DNA of 54,135 nucleotides from Candidatus Eiseniibacteriota bacterium (GCA_031370785.1 JANMQY010000049.1:1-54135); one strand, 5' to 3'. Shown: positions 1-54,135, counted from the first letter of the stretch. Numbers and translations are program-made. The notes: generated from the letters alone by a model not told the origin.

Positions 1-2265
1 GTGGCCGCGCCGGCCGAGGGCATCTACGACGAGTTCAACGGCGGACGCCATTCGGCCTACGCCATCAAGCGCTTCATCAAGTACGCGTACAACCAGTGGA
101 ATTCACGGTTCGTGCTGCTCGCAGGCGACGGCGCTGGGGAAGACCCGCAGAACTTCTACGGCACCTCGGGCGTCGACTGGATCCCGACCCAGATGGTGCT
201 CTCGCCGGTGCCGGTCTACATCCCGAACACCGGCGACTACGCATCCGAGCTCCAGCCCGCCGATCCCTGGTACGTGTGGTGCGTGGATCCGTCGTGCACC
301 GATCCTTCGCTGGCGCCCAAGCTCCACGATCTGTATCTCGGTCGGCTGCCGGTGAATTCGGCCGCCGAGGCGGCGAGCGTCGTGCAGAAGCTGGTGAACT
401 ACGAGAACGTCAGCCCCGCCGACGCGTGGCGACGGCGCATCCTGCTGAGCGCGGACGATGAGTTCTCCGGGGAAAACCTGTTCGGCGGTGGAGCGACGCC
501 CGGTTACTGCCAGCGCAACTACGAGGCCCGCTTCCGCCTGCTCAACGAGACCATCCAGTCGGTCATCCTCAACGAAGCGGGGTTGCGCCGGAGCGAGGTC
601 GAGCTGTTCAACGAGCAGGACTACATCACCGACACCGGGAATCTCACGGTTTCACTGCCGTGCCCGTCGTGCGAGCCCGACACCTGCCGTGTCGACCGCA
701 ACCAGACCATCTCGAACGCGCGCTCGAACGTGACGCCACGGCTTTTCACGCGCCTGAACTCCGGGCGGCTGTGGTGGAACTTCCAGGGCCATGCCAACGA
801 GTCCGTGCTTTCGCACGAGTCGTTCTATCAGAACGACCCCGCCACCAATGACAACACCCTCTACGCGAACAAGGACGTTCCATTCCTGTTCTCGGCGTTC
901 TCGTGCCACTCGAACAATTTCGGACGCTACTACGAACGGCTCAATCAGCTGACTCCTCTGGCATCGCTCGGGGAGCGCATGGTCACGGTGCCGTACGACC
1001 GTGGTGGCGCGATCGCCTCGTGGGCTTCGGTGGGCTACGAGATCATTCCGAGCAACGGGGTGAGCCACATCAACGTGGAGTTCGCGCGCGCCATGTTCTC
1101 GAAGCCGCCGCGCGACCCCGACCTGTCGGATCGCGGATCGCGCGTGGTGCTGGGCGAGGCGATCGCGCTGGCGCTGGTGCGCTGGGAGCCGCAGGTGCGC
1201 GGCGATCCTCTGCAGCGTTCGGTGGGGATGTCCTACGCATTGCTCGGCGACCCGGCGACGCGGCTCTCGATCGGCGCGCCGCAGGCGCTGGTCACCGCCA
1301 ACGGCGACACGGTCACCGACAACCTGCCGGTGCGGCTGCACACGCTCGGCGACACGCTGCGCCTCGAGGCCGACCTGGTCTCGAACCAGAAGATCGATAC
1401 GCTGTGGATCGACCGCTCGATCGACGGCGGCCCGGCGGTCGCGATCCCGGCCACCGACTACACCGTGACTCCGGCGTTCCCCGACACCGGGGCGAGCGGC
1501 AACGGCGGACGCCGCTACCATATCGTCTACCGCACCACGCTGCTGCCGAGCTCCTACCGGTTCACGTTCCACACCATCGATCGCGACGGCGTCCCCGGGG
1601 TGTTCAATGCGGTCTTCCAGTTCCAGACCGTGCTCCGGGTGGATGGCACGCCGATCAACGACGGCGATGCGGTGGCGCCGAGCGCGAACCTGTCGCTGCT
1701 GGTGCTCTCTCCGGCTCCGATCAGCCCCAGGGCCGATCTGACCCTGACCATCAACGGCCAGCCCCAGGTGTTCGACACGCTGGCGGTGGCGAGCGACCCT
1801 TCGCGCCGCGAGTGGGTGCTCAGCTGGCAGCACCCCGACTATCCAGTCGACACCTACGACGTGCGCCTGACCACCTCGAGCAATACGGTCTCGACCCACA
1901 GCTTCAGGGTGGACGTGGGCGGGAACGAGCTGCGCCTTCAGAACGCGCTGGCGTTCCCGAATCCGTTCGAGGACGATCTGGGCACGTTCTTCTCGTTCAA
2001 CCTGACGAGCGGCACACCTGCCGACGTGCTGATTCGCGTGTACACGGTGAGCGGTCGGCTGATCTACACGACGACGCAGCCCGGGCTGCAGCCGGGCTAC
2101 CATCAGATCCCCTGGGATGGCCGCGACTCCGACGGCTCGAGACTCGCCAATGGCATCTACGTCTACCGACTGGTCGCGCGCAGCGCAACGGCCTCGGCTT
2201 CGCACGAAGGGCGGCTGGTCAAGATTCGCCGCCCGCGCCGCGCCGCGGATGTCGCGACGCCCTAG
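1..2265 (+). CDS. C25 (gingipain-family) cysteine peptidase, PorU/type IX sortase-like, with C-terminal FlgD-Ig/T9SS-like sorting domain; 5'-truncated by window edge
   Basis: C25 motifs IYDEFNGG, VLLAGD, LYLGRLPV, catalytic His in FQGHA and Cys in FSCHS, YALLGDPA. C-terminal NALAFPNPF...IRVYTVSGRLI...WDGRDSDG..LANGIYVYRL is a typical CTD. The frame is open from base 1. Confidence 0.85.
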   Translation: MAAPAEGIYDEFNGGRHSAYAIKRFIKYAYNQWNSRFVLLAGDGAGEDPQNFYGTSGVDWIPTQMVLSPVPVYIPNTGDYASELQPADPWYVWCVDPSCTDPSLAPKLHDLYLGRLPVNSAAEAASVVQKLVNYENVSPADAWRRRILLSADDEFSGENLFGGGATPGYCQRNYEARFRLLNETIQSVILNEAGLRRSEVELFNEQDYITDTGNLTVSLPCPSCEPDTCRVDRNQTISNARSNVTPRLFTRLNSGRLWWNFQGHANESVLSHESFYQNDPATNDNTLYANKDVPFLFSAFSCHSNNFGRYYERLNQLTPLASLGERMVTVPYDRGGAIASWASVGYEIIPSNGVSHINVEFARAMFSKPPRDPDLSDRGSRVVLGEAIALALVRWEPQVRGDPLQRSVGMSYALLGDPATRLSIGAPQALVTANGDTVTDNLPVRLHTLGDTLRLEADLVSNQKIDTLWIDRSIDGGPAVAIPATDYTVTPAFPDTGASGNGGRRYHIVYRTTLLPSSYRFTFHTIDRDGVPGVFNAVFQFQTVLRVDGTPINDGDAVAPSANLSLLVLSPAPISPRADLTLTINGQPQVFDTLAVASDPSRREWVLSWQHPDYPVDTYDVRLTTSSNTVSTHSFRVDVGGNELRLQNALAFPNPFEDDLGTFFSFNLTSGTPADVLIRVYTVSGRLIYTTTQPGLQPGYHQIPWDGRDSDGSRLANGIYVYRLVARSATASASHEGRLVKIRRPRRAADVATP

Positions 2266-4213
2266 GCCCGGCTTCGCCGGCCGCGTGCTCTGCATGGCGC
2301 TGGTGGCCGCCGCGTGCGCCGCCTCGCTCGCCAGCAGCGCCCCCGCGCCGGTCACTCCGCCGGGCGCGCCGCCTTCTTCAGCCGCAAACGCCCCGACCCG
2401 TGCGTCGCACATGATCGCGATCGCCGAGGACGCGCGGCGCGCCGACGGCACCCTCCAGCGCTTCCTGCGCGACCCCGATCCGAAACTCCGCCAGCGCGCC
2501 GTGCTCGCGCTCGGACGGCTTCAGGATTCGACCACGGTCGACGCCCTGGTGCCGCTGCTCACCGATCCCGAATTCGACGTGCGGCGCGAAGCGGTGTTCG
2601 CACTCGGTCAGATCGGGCATCGCAGCGCGCGTGCGCCGCTCGAGAAGCTGCTGGTGTCGGGCGAGGTCAGGATCGAGGACCTGGCAATCGAGGCGCTCGG
2701 CAAGATCGGCGACAAGGCGTCGACCCCGCATCTCACCGTATTCCTCGGCGACGACTCCGCGCTGCTGCGCGGCGAAGCCGCGGTCGCGTTGTGGCGGCTC
2801 GCGGATTCGACCGCGGTCGACGCGCTGCTGCGCCACCACGACGACGTCGATCCGGAAGTGCGCTGGCGCGTGCTGTATGCGCTCGAGAAGATCGTGCAGC
2901 CGGCGAGGGTCGTACTCCACGCGGCGCTCCACGTCGACGATCCGGAGTGGATCGTGCGCGCACAGGCGGTGCGCACCCTCGGTCGGCAGAAGTCCTCGCG
3001 CGGTACGGCCTACGTGGTCCAGAAGCTCGACGATCCCGAAGTGCCGGTGGTGGTGAATGCGATCCGCGCGCTGCAGCTGATCGCGGACTCGACCTCCTCG
3101 GCATGCGCCAGAGGGCTGATTCGCGCGCTGGGCCACCCGCACCCGTACGTTCGCGTGACCGCGGCCGGCGCGCTGGCCGATCGATTCACCTGGGCTCAGG
3201 TCGACTCGATGACCCGCCGAACTGCGCGCGACTCGCTCACCGCCCATCTCGCGGACCCGGACGCCGCCACCCGCGGCGCGGCCGCGCGCGCGCTGCTCGC
3301 ACGCGACAGCGACGCCGCATTCGCACGCGTCGCGCCTCTGCTCGACGATCCTTCGATTTACACCCGGGTCGCGGTGCTGAACGGCCTGCGTTCCCTGCAC
3401 AGGGGAAGCGCCCACGCCGAAGAGCTGCGCCGCCGTCTCTCCCATGATCAGCCACTGTTCGTGCGCATGACCGCGGCCGAAGTGCTGGGCTCCCGCAACG
3501 AGCCGGGCACCCGCGCGCTGCTGCGCGCCGGGCTCGCCGACTCGACGCTGCTCTACGTGGCTGCGTGTGCCGCCGCGCTCGCCGAGTCCCGCGACAGCGC
3601 CAGCGTTCCGGCGCTGGCCCGCGCCTACGCGGCGCGCGCGGGCGATGCCGATCCCGACGCCAGGATCTCGATCCGGGACGCCCTGCGCGATCTGGCCGGG
3701 CGCGCCTACGCCGACAGCGTCGAGCGCGCGCACCCACCGCGAAACACCGCCCCGCCGCCTGAAGTCAACGACATCGAGACGCCGTCCTCCGTGCGTGGGG
3801 TGGTGCTGCATACCACCGCGGGCGACATCGAGTGGGAATTCTTCGGGAGTGAGGCGCCGCTGACCGTGAAGAACTTCGTCCGCCTCGCCTCCGAGCGCTA
3901 CTTCGACGGGCTCGCGATCCATCGCGTGGTGCCGAACTTCGTGATCCAGGATGGCGATCCCACCGGCACCGGCTCGGGCGGCCCCGGCTACACCATCCGC
4001 TGCGAGTACAACCGGCTGCGCTACGACACCGGCATGGTCGGCATGGCGCTCTCCGGAAAGGACACCGGCGGCAGCCAGTGGTTCATCACTCACGCTCCCC
4101 AGCCGCACCTGAACGGGCGCTACACCATTTTCGCGCGCGTGATCCGCGGCATGGATGTGGTCGGGCGCATCGTGCAGGGCGATCGGGTGAACCAGGTCGA
4201 GCTCGTTCGCTGA
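2249..4213 (+). CDS. Exported HEAT-repeat protein fused to a C-terminal cyclophilin-type peptidyl-prolyl isomerase
   Basis: Signal-peptide-like N-terminus. Repeated D(P)DP.VR..A..ALG HEAT units. Cyclophilin motifs FDGLAIHRVVPNFVIQDGDP.GTGSGGPGY, GMALSGKDTGGSQWFITH, LNGRYTIF. Start is either ATG 2249 (overlaps the upstream stop) or ATG 2294. Confidence 0.88.
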   Translation: MSRRPRPGFAGRVLCMALVAAACAASLASSAPAPVTPPGAPPSSAANAPTRASHMIAIAEDARRADGTLQRFLRDPDPKLRQRAVLALGRLQDSTTVDALVPLLTDPEFDVRREAVFALGQIGHRSARAPLEKLLVSGEVRIEDLAIEALGKIGDKASTPHLTVFLGDDSALLRGEAAVALWRLADSTAVDALLRHHDDVDPEVRWRVLYALEKIVQPARVVLHAALHVDDPEWIVRAQAVRTLGRQKSSRGTAYVVQKLDDPEVPVVVNAIRALQLIADSTSSACARGLIRALGHPHPYVRVTAAGALADRFTWAQVDSMTRRTARDSLTAHLADPDAATRGAAARALLARDSDAAFARVAPLLDDPSIYTRVAVLNGLRSLHRGSAHAEELRRRLSHDQPLFVRMTAAEVLGSRNEPGTRALLRAGLADSTLLYVAACAAALAESRDSASVPALARAYAARAGDADPDARISIRDALRDLAGRAYADSVERAHPPRNTAPPPEVNDIETPSSVRGVVLHTTAGDIEWEFFGSEAPLTVKNFVRLASERYFDGLAIHRVVPNFVIQDGDPTGTGSGGPGYTIRCEYNRLRYDTGMVGMALSGKDTGGSQWFITHAPQPHLNGRYTIFARVIRGMDVVGRIVQGDRVNQVELVR

Positions 4214-4216
4214 CCC

Positions 4217-6262
4217 GTGCCGAAGCGCCCCCGACCGATCCCCGCTGATCCGGCGCCGCTTCCGCTTGACCATCCGGCGCTGATCGCAGCCGCCCTGGTC
4301 GCGGTCGCATGCATCGTGGTCTCGGTCAGCTTCCGCATCTACGACACCGACATCTGGCAGCACCTCGCGGTCGGGCGCGCGATCTGGACGCTGCATCACG
4401 TTCCGACCACGCAGCTCTGGACGTGGCCCACCTACGGCGCGCCCGACGTGAATGCGTCGTGGGGATTCCGCGCGCTGATCTGGCCGGTGTGGCACGCGTG
4501 GGGAGTGCCGGGGCTGTTCGCGTGGCGCTGGCTCGCCACGCTCGCCGCGTTCGCGATTCTGTGGGCGACCGCCCGGCGCATGGGCGCGCGCGGATTCACG
4601 CCGCTCGTCGTGCTGGTGCTGTGCTCGCTGATCTACCGGCAGCGCTCGCAGGTGCGCCCCGAGACGCTGGTCTCGGTGCTGCTCGCGCTCGAGCTCTGGA
4701 TCTTGGAGACGCGGCGGCGCGCTCCGGGGTCGGGGAACCCTGGCCCGGATCGGGTGTTCTGGCTGATCCCGATCGCCTGGGGTTGGGCCAACGTCCATAT
4801 CTCGTACTACGTCGGCATCGTGCTGCTCGTCTTCCACCTGATCGGCACGCGGCCGCTCGGCGCATCGAAGCGTGGGCCGCAGGCGAAGGCGGAGTGGAAC
4901 GCGTGGCGCCGGCTGCTGCTGGCGAGCGCGCTCGCCGTCGGGGTCTCGTTCGTGAACCCGTGGGGCTGGCGTGCGCTGTGGCAGCCGTTTGAATACTTCT
5001 TTCAGTGGCGCCACGAGCCCATCTTCCAGAGCATCGGCGAGCTGAAGCCGGTGGTGTGGTCCAACAATCTGCTCAATGGCCTGCCGCTGATCCTGCTCGC
5101 GTGGCCCGCGCTGCTGTTGTGGCGCGCGTCGCGCTTCGGTTTCGATCGAGTCGAGGCGCTCACCCTCGCCTTCTTCGCCGCGATCGCGCTCGGCAGCCAG
5201 CGTTTCTTAGGGACCTTCGCGCTGGTCGCGGCGCCCTACCTCGCGCGCGACCTTCACGACGCGTGGCGCACGACGCGCCTGGCCGCCGCGGTGCGCTCAC
5301 CCTGGGCACGGGCGCTGCTCGCCTCGGCGGCGTGTGTGGCGGTCAGCCTGCCCGAGTGGAAGCGCGCCGACCTGCCGCTCGGGATCGAGATGGAGGACTT
5401 CCAGTATCCGATCCGGGCCTGCGACTACATCGAAGCGAACGGCATCCGCGGGCGCAGCTTCAACCAGTTTGCCGCCGGCGGATACATCCTCTACCGCTTC
5501 TGGCCCGATCGCACCCGACTTCCGTTCATGGACATTCATCAGGCTGGAACCCGCGAGGATCGCACGCTCTACGCGTACTCGCTCGGCAGTCCGCCGTACT
5601 GGCGCGAGCTGGATGCGCGCCACCGGTTCGAGTACGCGGTGCTGTTCCGCCACCAGTTTCCGCGCGAGATCCTGATCGACGTGCTCGACGCCGATTCGAC
5701 CTGGGCCCACGTGTTCATGGACGATGCGGCCGTGGTGTACGTGCGGCGGGGCGGCGCCTTCCAGTCGCTCATCGCACGCGATGCGTATGCGGTGGTGCCC
5801 GGTGGGAACGGAGCGCTCAATGCGCTCGGCGCGGCGTCCGAGAACGACTCCCTCCTGCGCCGGCGGGTGAGGGCAGAGCTCGAGCGCGCGATCGAGGGCT
5901 CCCCGTGGCACTCGCGCTCCGCGAGCCTGCTCGCGAACGTGACGCTGATCGAACATCGCCCCGAGGAAGCGTCCGACCTGTTGCGTGAGGCACTGCGCGT
6001 CGATCCGCTCACGCCCAGGGCGCGGGAACGGCTGGGCATGATCGCGCTGGATGCCGGGCGGCCGCGCGATGCGCTCGGCCTGTTCGAGAAGGAGCGCCGC
6101 GTGGTCGGTCGTTCGGTGAGCCTCGAGCTGTTGACCGCCGCCGCGTGGCGTGCGCTCGGAGACTTGGGCCGCGCACGCACCGCATACCGCGAGGCGCTGC
6201 GACTCGATCCCGCGAACCAGACGGCGCGCGATTCGCTCGCCGCCTTCGGGGGGACGCCATGA
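4217..6262 (+). CDS. Polytopic membrane protein, probable GT-C-fold glycosyltransferase-like, with C-terminal TPR repeats
   Basis: Many hydrophobic segments. Acidic first loop DTDIWQHLAVG, plus RPE, WANVH and VNPWG motifs. TPR-like C-terminus (YREALRLDPANQTAR). Starts 3 nt after the upstream stop. Confidence 0.65.
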   Translation: MPKRPRPIPADPAPLPLDHPALIAAALVAVACIVVSVSFRIYDTDIWQHLAVGRAIWTLHHVPTTQLWTWPTYGAPDVNASWGFRALIWPVWHAWGVPGLFAWRWLATLAAFAILWATARRMGARGFTPLVVLVLCSLIYRQRSQVRPETLVSVLLALELWILETRRRAPGSGNPGPDRVFWLIPIAWGWANVHISYYVGIVLLVFHLIGTRPLGASKRGPQAKAEWNAWRRLLLASALAVGVSFVNPWGWRALWQPFEYFFQWRHEPIFQSIGELKPVVWSNNLLNGLPLILLAWPALLLWRASRFGFDRVEALTLAFFAAIALGSQRFLGTFALVAAPYLARDLHDAWRTTRLAAAVRSPWARALLASAACVAVSLPEWKRADLPLGIEMEDFQYPIRACDYIEANGIRGRSFNQFAAGGYILYRFWPDRTRLPFMDIHQAGTREDRTLYAYSLGSPPYWRELDARHRFEYAVLFRHQFPREILIDVLDADSTWAHVFMDDAAVVYVRRGGAFQSLIARDAYAVVPGGNGALNALGAASENDSLLRRRVRAELERAIEGSPWHSRSASLLANVTLIEHRPEEASDLLREALRVDPLTPRARERLGMIALDAGRPRDALGLFEKERRVVGRSVSLELLTAAAWRALGDLGRARTAYREALRLDPANQTARDSLAAFGGTP

Positions 6263-8061
6263 GCCCGCCGAACGCGGGCGACCGCACACGCGGCGAGCGT
6301 GGCGAGCGCACGCGCCCCGCGCGTCCCGCGAGCGCTCCAACCTCGCGTAGCGCGGCCGGCACGCTGCGGCACGAACGCGCGATCGTCGCCGCGCTGCTCG
6401 CGCTCCACCTCGGGATCGTGGTGTGGGGCGTGGCGCGAAACTCGGTCATGTTCGATGAGAACTTCCATCTGCCGGCAGGAATCGCGATCGTGGCCCGGCG
6501 CGATTTCAGCGTCTCGGTCGCGCAGCCGCCGCTGGTCAAGACCGCATGCGCGCTCGCGGCGCTCGCGGCCGGCGCCCGCGTGCCGCCCGCTCACGCGCTG
6601 CCGCCCAATGCCGAGTACGCCGCGGGCGAAGACTTCCAGCACGCCAACCGCGACCGCTACGTGCGCGTGTTCACTGCCGCGCGCTTGGTGGTCGCCGCGC
6701 TCTCAGGTCTGCTCGGGTTGCTGGTGTGGCGCTGGGCGCGCCGCCTTTACGGTCCGCACGGGGCGGCGCTCGCGCTCGCGGCCTACGCGTTCTCGCCCGA
6801 AGCCCTGGCTCACGCCGGCGTGGTTGGCATGGACCTCGCGACCGCGCTCGGATTCACCGCTTCGCTGTACGCGTTCTGGCGCTTCGCGCGCGGCGGCGCC
6901 TGGGGCTGGCTGGCGTGCACCGCGCTCGCGCTCGGGCTCAGCCTGCTGACGCGCTTCAGCGCGGTCCAGCTCGCGCCCGCGTTCCTGGCTCTGGCCGCGC
7001 TCGGCGCGGCGAGGGGACGGCTGCGCTCACCGGGACGGGTGTGGCTCGGGCTCGCGCTCCTGCCCTTCACCTCGCTGCTCATGCTCAACGCCGGATACCT
7101 GTTCCAGACCTCGCTCGCCCCGCTGTCGAGCTGGCACTTCAGGTCCGATTCGTTTCAGAGCCTGGCCCGCGCCTGGCCTGCACTGCGCCTGCCGTTGCCG
7201 GACCCGTGCATCGCGGGCTTCGACTACATCTCGAGCCTTCAAGCCCAGGGCGCGCTCCGCACCTTCCTGCTCGGCAGGGTGAGCGAGCACAGCCACTGGT
7301 ACTACATGCCGTTCGCGCTGCTCATCAAGTGGCCGCTCGGATTCCTCGGGCTGCTCGGGGCCCGCGCCGCTTTCGACGTCTGGCTCGGGCGGGGCGCAAC
7401 GCGCGACCGGATCGCGCGCCCACGCCGAGCCTGGCACGAGCGCTTCCTGCTGATCCCGGCCGCAGTGCTGCTCATCGTCGCGATGTTCTTCGCGCATCTC
7501 GACGTCGGGATTCGCTACCTGCTCCCGATCGTTCCCCTGCTGTGCGTGTGGATCGGAGGCCTGCTGGCGCATCCCGCGCGCGTGGCGGCCGCGCGCCGCG
7601 CCCCGCTCCGCCGCTGGCGGCGCTTCGCGCTCGCGCTGGCGCTGCTGATGGCGGCCGAGACCCTGAGCGCCGCGCCTTACGAGCTCTCGTTCTTCAACCG
7701 GCTCGCCGGCGCGCACCCGGATCGGTTGATCAACGACTCGAATGTGGACTGGGGACAGGGACTGATCGCCCTGCGTGACGAGCTGCGGCGTCGCGGCATC
7801 GACCACATCCAGCTCGTGTATCACGGCACTACCGACCCCGCGCTCTACGGCATCGATTACGAGGCCTATCTGGGCGGCGTCCCCTCGCCCGACAGCGACT
7901 GGCTCGCGGTGAGCAGCTATTACCTGGTGGGCCTGCCCCAGCGCATGATCACGCCTCAGGGACGCACCGATGCGCTCATGCGCTTCGAGCTGCGCGACCT
8001 CTGGGACCGACCTGCGGCCGCGCACCTTGCCGGGAGCATCTACCTCTACCGCATGCGCTAG
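6259..8061 (+). CDS. ArnT/PMT-like (GT-C) membrane glycosyltransferase
   Basis: ATGA overlap with the upstream gene. FDE..H first-loop motif, QPPLVK, AFSPEALAHA, DSNVDWGQ, multiple TM helices. Confidence 0.75.
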   Translation: MSPPNAGDRTRGERGERTRPARPASAPTSRSAAGTLRHERAIVAALLALHLGIVVWGVARNSVMFDENFHLPAGIAIVARRDFSVSVAQPPLVKTACALAALAAGARVPPAHALPPNAEYAAGEDFQHANRDRYVRVFTAARLVVAALSGLLGLLVWRWARRLYGPHGAALALAAYAFSPEALAHAGVVGMDLATALGFTASLYAFWRFARGGAWGWLACTALALGLSLLTRFSAVQLAPAFLALAALGAARGRLRSPGRVWLGLALLPFTSLLMLNAGYLFQTSLAPLSSWHFRSDSFQSLARAWPALRLPLPDPCIAGFDYISSLQAQGALRTFLLGRVSEHSHWYYMPFALLIKWPLGFLGLLGARAAFDVWLGRGATRDRIARPRRAWHERFLLIPAAVLLIVAMFFAHLDVGIRYLLPIVPLLCVWIGGLLAHPARVAAARRAPLRRWRRFALALALLMAAETLSAAPYELSFFNRLAGAHPDRLINDSNVDWGQGLIALRDELRRRGIDHIQLVYHGTTDPALYGIDYEAYLGGVPSPDSDWLAVSSYYLVGLPQRMITPQGRTDALMRFELRDLWDRPAAAHLAGSIYLYRMR

Positions 8062-8090
8062 GTGCGCCGGCCCGCGCGCGTCATGTGAGA

Positions 8091-8117
8091 ACGCCGCGGA
8101 CCGATCGTCCGCGGCGT
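8091..8117. terminator. GC-rich hairpin between convergent genes (probable terminator)
   Basis: Perfect 11-bp stem ACGCCGCGGAC / GTCCGCGGCGT with a 5-nt loop. No strong U-tract. Confidence 0.5.
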
Positions 8118-8157
8118 CCCATTCCCATCGTGCGCCGAACCCGACGCGCGGTCTTCT

Positions 8158-8586
8158 CTACTTCGCCACCTCCTGCTTCGCGGTGACCATCATGCGAACC
8201 TTCGCGTACTGAGCCGGGGTCAGAATCTTGTTCTTGATCAGATCGACCTTCGACTTGTACGGCCGGCCAGCGATGATCCTGTCCGCGGTGTCTTCACCGA
8301 TCCCGGGCAGCCTGGCGAGGTCCTCCTTGGACGCGGTGTTGAGGTCGACGCGGCTCCTGGCCACCATGTGCGACTTGGTGCTGACCCTGGTAGTGCCCGA
8401 GGCGTTGGTGGTTGCCCCACTCGGAGCGACCTGTGCCGACCTGGTGACGGACGTAGTCGTCTTGGCCGCGGGCGTTGCCGCCTTGGCCGGTGCCGGAGCG
8501 GTGGTCCCGCTCTGGGCCGCTGACATCCATGCGGTCAGGGCCAGCGCGAGCACACCGAGCATGAGACTGGACCGATGAACCTTCAT
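8158..8586 (-). CDS. ComEA-family helix-hairpin-helix DNA-binding exported protein
   Basis: Signal peptide, Ala/Thr/Pro linker, then VDLNTASKEDLARLPGIGEDTADRIIAGRPY (HhH). GGAGAGG RBS precedes ATG 8586. Confidence 0.85.
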   Translation of the reverse strand: MKVHRSSLMLGVLALALTAWMSAAQSGTTAPAPAKAATPAAKTTTSVTRSAQVAPSGATTNASGTTRVSTKSHMVARSRVDLNTASKEDLARLPGIGEDTADRIIAGRPYKSKVDLIKNKILTPAQYAKVRMMVTAKQEVAK

Positions 8587-9287
8587 GACGAACCTCTCCA
8601 TGAGGGCCTGGGTTTCCACGCCGCCGTGCCCTCGGGGCGGTCGGCGTGCGAGCGGCCAGACGGCGGCTCGAGTGAAACGGGAACCGGAACGCCGCACGCC
8701 CAATCGGCCAGGCGTGCGAGAACGCGCGTGTCGGCGATGGGGTGGCAGGCGATCGGTAATGTGGGAGGGACGAGAGCCGCGCGCCGAGGAGTGAAGGGGC
8801 GCTGCGGGCATTGCGTAGCGGAAGCGTCGGTCGGTCCGGCGCGTGGAGGCGCCCGACCCGCAAGCGTGAGACTCATCCCCGGCGAGTAGTCGAGATCAGC
8901 AAACGAGAGCGCGCCCTCGAGCCTCGGCGCGGCGCAATCCGCCGCGAGCATCGAATGTACGCTCGTGCCGAAGCGTGCGGTCGAGCCCGGCGCGTGGCGC
9001 AGGGTGTGGAGCGTCGACGGCAGCGCGGCCTTGCGGTCGGAGTGATGCGCCGGCGCGCTCGGCGGCACGACCGGACGCGGCGTGGTGGGAGCATTCGCAA
9101 GGCTGGCGTGTCGCACGAGATGCGCGTGGTGTGCCGTGTGCTGTACATGCGCGCGAGGTCTCGAGTGCGCCGCGGTGTGCACGGCGGGCGCAGCGTTCGG
9201 CGAGCAGGCGTGCGCGGCCGAAGTACACAACGCGAGCGCGGCTCCGATCAGGGCGGCACAACGAACAAAGGTTGCGATGCGCTTCAT
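8583..9287 (-). CDS. Hypothetical exported His/Pro-rich protein with RAPP-RAGP motif (putative leader/arrest peptide)
   Basis: AAGGA RBS before ATG 9287. Signal peptide MKRIATFVRCAALIGAALALCTSAAHA. His-rich segment. GRAPPRAGP. Stop overlaps the ComEA start (ATGA). Confidence 0.55.
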   Translation of the reverse strand: MKRIATFVRCAALIGAALALCTSAAHACSPNAAPAVHTAAHSRPRAHVQHTAHHAHLVRHASLANAPTTPRPVVPPSAPAHHSDRKAALPSTLHTLRHAPGSTARFGTSVHSMLAADCAAPRLEGALSFADLDYSPGMSLTLAGRAPPRAGPTDASATQCPQRPFTPRRAALVPPTLPIACHPIADTRVLARLADWACGVPVPVSLEPPSGRSHADRPEGTAAWKPRPSWRGSS

Positions 9288-9732
9288 GTGATCCTTGGCT
9301 CCTGGTCCAGGCGACCCCGCGAGGATCGACCTTCGGGCGCTGAGTACTACACCATCGGGTCCCCGCAGTTTCAAGGCCCGCGTGATTCCCTTGAGGGGGC
9401 AGGAGGACGCGGCCGCAGCCTCTACACGAGATGGTCAATTCTCGCAGCGGCGGGACTCGTGAAGCGATCTCGTCGGTGCCTGCGCCACGCGCCCTGACCC
9501 GAATGCTGCTCGCCGATGACTCGCTTCGAAAGGATCTGGAAGAATCGGGCAATGATTCCGCCTTCACGGCGCAAGAACCCCGATCCACTGCACCGATCGA
9601 TGACAGTCGTGGGGGATCCGCCAACCAACTGGGTGTTGTGGCCATCCGTCAAAAGATGCGTCGGACGCAGTAAAACCGACCCCAAACGCATCCGAAGGGG
9701 TACAATCAATGCGCCTCCTTTGAGGAGGATTT

Positions 9733-10626
9733 GTGCTCACTTCAGGACCTGAGGACCACTGGATGCGCCTGACCCGTTGCCCCGTCGCTCTCCTCATCGC
9801 GAATCTGGCCGCGATTGCGATGGTTCCGGCATTGGCTGGCGCTCAGTCGCGCTTCGGGACCCCGGCACCGGTGGTTCTGGCTCCGACCACGGCGCTTCTC
9901 ACCGCGCCGCCGCTGGCTTCGTTCACGCTCGGTCAGTCGCAGCCACGGGGCTCCAGAGCCGCCCCGTTCCTGCGCGATCATGCCGCCTTCGCGGCCGTGA
10001 CCTTGACTGCTCTGGCGGCGAGCGCGCGGGCGGACCGCTGGGCCGAGCACCAGCTGCCACGCCAGCAGAACCGGGTCGTCAACAGCCTTTCCATAGCCGG
10101 CGAGAAGATGGGCAACCCGGCCTACGTGGCTCCGCTGCTGATGGCCGGGTACGCGCTCGGGCGATTCCGCCGGGATACGCAGCTGAGCGGCGCTTCGCTG
10201 CGGGTGGCCGGCGCGGTCGGCGGCGCGGTCGTGCTCTCGGAGGGCGTCAAGTTCGCGGTCGGCCGTGCGCGGCCGTCCGAGTCGCCGGGCGACCCCGACA
10301 ATTTCGCTCCGCTTCGCGGCAACAATTCATTCCCGTCCGGCCATACCACAATCGCGTTCGCGCTCGCCTCGGCCATCGACGCCGAGACCGACCGGCGCTG
10401 GGTGCCGTGGGTCGTGTATCCCGCCGCGACGCTCACCGCGTGGTCGCGCATCCAGGATAGCAAGCACTGGATGAGCGACGTCGTGGGCGGCGCCGCGCTC
10501 GGCCTGTGGGCAGGCAGGCGCATCGATCAGTTCGAGCGCGATCGGCTGGGTTCGCTCTCGCGCGTCAAGCTGGTGGTCAAGGGCTCGCGGCGCAGCGTTC
10601 GCGCCGGACTCAGGATGCGCTTCTAG
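9733..10626 (+). CDS. PAP2-family phosphatase (lipid phosphate phosphatase-like)
   Basis: PAP2 motifs K..VGRARP, SFPSGH, SRIQDSKHWMSDV. Start is GTG 9733 after GAGGAGG, or ATG 9763. Confidence 0.85.
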   Translation: MLTSGPEDHWMRLTRCPVALLIANLAAIAMVPALAGAQSRFGTPAPVVLAPTTALLTAPPLASFTLGQSQPRGSRAAPFLRDHAAFAAVTLTALAASARADRWAEHQLPRQQNRVVNSLSIAGEKMGNPAYVAPLLMAGYALGRFRRDTQLSGASLRVAGAVGGAVVLSEGVKFAVGRARPSESPGDPDNFAPLRGNNSFPSGHTTIAFALASAIDAETDRRWVPWVVYPAATLTAWSRIQDSKHWMSDVVGGAALGLWAGRRIDQFERDRLGSLSRVKLVVKGSRRSVRAGLRMRF

Positions 10627-10666
10627 CACACGACCGTCCCGCGGCCCGTCGCGCGCCTGCGCGGCG

Positions 10667-12040
10667 TTAGCCCTGGCTCGCGCGCCGCAGCGGATCTCGA
10701 GACGGCAGCGGCTGCCAGCCCGGAAGCCTCAGCACCATGCGCGCGCCGCCCAGATCCGAACTCTCGACCATCACATCGCCGCCATGGGCGCGGGCCACGC
10801 GCCGCAGCAGTGCGAGGCCGAGGCCGAACCCGGGCCCGCGCGCGCGCGCTTCGGCGCTGCGATAGAACGGATCGAAGATCCGCTCGCGCTCCCCGGCAGG
10901 GATGCCGGGGCCGCCATCCTCGACGCTCAGCCACGCGCCGTCCGCCTTCCCGCCCATGCGGATGCGAATCGGCGATCCCGCGTCGGAGAACTTGAGCGCA
11001 TTCTCGATCAGGTTCTGCACTGCCGAGCCGAGCAGCGCGAGATGCCCGTTCACCATCAGCTCGTCGGGGGCCTCGAGGATGAGGTCCTGGATCCGGTCGG
11101 GCTGCAACGCCAGCCCGTCGCGCACGCGATCGCGCGCCAGATCGGCGAGATTGACCGGCTCGAAGCCGACCGCCGCGCCGCCCGCGCCGGCGCGTCTCAG
11201 CAGGAGCAGCGCCTCCACCAGCTCGCGCATGGTCGCGGCCTGTCGCGCGGCGCGCGCCAGCCCGGCGCGGGCGCGCTCGCCGGTCGCCGGATCGGCCAGC
11301 GCCATCTCGATCTCGCCCGAGATCGCGGTGAGCGGCGTGCGCAGTTCGTGCGAAGCGTCCGAGGTGAAACGGCGCTCGTTGTCGAGCAGGTCGTCGAGAC
11401 GCACCAGCAGGCGGTCGAACGATTCGCGCAGCCGATCCAGCTCGGACACTCCGCTGGGGTCGCCGAGCGAGCGCACGCCGTGGTCGACCGACGCGTTGCG
11501 GGCGCGCCTCTCCATCGCCTCGAGCGGACGCAGCGCGCGCCGTGCGAACCAGCGGCTGACGCCGAGCACGAGCAGGAGCAGTGGCACCGCGCACAGCAGG
11601 AGCGAGCGCGCGAGCACGGTCAGGCTCGCATCGCGCGATGCGGTCGAAACCGAGGTCACTACAGTGAGGCCGCCCGCCGAAGTCGTCGAGTCGCGATGCC
11701 GCGCCACGAGGCGCGCCGGCTTGCCGCCGCTCCCCGAGCCGGTGGGGTGCGAGGCGGTGGAGGCGAGCAGCCGTCCGCTTCGGTCGAAGATGTCGATCTC
11801 GACCTCGACCGGAATCTCCTCGGCCAGGGTCTCGCGCGCGGCGCGCGCGAGGTCGTGGAAGGTTGCCTGCTCGAGGTCCACGCTGAGCGCGATGCGATCC
11901 GCGGTCTCCTTGAGCAGCTGCGACTCGCGCTTGTGCAGCGTCAGGTTGGTGAGCCACAGCGACGATGCCGCGAAGACCAGCACGATCGCGAGCGCGAACG
12001 CCTGCTGCAGAAGCGTGATGCGCCCGACCAGGGATCTCAT
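10667..12040 (-). CDS. Sensor histidine kinase (HAMP + HisKA + HATPase)
   Basis: Two TM helices, HAMP, H-box FTSDASHELRTPL, N-box NLIENALKFS, G1 VEDGGPGI, F/G2 IFDPFYR..GFGLGLA. ATG 12040 overlaps the regulator stop. Confidence 0.92.
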   Translation of the reverse strand: MRSLVGRITLLQQAFALAIVLVFAASSLWLTNLTLHKRESQLLKETADRIALSVDLEQATFHDLARAARETLAEEIPVEVEIDIFDRSGRLLASTASHPTGSGSGGKPARLVARHRDSTTSAGGLTVVTSVSTASRDASLTVLARSLLLCAVPLLLLVLGVSRWFARRALRPLEAMERRARNASVDHGVRSLGDPSGVSELDRLRESFDRLLVRLDDLLDNERRFTSDASHELRTPLTAISGEIEMALADPATGERARAGLARAARQAATMRELVEALLLLRRAGAGGAAVGFEPVNLADLARDRVRDGLALQPDRIQDLILEAPDELMVNGHLALLGSAVQNLIENALKFSDAGSPIRIRMGGKADGAWLSVEDGGPGIPAGERERIFDPFYRSAEARARGPGFGLGLALLRRVARAHGGDVMVESSDLGGARMVLRLPGWQPLPSRDPLRRASQG

Positions 12041-12714
12041 GGGGCCGGCGGCTCGAGCGCGTAGCCGACACCGCGCAGCGTGCGCAGGCACTCGGTGCCG
12101 TCGTCGGTGGTGAGCTTGCGCCGGATCCGGCTCACGATCACATCCAGGCTCTCGGAGGCGCGCGGTCCCGCGTCGCCCCACGCGGATTCGAGCAGCTCGT
12201 GTCGCGGGACCACCCGCCCGCGCCGCGCCGCCAGCAGCTCGAGCACGGTCCATTCCCGCGCGGTGAGCGGCACCTCGGACCCGTCGCGCATCACGCGCCG
12301 GCTCGCGAAGTCGAGCACCATCCCTGGCCATTCGAGGCGCGCGGGCGGCGTCGCGCCCTGGCGCCGCCCGAGCGCGCGCAGCCGCGCGTGCAGCTCGGCG
12401 AGCGCGAACGGCTTCTTGAGGTAGTCGTCGGCGCCGGCGTCGAGCCCGGCCACCCGATCGGTCACCTCGGCGCGCGCGGTCAGGAACAGGATCGGGGTGG
12501 TGTTTCCCAGCTCTCGCAGCTCGCGGCACAGGTCGAGGCCGCTGCCGTCGGGAAGCTCGATGTCGATCACGATGACATCGAAGATCCCGTCGTTCGCGGC
12601 CTTGAGGCCGGTCGCGCGGCGTGCGGCGGTCACCAGCGTGTGGCCGGCCGATGCGAGCGAATGCTCGAGCAGCTCGCGCGTGGGCGCACTGTCTTCCACC
12701 ACCAGGACATGCAT
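12037..12714 (-). CDS. OmpR-family DNA-binding response regulator
   Basis: VLVVED, IVIDIELPDGSG (phospho-Asp), GADDYLKKPF, winged helix ending TLRGVGY. Alternative start GTG 12726. Confidence 0.93.
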   Translation of the reverse strand: MHVLVVEDSAPTRELLEHSLASAGHTLVTAARRATGLKAANDGIFDVIVIDIELPDGSGLDLCRELRELGNTTPILFLTARAEVTDRVAGLDAGADDYLKKPFALAELHARLRALGRRQGATPPARLEWPGMVLDFASRRVMRDGSEVPLTAREWTVLELLAARRGRVVPRHELLESAWGDAGPRASESLDVIVSRIRRKLTTDDGTECLRTLRGVGYALEPPAP

Positions 12715-12722
12715 GACGAGTT

Positions 12723-15700
12723 TCACTCCCCGAGCGGCACGCTCGCGCGTTGCGGTCCGATGCGCTGCGGCGCAGGTCCCGGCTCGAGGCCGCCGGTGTG
12801 CGCGAGCAGCGCGGGCAGCACGAACAGGACCAGCGGGGCCGAGTTGAGGAAGCCGCCCACCACCGCGATCGCGAGCGGTTTTAGCAGCGCGCTGCCCGAG
12901 CCGACGCCCAGCGCCAGAGGAGCGAGCGCGGCGATTCCCGCGACCGTGGTCATCAGCACTGGCCGGGTGCGGCGCCGCGCGGCAGCCACCGCCGCATCGC
13001 CCGGGGTCGCCCCGTGCCTCAATCCCTCGAGGTATTCGGCCACCACAAAGTACGCGTTTTCCGCGACGATTCCGACCAGCATGATCGCGCCGACGTAGCT
13101 CGAGATGTTGAGCGTGGCGCCCGAGACTCTCAGTGCGAGGAACACGCCGGCGAGCGAGGCGCCGCACACCAGCAGCACCGAGGCGCTCCGCGTCCACGAA
13201 CGGAACGAGATCAGCAGGATCAGGAACACCGCCGCGGCCGCTCCGATCAGCACCTGAAGCAGGCCCCGGAAGGAAGACTGCTGCTCGGCGAACAGGCCGC
13301 CATACTCGATGTGCATTCCCGGCGGCAGAGCCACGTCGCGGGCGATCAGCGCCTGGATCCCGCGCACCGCCGATCCGATGTCACGTCCCGAGAGCCGCGC
13401 GGTCACGTCGCTCATCTCCTGCTGGTTGTCGCGCACGATCTCGGTTTCCCCGGCCGAACGGGTCAGCGTAGCGACGTCGCCGAGGCGGGCCGAGCCGCCG
13501 GCCGGGAGCGGAACGCGAAGCTCGGCGAGCCCGGCGAGCTCCTGCGACGCCCGCGCGACCAGGACGCGCACCGGCCAGGCGCGCGCCCCGCGCGGGATCT
13601 GACCGGCATCGACGCCGGCGACCGCCGGCTGGACCGCGCGCATCAGATCGTCCGCGCCGAGTCCCGCGAGATGCGCGCCCGGTCCCGGCACCACCGAAAG
13701 GCTGGGGCCGCTGACCACGACCCCGTTGCGCACGTCGACCACGCCGTTCACGTGCTCGATGCGCGAGGCGACCTCGAGCGCGCGCTCCTGGAGCAGCGCG
13801 CGGTCCTGGCCGAAGATGCGGATCTCGATCGGCTGGGGAGCGGTGGTCAGATCTCCGATCACATCCTCGATCAGATGGCCGAACTCGACCTGGATCGCGG
13901 GCTGGGCCGCCTCGACCCGGGCGCGCAGGTCGTCCGCGATCTCGGCGGCGCTGCGCTTGCGCCGGGTGCGCAGCTGCAGCACGTAATCCCCGGTGTTGGG
14001 CTCGGTGATGAAGAACCCGAGCTGATCCCCGGTGCGCCGCGACCAGGTCTCGATCTCGGGAGTGATGTCGATCTCGTGATCCACCCGGCGCAGCATCGCG
14101 TCGGTCTCGACCAGCGACGTGCCCGGCGGGGTGGCGTAGTCGAGGATCAGCGAGCCCTCGTCCATCTCGGGCAGGAACCCGGTGCCAATCGTGGCGAGCA
14201 GCGGAACGCACGCGGCGAGCAGCAGCAGGACGGGCACGAGACCGACCCAGCGATGACGCACCGCCCGGTCGATGAACCGGTCGTACCCCGCGCTCAGGCG
14301 ATGCGGCCGCGCGGCGCGCCGCGCGCGCGGCCGGGTCAGCATCGGCACCAGCGTCAGGCACAGCAGCAGCGAGCTCGAGAGCATGAGCGTCATCGACAGC
14401 GACAGCACGCGGAAGAATGCGCCGGTGACTCCATCGAGCCCGGCGAATGGCACGAACACCGCGATCGTGCACAGCGTCGAGCCGAGCAGCGAGGGAAAGA
14501 TCTCGGCCATGGCCGCCGGCACGTCGACGCCGTTGATCTGATCCGCCGCGCGGTGCGCGAGATGCTCGACCACAACGATGGCGTCGTCCAGCACCAGCCC
14601 GACCGCCGCCGCGATCCCGCCGAGCGTCATCATGTTCAGGCTCTGGTGCGTGATCGAGAGGCCGAGCAGGGTCAGCGCGATGCTGCCGGGCAGCACCGCC
14701 GCTCCAGCGAGCCCCAGGCGCAGGCTGCCGAGGAACAGCGCGACTACCAGGATCGCGATCAGCCCTCCGACCAGCAGGCTGTCACGCACGCTGTCGATCG
14801 ACGAGCGCACCAGATGGGACTGGTCGTAGAAGACTTCCATCGCGACCCCGCGCGGAATCACTTCCTTGTGGATGGCGAACCAGTTGGCGACCGCCACCCC
14901 GACCCCGAGCGTGCTCGCGTCGGGCCGGCGCAGCACGTTGACCAGCACCGCATCGCCGCCGTGCGCGACGTGCCGCGTGAATTCGGGCGCCTCATCCAGC
15001 GTCACCCTGCCGAGTGCCTTCAGCGGCACCGGCGAGCCCCTGGGCGTCGGGATCGGCAGGTTCTCGAGCGCGGTCAGGTCGGCGGGCCGCGCATCGATCA
15101 GTCCGAGGTAGAGCTGGTGGTTGGCCTCGAGCAGCCCCACCGATTCGAGCACACCCGAAGCGCGGATCACGTCCGCGACCGCGGTGGCATCGAGTCCGCG
15201 CGCCTGGAGCGCGGCGGGATCGAGCGTCACCCGCGCCTCGGGGCGGCGCCCGCCCTGGATCACGACATCGGAGACGCCGGGCAGGCACGCCAGCTCCGGC
15301 TGCAGGATCAACTCGGCCAGATCACGCAGCTCGACCAGGCGGTGCGTGCGCGAGGTGAGCGAGAGTCCGAGGATCGGGAACTGCGCCGGGCTCATCAGCC
15401 GCGCTTCGACCGCGGCGCCGGCCGGCAGGTCGCCACGCACCGCGTCGAGCCGGGCCTGCACGCGCTGGAGCATGAGATTCATGTCCACGTTCCAAGCGCC
15501 GTCGAGATGGATCTCGGTCGAGCCGCGACTGGTGGTCGAACGGATCTCGCGCACGTCGGGCACGCGCCTGAGCGACGCTTCGAGCGGGCGGGTGACCATG
15601 CGCAGCATCTCTTCCGCGGGCCGTTCGCCGGCGTCCGCGATCACCGAGATGCGCGGGAAGGTGACCTCGGGCAGGATGCCCGCCGGAAGGTGGGTCAGGG

Positions 15701-15785
15701 CGAGGAACCCCAGCGCGCCGAGCACCGCCAGCGCCGCGAGCCATGCGCGGCGCTGTACCCGCACTCCGCGGAAGAAGCCGATCAC
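12723..15785 (-). CDS. RND efflux transporter permease (AcrB/CzcA family)
   Basis: 1020 aa. LNMMTLGG..VGLVLDDAIVVVE, FLPEMDEG, RTRPVLMTT, PLAIAVVGG motifs. Confidence 0.93.
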   Translation of the reverse strand: MIGFFRGVRVQRRAWLAALAVLGALGFLALTHLPAGILPEVTFPRISVIADAGERPAEEMLRMVTRPLEASLRRVPDVREIRSTTSRGSTEIHLDGAWNVDMNLMLQRVQARLDAVRGDLPAGAAVEARLMSPAQFPILGLSLTSRTHRLVELRDLAELILQPELACLPGVSDVVIQGGRRPEARVTLDPAALQARGLDATAVADVIRASGVLESVGLLEANHQLYLGLIDARPADLTALENLPIPTPRGSPVPLKALGRVTLDEAPEFTRHVAHGGDAVLVNVLRRPDASTLGVGVAVANWFAIHKEVIPRGVAMEVFYDQSHLVRSSIDSVRDSLLVGGLIAILVVALFLGSLRLGLAGAAVLPGSIALTLLGLSITHQSLNMMTLGGIAAAVGLVLDDAIVVVEHLAHRAADQINGVDVPAAMAEIFPSLLGSTLCTIAVFVPFAGLDGVTGAFFRVLSLSMTLMLSSSLLLCLTLVPMLTRPRARRAARPHRLSAGYDRFIDRAVRHRWVGLVPVLLLLAACVPLLATIGTGFLPEMDEGSLILDYATPPGTSLVETDAMLRRVDHEIDITPEIETWSRRTGDQLGFFITEPNTGDYVLQLRTRRKRSAAEIADDLRARVEAAQPAIQVEFGHLIEDVIGDLTTAPQPIEIRIFGQDRALLQERALEVASRIEHVNGVVDVRNGVVVSGPSLSVVPGPGAHLAGLGADDLMRAVQPAVAGVDAGQIPRGARAWPVRVLVARASQELAGLAELRVPLPAGGSARLGDVATLTRSAGETEIVRDNQQEMSDVTARLSGRDIGSAVRGIQALIARDVALPPGMHIEYGGLFAEQQSSFRGLLQVLIGAAAAVFLILLISFRSWTRSASVLLVCGASLAGVFLALRVSGATLNISSYVGAIMLVGIVAENAYFVVAEYLEGLRHGATPGDAAVAAARRRTRPVLMTTVAGIAALAPLALGVGSGSALLKPLAIAVVGGFLNSAPLVLFVLPALLAHTGGLEPGPAPQRIGPQRASVPLGE

Positions 15786-16753
15786 GGAGTCACGCGCACG
15801 CGAGTGCTGTCGGGAAGACCACGCTGGCCCTGCACCACCAGGCGCGTGCCCGGCGCCAGCGCCGGCGCCTTGAGCTCGCGCCAGCCGTCGGACAGCACCC
15901 CGATCTCGGCTTGGACCCAGTGCGCGCGGTTGTCCCGGTCCACGACCGCGATGCGCCGGATGCCAGTCAGGTCATCCTCGACCAGCGCCGAGTCGGGGAT
16001 CGCCCGCGAGCGGCGAGGGGTGCCGACTTCGATCGACGCGGTGCCGAACTGGTTGATCTGGATTCCGGCCTGGCTCGCCGAGGGCGTGAGCATCACCAGC
16101 GTGCTCGGATCTCCCTCGGTGCCGATCGGCAACACGCGCTGAACGCTGACCGCATGGCGCAGGCCGTCGGCATCCACCACCACGCCGATCTGTCCGCCGT
16201 GCACCTTCGGCGCCTCGAGTGGCGAGACCTTCGCCTGGAACACGACCGCGCCCTGCGGAACGATGGTCAGGATCTCCGACGCCTGGGCGACCTCGGTGCC
16301 CGCGGCGACCGAGACCTTGGAGACCACGCCGCCCCGGGCGGCGACCAGCGGCACCCGGACCCGGTCACGCTGGGCGAGAGCGCTCGCGCGCGCGGCCTCG
16401 GCGCGCGCGGCCGGATCGCGCGCCTCGCGCACCATGAGCTCGGCGCCGCGCAGCGCCGCGCGCGACTCGCGGGTCTCGAGTCGCGCCAGGGTGCGGCCGG
16501 CCTCGACCCGATCGCCCAGCCGCACGTTCAGCTCCTCGACCACCGCGTCGAATGGCGCATTCACGATCAGGTCGCCGTTCGAGCGCCAGTCGCCCGGAGC
16601 CTCGATCCGGTCCACGAACGCCTGGATCGTGACCGAGCCGAGCACCACATCCACCACCGGATCGGCGGCGGTCGGGTCTGAGGGAGCGTGCGTGCAGCCG
16701 GCGCATAGCACGGCCGCAAGCGCGACCGCGATCCGCATGCCTCTCGAGATCAT
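15782..16753 (-). CDS. Efflux RND periplasmic adaptor (membrane fusion protein), probable lipoprotein
   Basis: Lipobox-like LCAGC. Lipoyl-like halves (V..GDRVEAG..LA), AIP..AL, V.IG, L.PG..LVVQGQ. Lies between TolC and RND with overlapping stop/start codons. Confidence 0.88.
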   Translation of the reverse strand: MISRGMRIAVALAAVLCAGCTHAPSDPTAADPVVDVVLGSVTIQAFVDRIEAPGDWRSNGDLIVNAPFDAVVEELNVRLGDRVEAGRTLARLETRESRAALRGAELMVREARDPAARAEAARASALAQRDRVRVPLVAARGGVVSKVSVAAGTEVAQASEILTIVPQGAVVFQAKVSPLEAPKVHGGQIGVVVDADGLRHAVSVQRVLPIGTEGDPSTLVMLTPSASQAGIQINQFGTASIEVGTPRRSRAIPDSALVEDDLTGIRRIAVVDRDNRAHWVQAEIGVLSDGWRELKAPALAPGTRLVVQGQRGLPDSTRVRVTP

Positions 16754-18198
16754 CGCAGAGCCTCCGCTTCGAAACGTGCCGCGCGCACCTCGGCGCGCGC
16801 CCCGGTGAGACGATCGAGCGTGTCGTCCAGCACGCGCTGCGCATCGAGCCACTCGAGCAGCGTGCCGACGCCGCCCACATACAGGCTTTCGCGGCGCAGC
16901 GTGTTCTCCTCGGCCGCGTTCAGCGTGGCCTCGGCGGCGGCGAACCGGGCGGCAGCGGCGCGCCAGCGCGCGAGCACGTCGCGCACCGCGCGGCGCGCGT
17001 CGGCGAGCGCGAGATCGTGCCGCACCCGCGCCGCATCCAGCGCCGCACGCCGGGCATTTCGCGCGGACCCCAGGGTCGGGTCGGCGAGCGGAGCCTTGAA
17101 GTCGATCGCCAGCTCCGCGCCCGCGTCACGGCGAAGACGGTCGGCGAAGCTGGCGCCGGGATTCTGGGCGCGGAGGTCCTCGGGGACGAGCGTGGTGGTG
17201 TTGGTACCGGCGAGGCCGGCATCGGCATGAAGGTCGAGCTGCACCGCGCCGAGTCGCAGCGCTTCCTCGAGCGCGAGGCGTCCCTCGGCCTGGGCCAGCC
17301 GCGCACTCTGGATCTCGGGCGCGCGCTCGGCGGCCCGCTCGAGCGCGACCGAGTCGGCCGCGAGGGGGCCTCGCTCGTCGGTCGAATCGGGTCCGCGGAC
17401 CGCGAACCGATGGTCGGGAGGAAGGCCGATCCAGCGCGCCAGCTCGCGACGAGTTTCCTCGAGCTCCTGCGCGATCTGGCTGCTCGTCGCGGCCACGCTC
17501 TCGCGTTCGAGGTTCAGGCGCAGCTCATCGTCGCGCGAGCGCACTCCGGCCCGCACTCCGGCGGCGGTGCGCAGCGCGAACCGGCTCAGGCGCTCGATCA
17601 CGCCCTGTGCGGTGCGCTGGCGCTCTTCCAGGCTCAGCAGCGTGACCGCCAGCTGCGCGGCGCTGCGCGCCGCATCGCGCCGGCTGCGCGCCAGCTCGTT
17701 GAGCGCGGTGGTGTCGCCGAGCATCGCCCGCGCACGCGCGCGCCGGCGTGCGCCTCCGTCCAGCAGCGGCCAGTCCACGATCGGGCCGAGCCGATACTCG
17801 CCGAGATTGGTGATCGCGGGATCGTACCAGCCGCGCGGCGCGATCAGCGCGCGGGCCCCGAGCGACAGTGCGGGGCGTCGGTTACGCGCGGCGGCCGAAG
17901 CTTCGAATGCGGCGGCCGCGCGATCCGAGGCCGCAGCGCGCACCTCGGGCGCAAGCTCGCGCGCCAGCTGCATGCAGCGCTCGATCGAGAGCGAATCGAT
18001 CGGAGGGAAGGCGCGGGTCCGCGCGTCGGCCGCGGCCTCCTCGCGTGCCCCCGCGTCGGCCGGGGCCTCGTCCTGCGCCCCTGCGGTGGGGGACGCGGGT
18101 GAAGGCGCTTCGAGACCCGCGGCTGCGGGCTTCACCGGCGCGTACGCGGCGATGAACGCGAGCGCCAGTGCGCCCACCGGCGCTGCGAGGCGCTTCAC
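16750..18198 (-). CDS. TolC-family outer membrane efflux protein
   Basis: GTG 18198 overlaps the upstream stop. Signal peptide, coiled-coil repeats, C-terminal Y.GGVGTLLEWLDAQ signature. Confidence 0.85.
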   Translation of the reverse strand: MKRLAAPVGALALAFIAAYAPVKPAAAGLEAPSPASPTAGAQDEAPADAGAREEAAADARTRAFPPIDSLSIERCMQLARELAPEVRAAASDRAAAAFEASAAARNRRPALSLGARALIAPRGWYDPAITNLGEYRLGPIVDWPLLDGGARRRARARAMLGDTTALNELARSRRDAARSAAQLAVTLLSLEERQRTAQGVIERLSRFALRTAAGVRAGVRSRDDELRLNLERESVAATSSQIAQELEETRRELARWIGLPPDHRFAVRGPDSTDERGPLAADSVALERAAERAPEIQSARLAQAEGRLALEEALRLGAVQLDLHADAGLAGTNTTTLVPEDLRAQNPGASFADRLRRDAGAELAIDFKAPLADPTLGSARNARRAALDAARVRHDLALADARRAVRDVLARWRAAAARFAAAEATLNAAEENTLRRESLYVGGVGTLLEWLDAQRVLDDTLDRLTGARAEVRAARFEAEALR

Positions 18199-18845
18199 GA
18201 TTTCAATGCCTTCTCGACGACGTCCACGAGGTCCAGCAGCCGCTTCGCGGGGCGCGCGTCGCCTGAAGAGGAAACCGGGGTGGCGAGCGCGGCTGTGGTG
18301 GCGGTCCGGAACTGGCGGGCGAGCGCCCGCTTGTGCTGCGCGGTGAGGTGGCTCTCGACCAGGTCGAGCGCGCGCTGCGTGCCATCCGGCCAGCGCACCG
18401 CCGCGCCGTGGGCGCGCAGCCACGCCGCCAGACCGACCAGGTCCAGCCGCATCAGCGCATCGTCGAGGCCTTTGCTTCCCGGCGCGAACGAGCGCTCCGA
18501 CAGCTCCCACGCGGCACGCGCCGCGTTCATCGAACGCCCGCCACGCGCCTCGGCGGTGACGCGCGCGATCAGCGAATCGCCGGCCGCAACGAAGGCCAGC
18601 TCCTTCGCGTGATCCTTCCACCACGATTCGGCTCGGAGCGCCGCGGGCAGTGCGCGCTCCGGATGACCGTCGATGTTCGCCTCGGTAACGCCTTCGAGGC
18701 GCTCGCGAAGCTCGAATGCGGGATTGGCCGCGGCGTGCGCGGGGTGGCCGGACGAGACCGGCGCGGGTGCCGGCACCGCGGACCCGGCGAGGGCCAGCAG
18801 TGCGAGCGCGGCGGCGAGAGGCGTGAAAACGGGATTGGCGCGCAT
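18195..18845 (-). CDS. Hypothetical exported helical protein heading the efflux operon
   Basis: AGGAG RBS. Signal peptide MRANPVFTPLAAALALLALAG. GTGA overlap with tolC. Confidence 0.65.
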   Translation of the reverse strand: MRANPVFTPLAAALALLALAGSAVPAPAPVSSGHPAHAAANPAFELRERLEGVTEANIDGHPERALPAALRAESWWKDHAKELAFVAAGDSLIARVTAEARGGRSMNAARAAWELSERSFAPGSKGLDDALMRLDLVGLAAWLRAHGAAVRWPDGTQRALDLVESHLTAQHKRALARQFRTATTAALATPVSSSGDARPAKRLLDLVDVVEKALKS

Positions 18846-18902
18846 TCGAGTCGTCTCCTGTGGGTTGTTGAGATGCGGAGTCGTCGAATCTTCGGCGCGA
18901 CA

Positions 18903-18921
18903 TCTGAACGGAGTCTGAACG
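18903..18921 (-). promoter_or_regulatory. Candidate OmpR-family operator (8-bp direct repeat, 11-bp period)
   Basis: TCTGAACG at 18903-18910 and 18914-18921, about 60 nt upstream of the efflux/TCS operon start. Confidence 0.45.
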
Positions 18922-18961
18922 CCTGTCCGGCGCCTCGCCCCGACGGCATCGGGGCCGGGCT

Positions 18962-19813
18962 CTACCCCGCGAGGGCCCGCAGGTACTCCTCGATCACGGC
19001 GCGCAGGCGCACCGCGGCCCGATCCGCCACTTCGGTGACGTCCCGGTGGGTGAGCGGCGTGTCCGAGAGGCCGGTTGCGCGGTTTGTAATGCACGAGAGA
19101 CTTGCGCAGGCGCAACCCAGTTCCGCGGCCACCGTCACCTCGTGCACCGTGCTCATGCAGGCAACGTCCGCGCCCAGCGCGAAGGCCATCCGCACTTCGG
19201 CGGCGGTTTCGTAGCTCGGGCCGTGTCCGCCCATGAGCGTGCCGCGATGCAGGGCCACGCCGGCGCGCAGCGCCGCGGCCACCAGCGCCTGGCGCAGCTC
19301 GGGGTCGTAGTCGCTCGCGACCCGGCGCCCGGCGCGCCGCTCGACCAGCTCGGCCGGGGTGAACAGGCCGCGCCGTCCGATGAAGTTGATGTGGTCGACC
19401 GCCACCATCAGGTCGGCGGGCGCGTACTCCGGATTGAGCGCGCCGACCGCGTTGGTGAAGATCATGGTCCGTGCGCCGAGCGCGTGCATCACGCGCAGCC
19501 CGAAGGTGACGCGATCCAGCGTGTAGCCCTCGTAGCGGTGGCTGCGCCCGGCGAGCGCCACCACCGGAACTCCGCCCAGGTGCCCGAGCGCGAGGCGTCC
19601 GGCGTGACCGCTCACGGTGGAGCGCGGCCAGTGCGGCAGCGTGCCGGTCGGAAAAGTCTCGGGCCCCTCGAGCGCATCCACCACGCCGCCGAGTCCGGAT
19701 CCGAGCGTGAGCGCGACCCTGGGCACGAGCATCGAGTTCGCGCGCACCGCCGCCACTGCCTCATCGACGCGGCGCGCGAGGTCGTGGGTGGGCAGGTCGG
19801 GTGTCACGCTCAT
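18962..19813 (-). CDS. punA: Purine-nucleoside phosphorylase (trimeric PunA/XapA type)
   Basis: LGSGLG, STVSGHAG, GR.H.YEG, TNAVG, DHIN, GPSYET.AE, MST, ITN motifs. ATG 19813 overlaps the permease stop. Confidence 0.9.
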   Translation of the reverse strand: MSVTPDLPTHDLARRVDEAVAAVRANSMLVPRVALTLGSGLGGVVDALEGPETFPTGTLPHWPRSTVSGHAGRLALGHLGGVPVVALAGRSHRYEGYTLDRVTFGLRVMHALGARTMIFTNAVGALNPEYAPADLMVAVDHINFIGRRGLFTPAELVERRAGRRVASDYDPELRQALVAAALRAGVALHRGTLMGGHGPSYETAAEVRMAFALGADVACMSTVHEVTVAAELGCACASLSCITNRATGLSDTPLTHRDVTEVADRAAVRLRAVIEEYLRALAG

Positions 19814-20721
19814 GCGTGGTGCTCCGGATCGTAGGGCACGCCGATCGCGCGCGGCGCGACCGCGCGTCCGATGAAGCCGGCGAGGGCGAGCATGGTGACG
19901 AGGTAGGGCAGCATCTGCAACAGCTCGTTCGGGAACGCGGAGCCCTGAAGCGTGATCTGCATCGCCTCGGCCGCGCCGAACAGCAGGCACGCCGCCGCCG
20001 CGCCGAGCGGAGACCACTTGCCGACGATCATCGCCGCAATCGCGATGTAGCCCCGGCCGCCGGTCATCCCGTCGGTGAAGCTGTGTTGCTCGCTCGCCAG
20101 CCACGCGCCGGCCAGCCCCGCCATCGCTCCGGAAAGCAGCACGCCGCGGGTGCGATACCAGACCACCGAGAGCCCAAGCGCGGCTCCGGCTTCGGGGCGC
20201 TCGCCCATCACGCGCAGGCGCAGCCCGAACACCGAGCGGAACATCAGCCATTGCGCGCCCAGGGTAAGGAGCACCGCGAGCAGCACCATGGGCTGCGCCA
20301 GCACCGGACCCAGCGCCGGCAGGTGCTCGATCCCGGCCAGCGGCAGGTCGGGTAGCCCGACCACGCGGCTCGAATTGGAAGAGGAGTGAAACACCTGGAG
20401 CAGCACGAACTTGGTGAGCCCTAAGGCGAGCAGGTTGATGCCGAGCCCGCTCGTGATCTGGTCGGCACCGAGCCCGATCGTGACTCCGGCGTGCACCAGC
20501 GCGGTCAGCGTGCCCGCGAGCACCGCGCACGCGAGCCCGATCCACGGATCGCCGCTCGCGTAGGCGCCGAGCGTGTAGGCGAGCGCGCCGTTCAGCATCA
20601 TGCCTTCGAGCCCGATGTTGATCACGCCGCCGCGCTCGCTCAGGCTCGCGCCGACCGCGGCGAAGGTGTAGGGCACGCTGATGCGCAGCGTTGCGGCGAT
20701 GAACAGCAGCAGCGGGCTCAT
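19810..20721 (-). CDS. Nucleoside/sugar ABC transporter permease (NupC-like)
   Basis: SERGGVINIGLEG, GLRLRVMGE.P.A, GRGYIAIAA, QMLPY motifs. Confidence 0.92.
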   Translation of the reverse strand: MSPLLLFIAATLRISVPYTFAAVGASLSERGGVINIGLEGMMLNGALAYTLGAYASGDPWIGLACAVLAGTLTALVHAGVTIGLGADQITSGLGINLLALGLTKFVLLQVFHSSSNSSRVVGLPDLPLAGIEHLPALGPVLAQPMVLLAVLLTLGAQWLMFRSVFGLRLRVMGERPEAGAALGLSVVWYRTRGVLLSGAMAGLAGAWLASEQHSFTDGMTGGRGYIAIAAMIVGKWSPLGAAAACLLFGAAEAMQITLQGSAFPNELLQMLPYLVTMLALAGFIGRAVAPRAIGVPYDPEHHA

Positions 20722-21806
20722 CCGTGCTTCCTCGCAATCCGCTCGAACACCTGTTGCGCGCCAATGGTGAGCAGGATGACCAGCGCCTGCAGCACCTCGA
20801 CCAGCTCGCGCGGCACGCGCTGGTTGATGACCAGCCCGCCGTACGAGAGCGCGCCGAAAAACAGCGCGGCGATGAGCACGCCCACCGGATGGTTGCGTCC
20901 GAGCAGCGCGACCGCAATTCCGAGGTATCCCGAGCCGCCCGAGAATCCGAGCTCGAACCAGTGCTTGTAGCCAAGCACGAAATTGACCCCGCCCAGACCC
21001 GCCACCGCGCCCGAGAGCGTCATCGCCACCACCTGGGTGCGTCCGATCGAAACCCCGCCGTACTCCGCGGCCGGCGCGTTCAGCCCGACCGCGCGCAGCT
21101 CGTAGCCGAGTCGGGTGCGGAACAGCAGCACGCCGACCGCGACCGCCAGGATCCCGGCGACCAATAGCGAAAAGTTCGCGGGCGAGCCGCGCAGCGCCGG
21201 CCAGAGGATGTCGAGGCGCGGCAACGCGGCCGCCGGCGCGATCTCGGCGGTGCGCACCGTGGCGTGCTCGAACAGCGAGTGCCCCGCGTAGGAAACCATC
21301 GCCACCGCGATGAAGTTGAGCATGATGGTGTTGATCACCTCATGCGCGCCGAAGCGGGCCTTGAGCACGCCCGGGATGGCGCCCCACACGCCGCCCGCCA
21401 GCGCGGCCGCGGCCAGCGCGGCCGGCAGGAGCAGAAACGCGGGCGCGCCGCTCATCGCGATCCCGGCGAGCGCGGCGGCGAAGCCGCCGAGATAGAGCTG
21501 GCCCTCGACCCCGATGTTGAACAGTCCGGCGCGGAAGCCGAGCGCGACCGCGAGCCCGGTGAACATGAGCGGTGTGGCCTTGAACAGCGTCTGTCCGATT
21601 CCGTACCCGGTGCCGAGACTCTCGCGCAGCATGAGCGCGTAGATCTCGAGCGGATGCTCGCCGATCGCGAGGATGAAGACCGCGCCGACGCCCAGCGCGA
21701 GCGTGACCGCGGCCAGCGGTGCGCCGAGCGTGATCCACGCGGCCGCGCCGCGGCGCGAGGCGGCGCCCGCAACCGGCGCCTGCGCGACCCCCGGCGCCGC
21801 GCTCAC
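20718..21806 (-). CDS. Nucleoside/sugar ABC transporter permease (NupB-like)
   Basis: FRAGLFNIGVEGQ, HEVINTIMLN, GYELRAVG.N..AAEYGG, GIAVALLGRNHP motifs. Confidence 0.92.
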   Translation of the reverse strand: MSAAPGVAQAPVAGAASRRGAAAWITLGAPLAAVTLALGVGAVFILAIGEHPLEIYALMLRESLGTGYGIGQTLFKATPLMFTGLAVALGFRAGLFNIGVEGQLYLGGFAAALAGIAMSGAPAFLLLPAALAAAALAGGVWGAIPGVLKARFGAHEVINTIMLNFIAVAMVSYAGHSLFEHATVRTAEIAPAAALPRLDILWPALRGSPANFSLLVAGILAVAVGVLLFRTRLGYELRAVGLNAPAAEYGGVSIGRTQVVAMTLSGAVAGLGGVNFVLGYKHWFELGFSGGSGYLGIAVALLGRNHPVGVLIAALFFGALSYGGLVINQRVPRELVEVLQALVILLTIGAQQVFERIARKHG

Positions 21807-23332
21807 GCGTGCGCTCCGGCGTCGGCGCGGCCGGTCATGTACAGGCCGAGCACGCGCTCATCGGTGCGCGATGGCAGCGTCTCGTGAACCAACCGGCCCT
21901 CGTACATCACGAACACGCGGTCGGAGAGCGCGAGGATCTCACTGAGCTCGGAGGAGACCAGCAGCACCGCGCGCCCCGCGTCGCGCTCGGCCAGCAGCCG
22001 GCCGTGGATGAACGCGACCGCGCCCAGGTCCACGCCGCGGGTCGGGTGCGCTGCCAGCAGAACCTGGGCGCCGCGCGTCAGCTCGCGCGCCGCGATCAGC
22101 TTCTGCTGATTGCCGCCCGACAGCGCGCCGGCGCGCGCCGCGGGATCGGGCGGGCGCACGTCGTACTCGCCGAGCAGGCGCGTTGCGCGGCGCGCGAGCC
22201 GGGATGGGATAAGCATCGGGCCCGGCCCGAGCTCGGGAAGGCGATGGAGCCCGAGCACCAGGTTCTCGGCCAGCGTCATCGGGGGAACCAGCCCGCGATG
22301 CAGCCGGTCGCTCGGAATGTGCGCGAGCCCGGCCTCGAAGTGCTCGCGCGCCGATCTGCCGGAGACCGCGCGCGAGGCGATGCGGATCGTGCCGCGGTCG
22401 GGGGCGTGGAGGCCGGCCAGACATTCGATCAGCTGGTGCTGGCCGTTGCCCTCGACCCCGGCGATACCGACGATTTCCCCGGCGCCGACATGGAAGGTCA
22501 CCCCGCGCACCGCGGGCAGGCCGCGCGAATCGCGCACCGCGAGGTCGCGCACCTCGAGCAGCGGAATCGCCGCATCGCGCGTGGCGCGTGGCGCGAGCGG
22601 CGGGATCGGCCGGCCCACCATCAGCTCGGCGATGCGCTCGATGCTCAGCTCCGAGATCGCGCCGCCGCCCACCACCTCGCCCGCGCGCATCACGGTCACC
22701 CGGTCGGCGATCGCCTTCACCTCGGCCAGCTTGTGGGTGATGAGCACGATGGTCACGCCCTGCGCCTGCAGCGCGCGCAGAACCGCGAACAGCTCGTCCA
22801 CCTCCTGCGGCGTGAGCACCGCGGTGGGCTCGTCCAGGATCAGCACACGCGCCCCGTGATAGAGCGCCTTCAGTATCTCGACCCGCTGCTGTGCGCCCAC
22901 CGAGAGCCGCGAGACCGGCGAAGCCGGCTCGACCGGAAGGCGGTAGCGCTCGGCGAGCTTGGCCACTTCGCGCTCGGCCTGCTCGCGCCGGTAGCCGGAA
23001 AGCGCGCCGTGCGGCTCGCGCCCGAGCGTCACGTTCTCCGCCACGGTGAGCGTGTCCACCAGCAGGAAGTGCTGGTGCACCATGCCGAGCCCGAGCTTCA
23101 TCGCCGCCGCCGGATCGGGGATCCGCACCGGCCGCCCATCCACCTCGATGGTGCCGGCGTCGGGCTGGAGCAGCCCGTAGAGCACGCGCATCAGCGTGGT
23201 CTTGCCCGCGCCGTTCTCACCGACCAGCGCGTGGATCTCGCCACACGCGATCTCGAGGCTGACGTTGCGATTTGCGACGAGCGAGCCGAAGCGACGGGTG
23301 ATGCCCCGGAGCGAGGCGGCGGGCTGAGCCAT
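21803..23332 (-). CDS. Nucleoside/sugar ABC transporter ATP-binding protein (two fused NBDs, NupA-like)
   Basis: Walker A GENGAGKTT, GMVHQHF, LILDEPTAVL, second signature LSGGNQQK, PTRGVD. Start ATG 23332. Confidence 0.93.
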   Translation of the reverse strand: MAQPAASLRGITRRFGSLVANRNVSLEIACGEIHALVGENGAGKTTLMRVLYGLLQPDAGTIEVDGRPVRIPDPAAAMKLGLGMVHQHFLLVDTLTVAENVTLGREPHGALSGYRREQAEREVAKLAERYRLPVEPASPVSRLSVGAQQRVEILKALYHGARVLILDEPTAVLTPQEVDELFAVLRALQAQGVTIVLITHKLAEVKAIADRVTVMRAGEVVGGGAISELSIERIAELMVGRPIPPLAPRATRDAAIPLLEVRDLAVRDSRGLPAVRGVTFHVGAGEIVGIAGVEGNGQHQLIECLAGLHAPDRGTIRIASRAVSGRSAREHFEAGLAHIPSDRLHRGLVPPMTLAENLVLGLHRLPELGPGPMLIPSRLARRATRLLGEYDVRPPDPAARAGALSGGNQQKLIAARELTRGAQVLLAAHPTRGVDLGAVAFIHGRLLAERDAGRAVLLVSSELSEILALSDRVFVMYEGRLVHETLPSRTDERVLGLYMTGRADAGAHA

Positions 23333-23536
23333 GGGGCGCGCAGCGTAGCGGCCGGCCGCGCCACGCGTCCAGCACCGTCGCCGGCGGGAGCCACGCGAGG
23401 GGGGCGGCTCCCGAAGGGTTCTCGACTGGGTGTGACTGGCGGGTCTCGGGTACAATCTGTGCGGGTTTCCCGGCCCTGCGGTGTATCACGTTCGAGTGCC
23501 GGCCCATCCATCCGCCCATCGACCCGAGAGTGAAGC

Positions 23537-24262
23537 GTGACCCCTGCCAGACTTCAATCGTCGCTCTGCGCCCTCGCCCTGGTCGCGGGCCTCCTCAGCC
23601 GTAGCCCTGCGTCGGCTTCCGGCATCAACCTGTCGTGGAACGATTGCGGGACCTATGGCGTGGGTGGGAAATCCTCGCCCTGCACCGCGAACAGCGGGGT
23701 CAACATCATCGTCGGCTCGTTCGTGCCGCCACCAGGGATCAACACGCTGGTGGCGATCGCGGCCACCCTCGATGTGCAGACCAGCTCGCCGGTGCTGCCC
23801 AACTGGTGGCAGCTGGACCGGGACAACGGCTGCCGGCCCTCGTCGCTCTCCAGCCAGTTCAACATCCAGACGCTCTCTTCATGCGCCGACTTCTGGCAGG
23901 GGCAGGGCCTCGGGATGATGGACTATCGCCGGAGCGACCGCGGCGCCAACCGCGGGTTGCTTCGCCTGGTGTGCGCGATCGATGAGAACGCCGGCCGGTC
24001 GGTGGATTCGGGCACGGAGTACTACGCGTTTCAGGTGGTCATCAACAACGCTCGTTCGAGCGGAAGCGACGCGTGCTCGGGATGCATGACTCCCACCTGC
24101 ATCATTCTCAATTCGATCGAGCTCGATCAGTTCGGCGGCCCCGCGCCGCAAATCCTCACCAATCCGGTCAATCGCAGCATGGTGACCTGGCAGGGCGGCG
24201 AGTGTCAGGGAGGAGTGCGCAACCGCACCTTTGGCCAGATCAAGTCGATCTACCGCAACTAG
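23537..24262 (+). CDS. Cys-rich exported protein, paralog 1, with C-terminal RNRTFGQIKSIYRN motif
   Basis: Signal peptide ending SPASA. Shares WNDC, VGSF, LP.WWQL..GCR, C.DFW, EYY.FQV and AC.GC.TP blocks with the two downstream ORFs. Confidence 0.8.
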   Translation: MTPARLQSSLCALALVAGLLSRSPASASGINLSWNDCGTYGVGGKSSPCTANSGVNIIVGSFVPPPGINTLVAIAATLDVQTSSPVLPNWWQLDRDNGCRPSSLSSQFNIQTLSSCADFWQGQGLGMMDYRRSDRGANRGLLRLVCAIDENAGRSVDSGTEYYAFQVVINNARSSGSDACSGCMTPTCIILNSIELDQFGGPAPQILTNPVNRSMVTWQGGECQGGVRNRTFGQIKSIYRN

Positions 24263-24279
24263 AATCGCGGAGGCGTTCA

Positions 24280-25056
24280 ATGATCTCGAGGCCGCTACAG
24301 ATCGCGCTGCTGGTTCTCGCCTGCTCCGCCGCGCGCGCGGATGCCTACGGCATCAACATGGCGTGGAACGACTGCGCCTCTTCCGGGGGCACTGTCAACA
24401 GGCCCTTCAACTGCGGCATCAACACCGGGCAGGATGTTCTGGTCGGCTCGTTCGTGCTGCCCGTGGCCGCACCTTCCGTGATCAGCCTCGAGGCGACCAT
24501 TGGGATCATCAACGAGCCGACATTCACGATCTGCGATCCGATCCCGCCCAATCCACAGGGCTGCGTGTATCCACCGCTGCCGTCCTGGTGGCAGCTGCAG
24601 ACCGGCGGGTGTCGCGCGGGCGCGCTGAGCGTGGCCACCAACTTCCTTCAGCCGCCATTTGGCAGTGGCGTCTGCATGGACTTCTGGCAGAACCAGGCGC
24701 TGGGCTTTTCGAACTACGAGTGGAACGTCAACGGGACCGGACAGGCCCGGCTGCGACTGGCGATCGCGATTCCGACCGATCAGGCGGCGTCCCTGGCGGA
24801 GGGTCAGGAGTATTACGGGTTCCAGGTGGTGCTGAGGCACACGCGGGCGATCGGCACGGACGCATGCGAGGGATGCTGCACTCCGGTCACGCTGTTCTGC
24901 GAACAGATGACGGTCGTGCAGAATTATCCGACGCCCGACATGGTCCTTTCCACGCCCGACCAGCAGAACTGGGTGACCTGGAACAACGGAAACCTCGCGT
25001 GCGTGACGCCGACCCGCAATCGCACCTGGGGAGGCATCAAGGCGACGTATCGGTGA
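24280..25056 (+). CDS. Cys-rich exported protein, paralog 2, with C-terminal RNRTWGGIKATYR motif
   Basis: GGAGG RBS before ATG 24280, signal peptide, same conserved blocks. Confidence 0.82.
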   Translation: MISRPLQIALLVLACSAARADAYGINMAWNDCASSGGTVNRPFNCGINTGQDVLVGSFVLPVAAPSVISLEATIGIINEPTFTICDPIPPNPQGCVYPPLPSWWQLQTGGCRAGALSVATNFLQPPFGSGVCMDFWQNQALGFSNYEWNVNGTGQARLRLAIAIPTDQAASLAEGQEYYGFQVVLRHTRAIGTDACEGCCTPVTLFCEQMTVVQNYPTPDMVLSTPDQQNWVTWNNGNLACVTPTRNRTWGGIKATYR

Positions 25057-25159
25057 GCACGATCGGACCGCTTTGACGTCCGGCGCCCCGTGCGCCGGAC
25101 GTACTGGATCGGAAGCACATGCCAGCAGGGACGCGGACCACTTTCGCCGGGGAGGTCCC

Positions 25160-25939
25160 ATGAAACTGCGCTTACCCATGCTCATCGCCGGCGTCTCACT
25201 CCTCTTCGCGAGCGCCGCGCTCGCCCAGGGCGACCTGCGCCTCGGGTGGAACAACTGCCGGGCCGACGGCGGTCTGCAGAACACGAGCTTCACCTGCGCC
25301 ACCAACACCGGCAGCGAAATCCTGGTAGGAACCTTCGTGCCGCCCTTCGACCTGCCGGCAGTGATCGGGCTCGAAGCTCTGCTCTACGTGATCGGGGAAC
25401 CGACCTACTCCTACTGCGACGGACCCGGCTGCCCGCCACCCGGGAACTACGACCTGCCGTCGTGGTGGCACCTTCAGGCCGGAGGGTGCCGGGCGACCTC
25501 GCTCATTGCCTCCTGTAACTTCGCATCGGAACCGTTCGCGTCCTCCACCCACTGCCTCGATGTCTGGTACGGACAGGCCTTCGCCGGCTTGCAATACGAC
25601 TATCCCCACCTCTCGACCAAATCCGCGCGGCTGCGTGTGGCCGTCGCAGTCAATGAGGCGTCCGCGGCCGCGCTCGTCGCCGGGCAGGAGTACTACGGCT
25701 TCCAGGTGATCGTGCGCAATACGAAGACCGTCGGCACCGGCGCCTGCGACGGGTGCTGCACCCCGGTCACCATCCTCTTCGACACGATGACGCTGACCAA
25801 CATGCAGCCGGATGGCGCCGCGTACTTCACGTTCTATCCCTCGGGCTACGAGTTCTTCGCGACCTGGCAGAACCCGTCCTCCTGTCCGACGCCGACGCGC
25901 AATCGGACGTGGGGCGAGATCAAGGCGACGTATCGGTAG
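25160..25939 (+). CDS. Cys-rich exported protein, paralog 3, with C-terminal RNRTWGEIKATYR motif
   Basis: GGAGG RBS before ATG 25160, signal peptide MKLRLPMLIAGVSLLFASAALA, same conserved blocks. Confidence 0.82.
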   Translation: MKLRLPMLIAGVSLLFASAALAQGDLRLGWNNCRADGGLQNTSFTCATNTGSEILVGTFVPPFDLPAVIGLEALLYVIGEPTYSYCDGPGCPPPGNYDLPSWWHLQAGGCRATSLIASCNFASEPFASSTHCLDVWYGQAFAGLQYDYPHLSTKSARLRVAVAVNEASAAALVAGQEYYGFQVIVRNTKTVGTGACDGCCTPVTILFDTMTLTNMQPDGAAYFTFYPSGYEFFATWQNPSSCPTPTRNRTWGEIKATYR

Positions 25940-26026
25940 TTGTTACTCCAGTAGCATCCCATGGAAACATCGAGGCCAGGCGCGCATCGCACCGGGCCTC
26001 AATCGTTTCATGAGGGCGCAGCGCCT

Positions 26027-27280
26027 TCAGGGAAAGATGCCGCGCACCCGCGTGGCTTCGGCGACACGCCCGACCGCCACCACGTACGCGCCGTCGCGCA
26101 GGCTCATCTTGCCACGGGACGCGGTCTCGGCGACCGCGCGGTAGGCCTTGACCATCGAGCGCTCGAGGCGCTGGTCGACTTCGTTCTCGTCCCAGAAGTA
26201 GGACGAGAAGTCCTGCACCCATTCGAAGTAGGAGACGGTCACGCCGCCGGCATTCGCGAGAATGTCGGGGATCACCGTGATGCCGCGGCGGAACAGCTCA
26301 TCGTCGGCGGTCGGGGTGGTGGGGCCATTAGCCGCTTCCGCGATGATCTTCGCCTTGACCCGCGCCGCATTGTCCGAGGTGATCTGATTCTCGAGCGCGG
26401 ATGGCGCGAGGATGTCCACGTCCAGCTCGAGCAGCCGCGCGTTGGTGATCGGCGTGCCGGGCTTGAAAGTCTTCAGGCTCTTGCCCTTCTTCTTGTGCGC
26501 GTGAAGCCGGGCCGGATCCAGTCCCTTCGGGTTGTGCACGCCGCCGCCCGAATCCGAAGCGGCCACGATCCTCGCGCCCTCGGCATGGAGCAGGGTGGCC
26601 AGCGTGCCGCCCGCGTTGCCGAAGCCCTGGATCGCGACCGTGCTGCCGGCGAGCTTCATCTTGCGGTCGCGGCACGCCTCGCGCAGAACGAACTGCACGC
26701 CGCGCGCGGTCGCCTTGTCTCGGCCCTTGGATCCACCGAGCGAGAGCGGTTTGCCGGTCACCACGCCGAGCGTGGTCGCGCCCTTGGTCATGCTGTAGGT
26801 GTCCATGATCCACGCCATGGTCTGGGAATCGGTGTAGACGTCGGGTGCCGGAATGTCCTGATCGGGCCCGATCAGCGGCAGGATCTCGCTGGCGTAGCGC
26901 CGCGTCATGCGCTCGAGCTCGCCGTGCGAGAGCTTGTGCGGGTCGACCACGATTCCGCCCTTGCCGCCGCCGAACGGCAGATCGAGGCACGCGCACTTCC
27001 AGGTCATCCACGAAGCCAGCGCCTTCACCTCGTCGAGCGTCACGTCGGGATGGAAGCGGATCCCGCCCTTGGCCGGGCCGCGCGCCATGTTGTGCGCCAC
27101 CCGATGCCCGGTGAAGACGTGGTACTTGCCGTCGTCCATGCGCACCGGGATCGACACAGTGAGCGAGCGCTTCGGCGTGGACAGGATGGCGCGTAGCCCC
27201 TCGTCCAGCTTGAGCCGCTTCGCCGCGCGCTCGAACTGCGACTGCGCGATCTTGAACGGGTTCAGGTCTTCGCGCGGCAT
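26027..27280 (-). CDS. gdhA: Glu/Leu/Phe/Val dehydrogenase, most likely glutamate dehydrogenase
   Basis: RGPAKGGIRFHP, MTWKCA..DLPFGGGKGG, DIPAPDV, GKP..LGGS.GR, QGFGNAG, EAANGP, PDILANAGGVTVSYFEWVQ. Confidence 0.92.
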   Translation of the reverse strand: MPREDLNPFKIAQSQFERAAKRLKLDEGLRAILSTPKRSLTVSIPVRMDDGKYHVFTGHRVAHNMARGPAKGGIRFHPDVTLDEVKALASWMTWKCACLDLPFGGGKGGIVVDPHKLSHGELERMTRRYASEILPLIGPDQDIPAPDVYTDSQTMAWIMDTYSMTKGATTLGVVTGKPLSLGGSKGRDKATARGVQFVLREACRDRKMKLAGSTVAIQGFGNAGGTLATLLHAEGARIVAASDSGGGVHNPKGLDPARLHAHKKKGKSLKTFKPGTPITNARLLELDVDILAPSALENQITSDNAARVKAKIIAEAANGPTTPTADDELFRRGITVIPDILANAGGVTVSYFEWVQDFSSYFWDENEVDQRLERSMVKAYRAVAETASRGKMSLRDGAYVVAVGRVAEATRVRGIFP

Positions 27281-27323
27281 GAATCCTCCCGGATGCGGGT
27301 GGGCCTCGAGTCGTGACGCCGGA

Positions 27324-28196
27324 TCAGGATCCGGAGTGCGCGGCGGCGGCGGCGTTCCCCTGGTAGGCCAGCTCGATGTTCTTCTGATGGATCTCCTTCA
27401 TCGGGAATTCGGGATGACGCTCGATGTCGTCCATCGCCGCCAGCTCCTGCTGCGCTCGCTCGAGCGGAACTCCTCTGGCGCGCAGCTCGCGCGTGCGCCG
27501 GTCCAGCGTCTCGAGATAGTCGAGATCGCGACGGAATCGCCCGGCGACCGCTGCGGCGCCGCGCGCGATCGAGCCGTGGCCGGGGATGAGCGTCTCGATC
27601 GGGTTTCCCGAGGCGACCGGCAATAGCGTGTGCAGCGTGGCGAGGTAGACCGAAGGGGCGGTATTGAGCGTCGGCACTTCGATGTCGGACAGCATGTCGG
27701 CGGCGATCAGCGTGTGCTGCTCCGGCAGATGCAGGCTGAGCTGGCTGTCGCTGTGACCGAACGCGTCGCGGAACACAAGGCGCCAGGGGTCCAGCTTCGA
27801 GAAGCGCAGGCCGCTCAGCAGCTCCTTGGGATGGAACGGCTCGAATCGCTTCGCCCAGGTCTCGCCGTGTTTCGCGGCGAGCGCGTCGGCCTCCTCATGG
27901 ATCCACTGCATGGTGCGCTGGAGATCCGCCGGGAACCGGTCGTGGGCGATGGTGCGCGCCTGGGGCCACCACCCGCGCCCGAGCACGTGATCCCAGTGCG
28001 CGTGGGTGAACACCAGCGTCACCGCCTTTGCGCCGGAGGTTCGCACCCGCGCCGCGATGTCGTCGATCTCGCTCGGCAGGACGCCCGGGTCCACGACCAC
28101 CGCGTGCTCGGGGTGAAGGAGCAGCACCGAGTTCATCAGGAAGGCGCGGCTCTGCCGCACGTGGATGCCGTCGCCGAGATCGGTCCAGGGGGTCAT
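27324..28196 (-). CDS. Metallo-beta-lactamase-fold hydrolase
   Basis: VVDPG, THAHWDH (HxHxDH), GHS, ADML, IPGHG. Confidence 0.88.
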   Translation of the reverse strand: MTPWTDLGDGIHVRQSRAFLMNSVLLLHPEHAVVVDPGVLPSEIDDIAARVRTSGAKAVTLVFTHAHWDHVLGRGWWPQARTIAHDRFPADLQRTMQWIHEEADALAAKHGETWAKRFEPFHPKELLSGLRFSKLDPWRLVFRDAFGHSDSQLSLHLPEQHTLIAADMLSDIEVPTLNTAPSVYLATLHTLLPVASGNPIETLIPGHGSIARGAAAVAGRFRRDLDYLETLDRRTRELRARGVPLERAQQELAAMDDIERHPEFPMKEIHQKNIELAYQGNAAAAAHSGS

Positions 28197-28230
28197 GCTT
28201 TTTTCCTGCGCTCCCCATTTGAAAGCACGA

Positions 28231-28254
28231 CCCGGGGCGGCTGGGCGCCCCGGG
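28231..28254 (-). terminator. Hairpin downstream of the BMP gene (possible terminator/stabiliser)
   Basis: 9-bp stem CCCGGGGCG / CGCCCCGGG with a 6-nt loop, followed on the minus strand by a weak T-rich tail. Confidence 0.45.
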
Positions 28255-28268
28255 CTTCCTGCGATTCG

Positions 28269-29291
28269 CTAGTGCGACGGCACCTTGATCCGGCCGGCGA
28301 CGATCGCGTCGCGCAGCGAATCTACCGTCGCCTTGACCGGCGCCGGGATCTGCGCGGCGTTGCGCGCGTCGTACACCCAGCCCACGCCGTTCTCGGCCAG
28401 GCCCAGCTGCTGCACCCCGCCCTTGAAGTGGCCTTCGCGTGCGTCACGAATCGTGTTGAACACCGCGACCTCGACGTGCTTGACCATCGAAGTGAGAACC
28501 GTGCCCGGCGCTTCGTCGTACTGGTCCGAGTCCACGCCGATCGCCAGGTGTTTGGTATCCTTCGCCGCCTCGAACACCCCGAGCCCGGTCGAGCCCGAGG
28601 CGTGATAGATGATGTCGGCGCCCTGCTGGAATTCGGCGAGCGCCAGCTCCTTGCCCTTGGTCGGATCCTTGAACGCGGCGCCGGTGGTGCCCGCGTACTT
28701 CACGATCACCTGTGCGTGCGGATCGACCGCGTGAACGCCGGCACGGTAGCCGGTCTCGAACTTCTTGATCAGTGGGATCTGCATGCCGCCGACGAAGCCG
28801 ACCTTGCCGGTCCTGGAGAGCTTCGCGGCGAGCGCGCCGACCAGGAACGAGCCCTCCTCCTCGCGGAACGTGAGCGCAGCGAGGTTCGGCGGAAGCGAGT
28901 CGTTCGTCACCGTGTAGTCGACGCACGCGAACTTCACGTCGGGGAATTCGGTCGCGAGCTGGCGGATGTCGTCGCTGAACAGGAATCCGACCCCGAACAC
29001 CAGCTGCGAGCCGCCGGCCGCGAGCTGGCGCATCGCCGCTTCGCGATCCGTGCCCTCGCCGGTCTCGATCGTCGCGATCTCGACGCCCAGCACCTTCTTC
29101 GCGCTGTCGAGGCCGGCCGCCGCGGCGTCGTTGAACGACTTGTCGCCGCGCCCTCCGACGTCGAACACCAGCCCGACTTTGTAGGCGCCGGAGTTCGACG
29201 CTCCGGAGTCGGTCTTACGGGCGCAGCTTGCGACCAGTGCGCCGAGCACGGCGGCGACCGCGAGCGCGCGGACGATCGGACGAAACGTCAT
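28269..29291 (-). CDS. BMP/PnrA-family nucleoside ABC transporter substrate-binding lipoprotein
   Basis: Lipobox [55 protein letters not shown]. Confidence 0.92.
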
Positions 29292-29895
29292 GAGTTCCTC
29301 CCTTGGATTCCAGCGCGGGCGCCGAGACGCGGCGCCCGAGTTCGTAACAGCGCCGGCAGCGCGCCTCGTAGAGATCGGCGCCGCCCACCACCACCCGTCC
29401 GCCGCGCCGCACCTTGCGATAGGTGCGGTTCGCGGGACTTCCGCACACGACGCAGATCGCGAGCGTCTTGGTGATGTACTCGGCGACCGCGAGCAGCTGC
29501 GGCATGGGGTCGAACGGCTTGCCCGCGTAGTCCTGATCGAGACCGGCCACGATCACGCGCTTGCCGCGGCGCGCGAGACGCTCGCACACGTTCACCAGCT
29601 CCGGGCCCAGGAACTGTCCCTCGTCGATGCCGATGACCTGGGCCTCGTGCGCGTAGCGCAGGATCTCCTTCGCGTCCTTGACCGAGCGCGACGGGATGCG
29701 CACCTCGGAATGGGAAACGATGTGGTCGCGCGAGTAACGGTCGTCGATCCCGGGCTTGAAGATCTCGACACGCTGGCGGGCGATCTGCGCGCGTCGCAGG
29801 CGGCGGATCAGCTCCTCGGTCTTGCCGCTGTACATGCTGCCGACAATGACTTCGATCCATCCGGGCAGCGCGAAAGGCGGGGTGGGTTCGGACAT
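29215..29895 (-). CDS. tdk: Thymidine kinase (type II, Zn-lasso)
   Basis: [43 protein letters not shown]. Confidence 0.95.
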
Positions 29896-29904
29896 GGCCG
29901 GGCG

Positions 29905-29933
29905 ACGCTAACCAACGGTGTGCGGGGTGTCAA
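29905..29933 (-). promoter_or_regulatory. Sigma70-type promoter of tdk-bmp (near-leaderless)
   Basis: Minus strand TTGACA (29933-29928), 17 nt, TAGCGT (29910-29905), 9 nt, ATG 29895. No SD. Confidence 0.65.
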
Positions 29934-29966
29934 CGAATCGCAGCGCTGGGGTAGAGTGAACGGCCC

Positions 29967-32366
29967 GTGACCGAATCCGACCTTCCTCCACCGCCCCCTC
30001 CCCGTTTCCGCGTGCCGGCAATTGCGGCCGCGCTGCTGCTGCTGGTGGTCGGCGTGCTGTTCGTGCGCTTCGTGCTCGAGGTGCATCGACTGCGCGACCG
30101 GCTCGCCACCGGCCCCGGGTGGTCGTTCCCCTCGCGCATCTATTCGGACGCTCTGGCGATCGAGCCCGGACGCACGCTGCCGATCGACTACCTGCGCGCC
30201 GAGCTCGAGGTTCGCGGCTATCGGGAGGTGGACGCACCCGAAGAGCCGGGAGAGTGGACGAAGCGCGAGGACGGTGCCGAGATCTACCTGCGCGGCTTTG
30301 GCGCGGGATCGAGCGGCGCCACGGGCGGCACGGGTCCCGGCGCGACGCCGGCCGAACGGGTGAGGCTGCGTTTCGGGGATGGCGGCATCGCCTCGGTCGA
30401 GCGCATCGATGGCCCGCGTCGCGGCGCGCGTGGCGCGCCGCCCCGGCTCGAGCCGATGTGGATCGCGACCATCGCCGACAGCGATCGGGTGTTCCGCACC
30501 TGGGTTCCCCTCGATCGCGTGGCGAAGGTGATGCGCGATGCGGTGATCGCATCGGAAGACCGGCGCTTCTACCGCCATCACGGGCTCGACCTGCGCGGCA
30601 ACGCGCGCGCGCTGATGGCCAACCTGCAGGCCGGCGCGGTGCGCCAGGGGGCGAGCACCATCACCCAGCAGCTGGCGCGCGCGCTGTTCCTCGGGCGGGA
30701 ACGCAGCCTGGTGCGCAAGCTGCGCGAGCTGGCGGTTGCGTTCGGGCTCGAGCTGACCCTGTCCAAGAAACAGATCCTCGAGATGTATCTCAACTCGGTG
30801 TACCTGGGGCCCGCCGGGGGCGAGGGAATCGCGGGCGTCGAGGAGGCGGCGCAACGCTACTTTGGCGTCGGCGCCCACGCGCTCACCCTCGATCAGGCGG
30901 CGCTGCTCGCGGGCGTGATCCCGGCGCCGAGCGTGTACTCGCCGCTGCGCAGCCCGTCTCTGGCTCTGCGCCAGCGCAATCGGGTACTACGCGACATGCT
31001 TGCGACCGGCGCGATCGACGCGCGCGCCGCGCGCGAGGCTCAATCCAGGCCGCTCGGACTCCGCCCGACGCCGCGCGCTCCGGATCGGTACTCCTCGTTC
31101 GTGGGTTACGTGCGACAGGACCTGGCAACGCGCCTGCCACGGGGCACGCTCGAGCGTCGCGGGCTGACCGTGATCACCTCGCTCGATCCGGTGTGGCAGG
31201 AGCGCGCCGAGCGCGATCTGGCCGCCGGCATCGCGGAACAGGAGGCGTGGCGCGGCAGGGGAGACGCGCCGCTCGAGGGCGCGTTCGTGGCGCTCGATCC
31301 GGCCAGCGGCGCGGTGCGCGCGCTGGTCGGCGGGCGCGACAACGAGTCGGGCGAGTTCAATCGCGCGATCCGCGCGCGACGCCAGCCGGGCTCGGCGATC
31401 AAGCCGATCGTATACGCCGCGGCGCTGGATCCGGCGCGCGGCGCGCCGCGCTTCACGCCCGGCTCGACCGTGCCCGACCTGCGCCACTCGTTCGACACCC
31501 CGCAGGGCGTGTGGATTCCGAAGAACGACGAAGCCGAGTATCACGAGAACGTGAGCCTCGCCAAGGCGCTGGTGCACTCGCTCAACGTCGCGACCGCGAA
31601 CCTCGTGCAGGCGATCGGGCCCGAGACCGTGTCGCGTTACGCCGAGCGCTTCGGGCTCGGGCGGCCGGCGCCGGTCGCGAGCATCGGGCTCGGCAGCCAG
31701 GAGGTGACGCCGCTCGCGCTGACCGCGGCCTACGCGACCTTCGCCAACGGCGGCATGCGCCACGATCCGACCCCGGTGCGCGCCGTGCTCGACGCACACG
31801 GCCGGGCCGTCCGTGCTCCGGCTCCGCGCGTGACCCGCGTGCTCGGCGATCAGACCGCCGCGCTGATGCGCGCGCTGCTCGAGGACGTCGTGATCTTCGG
31901 CATCGCCTACCCGCTGCGCGCCGAGTACGGGTTCACCCGTCCGTGCGGCGGAAAGACCGGCACCACGAACGACTACCGCGACGCCTGGTTCGTGGGATTC
32001 ACGCCGGACGTCGCGGCCGGCGTGTGGGTGGGCTACGACACCCCGCAGAGTCTGGGCGCGCCGGCCGCCAGGGTGGCGATCCCGATCTGGGCCGCGATCA
32101 TGAACGACCTGATGGAAGGCTTCCCGCCGACCCCATTCCCCGAGCGCGACGATCTCGAGCTGGCGTGGATCGATCCCTGGACCGGGCTGCTCGCGCGCCG
32201 CGAGTGTCCGCGGCCGCTGCGCACGCCGTTCGTCAAAGGCACCGCACCGAAGACGTTCTGCACCCGCGACCACGCCGCGGACTGGGATGCGATCCGGGCG
32301 AAGGCGCTCGCGGATAGCCTGAAACGCGCGGAAGCCGAGCGCGCGTCCGGTCTGCCGCCCTGGTAG
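29967..32366 (+). CDS. Class A penicillin-binding protein (PBP1B-like bifunctional transglycosylase/transpeptidase)
   Basis: N-terminal TM and UB2H-like insert. TG motifs EDRRFYRHHG, GASTITQQL, RKLRE, YLN. TP motifs SAIK, SLN, KTG. Confidence 0.93.
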   Translation: MTESDLPPPPPPRFRVPAIAAALLLLVVGVLFVRFVLEVHRLRDRLATGPGWSFPSRIYSDALAIEPGRTLPIDYLRAELEVRGYREVDAPEEPGEWTKREDGAEIYLRGFGAGSSGATGGTGPGATPAERVRLRFGDGGIASVERIDGPRRGARGAPPRLEPMWIATIADSDRVFRTWVPLDRVAKVMRDAVIASEDRRFYRHHGLDLRGNARALMANLQAGAVRQGASTITQQLARALFLGRERSLVRKLRELAVAFGLELTLSKKQILEMYLNSVYLGPAGGEGIAGVEEAAQRYFGVGAHALTLDQAALLAGVIPAPSVYSPLRSPSLALRQRNRVLRDMLATGAIDARAAREAQSRPLGLRPTPRAPDRYSSFVGYVRQDLATRLPRGTLERRGLTVITSLDPVWQERAERDLAAGIAEQEAWRGRGDAPLEGAFVALDPASGAVRALVGGRDNESGEFNRAIRARRQPGSAIKPIVYAAALDPARGAPRFTPGSTVPDLRHSFDTPQGVWIPKNDEAEYHENVSLAKALVHSLNVATANLVQAIGPETVSRYAERFGLGRPAPVASIGLGSQEVTPLALTAAYATFANGGMRHDPTPVRAVLDAHGRAVRAPAPRVTRVLGDQTAALMRALLEDVVIFGIAYPLRAEYGFTRPCGGKTGTTNDYRDAWFVGFTPDVAAGVWVGYDTPQSLGAPAARVAIPIWAAIMNDLMEGFPPTPFPERDDLELAWIDPWTGLLARRECPRPLRTPFVKGTAPKTFCTRDHAADWDAIRAKALADSLKRAEAERASGLPPW

Positions 32367-32426
32367 CGCCGGCTGGAGCGCTTCGCCGCAGAGCCGGCTG
32401 GAGCGTTCCGCCCTCGTGGACGCCGC

Positions 32427-33092
32427 TCACGGAACCCGGGCGCCCTCGACGGTGGGCAGCGGCAGGCCGCTGCGTTCGCGCAGCAGCTCGCGGATCTTGG
32501 TTTTCACCAGGTCGATCGCGACCTTGTTGTGCCCGCCCTCCGGAATGATCACGTCGGCGTGACGCTTGGAGGGATCGACGAACTGCTGGTGCATCGGCCG
32601 CACGCTCTCCTCGTACTGGCGGATGATGCTGTCGACCGACCGGCCGCGTTCCACCAGATCGCGGCGCAGGCGGCGGATGAAGCGCACGTCGGGATCGGCG
32701 TCGATGAACAGCTTGATGTCCATCAGCGCGCGCAGCTCGGGATCGACGAAGATCAGGATGCCTTCGAGCACGATCACGGTGTGCTCGCCGACATGGCGGG
32801 TCTCGCCGAGGCGGCGGTGCTCGGCGTAGTCGTAGATCGGCTGCTCGACCGCGCAGCCGGCGAGCAGCTCGCGCACGTGCTGCTTGAGCAGATCGTTGTC
32901 AAAGGCGTCGGGGTGGTCGAAATTGCGCGCTTCGCGGTCCCGGAACGGGACGTCCTCGAGGTTCCGGTAGTAGGAGTCCTGATCGATGATCACGACGCGG
33001 TCCGAGCCGAGCTCGCGCACGATGGTGCGCGCGACCAGCGTCTTGCCCGAACCCGATCCGCCGGCGATGCCGATGAGGATGCGTCGCGCCAT
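32427..33092 (-). CDS. udk: Uridine kinase
   Basis: IGIAGGSGSGKT, DQDSYY, NFDHPDAFD, EGIL, RRLRRD..ERGR, PSKRHADVIIPEGG.N. Start ATG 33092. Confidence 0.95.
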   Translation of the reverse strand: MARRILIGIAGGSGSGKTLVARTIVRELGSDRVVIIDQDSYYRNLEDVPFRDREARNFDHPDAFDNDLLKQHVRELLAGCAVEQPIYDYAEHRRLGETRHVGEHTVIVLEGILIFVDPELRALMDIKLFIDADPDVRFIRRLRRDLVERGRSVDSIIRQYEESVRPMHQQFVDPSKRHADVIIPEGGHNKVAIDLVKTKIRELLRERSGLPLPTVEGARVP

Positions 33093-33101
33093 TCCTCGCG
33101 C

Positions 33102-33130
33102 AAAGTAGCATCGGGTTCGCGCGCATGCAA
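33102..33130 (-). promoter_or_regulatory. Sigma70-type promoter of udk (near-leaderless)
   Basis: Minus strand TTGCAT (33130-33125), 17 nt including an extended TG, TACTTT (33107-33102), 9 nt, ATG 33092. Confidence 0.55.
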
Positions 33131-33243
33131 AACCTGGGCGCCGCGAGCGCGCCCGATGGTATGGTCCCCGACGTCGCAGCACGACGTTGGGGCGTCCGGA
33201 ACAGCGGACGCGACGGAGCGCCGCCCTGGAAATCGGAGGAGAC

Positions 33244-33567
33244 ATGACGGAGACGGTGAAGAAGCCGGCCGTGAAGAAGCTGACCGAGCCCGAGCTGAAT
33301 CAGGCGCTGCTCGGACTCAAGGGCTGGCAGCTGGTCGGCGGGAAGCTGCAACGCACCTACCAGTTTCTCGACTTCGTCGAAGCCTGGGGCTTCATGTCGT
33401 CGGCGGCGCTGGTCGTGCAGCAGATGGATCACCATCCGGAGTGGTTCAACGTCTACCACACGGTGAAGATCGACCTGGTCACGCACGACGCCGGCGGAGT
33501 CACCGCACGCGACGTGGAGCTGGCAACGCGCATGGAGGAGATCGCCACGCGCCGCGAGCGGGCGTAG
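33244..33567 (+). CDS. Pterin-4-alpha-carbinolamine dehydratase (PhhB/PCD family)
   Basis: F.DF.EA.GFM, DHHPEWFNVY, THDAGGVT.RD.ELA. GGAGGAG RBS before ATG 33244. Confidence 0.92.
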   Translation: MTETVKKPAVKKLTEPELNQALLGLKGWQLVGGKLQRTYQFLDFVEAWGFMSSAALVVQQMDHHPEWFNVYHTVKIDLVTHDAGGVTARDVELATRMEEIATRRERA

Positions 33568-33571
33568 GCGC

Positions 33572-34921
33572 TCAGGGGGTGAGCATCAGGCGCACCTGAT
33601 TGCGCGGATTGCGGGCCCTCGCGACCAGACCGACCTCGTCGATGTTGCATCGGTCCATCAGCCGGCGATAGGGCGCCCACAGCGCTTCGCCACCCCACAG
33701 CTCGCGCGAGGCCGCGCTGCTCGAGAGCAGCACGAGCAGCCCCGGATTCTTCTGGAATCGCGGCAGAATCTCGTGAGGCAGCGGCGCGCCGAGCAGCCAG
33801 CCCACTCCGGCGCGCAGCGACTCGAGGCTCTCCTCGTCCGCCACCAGCATGGAACTCTCGTTCAGATCGTCCGCCAGGACATCGCCGAGTTTCGCGGGCG
33901 ATCGATCGCCGGGCTCCAGACGCGGATAGAACCGGATCAGCTCCGGGTCATCGAGGATCGAATACTGGAAGCGCGACTGAAGCGGTGGAGTCGGCGGGCC
34001 CCAGGTCGCGCCGAGCCGCGACGCCAGAACCAGCAGCGACAGGTAGAACACCGGGTGCAGCGTATCGCGCAGCGAAGGCGCGAAGACGCCGACGCAACCC
34101 ACCCCGCGCTCGAGCCCGGGCCAGCGCAGCGTGGCGCTGCCCGCGACGAAGCGGTGATGCGGCGCGGCGGGGAGTGGCTGGCCGGATGGAATCGAGCCGA
34201 ACTCGCGCTCGACCAGCGTGCGCAGGTCCGGGCCGTCGAGATTGCCGGCGATGCTCAGCACGCCATTGGCCGGCACGAACGAAGTCGCGATCGCTTTCTG
34301 GATCTCGGAGACGCTGGTCCGGTCCAGACCGCGCGCCTGCCCGAGAGTGCCGAGCGCCGAGCTGTCCATTCCGGCCGCGAGCGCCGCGACGTGGTAGTAG
34401 AGCGCGCGTGACGGGGCTTCGAGATAGGCATCGCGCTGCTGGTCGTGCACGCTCGCGAGGGCGGCGGCGAGCGAAGCCGCCGTCACGCGCACTCCGCGCG
34501 CGCGCGCCGCCACCTGGTGCAGCACGCCCGGGAACTGCGCCAGGGTCGCGACCTCGGTGAGCTGGGTCTGGGTGCGCGTGACCTTCACCTCGGAGCCGAG
34601 CGGGCGCAGGCTGCGCAGCTCCTGGCGTGTGCGCTCCGGCGTCTCCCCGGCCGCCGCGGTGTAGGCCAGCTCGGCACGGAGCAGCGCCGACCCCTCCCGC
34701 CCGGCCGGGTCCCCGTCGCTGCCGCCGTGGTAGGCCATGGTGATCGAGACCGCACCGGCCGCCGGCACGTGTTGAGCCTTGACCGTGAGCCCGTTGGACA
34801 GCCGCCACGTCGCCCGGGTCGGGTTGTCGGGGGAGGCGCCCAGCACGAGCGCGTGGCCGGTGCCCGGGGCGAGCGCGCCGATGAGAAAGACCATGAAAGT
34901 CAGGCGAAAGGCACGGATCAC
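33572..34921 (-). CDS. Exported insulinase/M16 peptidase-like protein, apparently catalytically inactive
   Basis: Signal peptide. M16 N-terminal pattern LSNGLTV...GS..DP.GREG.A and P.N..LSIAG.L..FG. HxxEH is replaced by LLRAEL. AAGGAG RBS. Confidence 0.7.
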   Translation of the reverse strand: MIRAFRLTFMVFLIGALAPGTGHALVLGASPDNPTRATWRLSNGLTVKAQHVPAAGAVSITMAYHGGSDGDPAGREGSALLRAELAYTAAAGETPERTRQELRSLRPLGSEVKVTRTQTQLTEVATLAQFPGVLHQVAARARGVRVTAASLAAALASVHDQQRDAYLEAPSRALYYHVAALAAGMDSSALGTLGQARGLDRTSVSEIQKAIATSFVPANGVLSIAGNLDGPDLRTLVEREFGSIPSGQPLPAAPHHRFVAGSATLRWPGLERGVGCVGVFAPSLRDTLHPVFYLSLLVLASRLGATWGPPTPPLQSRFQYSILDDPELIRFYPRLEPGDRSPAKLGDVLADDLNESSMLVADEESLESLRAGVGWLLGAPLPHEILPRFQKNPGLLVLLSSSAASRELWGGEALWAPYRRLMDRCNIDEVGLVARARNPRNQVRLMLTP

Positions 34922-35077
34922 GAAGACTCCTTGGAAAGTCGAAAGGACACCTGAGATCGGATCGGGGAGCAGGCTGGCGGAACATTGTAACGGGTGGATA
35001 CCTTCCGGTGCACGTCAAGCGCCGGTCACGTTTTCACGCCGCGAGCGTATCGAGGCGCGGATCGGGCGGTCCCAACC

Positions 35078-35107
35078 TTGACCGCTCCCGGCCGCGCTCC
35101 CTATGCT
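35078..35107 (+). promoter_or_regulatory. Sigma70-type promoter of rpiB-add (near-leaderless)
   Basis: TTGACC (35078-35083), 18 nt, TATGCT (35102-35107), 9 nt, ATG 35117. Confidence 0.55.
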
Positions 35108-35116
35108 CCGCAAATC

Positions 35117-35680
35117 ATGCGAACCGTGGAGATCTCCCAGGTACGGCAGGTGGTGCGAGACGTGGTGGAGAAGGCTCTCGGACCCGAACCGAAGGCCGAA
35201 TCGCCTCAGCGGGTGGTCAACCCGAAGCGCGTCGCGCTGGGCGCGGATCACGGTGGCTTCGAGCTCAAGGAATCGCTCAAGCGATACGTCATCGAAGAGC
35301 TGCGCTACGACGTGCAGGACTGCGGCACGTACTCGACCGACCCGGTCGACTACCCCGATGTCGCGGCCGCGGTGGCTCGAGAGGTGGCGAGCGGACGCTG
35401 CGTGAGCGGCGTGATCGTGGATGCCGCCGGGATCGGCTCGACGATGGCCGCGAACAAGGTATTCGGAGTGCGCTGCGCGCTATGTCACGACGATGCCACC
35501 GTGCTCAACAGCCGCGAGCACAACGACGCGAACGTGCTCGCGCTCGGCTCGAGGGTGGTGAATCGCGGGCTCGCCGCGCGCATGGTCCGGCTGTTCCTCA
35601 CTACGTCCTTCGGCGGCGGCCGTCACGAGCGCCGGGTTGCGAAGATCATGGCGCTGGAGCGCGGACTCCGAACCGACTGA
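35117..35680 (+). CDS. rpiB: Ribose-5-phosphate isomerase B family protein with N-terminal amphipathic extension
   Basis: GADHGGFELK, VDYPD, GIGS.MAANK..GVRCA, REHNDANVL.LG, F.GGRHERRV.KI. Confidence 0.9.
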   Translation: MRTVEISQVRQVVRDVVEKALGPEPKAESPQRVVNPKRVALGADHGGFELKESLKRYVIEELRYDVQDCGTYSTDPVDYPDVAAAVAREVASGRCVSGVIVDAAGIGSTMAANKVFGVRCALCHDDATVLNSREHNDANVLALGSRVVNRGLAARMVRLFLTTSFGGGRHERRVAKIMALERGLRTD

Positions 35681-35750
35681 CGCCAGCGCGCGCCCCTCTT
35701 CCGCCTCAGGAGCGCGCTCCTCGGCGGCCCACCCCAACCGCCCGAGGCCC

Positions 35751-36827
35751 ATGCGAATCACCCAGAAGCTCATCCGGCGCCTTCCCAAGACTGACATCCA
35801 CTGCCACCTGGACGGATGTCTGCGCCCGAGAACGCTGCTCGAGCTGGCGGACGCGCAGGGAGTGAAGCTTCCGACCCGGCGCCTTCCCGAGCTGACCCGG
35901 ATCCTGCAGGCCGGAAAGCGCACCCGGAATCTCGGCGACTACCTCAAGATCTTCGACTACACGCTGAGCGTGATGCAGGAGCGCGACGCGCTCTATCGGG
36001 TCGCGTACGAGCTGGCCGAGGATGCGGCCGCCGAGAACGTGCGCCACCTCGAGGTGCGCTACTCGCCGATCCTGCACCAGAAGAAGCGCCTGAAGTTCGA
36101 GACCATCGTGGATGCGGTGATCGAAGGTCTCGCCGATTCCGGGCGCAAGCACAAGCTCTCGACCGGCGTGATCATCTGCGGCATCCGCTCGCTCGATCCC
36201 AAGTACTCGATCGCGCTCGCGGAACTCGCGGTTGCGTACAAGGGCAAAGGCGTGCTGGCGTTCGATCTGGCGGGGCAGGAGAAGGACTATCCGGCCAAGG
36301 CGCATCGCGCCGCGTTCCAGCTGGTGCTGAAGGAGAACATCAACGTCACCGTACACGCGGGGGAGGCGTTCGGGCCGGCCAGCATCGCGCAGGCGCTCCA
36401 CTACTGCGGCGCGCATCGCATCGGTCACGGCACGCGGCTGCTCGAGGACCGCGACCTGATGCGCTACGTCAACGATCACCGCATCCCGCTCGAGGTGTGC
36501 CTGTCCTCGAACGTGCAGACCCGCACGGTAAAAAACATCAAGGAGCACCCGTTTCACTACTACTTCAAGCAGGGCCTGCGGGTGACGGTGAACACCGACA
36601 GCCGCCTGATCTCCGCCACCACGGTCTCCCAGGAGCTGGCACTCGCCGCGCGGGCCTTTCGCCTGAGCCCCTACGAGCTCAAGCGCGTGATCATGAACGG
36701 CTTCAAGAGCTCCTTCCTGCCCTACGCCCAGAAGGCGCGAGTGCTGCGCAGCGTCAATCTCGAGATCGACCGGCTCTTCATGGAAGAGTTCCCGCAGGAG
36801 TACGATCTGGGCGTCACCAGCGTCTGA
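35751..36827 (+). CDS. add: Adenosine deaminase
   Basis: LPKTDIHCHLDG, EVRYSP, DLAG.E, TVHAGE, RIGHG, EVCLSSN, NTD. Confidence 0.93.
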   Translation: MRITQKLIRRLPKTDIHCHLDGCLRPRTLLELADAQGVKLPTRRLPELTRILQAGKRTRNLGDYLKIFDYTLSVMQERDALYRVAYELAEDAAAENVRHLEVRYSPILHQKKRLKFETIVDAVIEGLADSGRKHKLSTGVIICGIRSLDPKYSIALAELAVAYKGKGVLAFDLAGQEKDYPAKAHRAAFQLVLKENINVTVHAGEAFGPASIAQALHYCGAHRIGHGTRLLEDRDLMRYVNDHRIPLEVCLSSNVQTRTVKNIKEHPFHYYFKQGLRVTVNTDSRLISATTVSQELALAARAFRLSPYELKRVIMNGFKSSFLPYAQKARVLRSVNLEIDRLFMEEFPQEYDLGVTSV

Positions 36828-36945
36828 TCCGGCAAGGCCCCGCGCCGAGGGAATCGCGCGTTTTGTTCCGGCGGACCTCGCACTTCATGCAGAGACGGCC
36901 GGACGTTCCAGCATAGTTCGCGGCCGAGCCTAAGGTCGTGCAGTA

Positions 36946-36988
36946 TTGACAACTAGTTTCTTGACCGCCCCCCCGGTTCTGTTAGCTT
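36946..36988 (+). promoter_or_regulatory. Candidate promoter of the TBDR operon
   Basis: AT-richer island with TTGACA (36946) and TTGACC (36961), 16 nt, TGnTAGCTT (ends 36988). Confidence 0.4.
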
Positions 36989-37027
36989 TGACGTTCGCTC
37001 CTCACTACGCTCCCCAACCCCATCGAG

Positions 37028-39826
37028 ATGCGCCGACTTCCTTTCCTCGCACAAGTCACGCTCGCGCTCGCGCTCTCCTTGTTCGCGTCGCTCGCCCATG
37101 CCCAGGACAGGGGCTCGATCACGGGGCGGGTCATCGACCGCAAGACGGGGCACGCCATCCCGTTCGCCACGGTCAGCGTCATCGGCACCCAGCGCGGCGC
37201 GCTGACCAATTCGGAGGGCGTCTACCAGATCAGCGCCGTGCCGGCGGGCACGTGGGAGGTCAAGGCGCAGTACCTCGGCTTCAAGCCCGCCTCCAGGACC
37301 GGCGTGGTGGTCGGACCGGGCAAGCCGGTGCTGGTCGACTTCGGGCTCGAAGACATCGTCGTCAAGGAAGAGAAGGTCGTCGAGGTGACCGGGGAGCGGC
37401 GGCTGGTCGAGGTGAAGCAGGGCGCCACCATTCGCCACGTGACCGCCGGCGAGATCCGCAACCTCGCGGTGACCACGGTCGGCGACGTGCTGCAACAGCA
37501 GGCCGGCATCAGCACCGACGCCGAGCAGATTCACGTGCGGGGCGGTCGCGCCGACGAGACCGTGTTCGTCGTGAACGGCGTGGCCAACCGCGACCTGGTG
37601 ACCGGCCAGTCCACCGCCGGCCAGCTGAACGCGCGCTCGGTCTCGGAGGTGAACGTCGCCACCGGCGCCTTCGACGTGCGCTATGGCAACGCGCTCTCGG
37701 GCGTGGTCGAGATCCAGCTCAAGGAAGGCACCGACAAGTTCGAGGCCGGCATCACCACCGCGGCCGGCAGCTACGGCGGTCGCATGATGCAGCTGGTCAC
37801 CGGCGGCCCCGACCCGCTGTGGATGCCGACTCTGCGCCGTCTCGGGCTCAAGCTTCCGGGCACGGTCACCACCATCTTTGACGTCTCGGGTTCTCTCAGC
37901 GAGACGCGCTTCAGCTATCTCAACAACCAGCATGCCAGCCTTCTCGAATCCTCGGTGCTGCCGCCCAACTCGCATCCGCGCCTGCGCTCGAGTTACGAAG
38001 ACTCGTTCCTCGGCATGAAGTTCCGTTACCCCGAGTCGCTGTCCCCTTCCGAGGACAATCGCTGGGCCGCCCGCTACGGGCTGACCTGGAAGCCGAACAA
38101 TCGCGACAAGCTGACCTACACCTTCTCCAAGCGCATCGCGATCGACCAGGGCTTCAGCCGCACCTTCCTCACCGCGCAGGGCGACCTCGGCGATCCGGCG
38201 TTCCCGTGGGCGTGGTACCACCGGATCGGCAATGCGTCGACGTTCTTCGAGGACAACGTGCAGTCGTCGGTGCTGTGGCGGCGCACGCTCTCGGCGACCG
38301 GACACGCCGAGGCGCAGGTCTCGCGCTACTTCTTCGCCCAGCGTCAGGACGTGAACGGCAAGATGTGGGGAGACTACGTCGAGCCGGACGACCGGGGCTC
38401 GTTCCCGGTCGGCGATCCCCGCCGGGACGACTACTTCTACGATACCGGCGACAACAACCAGTGGTCGGACCGGCGCACCAACAGCTGGGGCATCAGCGGA
38501 ATCGTTACCCAGCGCATGCACCACAACGAGATCGAGGCCGGGATCGAGCATCAGTTCCAGACCGTTCAGTACCTCGATGTCGAGTATCCGTGGATCTTCG
38601 ACCAGAACGGGCTCGGTGAATCGCACGACCTCTGGAAGGTGCATCCGTGGGTCGGCGACCTGTTCGTGCGCGACCGGCTCGAGTACGAGGGCTTCGTCGC
38701 GAGCGTGGGCGTGCGCGTCGACTACTGGATGATCGGTCGCGAGGCCGAGCAGGCGCTCGGCGACACCACGCGCCACAACATCTCGGTTGCCGAGCGCAAC
38801 GGCTTCTACGACGAGACCAGCTCGTTCTTCGGGCGGCGCATGAAGATTCACACCTCGCCGCGCGTGATCGTGTCGCACCCGATCACCGAGAACAGCAGCT
38901 TCTTCTTCAACTACGGCCAGTTCACGCAGATCCCGTCCTATCGCTACGTGTACTCGAAGCTCAGCTCGATCTCGAGCGAGTCGTTCCCGCTGCAGGGGAA
39001 CCCGAACCTGAATCCGCAGATCTCGGTGAACTACGAGGTCGGGGCGAAGCACCTGTTCATGCCGACCGCGGCGGCGAACCTGACCTTCTTCGTGCGCGAC
39101 GTGTACGACTACCCGAGCGCCTCGCGCGTCAATCCGCTCGAAGGGTCGAACCTCGCGTCGTATTTCATCTACCTGAACGGGCACTTCTCGCGCTCGAAGG
39201 GGGTCGAGATCGAGATCGAGAAGCGCCGCTCGCATCACTGGTCGGCGAAGACCTCGTACTCCTACCAGCAGACCAAGGGCAAGAGCAGCAATCCCAACGA
39301 AGAGAAGGTGCTGCAGGAGATCGGCGGAAACGCGCAGACCCGCCTGTCCGAGGTTTTCGTGAGGTGGAACCGCCCGCACAAGCTCACCGGCAGCTTCGAC
39401 GTGCGGTTCGACGACGATGCGCCGAGCACGATGCCCTGGCTGCGGCGCTCCGGAATCAACGTCTTCGTCCAGGGCCAGTCGGGGCGCGCGTACACGCCTT
39501 ACGACCTCGCGAACCAGAATCCGATCGGTCTGCCCCATTCGATGAACGCGCCCTTCCAGGTTACGACCGACCTCAAGATCAATCGATGGTTCAAGATGAT
39601 GGGCCGCCGCTTCGACCTGAGCCTGCAGGGCACCAACATCTTCAACAACTACCTGCCGTCGCGCATCGATGCGATCACCGGCCGCGGCTACATCTGGGGC
39701 GAGGGCCAGTTCGATCCCACCTACGTGCACAGTCTCAACCAGTTCGTGAAAACCGGAACCGTCGACGATCCGTCCAACTACGGTCCCGGCGCCCAGTGGA
39801 GGCTGCAGTTTGACGTCGACATCTAG
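37028..39826 (+). CDS. TonB-dependent receptor with N-terminal carboxypeptidase-regulatory-like domain
   Basis: Signal peptide, G.ITGRVID..TG..IPFATV, plug IHVRGGRADE..F.VNG, TGAFD.RYGNALSGVV, GNPNL.P...NYEVG, N.FN barrel end. Confidence 0.92.
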   Translation: MRRLPFLAQVTLALALSLFASLAHAQDRGSITGRVIDRKTGHAIPFATVSVIGTQRGALTNSEGVYQISAVPAGTWEVKAQYLGFKPASRTGVVVGPGKPVLVDFGLEDIVVKEEKVVEVTGERRLVEVKQGATIRHVTAGEIRNLAVTTVGDVLQQQAGISTDAEQIHVRGGRADETVFVVNGVANRDLVTGQSTAGQLNARSVSEVNVATGAFDVRYGNALSGVVEIQLKEGTDKFEAGITTAAGSYGGRMMQLVTGGPDPLWMPTLRRLGLKLPGTVTTIFDVSGSLSETRFSYLNNQHASLLESSVLPPNSHPRLRSSYEDSFLGMKFRYPESLSPSEDNRWAARYGLTWKPNNRDKLTYTFSKRIAIDQGFSRTFLTAQGDLGDPAFPWAWYHRIGNASTFFEDNVQSSVLWRRTLSATGHAEAQVSRYFFAQRQDVNGKMWGDYVEPDDRGSFPVGDPRRDDYFYDTGDNNQWSDRRTNSWGISGIVTQRMHHNEIEAGIEHQFQTVQYLDVEYPWIFDQNGLGESHDLWKVHPWVGDLFVRDRLEYEGFVASVGVRVDYWMIGREAEQALGDTTRHNISVAERNGFYDETSSFFGRRMKIHTSPRVIVSHPITENSSFFFNYGQFTQIPSYRYVYSKLSSISSESFPLQGNPNLNPQISVNYEVGAKHLFMPTAAANLTFFVRDVYDYPSASRVNPLEGSNLASYFIYLNGHFSRSKGVEIEIEKRRSHHWSAKTSYSYQQTKGKSSNPNEEKVLQEIGGNAQTRLSEVFVRWNRPHKLTGSFDVRFDDDAPSTMPWLRRSGINVFVQGQSGRAYTPYDLANQNPIGLPHSMNAPFQVTTDLKINRWFKMMGRRFDLSLQGTNIFNNYLPSRIDAITGRGYIWGEGQFDPTYVHSLNQFVKTGTVDDPSNYGPGAQWRLQFDVDI

Positions 39827-40829
39827 GCGCGTTGCATTCGCGGCCGCGGCTCTCGCGGTGTGCGCTGCGGCTGCCGCCGGAGTGCTCTCGCCTGCCTTCG
39901 CGCAGAGCTCGCTCGGCGAGCAGCGCGCGGGGACTTCCTCGGGCACTTTCCTGCGCATCGGCGTCGGCGCGCGCGCCGAGGGGATGGGGGAGACGTTCGT
40001 CGCGGTGGCGAACGACCCGAGCGCGATCTACTGGAACCCTGCCGGGCTCGCCTCGATCCAGGGACACGAGGTCGCCGCCTCGCACGTGGACTGGCCCGCG
40101 AACATCCACTACGACCACCTCACGCTGGTCATTCCGTGGCAGAAGCTGAGCGGAACGATCGGAGTGCAATTCGGCCTGCTCGGCACCCGGATCGAGGAGA
40201 CGACCGAGCTGCAGTCGTTCGGCACCGGCCGCGAGTTCGCATACACCGACATGGTCATGGGCGTCGCATTCGCGCGGCGCTGGACCGACAAGCTGCTGGT
40301 GGGCGCCGGGATCAAGCTCCTGCGCGAAGACCTCGGCTCGCAGGTCGGCGGCCCGACCATCAACGCCGTGCTGTACGACGTCGGCTCGATCTTCTACCTG
40401 GGTCTCGGGAGCGTGCGCATCGCGACCGCGCTCTCCAACTTCGGTGCGGAACTGCGTCCCTCGGGGTCCTACGTCTCCGCGGTGACCGGCGAGGAGCGCC
40501 GGTACGACGGCTTCGATCCACCCATGACCTTCCATTACGGGGTCGCGTTCGAGCCGGTGGAGAATTCGACCACGCGCATCACCACCGCGATCGAGATGAA
40601 CCAGCCCGCCGACAACCAGCAGCAGCTCAGAACCGGAATGGAGTGGTCCTACCGCCGGTTCTTCGCGCTGCGCACCGGCTACAACTTCAATGCCGACCAG
40701 CTGAAGTTCAGCGCGGGCGCCGGGTTCTCGGGCGACTTCGCTTCGCTGCGCGGCACCCTCGACTACGCCTATACCGACGGCGGCGTACTCGGCGGCATCA
40801 ATCGCCTGTCGCTGGGGGTGAAGTTCTGA
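39810..40829 (+). CDS. PorV/PorQ-family (FadL-like) outer membrane beta-barrel
   Basis: FLRIGVGARAEGMG..FVAVANDPSAIYWNPAGL is the PorV-family N-terminal signature. ALRTGY and a C-terminal Phe (LGVKF). Start codon uncertain (TTG 39810). Confidence 0.88.
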   Translation: MTSTSRRVAFAAAALAVCAAAAAGVLSPAFAQSSLGEQRAGTSSGTFLRIGVGARAEGMGETFVAVANDPSAIYWNPAGLASIQGHEVAASHVDWPANIHYDHLTLVIPWQKLSGTIGVQFGLLGTRIEETTELQSFGTGREFAYTDMVMGVAFARRWTDKLLVGAGIKLLREDLGSQVGGPTINAVLYDVGSIFYLGLGSVRIATALSNFGAELRPSGSYVSAVTGEERRYDGFDPPMTFHYGVAFEPVENSTTRITTAIEMNQPADNQQQLRTGMEWSYRRFFALRTGYNFNADQLKFSAGAGFSGDFASLRGTLDYAYTDGGVLGGINRLSLGVKF

Positions 40830-42010
40830 TGCGCCGGATCACGCCATTCCTCCTCACCGTCCTGCTCGGGCTGGTCAGCAGCTGTGGAGCCGAGTTCGAG
40901 CTCCCGACCGAACGCAAGGTCGCTGCGGTGGTGCCCACCGACAAGAGCTACGCGATGCTCGCCACGTGGAAGGGCATGGACGGCGTCCGCGACGTCATGA
41001 TCACCCGGGGCCGCGGGTCGCAGCTCTTCATGTTGTTCAATCACGGCGGCAGCGGCGGACCGGCGACGCCACGTGGCGAGGTCAAGCTCTTCCCGTTCAC
41101 GCAGCCCAATCCGATCGGCGCTCCGTTCTTCGACACGCCGCGCACGGTGTTCAATCCGGTCGCGATCGCCTCGGCCGAGAACAAGCTGTTCGTGCTCGAC
41201 GAGGGCGATTCGTGCATGGCCAAGTACGACCCGGTCCGCAGCACCTGCGAGCCGGACCCGACGCGCAACGGCCGGCCGAACATCGTGTACGACTACTCGG
41301 CGATCTGGCGGGTCCGGGAATATCCGATCACCGGCGGCGACACGATCTCGACCTTCACCGACACCAGCTTTGCCTACGTGAACGGGGTCGCCGCGGATGA
41401 CCGGGGTTACGTCTATGTGTCCGGCATCGCGGTCGTGCTCGACACGCTACAGACCGATCCGCGCATTCGCACGCGCAAGTTCATCTCGCGCATCTACCGC
41501 TACATTCGCGGTCCGCGCTATCCCGGCGTCGTCCCGAGCGACGCCTACATGCCGGGGGCGAACTGGCACCGCGACTCGACCTGGAGAGTGGTGGACGGGA
41601 GCGGAGCATCCTCGGTGCAGGATCCACGCGGAATCACCTGGGCGCCACTCCAGGGAGGAGCGGTGCTGGTCGCCGACCGGGGGAACAACAAGGCCAAGCT
41701 GATCGGCACGCTCGCGCCCAACGTCGGATACGCCCGGATGGACGGCAGCGAAACTCCGACCGGCACCAGTTTCAGCGCGCCGCACAACGTGGCCGTGGAC
41801 GAATCGGGCCACCTCTACGTGGTCGATCGGGGTAATCACCGCGTGCTCCGATACGACACCTTTGGGGGCTACATCCAGGATGTCAACGTCGAGAACAATT
41901 CGGACGGTCTGCCTCTGCTCGATCCGGTCGCCGTCGGGGTCGACGATTCGCTCGCGTACGTCGGGGACCTCGGCCGCGGACAGGTGATCCGCTTCAAGAG
42001 GCGCCCGTGA
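40829..42010 (+). CDS. NHL-repeat beta-propeller lipoprotein
   Basis: Lipobox LVSSC. NHL repeats FNPVAIA..LFVLD, PRGI..VLVADRGNN, P.NVAVD..GHLYVVDRGNHRVLRYD. ATG overlaps the porV stop (TGATG). Confidence 0.82.
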   Translation: MRRITPFLLTVLLGLVSSCGAEFELPTERKVAAVVPTDKSYAMLATWKGMDGVRDVMITRGRGSQLFMLFNHGGSGGPATPRGEVKLFPFTQPNPIGAPFFDTPRTVFNPVAIASAENKLFVLDEGDSCMAKYDPVRSTCEPDPTRNGRPNIVYDYSAIWRVREYPITGGDTISTFTDTSFAYVNGVAADDRGYVYVSGIAVVLDTLQTDPRIRTRKFISRIYRYIRGPRYPGVVPSDAYMPGANWHRDSTWRVVDGSGASSVQDPRGITWAPLQGGAVLVADRGNNKAKLIGTLAPNVGYARMDGSETPTGTSFSAPHNVAVDESGHLYVVDRGNHRVLRYDTFGGYIQDVNVENNSDGLPLLDPVAVGVDDSLAYVGDLGRGQVIRFKRRP

Positions 42011-43998
42011 TCCGATTCCGCACTCTGATTCTGGCGGCCGGAACGGTCGCTCTCTGCGGAGGGTCGGCGCGTGCCGCCGAGGACCATCCGCGGATGGCGG
42101 AGCCGCTCGGGGTCCGACGCATCGAGGGCAGCGCCGCCGACTCGATCCAATTCGCGGTGCGCGTGATGAACGGCAACAAGGTGGGGCTCACGATGACCAA
42201 CTATGGCTTCATCGGGACCAACTTCTCGTCGTTCGCGCCGTCGTTCGAGTACCCGCTCGGATCCAGCCACATGCACATGGTGCGCGGCGGTCCGTGGATC
42301 GGCGCGATCTCGGCCGACGAGAACGGCGCATTCGTCGGAGTTTCACTTGCGGCCGAGGATGGCGCGGCCGGAAGCAACAGTGCCGGATCGAGCGAATTCA
42401 CCCCCGCGGGAACCTTCGTCGGTGCGAGGTCGACCCTGCCGAACAGCCGTTTCTACGATCCGGACGCGATCAGCGAGCTCGATTTCATCTCGCGCTACAG
42501 CGATCGGCCCGCCGACCAGCGCAAGAAACATCGGCCGCTGAACGTGATCGTGAGCCAGTACGCGTTCGAGTGGTCGTTCTCCGACTACGCGCACTTCGTG
42601 ATCTTCCACTACGTCATCAAGAACGACGGTCCGCCGCTGCGCAACGTGTGGGTCGGCATGTACGACGAGCTGGCCAGCGGCAACATGCGCCTTCAGAGCC
42701 AGTACCCGCCGACCGGATGGTTCTCGAAGAAATACATGACCTGGGTGGACTCGCTGAACATGGTGACCGAGCGGTTCTGCCAGAGCCGGCAGTACCCGGC
42801 GCAATGCCGGTTCGACCTCGTGCCCGAGATCGTCGGGGTCAAGCTGCTCGGGGTGAAGCCGGGAAACTTGCGAGACACGACCGACAAGAAGGTCACGCTG
42901 GCGCTGTGGACCTACGCGCCCGGCAGTGCCGCGCGCGACGAGGACAGTCTCAAGTACGTGATCATGTCGGCCGGGACCAGGCAGAGCCTGAATCCGCTTC
43001 CGGACAGCCTGGCACCCGGGACCGGGGATCCGGTTTCGCTGCTCGCGGCGGGGCCGTTCAATACGATCAACCCGGGCGACAGCATCTCGGTGGACTTCGC
43101 CTACCTCGGTGCACTCAGCTACGCGGACCTCTCCCGGCGGGCGGTAATCGCACAGCGCGCATACGATCTGAACTATATCGTCCCGGTTCCGCCGCCATCA
43201 CCGCGATTCAAGGTGGTCGCTCGAGACCACGCACTCGACTACTACTGGGACAACTCGAGCGAGGACGTCATCGATCCGACCAGCCCGGTCGGAAAGGATT
43301 TCGAGGGTTTCCGCGTGTACGTCGGCGAGGCCCGCGACACGCTCGATCTGATCGCCCAGTACGACCTGACGACCGCGCCTCACGACTCGACCGGGTTCAA
43401 CACCGGGTTCGGTGCGGTCCGGCTCGCCCAGCCCGCGGTCATCGACGGTGTGACCTATCAGTACAAGTACACCGTCGACAACCTGCGCGATGGCTTCAAG
43501 TACTTCTGCGCGGTGACCGCGTACGATCTCGGCACGCCCGAGATCGAATCCCTCGAGAGCGGCATCTCGCAGAACGAGGCGGTGGCGGTGCCCGCCCCCA
43601 CGGTCGGTGAGATCGCCGGCAAGGTGACGGTGTTCCCGAATCCGTACCGGGTCGAGGCGCTGTGGGATCGCCAGCGCCAGGCTCGCGACCACTACCTGTG
43701 GTTCGCGAACCTTCCGCAGCAGTGCTCGATCAACATCTACACGCTGTCGGGAGATCTCGTGTACCGCACCGACTTCGACGGCCGGACCTACGACGGAAGC
43801 AACGCGCGCGGCATCTACCAGCCCGGAACCGACATCAAGCCGACGCTGTCGGGCGCCACCTTCGGCTGGGACATGATCACGCGGCGCGGACAGGCGGCGG
43901 CGACCGGACTCTATATCTGGGCGGTCGAGGACAAGCAGAACGGCAAGCGACAGACCGGCAAGTTCCTCATCGTGAAGTCCGATCGGGAGAGCTTCTGA
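42007..43998 (+). CDS. Exported protein with FN3-like domain and T9SS-like C-terminal domain
   Basis: Signal peptide, N-terminal TNYG..G..FEYP.GS, FN3-like DFEGFRVY...Y.CAVTAYD, CTD VFPNPY..F.NLP..C.INIYTLSGDLV..WD..T..G..GLYIW..GKFLIVK. Confidence 0.75.
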   Translation: MIRFRTLILAAGTVALCGGSARAAEDHPRMAEPLGVRRIEGSAADSIQFAVRVMNGNKVGLTMTNYGFIGTNFSSFAPSFEYPLGSSHMHMVRGGPWIGAISADENGAFVGVSLAAEDGAAGSNSAGSSEFTPAGTFVGARSTLPNSRFYDPDAISELDFISRYSDRPADQRKKHRPLNVIVSQYAFEWSFSDYAHFVIFHYVIKNDGPPLRNVWVGMYDELASGNMRLQSQYPPTGWFSKKYMTWVDSLNMVTERFCQSRQYPAQCRFDLVPEIVGVKLLGVKPGNLRDTTDKKVTLALWTYAPGSAARDEDSLKYVIMSAGTRQSLNPLPDSLAPGTGDPVSLLAAGPFNTINPGDSISVDFAYLGALSYADLSRRAVIAQRAYDLNYIVPVPPPSPRFKVVARDHALDYYWDNSSEDVIDPTSPVGKDFEGFRVYVGEARDTLDLIAQYDLTTAPHDSTGFNTGFGAVRLAQPAVIDGVTYQYKYTVDNLRDGFKYFCAVTAYDLGTPEIESLESGISQNEAVAVPAPTVGEIAGKVTVFPNPYRVEALWDRQRQARDHYLWFANLPQQCSINIYTLSGDLVYRTDFDGRTYDGSNARGIYQPGTDIKPTLSGATFGWDMITRRGQAAATGLYIWAVEDKQNGKRQTGKFLIVKSDRESF

Positions 43999-44000
43999 CC

Positions 44001-45458
44001 ATGCGCCGTCTCCTCGCCCTCTCGGGTCTCGCATGCGCCGCGGCGCTGTTCGCGCTCGCGCCTTCCGGCTGCGGGGTCAAGGGCACGACCCGCCCGATCC
44101 TTCCGCCCGAGACCACGATCTTCATCGAGGGCCAGGTGGACACGGTGAATCACATCGTCCACCTGCACTGGTTCGGGAGCGAGCCGAACGGATACATCGC
44201 GGGATTCGAGATTCGCCTGCTCAATCCTGCGGCGCCGGCCGACACGCTCTGGCAGTTCACTACGCTCACCGACAGCGTCATCACCGTGTTCACCCCGAGC
44301 GGCTTCAGCGCGACCGTGTTCGAAGCGCGCGCGATCGACGACAAGGGGGTGAAGGATCCGACCCCGGCGCGGCAGCCGTTCAACTTCGGGAACACGCCCC
44401 CGATCGTGAAGCTGGTCGGCAAGCCGAACGCGAGCGACCGATCCGACACCACCTTCGCCTCGGTCACGGTGGACTGGACCGTGAGCGACCCGGACGGAGA
44501 CGCGAGCAAGGTGGTCATCCGCGCGTGGCTGGACGGACTGGTCGACGCGCCGGATTACGTCGTCGGCACGAGCTTCACCGTGCCGAGCGACCGCTTTCTC
44601 ATCGGGGGCGTCTACACCTCGGGTCGACGCACGCTCCACATCCAGGGCATCGACGATGGCGGGATGGCGGGGCCGATCGACAGCGTCACCTGGTACGTGA
44701 AGAAGCCGGTGGCCGGCTCGCGGGCGCGGCTGCTGCTGGTCGACGACGTGCCCACCACCGATGCCGCGAAGCCGCGAAGCGACACGCTGTACGCGAACGC
44801 GATCGCCAACGCCGGCCTTCAGCCCGGCACGTGGTCGGTCCTCCACCTTCAGTTCAACAAGCCGTTCCGGTCGGCGAAGGACATGGAGCAGACCCTCAAG
44901 CTGTTTGAAACGGTCGTGTGGTACCGCGGGGAACAGTCGGCGTTCTCGTCGATCCTTGCGAACTATGGTGAAGGTATTGGGCCTTATCTGGACGCCGGCG
45001 GCCGGATGTTCATCGAGTCCCTCAACCTGACCACGGCCATGAGCACCAATGGCGCGCTCTCCCTCGATTTCGTCGACCGCTACCTGAACTCGAACGGGGT
45101 GTTCCAGTTCGGGCTGGCCCCGGATTCATCGGCCGCCTGGGGTCTTTCGAACACCGGGGTCATCTACTGTCCGACGCTCGCCGACAGCATGCTGAACCGG
45201 CGGATCATCTCCGGGCTCCGGGGATTCCGGACGCGTAGCTCGTCCCAGATCCTGTTCATGGTGAACGCCCATACCTTTTCACAGGACAATCCCATTCCCA
45301 TGGCGGTGGCGCTGGATGTTCCGCAGGCCCAGGGGGGGCGGTTCATCGTGGACACGTTCCCCATGGTTTCCGGCACCATCTCGTCGCCGGGCTTTCCGCA
45401 GCGGGCGAGCGTCGTCCTGCTCAAGATCTTCGGGCTGCTCGGCCTCACCGGACCCTGA
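44001..45458 (+). CDS. Hypothetical lipoprotein with Ig-like beta-sandwich domains and a C-terminal alpha/beta domain
   Basis: Lipobox APSGC. PPETTI, FEARAIDD.G..DPTPA, NTPP, W..SDPDGD, LLLVDD..VVWY.G..YLDAGGR. Confidence 0.75.
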   Translation: MRRLLALSGLACAAALFALAPSGCGVKGTTRPILPPETTIFIEGQVDTVNHIVHLHWFGSEPNGYIAGFEIRLLNPAAPADTLWQFTTLTDSVITVFTPSGFSATVFEARAIDDKGVKDPTPARQPFNFGNTPPIVKLVGKPNASDRSDTTFASVTVDWTVSDPDGDASKVVIRAWLDGLVDAPDYVVGTSFTVPSDRFLIGGVYTSGRRTLHIQGIDDGGMAGPIDSVTWYVKKPVAGSRARLLLVDDVPTTDAAKPRSDTLYANAIANAGLQPGTWSVLHLQFNKPFRSAKDMEQTLKLFETVVWYRGEQSAFSSILANYGEGIGPYLDAGGRMFIESLNLTTAMSTNGALSLDFVDRYLNSNGVFQFGLAPDSSAAWGLSNTGVIYCPTLADSMLNRRIISGLRGFRTRSSSQILFMVNAHTFSQDNPIPMAVALDVPQAQGGRFIVDTFPMVSGTISSPGFPQRASVVLLKIFGLLGLTGP

Positions 45459-45674
45459 GCCGTGGGGGCCTGACCCCTCCTTTTCCCTTACCCAACACCC
45501 GCTTTGCATGGTAGCGTTTCTGCCGCGTTCATCTGCTATCCAGATCGACCAAGTGACAGGCGTCAAGTCTGGCCATGCGCCCCGCGCGGCGCAGGGAGGT
45601 GTCGCCAACGACTCGAGTCCGCACCGTGGGTTCCACACTCACCGCGCTTCTACTCCAACTAGGGGTGCCCCATC

Positions 45675-47807
45675 ATGAAAAGGCTTCTCAGCGCAGTTCT
45701 TGGCGTCACCGCAGTTCTCCTCATGGCGAGCGCCGTTCCCTCTCGGGCGTTCATCAGCTTCCCCAATCCCACCTGTCCCGACACGATGACGATCTTCGGG
45801 CTCAAAAAGGTCATGGCCGACACCAGCGCCAACCCTTGCAAGCCGGTGACGGGTACGGGCACCGCGCCCGGCGATACGGTTCTCGGCGTTGGCGGAATCA
45901 TCACCGGCTTCGATGAGAACCCGGTCGGCTTCGACATCTACATCGAGATGTCCGGAGGCGGTCCGCAGGGTGGCAAGTACGCCGGCATCGACGTGTTCAC
46001 GCATGGCACCAACCTGCGTGCGCCGTATGGGTTCAATCGCGGAGACTCGATCGTCGTCGAATTCGCCCGGGTCGCGAACTTCCAGGGCGCGCTCGAGCTC
46101 ATGTCCCCGAACAACACCTTTTCGAGCCCCAACATCAAGCTGCGCAAGGTGAACTCGGGAAACCCGCTCCCGCCTTTCGTGAGCGGCAACACCACCGACT
46201 TCAATGAGCTGCCGACCAACACGTACTTCGCGCAATACATCAACTCGCTCGTGACTCTCACCGGACCCGTGCGCGTCGCGCGTACCGGCGCAGGTCTCAG
46301 CACCCGCGCCATGCTCGTGGTCCGGGACGCGGCGCCCAGCGACTCGGTGTTCATCGACTACGGCAAGCTGACCGGGATCGTTCCGCCGGCGTTGGGCACC
46401 TATCTGACCAGCATCTCGGGCATCGCGAACTCGGCCACCCGCGGCTTGCGCATCATGCCGCGTGACGCCAACGACGTCGTCGACGTGCAGCCGCCTGGAG
46501 TTTCCGACGCGTATGCCGTCGCGGACAATGAGTACCGCGTCGTCTTCGATCGCGGCGTCACGCCTGCGTCCGCGACCAATACGGCCAACTACTCGCTGGC
46601 TTCGTTCGGCACGGTCAACTCCGCGGTGATGGACGGTTCGGCTGCGGTGATCCTCACCGTGTCCGGCACCGGACTCTCGCACGGGCAGCCCGAGACCGTG
46701 TCGGTCAACGGTGTCGTCGGCACCGCGAACGGCGTTGCCATGACCACGCCGGGCTCCGCGCTGTTCCTCGCCGGCGTCATGTCGAGCGGCGAACATTCTG
46801 CGCCGAATCCCGACTCACTCGCCGCATCGCCCTGCCGCGACTTGTCCCGCTACGTCGGATCCCCGGTCGCCGGCGTCGGTTCGGGCTTGACCGGCCAGTT
46901 CTCCAATGGTCCGTTCGGTCCGCGCTCGACGCTGACCGGCATCGTCGTCGGCGTCTACGGTAATCTCTACTACATGGAAGACGACAATCCGGCCGCCAAA
47001 CGCGGCATCACGGTGTTCGCTCCGCCGTCGGCTCTCACCCTCGGTCACCGGTACATCCTTGCCGGCGCCGATGAGGAGTTCTACAGCGAGAACGAATTCG
47101 CGGCGATCGTCTACGTCAAGGACATCGGCACTCCCGGTGTGCCGGCTCCGGTCGCGCTTCCGGTCGGTATCGCGAACTACGACACCTGCGATGCGAACCA
47201 GAATATCCGCAGCGGTCGTGACTACCTGTCGGATCTGGTGAAGCTCCAGACCGTCAAGGTCGTGCAGCGGTTCGCGACGCTCCCGACCAACGGCTTCCAC
47301 GTCACCGGGCCGCACCCCGACTACGGCGACACCATCTTCATCGAGAATCAGAACGCGGTGCTGGGTCCGAACTCGGCAAGCAATCCGAACTACCCTGCTC
47401 TGGGCTCGCTGGTGACCGTGATCGGCTGCGAGCACTACACGACCAACACCAGTTCGCCGAGCTTCCGGGTGTGCCCGCGCAGCCCGGCGGACATCACCAT
47501 TCTGGATCCCGCGTCGGTCGGTACGCCGTCGGCGAGGCTTTCGTTCTCGGCGTTCCCGAACCCGGCGAGCTCCGTGAATCTCGCCTTCACGCTTCCCAGG
47601 GCCGCCGACGTCGAGCTCGGCGTCTACGATCTCGTCGGTCGCCGCGTGGCGATGATTGCCAGCGGGCCGATGGGCGCGGGCGCGTACCAGAAGGTGTGGC
47701 GTGGTCTGGATGACGGCGGCAACAAGGTGCGCTCGGGTGTGTACTTCTATCACCTGCGTGCCGGCAATGAGGTCCTCAAGACTCACACCGTCCTCATCAA
47801 CAACTGA
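45675..47807 (+). CDS. Exported multi-domain protein (OB-fold-like repeats + Ig-like domain) with FlgD/T9SS-like C-terminal domain
   Basis: Signal peptide. Two G(I/V)(I/V)..-Y.E-GI.VF-G....G...E/F blocks resembling extracellular-nuclease OB folds. Ig-like F...V..ASA.N.ANY. CTD AFPNP..F.LP..LGVYDL.GRRV..W.G.DD.G..V.SGVYFY.L. Confidence 0.75.
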   Translation: MKRLLSAVLGVTAVLLMASAVPSRAFISFPNPTCPDTMTIFGLKKVMADTSANPCKPVTGTGTAPGDTVLGVGGIITGFDENPVGFDIYIEMSGGGPQGGKYAGIDVFTHGTNLRAPYGFNRGDSIVVEFARVANFQGALELMSPNNTFSSPNIKLRKVNSGNPLPPFVSGNTTDFNELPTNTYFAQYINSLVTLTGPVRVARTGAGLSTRAMLVVRDAAPSDSVFIDYGKLTGIVPPALGTYLTSISGIANSATRGLRIMPRDANDVVDVQPPGVSDAYAVADNEYRVVFDRGVTPASATNTANYSLASFGTVNSAVMDGSAAVILTVSGTGLSHGQPETVSVNGVVGTANGVAMTTPGSALFLAGVMSSGEHSAPNPDSLAASPCRDLSRYVGSPVAGVGSGLTGQFSNGPFGPRSTLTGIVVGVYGNLYYMEDDNPAAKRGITVFAPPSALTLGHRYILAGADEEFYSENEFAAIVYVKDIGTPGVPAPVALPVGIANYDTCDANQNIRSGRDYLSDLVKLQTVKVVQRFATLPTNGFHVTGPHPDYGDTIFIENQNAVLGPNSASNPNYPALGSLVTVIGCEHYTTNTSSPSFRVCPRSPADITILDPASVGTPSARLSFSAFPNPASSVNLAFTLPRAADVELGVYDLVGRRVAMIASGPMGAGAYQKVWRGLDDGGNKVRSGVYFYHLRAGNEVLKTHTVLINN

Positions 47808-47825
47808 CGCTGAGCTTCATTCGAG

Positions 47826-47864
47826 CGGCCGATCCTCCTTCGGGAGGGTCGGCCGTTTCGTTTT
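47826..47864 (+). terminator. Rho-independent terminator
   Basis: CGGCCGATCCTCC-TTCG-GGAGGGTCGGCCG stem-loop followed by TTTCGTTTT, 18 nt after the stop at 47807. Confidence 0.85.
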
Positions 47865-47882
47865 GGCCCCGCCGGCTCGATT

Positions 47883-47904
47883 GATTGTGGAGCGAAGAAT
47901 GTTG
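47883..47904 (+). repeat. IS left terminal inverted repeat
   Basis: GATTGTGGAGCGAAGAATGTTG. Confidence 0.92.
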
Positions 47905-47934
47905 CTGGCGCGGAGCGTGCAGTGACGCACCGGC

Positions 47935-49032
47935 ATGCCCGGCACCGAACGCCCGTTCGTGCCCCCGCACTGTCCGCGAAGCGATTGTCGCTTCCATCGC
48001 TGCGCCGTCGGCTGGCACTGGGTTCGGTTCGGGTTCTATTCGCGCCGCTGTGCACCCCGTACCATCGCCCGCTTCCGGTGTAGACACTGCCGCGCGACCT
48101 TCAGCACTCAGAGCTTCTCATCCACCTACTATCTCAAGCGCCCCGATCTGCTCGAGCCGCTGAGCTTTCGCCTGCTCGCCGGCTCCGGCTATCGCCAGAT
48201 CGCGCGCGAGGCCCGCTGCGCGCCCTCCACGGTCATGGGCCAGGCGGCCCGTCTCGGGCGCCATGCCCTGCTTTTCCTGCATGCCCATCGCCCTCCCGGC
48301 CCGGTGCTGGAGCCGCTGGTCATCGATGGCTTCGAGAGTTTCGCGTATAGCCAGTACCACCCGCTGCATCTGAACCTCGCGGTTGGTTCCCGGTCGCACT
48401 ATCTGTACGCGTTCACCCATGCCGAGCTGCGCCGCAAGGGCCGCATGACCGCCGCTCAGAAACGGCGCCGGGTCTGGCTCGAACGCTCTTTCGGCCGTGC
48501 CGACCCGCGAGCGCTCGAAACCAGCATCGCCACCCTGCTCGAGCTTGCGGCCCCGATTCCACAGCCCCTGACCGTGCGCTCCGATGAGCATCCGGCCTAC
48601 CCGCGCGCCCTGCGCCGGCTCCAAGCCTGGGACCTGCGCCACGAATGCACTCCTTCGGTCCTGGCTCGCACTCCAGGCAACCCGCTGTTCCCGGTCAACC
48701 GGCTGGATCTGCTGCTGCGCCACAATTGCGCCTGCCACAAGCGCGAGACCATCGCCTTTGCCAAGCGCCATCAGGCAGTGGTCGAGCGCGCGGCGTTGCT
48801 CGCGGTGTGGCTCAACTTCATCAAGCCGTTTTCGGAGAATCACGGCGGGGGCACCCCGGCGATGCGGCTCGGGCTGCGCGCATCCCCACTCAGCCTGCGC
48901 CGGGTGCTGGAGGACCGTCTGTTCCCCCGGCACGTCGGGCTGCCCCCGGAATGGCAGCGCTACTACCGTCGCCTTGTGCCTACCGCACGACTTCCCCGAG
49001 CTCGGAGCCACCAGCTCATGCTCGCGTTCTGA
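47935..49032 (+). CDS. Transposase (Zn-ribbon + HTH + DDE), IS1/IS1595-like
   Basis: CPRSDC...RFRCRHC..TFS Zn ribbon, HTH GYRQIAREARCAPSTV, acidic motifs VIDGFES and VRSDEHPAY, basic HKRETIAFAK, TPAMRLGL. Enclosed by IRs. Confidence 0.88.
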   Translation: MPGTERPFVPPHCPRSDCRFHRCAVGWHWVRFGFYSRRCAPRTIARFRCRHCRATFSTQSFSSTYYLKRPDLLEPLSFRLLAGSGYRQIAREARCAPSTVMGQAARLGRHALLFLHAHRPPGPVLEPLVIDGFESFAYSQYHPLHLNLAVGSRSHYLYAFTHAELRRKGRMTAAQKRRRVWLERSFGRADPRALETSIATLLELAAPIPQPLTVRSDEHPAYPRALRRLQAWDLRHECTPSVLARTPGNPLFPVNRLDLLLRHNCACHKRETIAFAKRHQAVVERAALLAVWLNFIKPFSENHGGGTPAMRLGLRASPLSLRRVLEDRLFPRHVGLPPEWQRYYRRLVPTARLPRARSHQLMLAF

Positions 49033-49078
49033 AATCTGAATGAATCAGGCGAGCTCGCCCGGACTTTCGCCCACGCAT

Positions 49079-49100
49079 CAACATTCTTCGCTCCACAATC
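49079..49100 (-). repeat. IS right terminal inverted repeat
   Basis: CAACATTCTTCGCTCCACAATC, the reverse complement of the left IR. Confidence 0.92.
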
Positions 49101-49107
49101 GGCTCGA

Positions 49108-49137
49108 TTGCGCGGGGAACGAGCGCTCTCCTATAAT
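49108..49137 (+). promoter_or_regulatory. Sigma70-type promoter of the thioesterase-E2-lipB operon
   Basis: TTGCGC (49108-49113), 18 nt, TATAAT (49132-49137). GTG start 11 nt later, no SD. Confidence 0.6.
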
Positions 49138-49148
49138 GCGCGGGACCT

Positions 49149-49655
49149 GTGACCTCCGAGACTTCGAGATCCGGCCGGCGCGTTCGCGACTCGGCCACCG
49201 AGACGACCCAGCTCGTTCTGCCGCAGCACGCGAACGTGCACGGCAGCGTGCTGGGCGGAACGGTCATGCACTGGATCGACCTCGCGGCGGCCGTCGTGGC
49301 AAACCGCCATTCCCGCCGTCCGGTGGTGACCGCGGCGATCGACGAGATGTCGTTTCTCGCGCCGATCCAGATCGGACAGCTCGCGCTGATCCACGCGCGC
49401 ATCACGCTGGTCGATCGGAGCAGCATGGAGATCTGCGTCGAGGTCGAGTCGGAGGATCTGTTGACCGGTGAGCGGCGCCACACCAGCACGGCGTTCGTGA
49501 CCTTCGTGGCGATGGATCCTGCGACCGGGCGGCCGACTCCGGTGCCGCCGCTGATTCTCGAGAGCGACGAAGAGCGCGCCGAACACGTTCGTGCACTGGA
49601 GCGGCGCCGGCTTCGACTGGAACGACGCCTGGCGACGAAGCAGGCCGGAAAATGA
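49149..49655 (+). CDS. Acyl-CoA thioesterase (hotdog fold, YciA-like)
   Basis: VLPQHANVHG.V.GG....WID.AA, VVTA.ID..SFLAP, SSMEI.V.V, FVTFVA.D..G.P..VP. Confidence 0.92.
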   Translation: MTSETSRSGRRVRDSATETTQLVLPQHANVHGSVLGGTVMHWIDLAAAVVANRHSRRPVVTAAIDEMSFLAPIQIGQLALIHARITLVDRSSMEICVEVESEDLLTGERRHTSTAFVTFVAMDPATGRPTPVPPLILESDEERAEHVRALERRRLRLERRLATKQAGK

Positions 49656-49769
49656 GCGTGAAGCACGAACGCATGGCGCACGCAGGGAAGAGCGCGCGGA
49701 CCTGACACGGCACGCCGCCCAACCGGCCCCGCAATGCGCGGGCCCGGCCGGCGGCCACGGAGGTGTGCA

Positions 49770-51179
49770 ATGCCCGTTTCCATCGTGGTGCCGCAGCTCG
49801 GCGAGAGCGTCGCCGAAGGCACGGTTTCCAAGTGGCTGAAGGCGGTCGGCGAGCGGGTACGCAAGGAAGAGCCGCTGGTCGAGATCCAGACCGACAAGAT
49901 CAACGTCGAGATCCCTTCCCCGGCCGACGGCACGCTCGGGGCGATCCTCGTGCCCGAGGGCACGACCGTGCTGGTCGGCACCGAGATCGGCTCGTTGAAC
50001 GCTTCGGGAGAGACTGCCGCCGCGCCGGTTGCCGCCTCCGCCACCGCGTCTGCTGCCGCGCCGGCCGCTGCGCCCGCGCGGGCCGCCGAATCGGCGGGAA
50101 CCTCGCGCGCCGCGACCGCGGTCGCAGCGCCACCCGCGACGCAGGCGCCGCCCGCCTACGCGAGCGCAAGCAGCGGCAACGGTGGAGCGCGTGGCTCTGC
50201 GCTCGCGCCCGCAGCCCCGGTGTTCACCGGCGACCGCAATCTCTCGCCCGCGGTGCGCAAGCTCATGCGCGAGCAGAACGTGGGCATGGATGAGGTTGGG
50301 GCGATCCACGGCTCGGGCGTAGCCGGGCGCGTCACCCGCGATGACCTGCTCGAGTACCTGAAGAACCGCACGCGCCCGGCCGCAGCTCCGGCCGGCGCGG
50401 CCGCGCCGGCGCCGGTCGCGAGCGGGCCGCGCCCTGGCTTCATGAGCGGGGCCACGCTTCCGGCCGCCTCGGGCGCTCGCGAAGAGGTGGTGCCCTTCAG
50501 CCGCGTGCGCCGGGTCATCGCCGACAACATGGTCAAGGCCAAGCACACCGCGGCGCACACCCACTGCTTCGACGAAGTCGACATGAGCGCGATCGTCGCG
50601 CTGAAGAAGGAATGGGCGCCCAGGCTCGAAGCGCAGGGCATCAAGCTCACCTACATGCCGTTCTTCATCAAGGCCTCGGTGTTCGCGCTCAAGGAATTCC
50701 CGTGGGTCAACGGCTCGGTCGCGCCCGAGGGCGATGCGATGATCCTCAAGCACTACTACAACATCGGGATCGCGGTCGGCCGCGACGACAAGGGCCTGAT
50801 CGTTCCGAACATCAAGGACTGCGATCGGAAGAACCTGGTGCAGCTCGCGCACGAGGTGAACGACATCGCGGCGCGCGCTCGCGCCGACAAGCTGACCCTG
50901 GACGAGATCCAGCACGGAACGTTCAGCATCACCAACGCCGGCGTGTTCGGCGCGGTCAACTCGGCGCCTGTGATCAACGTGCCCGAGGTCGCGATCCTGG
51001 GCGTGCACAAGATCGCCGAGCGGGCGGTGGTGCGCGATGGAGCGATCGTCGCGCGGCCGATGATGAACGCCTCGATCGGATTCGATCACCGGGTAGTCGA
51101 CGGCGAGCTGGCGGTGCGGTTCCTGCGCCGCATCTGCGAGCTGCTCGAGAAGCCCGAGCTGCTGTGGTTCTACGCGTGA
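49770..51179 (+). CDS. 2-oxoacid dehydrogenase E2 (dihydrolipoamide acyltransferase)
   Basis: Lipoyl domain (PQLGESV.EG, TDKI.VEIPSP), Ala-rich linker, E3-binding SPAVRKL..GSG..GRVTRDD, catalytic GTFSITN and FDHRVVDG. GGAGG RBS before ATG 49770. Confidence 0.93.
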   Translation: MPVSIVVPQLGESVAEGTVSKWLKAVGERVRKEEPLVEIQTDKINVEIPSPADGTLGAILVPEGTTVLVGTEIGSLNASGETAAAPVAASATASAAAPAAAPARAAESAGTSRAATAVAAPPATQAPPAYASASSGNGGARGSALAPAAPVFTGDRNLSPAVRKLMREQNVGMDEVGAIHGSGVAGRVTRDDLLEYLKNRTRPAAAPAGAAAPAPVASGPRPGFMSGATLPAASGAREEVVPFSRVRRVIADNMVKAKHTAAHTHCFDEVDMSAIVALKKEWAPRLEAQGIKLTYMPFFIKASVFALKEFPWVNGSVAPEGDAMILKHYYNIGIAVGRDDKGLIVPNIKDCDRKNLVQLAHEVNDIAARARADKLTLDEIQHGTFSITNAGVFGAVNSAPVINVPEVAILGVHKIAERAVVRDGAIVARPMMNASIGFDHRVVDGELAVRFLRRICELLEKPELLWFYA

Positions 51180-51192
51180 TGGAGCGTCAGCA

Positions 51193-51924
51193 ATGAGCAC
51201 ACTCACCCTGTGCGCGCTGGGCGAGACACCTTACCGCGACGGCCTGAGACTACAGGAGGCGCTGGTGCGCGCGCGCGCGGACGGCGAGACCGGGGACTGG
51301 CTGCTGTTCCCGGACCATCCGCCGGTGCTGACCGTCGGACGGAGTCCCAGCCCGGGCGCGCTGCTCGCGACGCCCGAGACGCTGGCCGCCAGGGGCATCG
51401 AGCTGTTCGAAGTGGCGCGTGGAGGCGACATCACCTGGCACGGGCCGGGTCAACTCGTGGGCTATCCGATCGTCGACCTGACCGCCCGCGGTCGCGACCT
51501 GCATCGCTGGCTGCGCGACCTGGAAGAAGGGCTGATCTGGAGCCTGGCCGCGCTCGGGATCGAGGGCCGGAGAGTCCAGGGCCGCACCGGTATCTGGGTC
51601 GCGGAGGCCAAGATCGCCTCGATCGGCGTCGCGGTTCGGCGCTGGGTCGGCTACCATGGGTTCGCGCTCAACGTGCACCCCGACCTCGAATTCTTTAATC
51701 TGATCCACCCCTGCGGGCTCGAGGGCATCCACATGACGTCGGTTGCAGCCCTGCTCGGTAAGGGGGCACCCGGCCTTGAGCAGGTTCGGGTGACGACCGC
51801 AGGGCTTCTGGCCGAAACTCTTGGATACGACGCCACGTGCTGGGTCTCCGCCGAGGAGGCCTGGGAAGTGGCCGGGGAAACGATAGCGGTCGGGGCCTCG
51901 GCCTCGAACCCGCACGCCGCCTGA
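51193..51924 (+). CDS. lipB: Lipoyl(octanoyl) transferase
   Basis: HPPV.T.GR, RGGDITWHGPGQLVGYPI, TGIWV..KIASIG, HGFALNV, IHPCG. Confidence 0.95.
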   Translation: MSTLTLCALGETPYRDGLRLQEALVRARADGETGDWLLFPDHPPVLTVGRSPSPGALLATPETLAARGIELFEVARGGDITWHGPGQLVGYPIVDLTARGRDLHRWLRDLEEGLIWSLAALGIEGRRVQGRTGIWVAEAKIASIGVAVRRWVGYHGFALNVHPDLEFFNLIHPCGLEGIHMTSVAALLGKGAPGLEQVRVTTAGLLAETLGYDATCWVSAEEAWEVAGETIAVGASASNPHAA

Positions 51925-51981
51925 AGGCGGCGCACTCTAAGACAAGCGAAGGCGGGCCATCGCCCGCCATGGAGGATCAGG

Positions 51982-52389
51982 ATGCTGACGTTGACGGAAG
52001 CTGCGACGCGCAAGTTGGGCGAGGTGCTCACCCAGCAGAGCGAGCAGGGGCAGGTGTTCGGGTTGCGCGTGAGCGTGTACAAGGGCGGATGCTCCGGCTA
52101 CCAGTACGGCATGGCGCTCGCCGAGAAGGCGGAGCAGGGCGACTGGGTCGGCGAGTTCGGCGGGGTCCGTGTGGTGGTCGATTCCGAGAGCCAGCCGCTG
52201 CTCGAAGGCGTGAGCATCGATTACGTCGAGACGCTTCAGGCCTCCGGCTTCACGATCTCGAATCCCAACGCGGCGCGTGGCTGCGGATGCGGCAAGTCGT
52301 TCGAGACCGAAGAGGCTTCGGGCGCCAAGACCGAAGAGACGGGCGGATGCGGCAGTGGTGGTTGTGGCTGCGGCAGCGGTGGACACTGA
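51982..52389 (+). CDS. HesB/IscA-family Fe-S cluster insertion protein
   Basis: LTEAA, GGCSGYQY, GF.I.NPNA..CGCGKSF, plus an extra Gly/Cys tail. GGAGG RBS. Confidence 0.92.
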   Translation: MLTLTEAATRKLGEVLTQQSEQGQVFGLRVSVYKGGCSGYQYGMALAEKAEQGDWVGEFGGVRVVVDSESQPLLEGVSIDYVETLQASGFTISNPNAARGCGCGKSFETEEASGAKTEETGGCGSGGCGCGSGGH

Positions 52390-52412
52390 GACCTTTCGAG
52401 CCTGGAACCAGA

Positions 52413-52838
52413 ATGAACGTCAAGCTGACGCTGTTCAGCCTCGCCGAGGCCAATCGAATAGTGGAAGAGCTCACGCCCGAGCTCAAGCGTCTCCTGCTGG
52501 GCAAACGTGAGCTGGATCAGATCGACAAACGGATCATGGTGCTGAGCCTCGCGGTCTCGGGAGCCGGGCCCGACAATCCTGATGCGATCGAGCTGCGTCA
52601 GCTCGCCCCGCGCCGCGCACAGCTCACCCGGCAGATCGCGAGCGGGGTGCAGGCCATCCATCAGCGTGGCCCACTGCTCAAGGATCTGGACAAGGGCCTG
52701 GTGGACTTCTACGCCGTCTCGGGCGATCGACTGATCTTCCTGTGCTGGCAGCTGGGCGAGGCCGAGGTCTCGCACTGGCATCCGCTCGAAGGCGGCTTCT
52801 CCGGCCGCCAGCCGCTGGATCGCAGCGAGCTCGAATGA
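52413..52838 (+). CDS. DUF2203-like conserved protein
   Basis: FSLAEAN, KDLDKGLVDF, FLCWQLGE..V.HWH...GF.GRQP pattern. Confidence 0.8.
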   Translation: MNVKLTLFSLAEANRIVEELTPELKRLLLGKRELDQIDKRIMVLSLAVSGAGPDNPDAIELRQLAPRRAQLTRQIASGVQAIHQRGPLLKDLDKGLVDFYAVSGDRLIFLCWQLGEAEVSHWHPLEGGFSGRQPLDRSELE

Positions 52839-52875
52839 GCGCGCCGGGATCCCCCGGAGCAAGGAGTTCAATCCA

Positions 52876-54069
52876 TTGAGCACCCTGGGCCTTTCGCCGG
52901 ACCCGTCTTCTGGGCGGGCATCCCAGCCGGACCTTGCCGTCCCGCCGCTCGCGCGCCCGTTCGCCGACTACGCCGCGCTCGCCGCTGACGAGATCACCGA
53001 GCGCACCTGGGCCGCCAAGCGCGCGCTGGGCAAGCGCGTGGTGATCCTAGGCCACCACTACCAGCGCGAGAGCGTGGTCGAGTTCGCGGACTTTCGCGGC
53101 GACTCCTTCAAGCTCTCCCAGCTCGCCGCGGCCAGTCCCGGCGCCGAGTTCATCGTGTTCTGCGGCGTCCACTTCATGGCCGAGTCGGCCGACGTGCTGC
53201 GCGCCCCACATCAGACCGTGCTGCTACCCGACCTCAAGGCCGGCTGCTCGATGGCGGACATGGCGGACATCGAAGATGTCGAAGACGCGTGGGAGCTGCT
53301 CGAGGCGGCGCATGGCAATACGATCACGCCGATCACCTACATGAACTCGACCGCGGCCCTGAAGGCGTTCTGCGGCGAGCGCGGCGGCGTGGTGTGCACC
53401 TCCTCCAACGCGCGCGCGGTGCTGGAGTGGGCATGGGCGCGCAAGCCGCGCGTGTTCTTCTTCCCCGATCAGCACCTCGGCCGCAATACCGCATCCGCGA
53501 TGGGCGTCTCCCTCGAGCACATGGCCGAGTGGGATTTTCGCGCGACCGACCCGCGCCGGGTCAACGCGCGCTGCTTCGATGAGGCGAAGCGCATCATCCT
53601 GTGGCGCGGGTTCTGCTCGGTGCACACCAAGTTCACCGCGCGTCAGATCGACGAGATCCGTGCCGAGGATCCGAAGGTCAGGGTGCTGGTGCATCCCGAG
53701 TGTCCATTCGATGTCGTCAAGGCCGCCGACCTGAGCGGCTCGACCGAGTTCATCATCGAGCAGGTGCGCGCCGCACCTGCCGGAACGCACTGGGCGATCG
53801 GCACCGAGATTCACCTTGTCAACCGGCTCGCGCTGGAACATCCGGAACAGCGCATCCATTCTCTGCAGAAGAACGTGTGCCCGTGCGCAACCATGAATCG
53901 CATCGATCCCGCGCACCTGCTGTGGACGCTCGAGAATCTCGCCGCGGGTCACGTGGTGAACGCGGTGCGGGTGCCTGAAGACGTGCGCCGCGGCGCGCGC
54001 ATCGCGCTCGACCGCATGCTCGCGCTCAAGGGCAAAGGCGCCGCGGCCTCGGCCCTGGCCCTGGACTGA
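52876..54069 (+). CDS. nadA: Quinolinate synthase
   Basis: LGHHYQR, GDS, FCGVHFMAE, AGCSMADM, YMNS, CTSSNA, PDQHLG.N, CSVH, HPEC, GST, GTE, C.TM. TTG start after AAGGAG. Confidence 0.96.
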   Translation: MSTLGLSPDPSSGRASQPDLAVPPLARPFADYAALAADEITERTWAAKRALGKRVVILGHHYQRESVVEFADFRGDSFKLSQLAAASPGAEFIVFCGVHFMAESADVLRAPHQTVLLPDLKAGCSMADMADIEDVEDAWELLEAAHGNTITPITYMNSTAALKAFCGERGGVVCTSSNARAVLEWAWARKPRVFFFPDQHLGRNTASAMGVSLEHMAEWDFRATDPRRVNARCFDEAKRIILWRGFCSVHTKFTARQIDEIRAEDPKVRVLVHPECPFDVVKAADLSGSTEFIIEQVRAAPAGTHWAIGTEIHLVNRLALEHPEQRIHSLQKNVCPCATMNRIDPAHLLWTLENLAAGHVVNAVRVPEDVRRGARIALDRMLALKGKGAAASALALD

Positions 54070-54135
54070 TGCGATGAGCGACTTCCTTCCGACCGAAGGC
54101 GGCTCAAGCCCGGATGAGGCTTCGCCGCCGCGTGC

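Follow-up and report, generated by a model that had tools for sequence, protein, structure and literature searches.

A short C-terminal tail on small exported proteins of Candidatus Eiseniibacteriota as a candidate T9SS-linked sorting signal

Introduction

Three adjacent genes for Cys-rich exported proteins, located in a 54,135-nucleotide stretch of DNA from Candidatus Eiseniibacteriota bacterium (GCA_031370785.1, JANMQY010000049.1:1-54135; hereafter, the window), raise the question of whether the short motif shared by their extreme C-termini can serve as a protein-sorting signal and, if so, which system reads it. The first-pass annotation regarded this tail as a minimal signal working alongside the PorU/PorV system. 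The reference point for such a proposal is the T9SS type A CTD (TIGR04183/PF18962), an Ig-like beta-sandwich of 70–85 residues which PorV recognizes and PorU cleaves, and which is characterized by the strand motifs B, D (GxY), and E along with a terminal K. To our knowledge, T9SS cargo is currently predicted from beta-sandwich CTDs only.

Three paralogous genes and their tails

The locus had been described as encoding three exported paralogs of 241–259 aa with a conserved Cys/Trp scaffold, and the corresponding ORFs and tails are indeed present on the + strand (Table 1). The products of genes 2 and 3 are 32–39% identical to that of gene 1; the Cys/Trp columns are common to all of them, with 10–12 Cys per protein. 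The tail coordinates given earlier hold for genes 2 and 3, whereas the tail of gene 1, with the V of VRNRTF included, starts at 24215 and not at 24218. The claim that the tail is better conserved than the region preceding it is borne out by the 52-sequence alignment of the family, where the mean conservation per column is 0.67 in the last 16 residues, 0.50 in the preceding 28, and 0.46 in the body.

Table 1. Features of the three-gene locus (positions counted from the first letter of the window)
Feature	Position	Strand	Remarks
Gene 1, Cys-rich, 241 aa	23537..24262	+	GTG start; signal peptide predicted, body cohesin-like, WG tail (F variant)
Gene 1 tail, VRNRTFGQIKSIYRN + stop	24215..24262	+	PSSM score 41.9
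Gene 2, paralog, 258 aa	24280..25056	+	ATG with GGAGG upstream
Gene 2 tail, TPTRNRTWGGIKATYR + stop	25006..25056	+	PSSM score 54.4
Gene 3, paralog, 259 aa, the one folded	25160..25939	+	ATG with GGAGG
Gene 3 cohesin-like beta-sandwich, predicted, residues 21-239	25220..25876	+	AlphaFold2 mean pLDDT 87.6; VIA-align best match 2vo8
Gene 3 tail, TPTRNRTWGEIKATYR + stop	25889..25939	+	Helix predicted at residues 251-258, lower-confidence linker

No model in Pfam or NCBIfam matches the three proteins or the tail, and the search of the three proteins against Pfam returned no family at E up to 1. Elsewhere in the window, three proteins had been thought to bear a CTD: two of them (1954-2187 and 47553-47798) match TIGR04183 over the cut-off, but the third (42094-43998) displays only a weak C-terminal match (PorZ, E 8.5e-4).

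A portable terminal motif in the genome

In the whole genome (G000; 3.44 Mb in 147 contigs, 100% complete), the tail takes the form of a consensus of ~16 residues, P-T-[PA]-[VT]-x3-[ST]-W-G-x-[IL]-K-x-x-Y-R. All 31 matches of the strict motif [ST][WF]G.[ILV]K..[YF], found among 51,807 six-frame stop-to-stop frames, lie 1–2 residues before the stop; since ~4% of windows come that near a stop, the position of the tail is not accidental. The PSSM yielded 34 carriers with scores of 30–57, the next scores being 26.3 and then 13.5; the frame scoring 26.3 was set aside as lying 6 residues from the stop and looking non-coding.

With their tails removed, the 34 carriers fell into 24 groups (BLASTP), and the Pfam matches of their bodies, some of them below cut-off, include NHL (five carriers), CHRD, LTD (lamin-tail, two carriers), cupredoxin, DUF4114, DUF7451, and a Kre9-like domain. 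Three of the carriers are cut by contig ends, and the remaining 31 complete proteins are 157–330 aa long (median 247). Signal peptides were predicted for all 31, vs. 665 of the 2,576 called genes, by a simple heuristic other than SignalP and with the starts of the carriers picked by hand with a signal peptide in view. The tail had been said to lack a transmembrane helix, and none of the 31 complete carriers shows a hydrophobic segment after residue 40. Two carriers are lipoproteins with looser tails. Overall, the tail is very probably a targeting tag of some kind.

Distribution of the tail among phyla

A spread of similar tails over unrelated secreted proteins of FCB candidate phyla, as suggested in the first-pass annotation, is now documented by searches at the level of both DNA and protein. 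The DNA pattern (tail plus stop), which lets TGG stand for a stop and favors GC-rich codons, occurs in 142 of the 151 genomes of the phylum, and its reversed version in none of them. The scan of GTDB with this pattern gave at least 124 loci; among the matches listed, ~115 are real tails and 9 are chance-like (L064, L066, L087, L090, L093, L145, L146, L148, and L152). The titles among the matches listed comprise Eisenbacteria, Krumholzibacteriota, Latescibacterota, Aegiribacteria, Poribacteria, and Gemmatimonadota-labelled bins, as well as Ignavibacteria, Calditrichaceae, Kapabacterium, and the cultured Roseithermus sacchariphilus, although some of the bin labels are probably wrong. A single genome harbors up to 58 tails. 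In one Poribacteria genome, the tail is present as a variant lacking the final aromatic residue, terminal at five of the six loci sampled.

At the protein level, the HMM of the 34 tails retrieved, with 0.001 as the upper limit of E, 1,195 clusters from a library built at 50% identity. In the best 150 of these 1,195 clusters, 146 sequences end 1–2 residues after the aromatic residue and 3 within 8 residues of it, and one is a spurious repeat (P0191).

PMC11285876 names Ignavibacteriota, Rhodothermota, and further phyla of the FCB group as possible holders of a T9SS. When 30 genomes were selected from the GTDB scan, SprA was matched in 26 of them, in 22 over the cut-off; three of the four genomes without SprA turned out to be chance matches of the pattern. 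The fourth, G168, is labelled Planctomycetota and was considered as a T9SS-less carrier (SprA and PorV were not found in it). This candidate was rejected as likely mis-binned: its tail gene adjoins a CTD gene on a 12-kb contig, and the six other pattern matches sampled in G168 are not tails.

Predicted structure of the body and the tail

The AlphaFold2 model of the gene 3 product, built from the 52-sequence alignment, consists of a confident beta-sandwich, a linker, and the terminal helix, the latter with a pLDDT of 61–67. The body aligns with cohesin 2vo8 (Z 10.3, rmsd 2.8, 130 aligned residues), the matched range leaving the tail outside, and the best 15 rows of the structural search are all cohesin entries (e.g., 2vo8, 2w1n, and 1ohz); Foldseek agrees on cohesin weakly, with a TM of ~0.3. 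Hence, the body of the three proteins is predicted to adopt a cohesin-like fold, which does not imply a cohesin function. The likeness comprises a predicted beta-sandwich aligned over 130–140 residues and the repetition of the domain in long scaffold-like homologs. At the same time, the body differs from cohesins by an identity of only ~10%, the lack of a match to PF00963, and the abundance of Cys. The words “cohesin”, “dockerin”, and “C-terminal” have 0 occurrences in the paper on Latescibacteria (PMC4454575).

The tail was modelled as a separate low-confidence helix in two different folds; it is predicted to be a free helix of 8–12 residues following a flexible linker. A sequence search of the PDB with two tail profiles gave 0 matches and 2 chance matches. 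The description of this helix as amphipathic stands for the average but not for every tail: the hydrophobic moment of the 34 tails has a mean of 0.44 and ranges from 0.15 to 0.64, whereas the residues W, G, K, and Y hardly vary. This combination of near-fixed residues with varying amphipathicity suggests a protein reader rather than plain lipid binding.

It is accordingly improbable that the tail acts as a basic amphipathic helix attaching itself to membrane lipid or LPS with no reader involved. Such a role would fit the predicted free helix, its mean moment, and a net charge of +2 to +6 around the motif in the 34 tails. Still, the moment is as low as 0.15–0.3 in several tails; the invariance of G and K, the constant spacing from the stop (146 of the best 150 clusters), and the conserved linker exceed what lipid binding needs, and the lipoprotein carriers are anchored already.

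Exchange of the tail and the CTD

The homologs of the Cys-rich proteins (69 retrieved) are split by size. The short ones (up to 312 aa) end in the strict tail in 53 and in the relaxed tail in 58 of 61 cases, whereas all eight long ones (408–1,828 aa) possess a type A CTD, called at E 6e-12 or better with an HMM of 62 CTDs from the genome, and none of them has the tail. The long homologs hold 22 copies of the cohesin-like domain (one partial), 1–5 per protein, all ending before the position of the tail. In the genome itself, the Cys-rich family has six members, all of them short and tailed.

A structural role of the tail within the Cys-rich fold, as its conservation in the short family members could suggest, is therefore hardly credible. 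Such a reading is contradicted by the 24 unrelated families that carry the tail, by the separate low-confidence helix in two folds, and by the 22 tail-less domain copies in the eight long proteins; thus, the tail is neither confined to one family nor, in the models, integral to a fold.

A second case of the exchange comes from the cultured relatives. In Ignavibacteria, Rhodothermia, Kapabacteria, and Calditrichota, the loci found encode a protein of 132–146 aa composed of a signal peptide, an Fn3-like domain, and the tail; R. sacchariphilus, a thermophile, has one copy of the tail, on a protein of 139 aa. The tail of this small Fn3 protein reads TWGSIKAMFR in 110 of its 120 best homologs (a closely related set), and the residues S, G, and V precede it at 100, 91, and 78%, respectively. 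In large proteins, the same body is the module situated just before the CTD, as was seen in 20 out of the 20 top-ranked large matches fetched (the CTD was recognized by HMM in 15 and by eye in 5). For the small Fn3 protein, the ESM Atlas gave nothing but unnamed clusters of Ignavibacteriota and one lead, at 0.82, to a cluster with 11% Por_Secre_tail.

Taken in two families, the Cys-rich (cohesin-like) and the small Fn3 proteins, these findings support the earlier conjecture that the tail swaps with the CTD among homologs. Overall, the tail represents a real multi-phylum C-terminal tag which has no membrane anchor, alternates with the T9SS CTD, and is apparently uncatalogued: no description of it was found in a search of mostly open-access literature, also when six exact spellings of the motif were used.

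The exchange goes along with a bias in size. The tail resides mostly on proteins under ~340 aa, whereas the median length of the CTD carriers in the genome is 761 aa, and only 7 of 75 do not exceed 330 aa (these 75 remain from 81 TIGR04183 matches after setting apart 2 without a called gene and 4 cut by contig ends). The ceiling is soft, since four carriers in other genomes exceed 443 aa.

Co-occurrence with the T9SS machinery

SprA (2,064 aa) is present in the genome, as are PorU, which scores above the NF033707 cut-off and has a PorV next to it, and nine genes of the PorV family over the cut-off; GldM (TIGR03517) gave no match in the genome, the control being equally silent. The co-occurrence was assessed in 161 genomes of the phylum to which Roseithermus belongs, which are related to one another. 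The full-length small Fn3 protein is encoded in 59 of them, and 58 of these 59 possess PorU over the cut-off; among the other 102 genomes, PorU is present in 58, and 44 have neither PorU nor the small Fn3 protein. The small Fn3 protein is thus nested within the T9SS genomes, which is not a statistical proof: the genomes devoid of both probably represent few clades, so the co-occurrence with PorU is not independent evidence. Conversely, 58 of the 116 PorU-positive genomes lack the small Fn3 protein, hence the T9SS does not need it.

Among the candidate readers profiled, the SprA-like barrel of ~1,100 aa occurs in 52 and the M6-like protein (NF052323) in 42 of the 59 carrier genomes. The profiling proposed earlier for a co-occurring protease or barrel therefore singled out PorU as the best fit of the four, being found in 58 of the 59 genomes, although the match is one-sided in view of the PorU genomes without the small protein. 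The search for a reader near the small Fn3 gene (eight loci, ±1.3 kb) and around one conserved pair of carriers in the genome revealed no neighbor shared beyond two related genomes, and there was no conserved T9SS neighbor of the carrier genes in the loci inspected.

These data bear on another explanation, i.e., that the tail docks, as a helix, onto a conserved non-T9SS envelope protein and keeps small proteins in the periplasm or at the surface, the T9SS co-occurring because both are FCB-wide. The near-invariant W, G, K, and Y and the constancy of TWGSIKAMFR do imply a protein partner; the half of the PorU genomes without the small Fn3 protein would be in line with this explanation, as would the lipoprotein carriers, which belong to a conserved barrel–lipoprotein–lipoprotein operon in 10 out of 10 genomes of the family. 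Nevertheless, docking outside the T9SS seems rather unlikely: since the tail and the CTD replace each other cleanly at one position in two families, they imply a common destination; the SprA-like barrel was not found in 7 and the M6-like protein in 17 of the 59 carrier genomes; and no more than 12 of the 61 genomes of the class yielded the operon-linked lipoprotein.

It is also quite improbable that the tail is a mini-dockerin or an oligomerization helix plugging small proteins into T9SS-exported cohesin-like scaffolds. The resemblance of the body to cohesins and the 1–5 cohesin-like copies in the long CTD-bearing homologs hint at such an assembly, but long members of the family are absent from the genome, and Pfam cohesin (PF00963) occurs in only 29 of the 59 genomes with the small Fn3 protein and also in 23 without it.

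Comparison with T9SS signals and a possible mechanism

The tail resembles the T9SS CTD in its location at the extreme C-terminus of signal-peptide proteins, the short linker, the many unrelated cargos, and the presence of SprA, PorV, and PorU in the genomes. It is unlike the CTD in its length, predicted helical structure, and bias to small proteins, and the two share neither sequence nor fold. TIGR04183/PF18962 did not match any of the 34 tail carriers, and neither GxY nor the terminal K strand motif is found in the tail consensus TPxxxxTWGxLKxxYR. In the genome, the CTD takes the FlgD_ig-like form (PF13860).

The linker may offer a further parallel. Its logo from 92 tails, P-[TVS]-[PA]-[VTA]-E, lines up with the PorU cleavage-site consensus PT/GI given in section 3.5 of PMC11969387, with Pro in 47 of the 92 tails at the position of the small residue preferred by PorU; in the small Fn3 protein, the residues to set against PT/GI are S-G-V. 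As reported in the same paper, the short CTDs of Prevotella intermedia comprise 43–55 aa in three strands, retain motifs B, D, and E, and are still cleaved and glycosylated, i.e., a T9SS signal can shrink. The linker of the tail and the Prevotella short CTD would have the cleavage-site consensus at the same position; at the same time, the tail is one third as long, predicted to be helical, and devoid of the B, D, and E motifs.

The chances are about even that the tail, portable among proteins and swapping with the CTD, sorts small cargo as a minimal signal linked to the T9SS. Its link to PorU/PorV is suggested by position, swapping, and co-occurrence: the T9SS would be the system of the reader because the tail stands exactly where the CTD would otherwise be, and cutting by PorU appears possible because the linker logo lines up with PT/GI. 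According to this proposal of a T9SS-linked signal, the carrier would be exported via Sec and then fold, likely with disulfides as suggested by the many Cys. A PorV-family barrel or another part of the T9SS might bind the exposed helix on the face formed by W, I/L, K, and Y, and the cargo would then either pass through SprA or stay at the outer membrane. The PT/GI-like linker could be cut by PorU where its second residue is small, whereas Pro in this position may resist cutting. The three genes of the window would then represent stand-alone cohesin-like modules furnished with a tag, their longer multi-domain relatives using the CTD instead.

A broader proposal is put forward tentatively, the balance tilting slightly against it: the T9SS may read a second, unrelated class of signals, i.e., a peptide of 14–18 residues comprising a cleavage site and a helix, borne by small cargo in at least six FCB-related lineages and retained in cultured Rhodothermia as one copy, nearly invariant, on a single Fn3 protein. 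If so, this would be the shortest signal known for the export of folded proteins by SprA, the T9SS would read a helix where only strands are known, and the tail would offer a very small tag for export or display. Tens of proteins per genome would join the predicted surface proteome, with Eisenbacteria, Krumholzibacteriota, Latescibacterota, Fermentibacterota, and Poribacteria (as the variant) being the lineages to gain them. Even with a non-T9SS reader, a multi-phylum tag without an anchor would imply an uncharacterized step of envelope targeting.

Comparison with other terminal signals and with PorA

The tripartite signals (LPXTG, PEP-CTERM, GlyGly-CTERM, and MYXO-CTERM) provide another yardstick. 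In bioRxiv 10.1101/2023.06.07.544157, eight attributes serve for the recognition of such signals, six of which are seen in the tail: it is terminal and multicopy, has near-invariant residues, occurs on proteins with signal peptides and on unrelated carriers, and has homologs with another signal. The tail differs from the signals described there by the lack of both a transmembrane segment and a cluster of 2–5 Arg/basic residues; the aromatic residue of the tail is usually followed by one terminal R, K, or H.

The tripartite signals have a cognate membrane protease. The single exosortase of the genome (TIGR04178, 75.7 bits) has a canonical PEP-CTERM protein elsewhere in the genome, located by regex at C108:92472-92774; TIGR02595 gave no match in the genome, with the control equally silent. 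The presence of this enzyme and the similarity of some carrier bodies to PEP-CTERM cargo (ScyF-like NHL, E to 2e-66, below cut-off) could speak for the tail as a degenerate PEP-CTERM processed by the exosortase. This is highly improbable given the absence of a transmembrane segment from all 31 complete carriers, the placement of the exosortase among EpsI-, PrsK-, and PrsR-like genes of an EPS locus, and the existence of the canonical PEP-CTERM protein.

With regard to the candidate T9SS-linked signal, an architectural parallel to the small Fn3 protein is PorA of Porphyromonas gingivalis, which, according to PMC7712824, comprises a signal peptide, an Ig-like domain, and a CTD. Likewise, the small Fn3 protein consists only of a signal peptide, one Fn3-like domain, and a presumed secretion signal. 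PorA differs in its true CTD and FimH-like domain (PMC7712824); the likeness is one of architecture, and homology is not claimed.

Tailed Proteins and Their Long Relatives

The cohesin-like, Cys-rich domain found in the window's three proteins recurs, in one to five copies each, in eight long proteins (P0057, P0063-P0069), most of which also carry TIG domains and all of which end in a T9SS CTD; their architecture is scaffoldin-like. The tailed paralogs of locus L021, for which there was no Pfam match, harbor paired DxDxDG-like repeats that, by eye, resemble those of dockerins or EF-hands. Another tailed protein occurs in two copies (95% alike), the one on C72 being interrupted by the contig end. 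In the Poribacteria genome G160 (loci L237, L239, L243, L245, L247), the tail takes the form [AP]VEPxxKLxTTW[GA]x[IL]K, lacking the final aromatic residue. One contig (C121, locus L271) of G168, a bin labelled Planctomycetota in which neither SprA nor PorV was found, encodes a tailed protein as well as a CTD protein; this contig is likely mis-binned.

Coordinates of the features in the source genome (G000)
Feature	Locus	Position
Two tailed paralogs	L021:688-1977	C71
Near-duplicate tailed protein		C72:6572-7204; C105:936-1637
Operon-like gene run		window 37028-47807
PorV-family barrel of this run		window 39882-40829
Exosortase-EpsI-PrsK/PrsR locus		C133:51219-58701
PEP-CTERM protein		C108:92472-92774
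Locus of the protein with an SprA-like segment	L175:14748-19804	C142:20747-25806
ExbB/ExbD/TonB-containing cluster	L180:3651-13608	C7
Barrel-lipoprotein-lipoprotein operon	L178:9643-13204	C133:85639-89203

Secretion and Envelope Loci

The operon-like run in the window encodes a TonB-dependent receptor, the PorV-family barrel, an NHL lipoprotein, a CTD-like protein, a lipoprotein and a CTD protein. Elsewhere in the genome, the PorU-PorV cluster contains, adjoining a BamA/TamA-like gene, the gene of a protein of 1,118 aa, a short segment of which is SprA-like; this protein, relatives of which are present in 110 of the 161 genomes of Roseithermus's phylum, is possibly a second, smaller translocon. 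GldM gave no match in the source genome, where the search control was likewise silent; hence, the cluster in which ExbB, two ExbD and TonB accompany a CTD protein, a PorV carrying an FlgD-like tail and a TPR protein of PorW/YbgF-like type is a possible substitute energiser. With the exosortase locus on contig C133, just one PEP-CTERM protein (100 aa) was found, on contig C108. Finally, a predicted outer-membrane barrel (712 aa), a 215-aa lipoprotein and a second lipoprotein with a degenerate WG tail, all without family matches, are encoded by an operon whose gene order is kept in all 10 of 10 genomes of the source genome's family.
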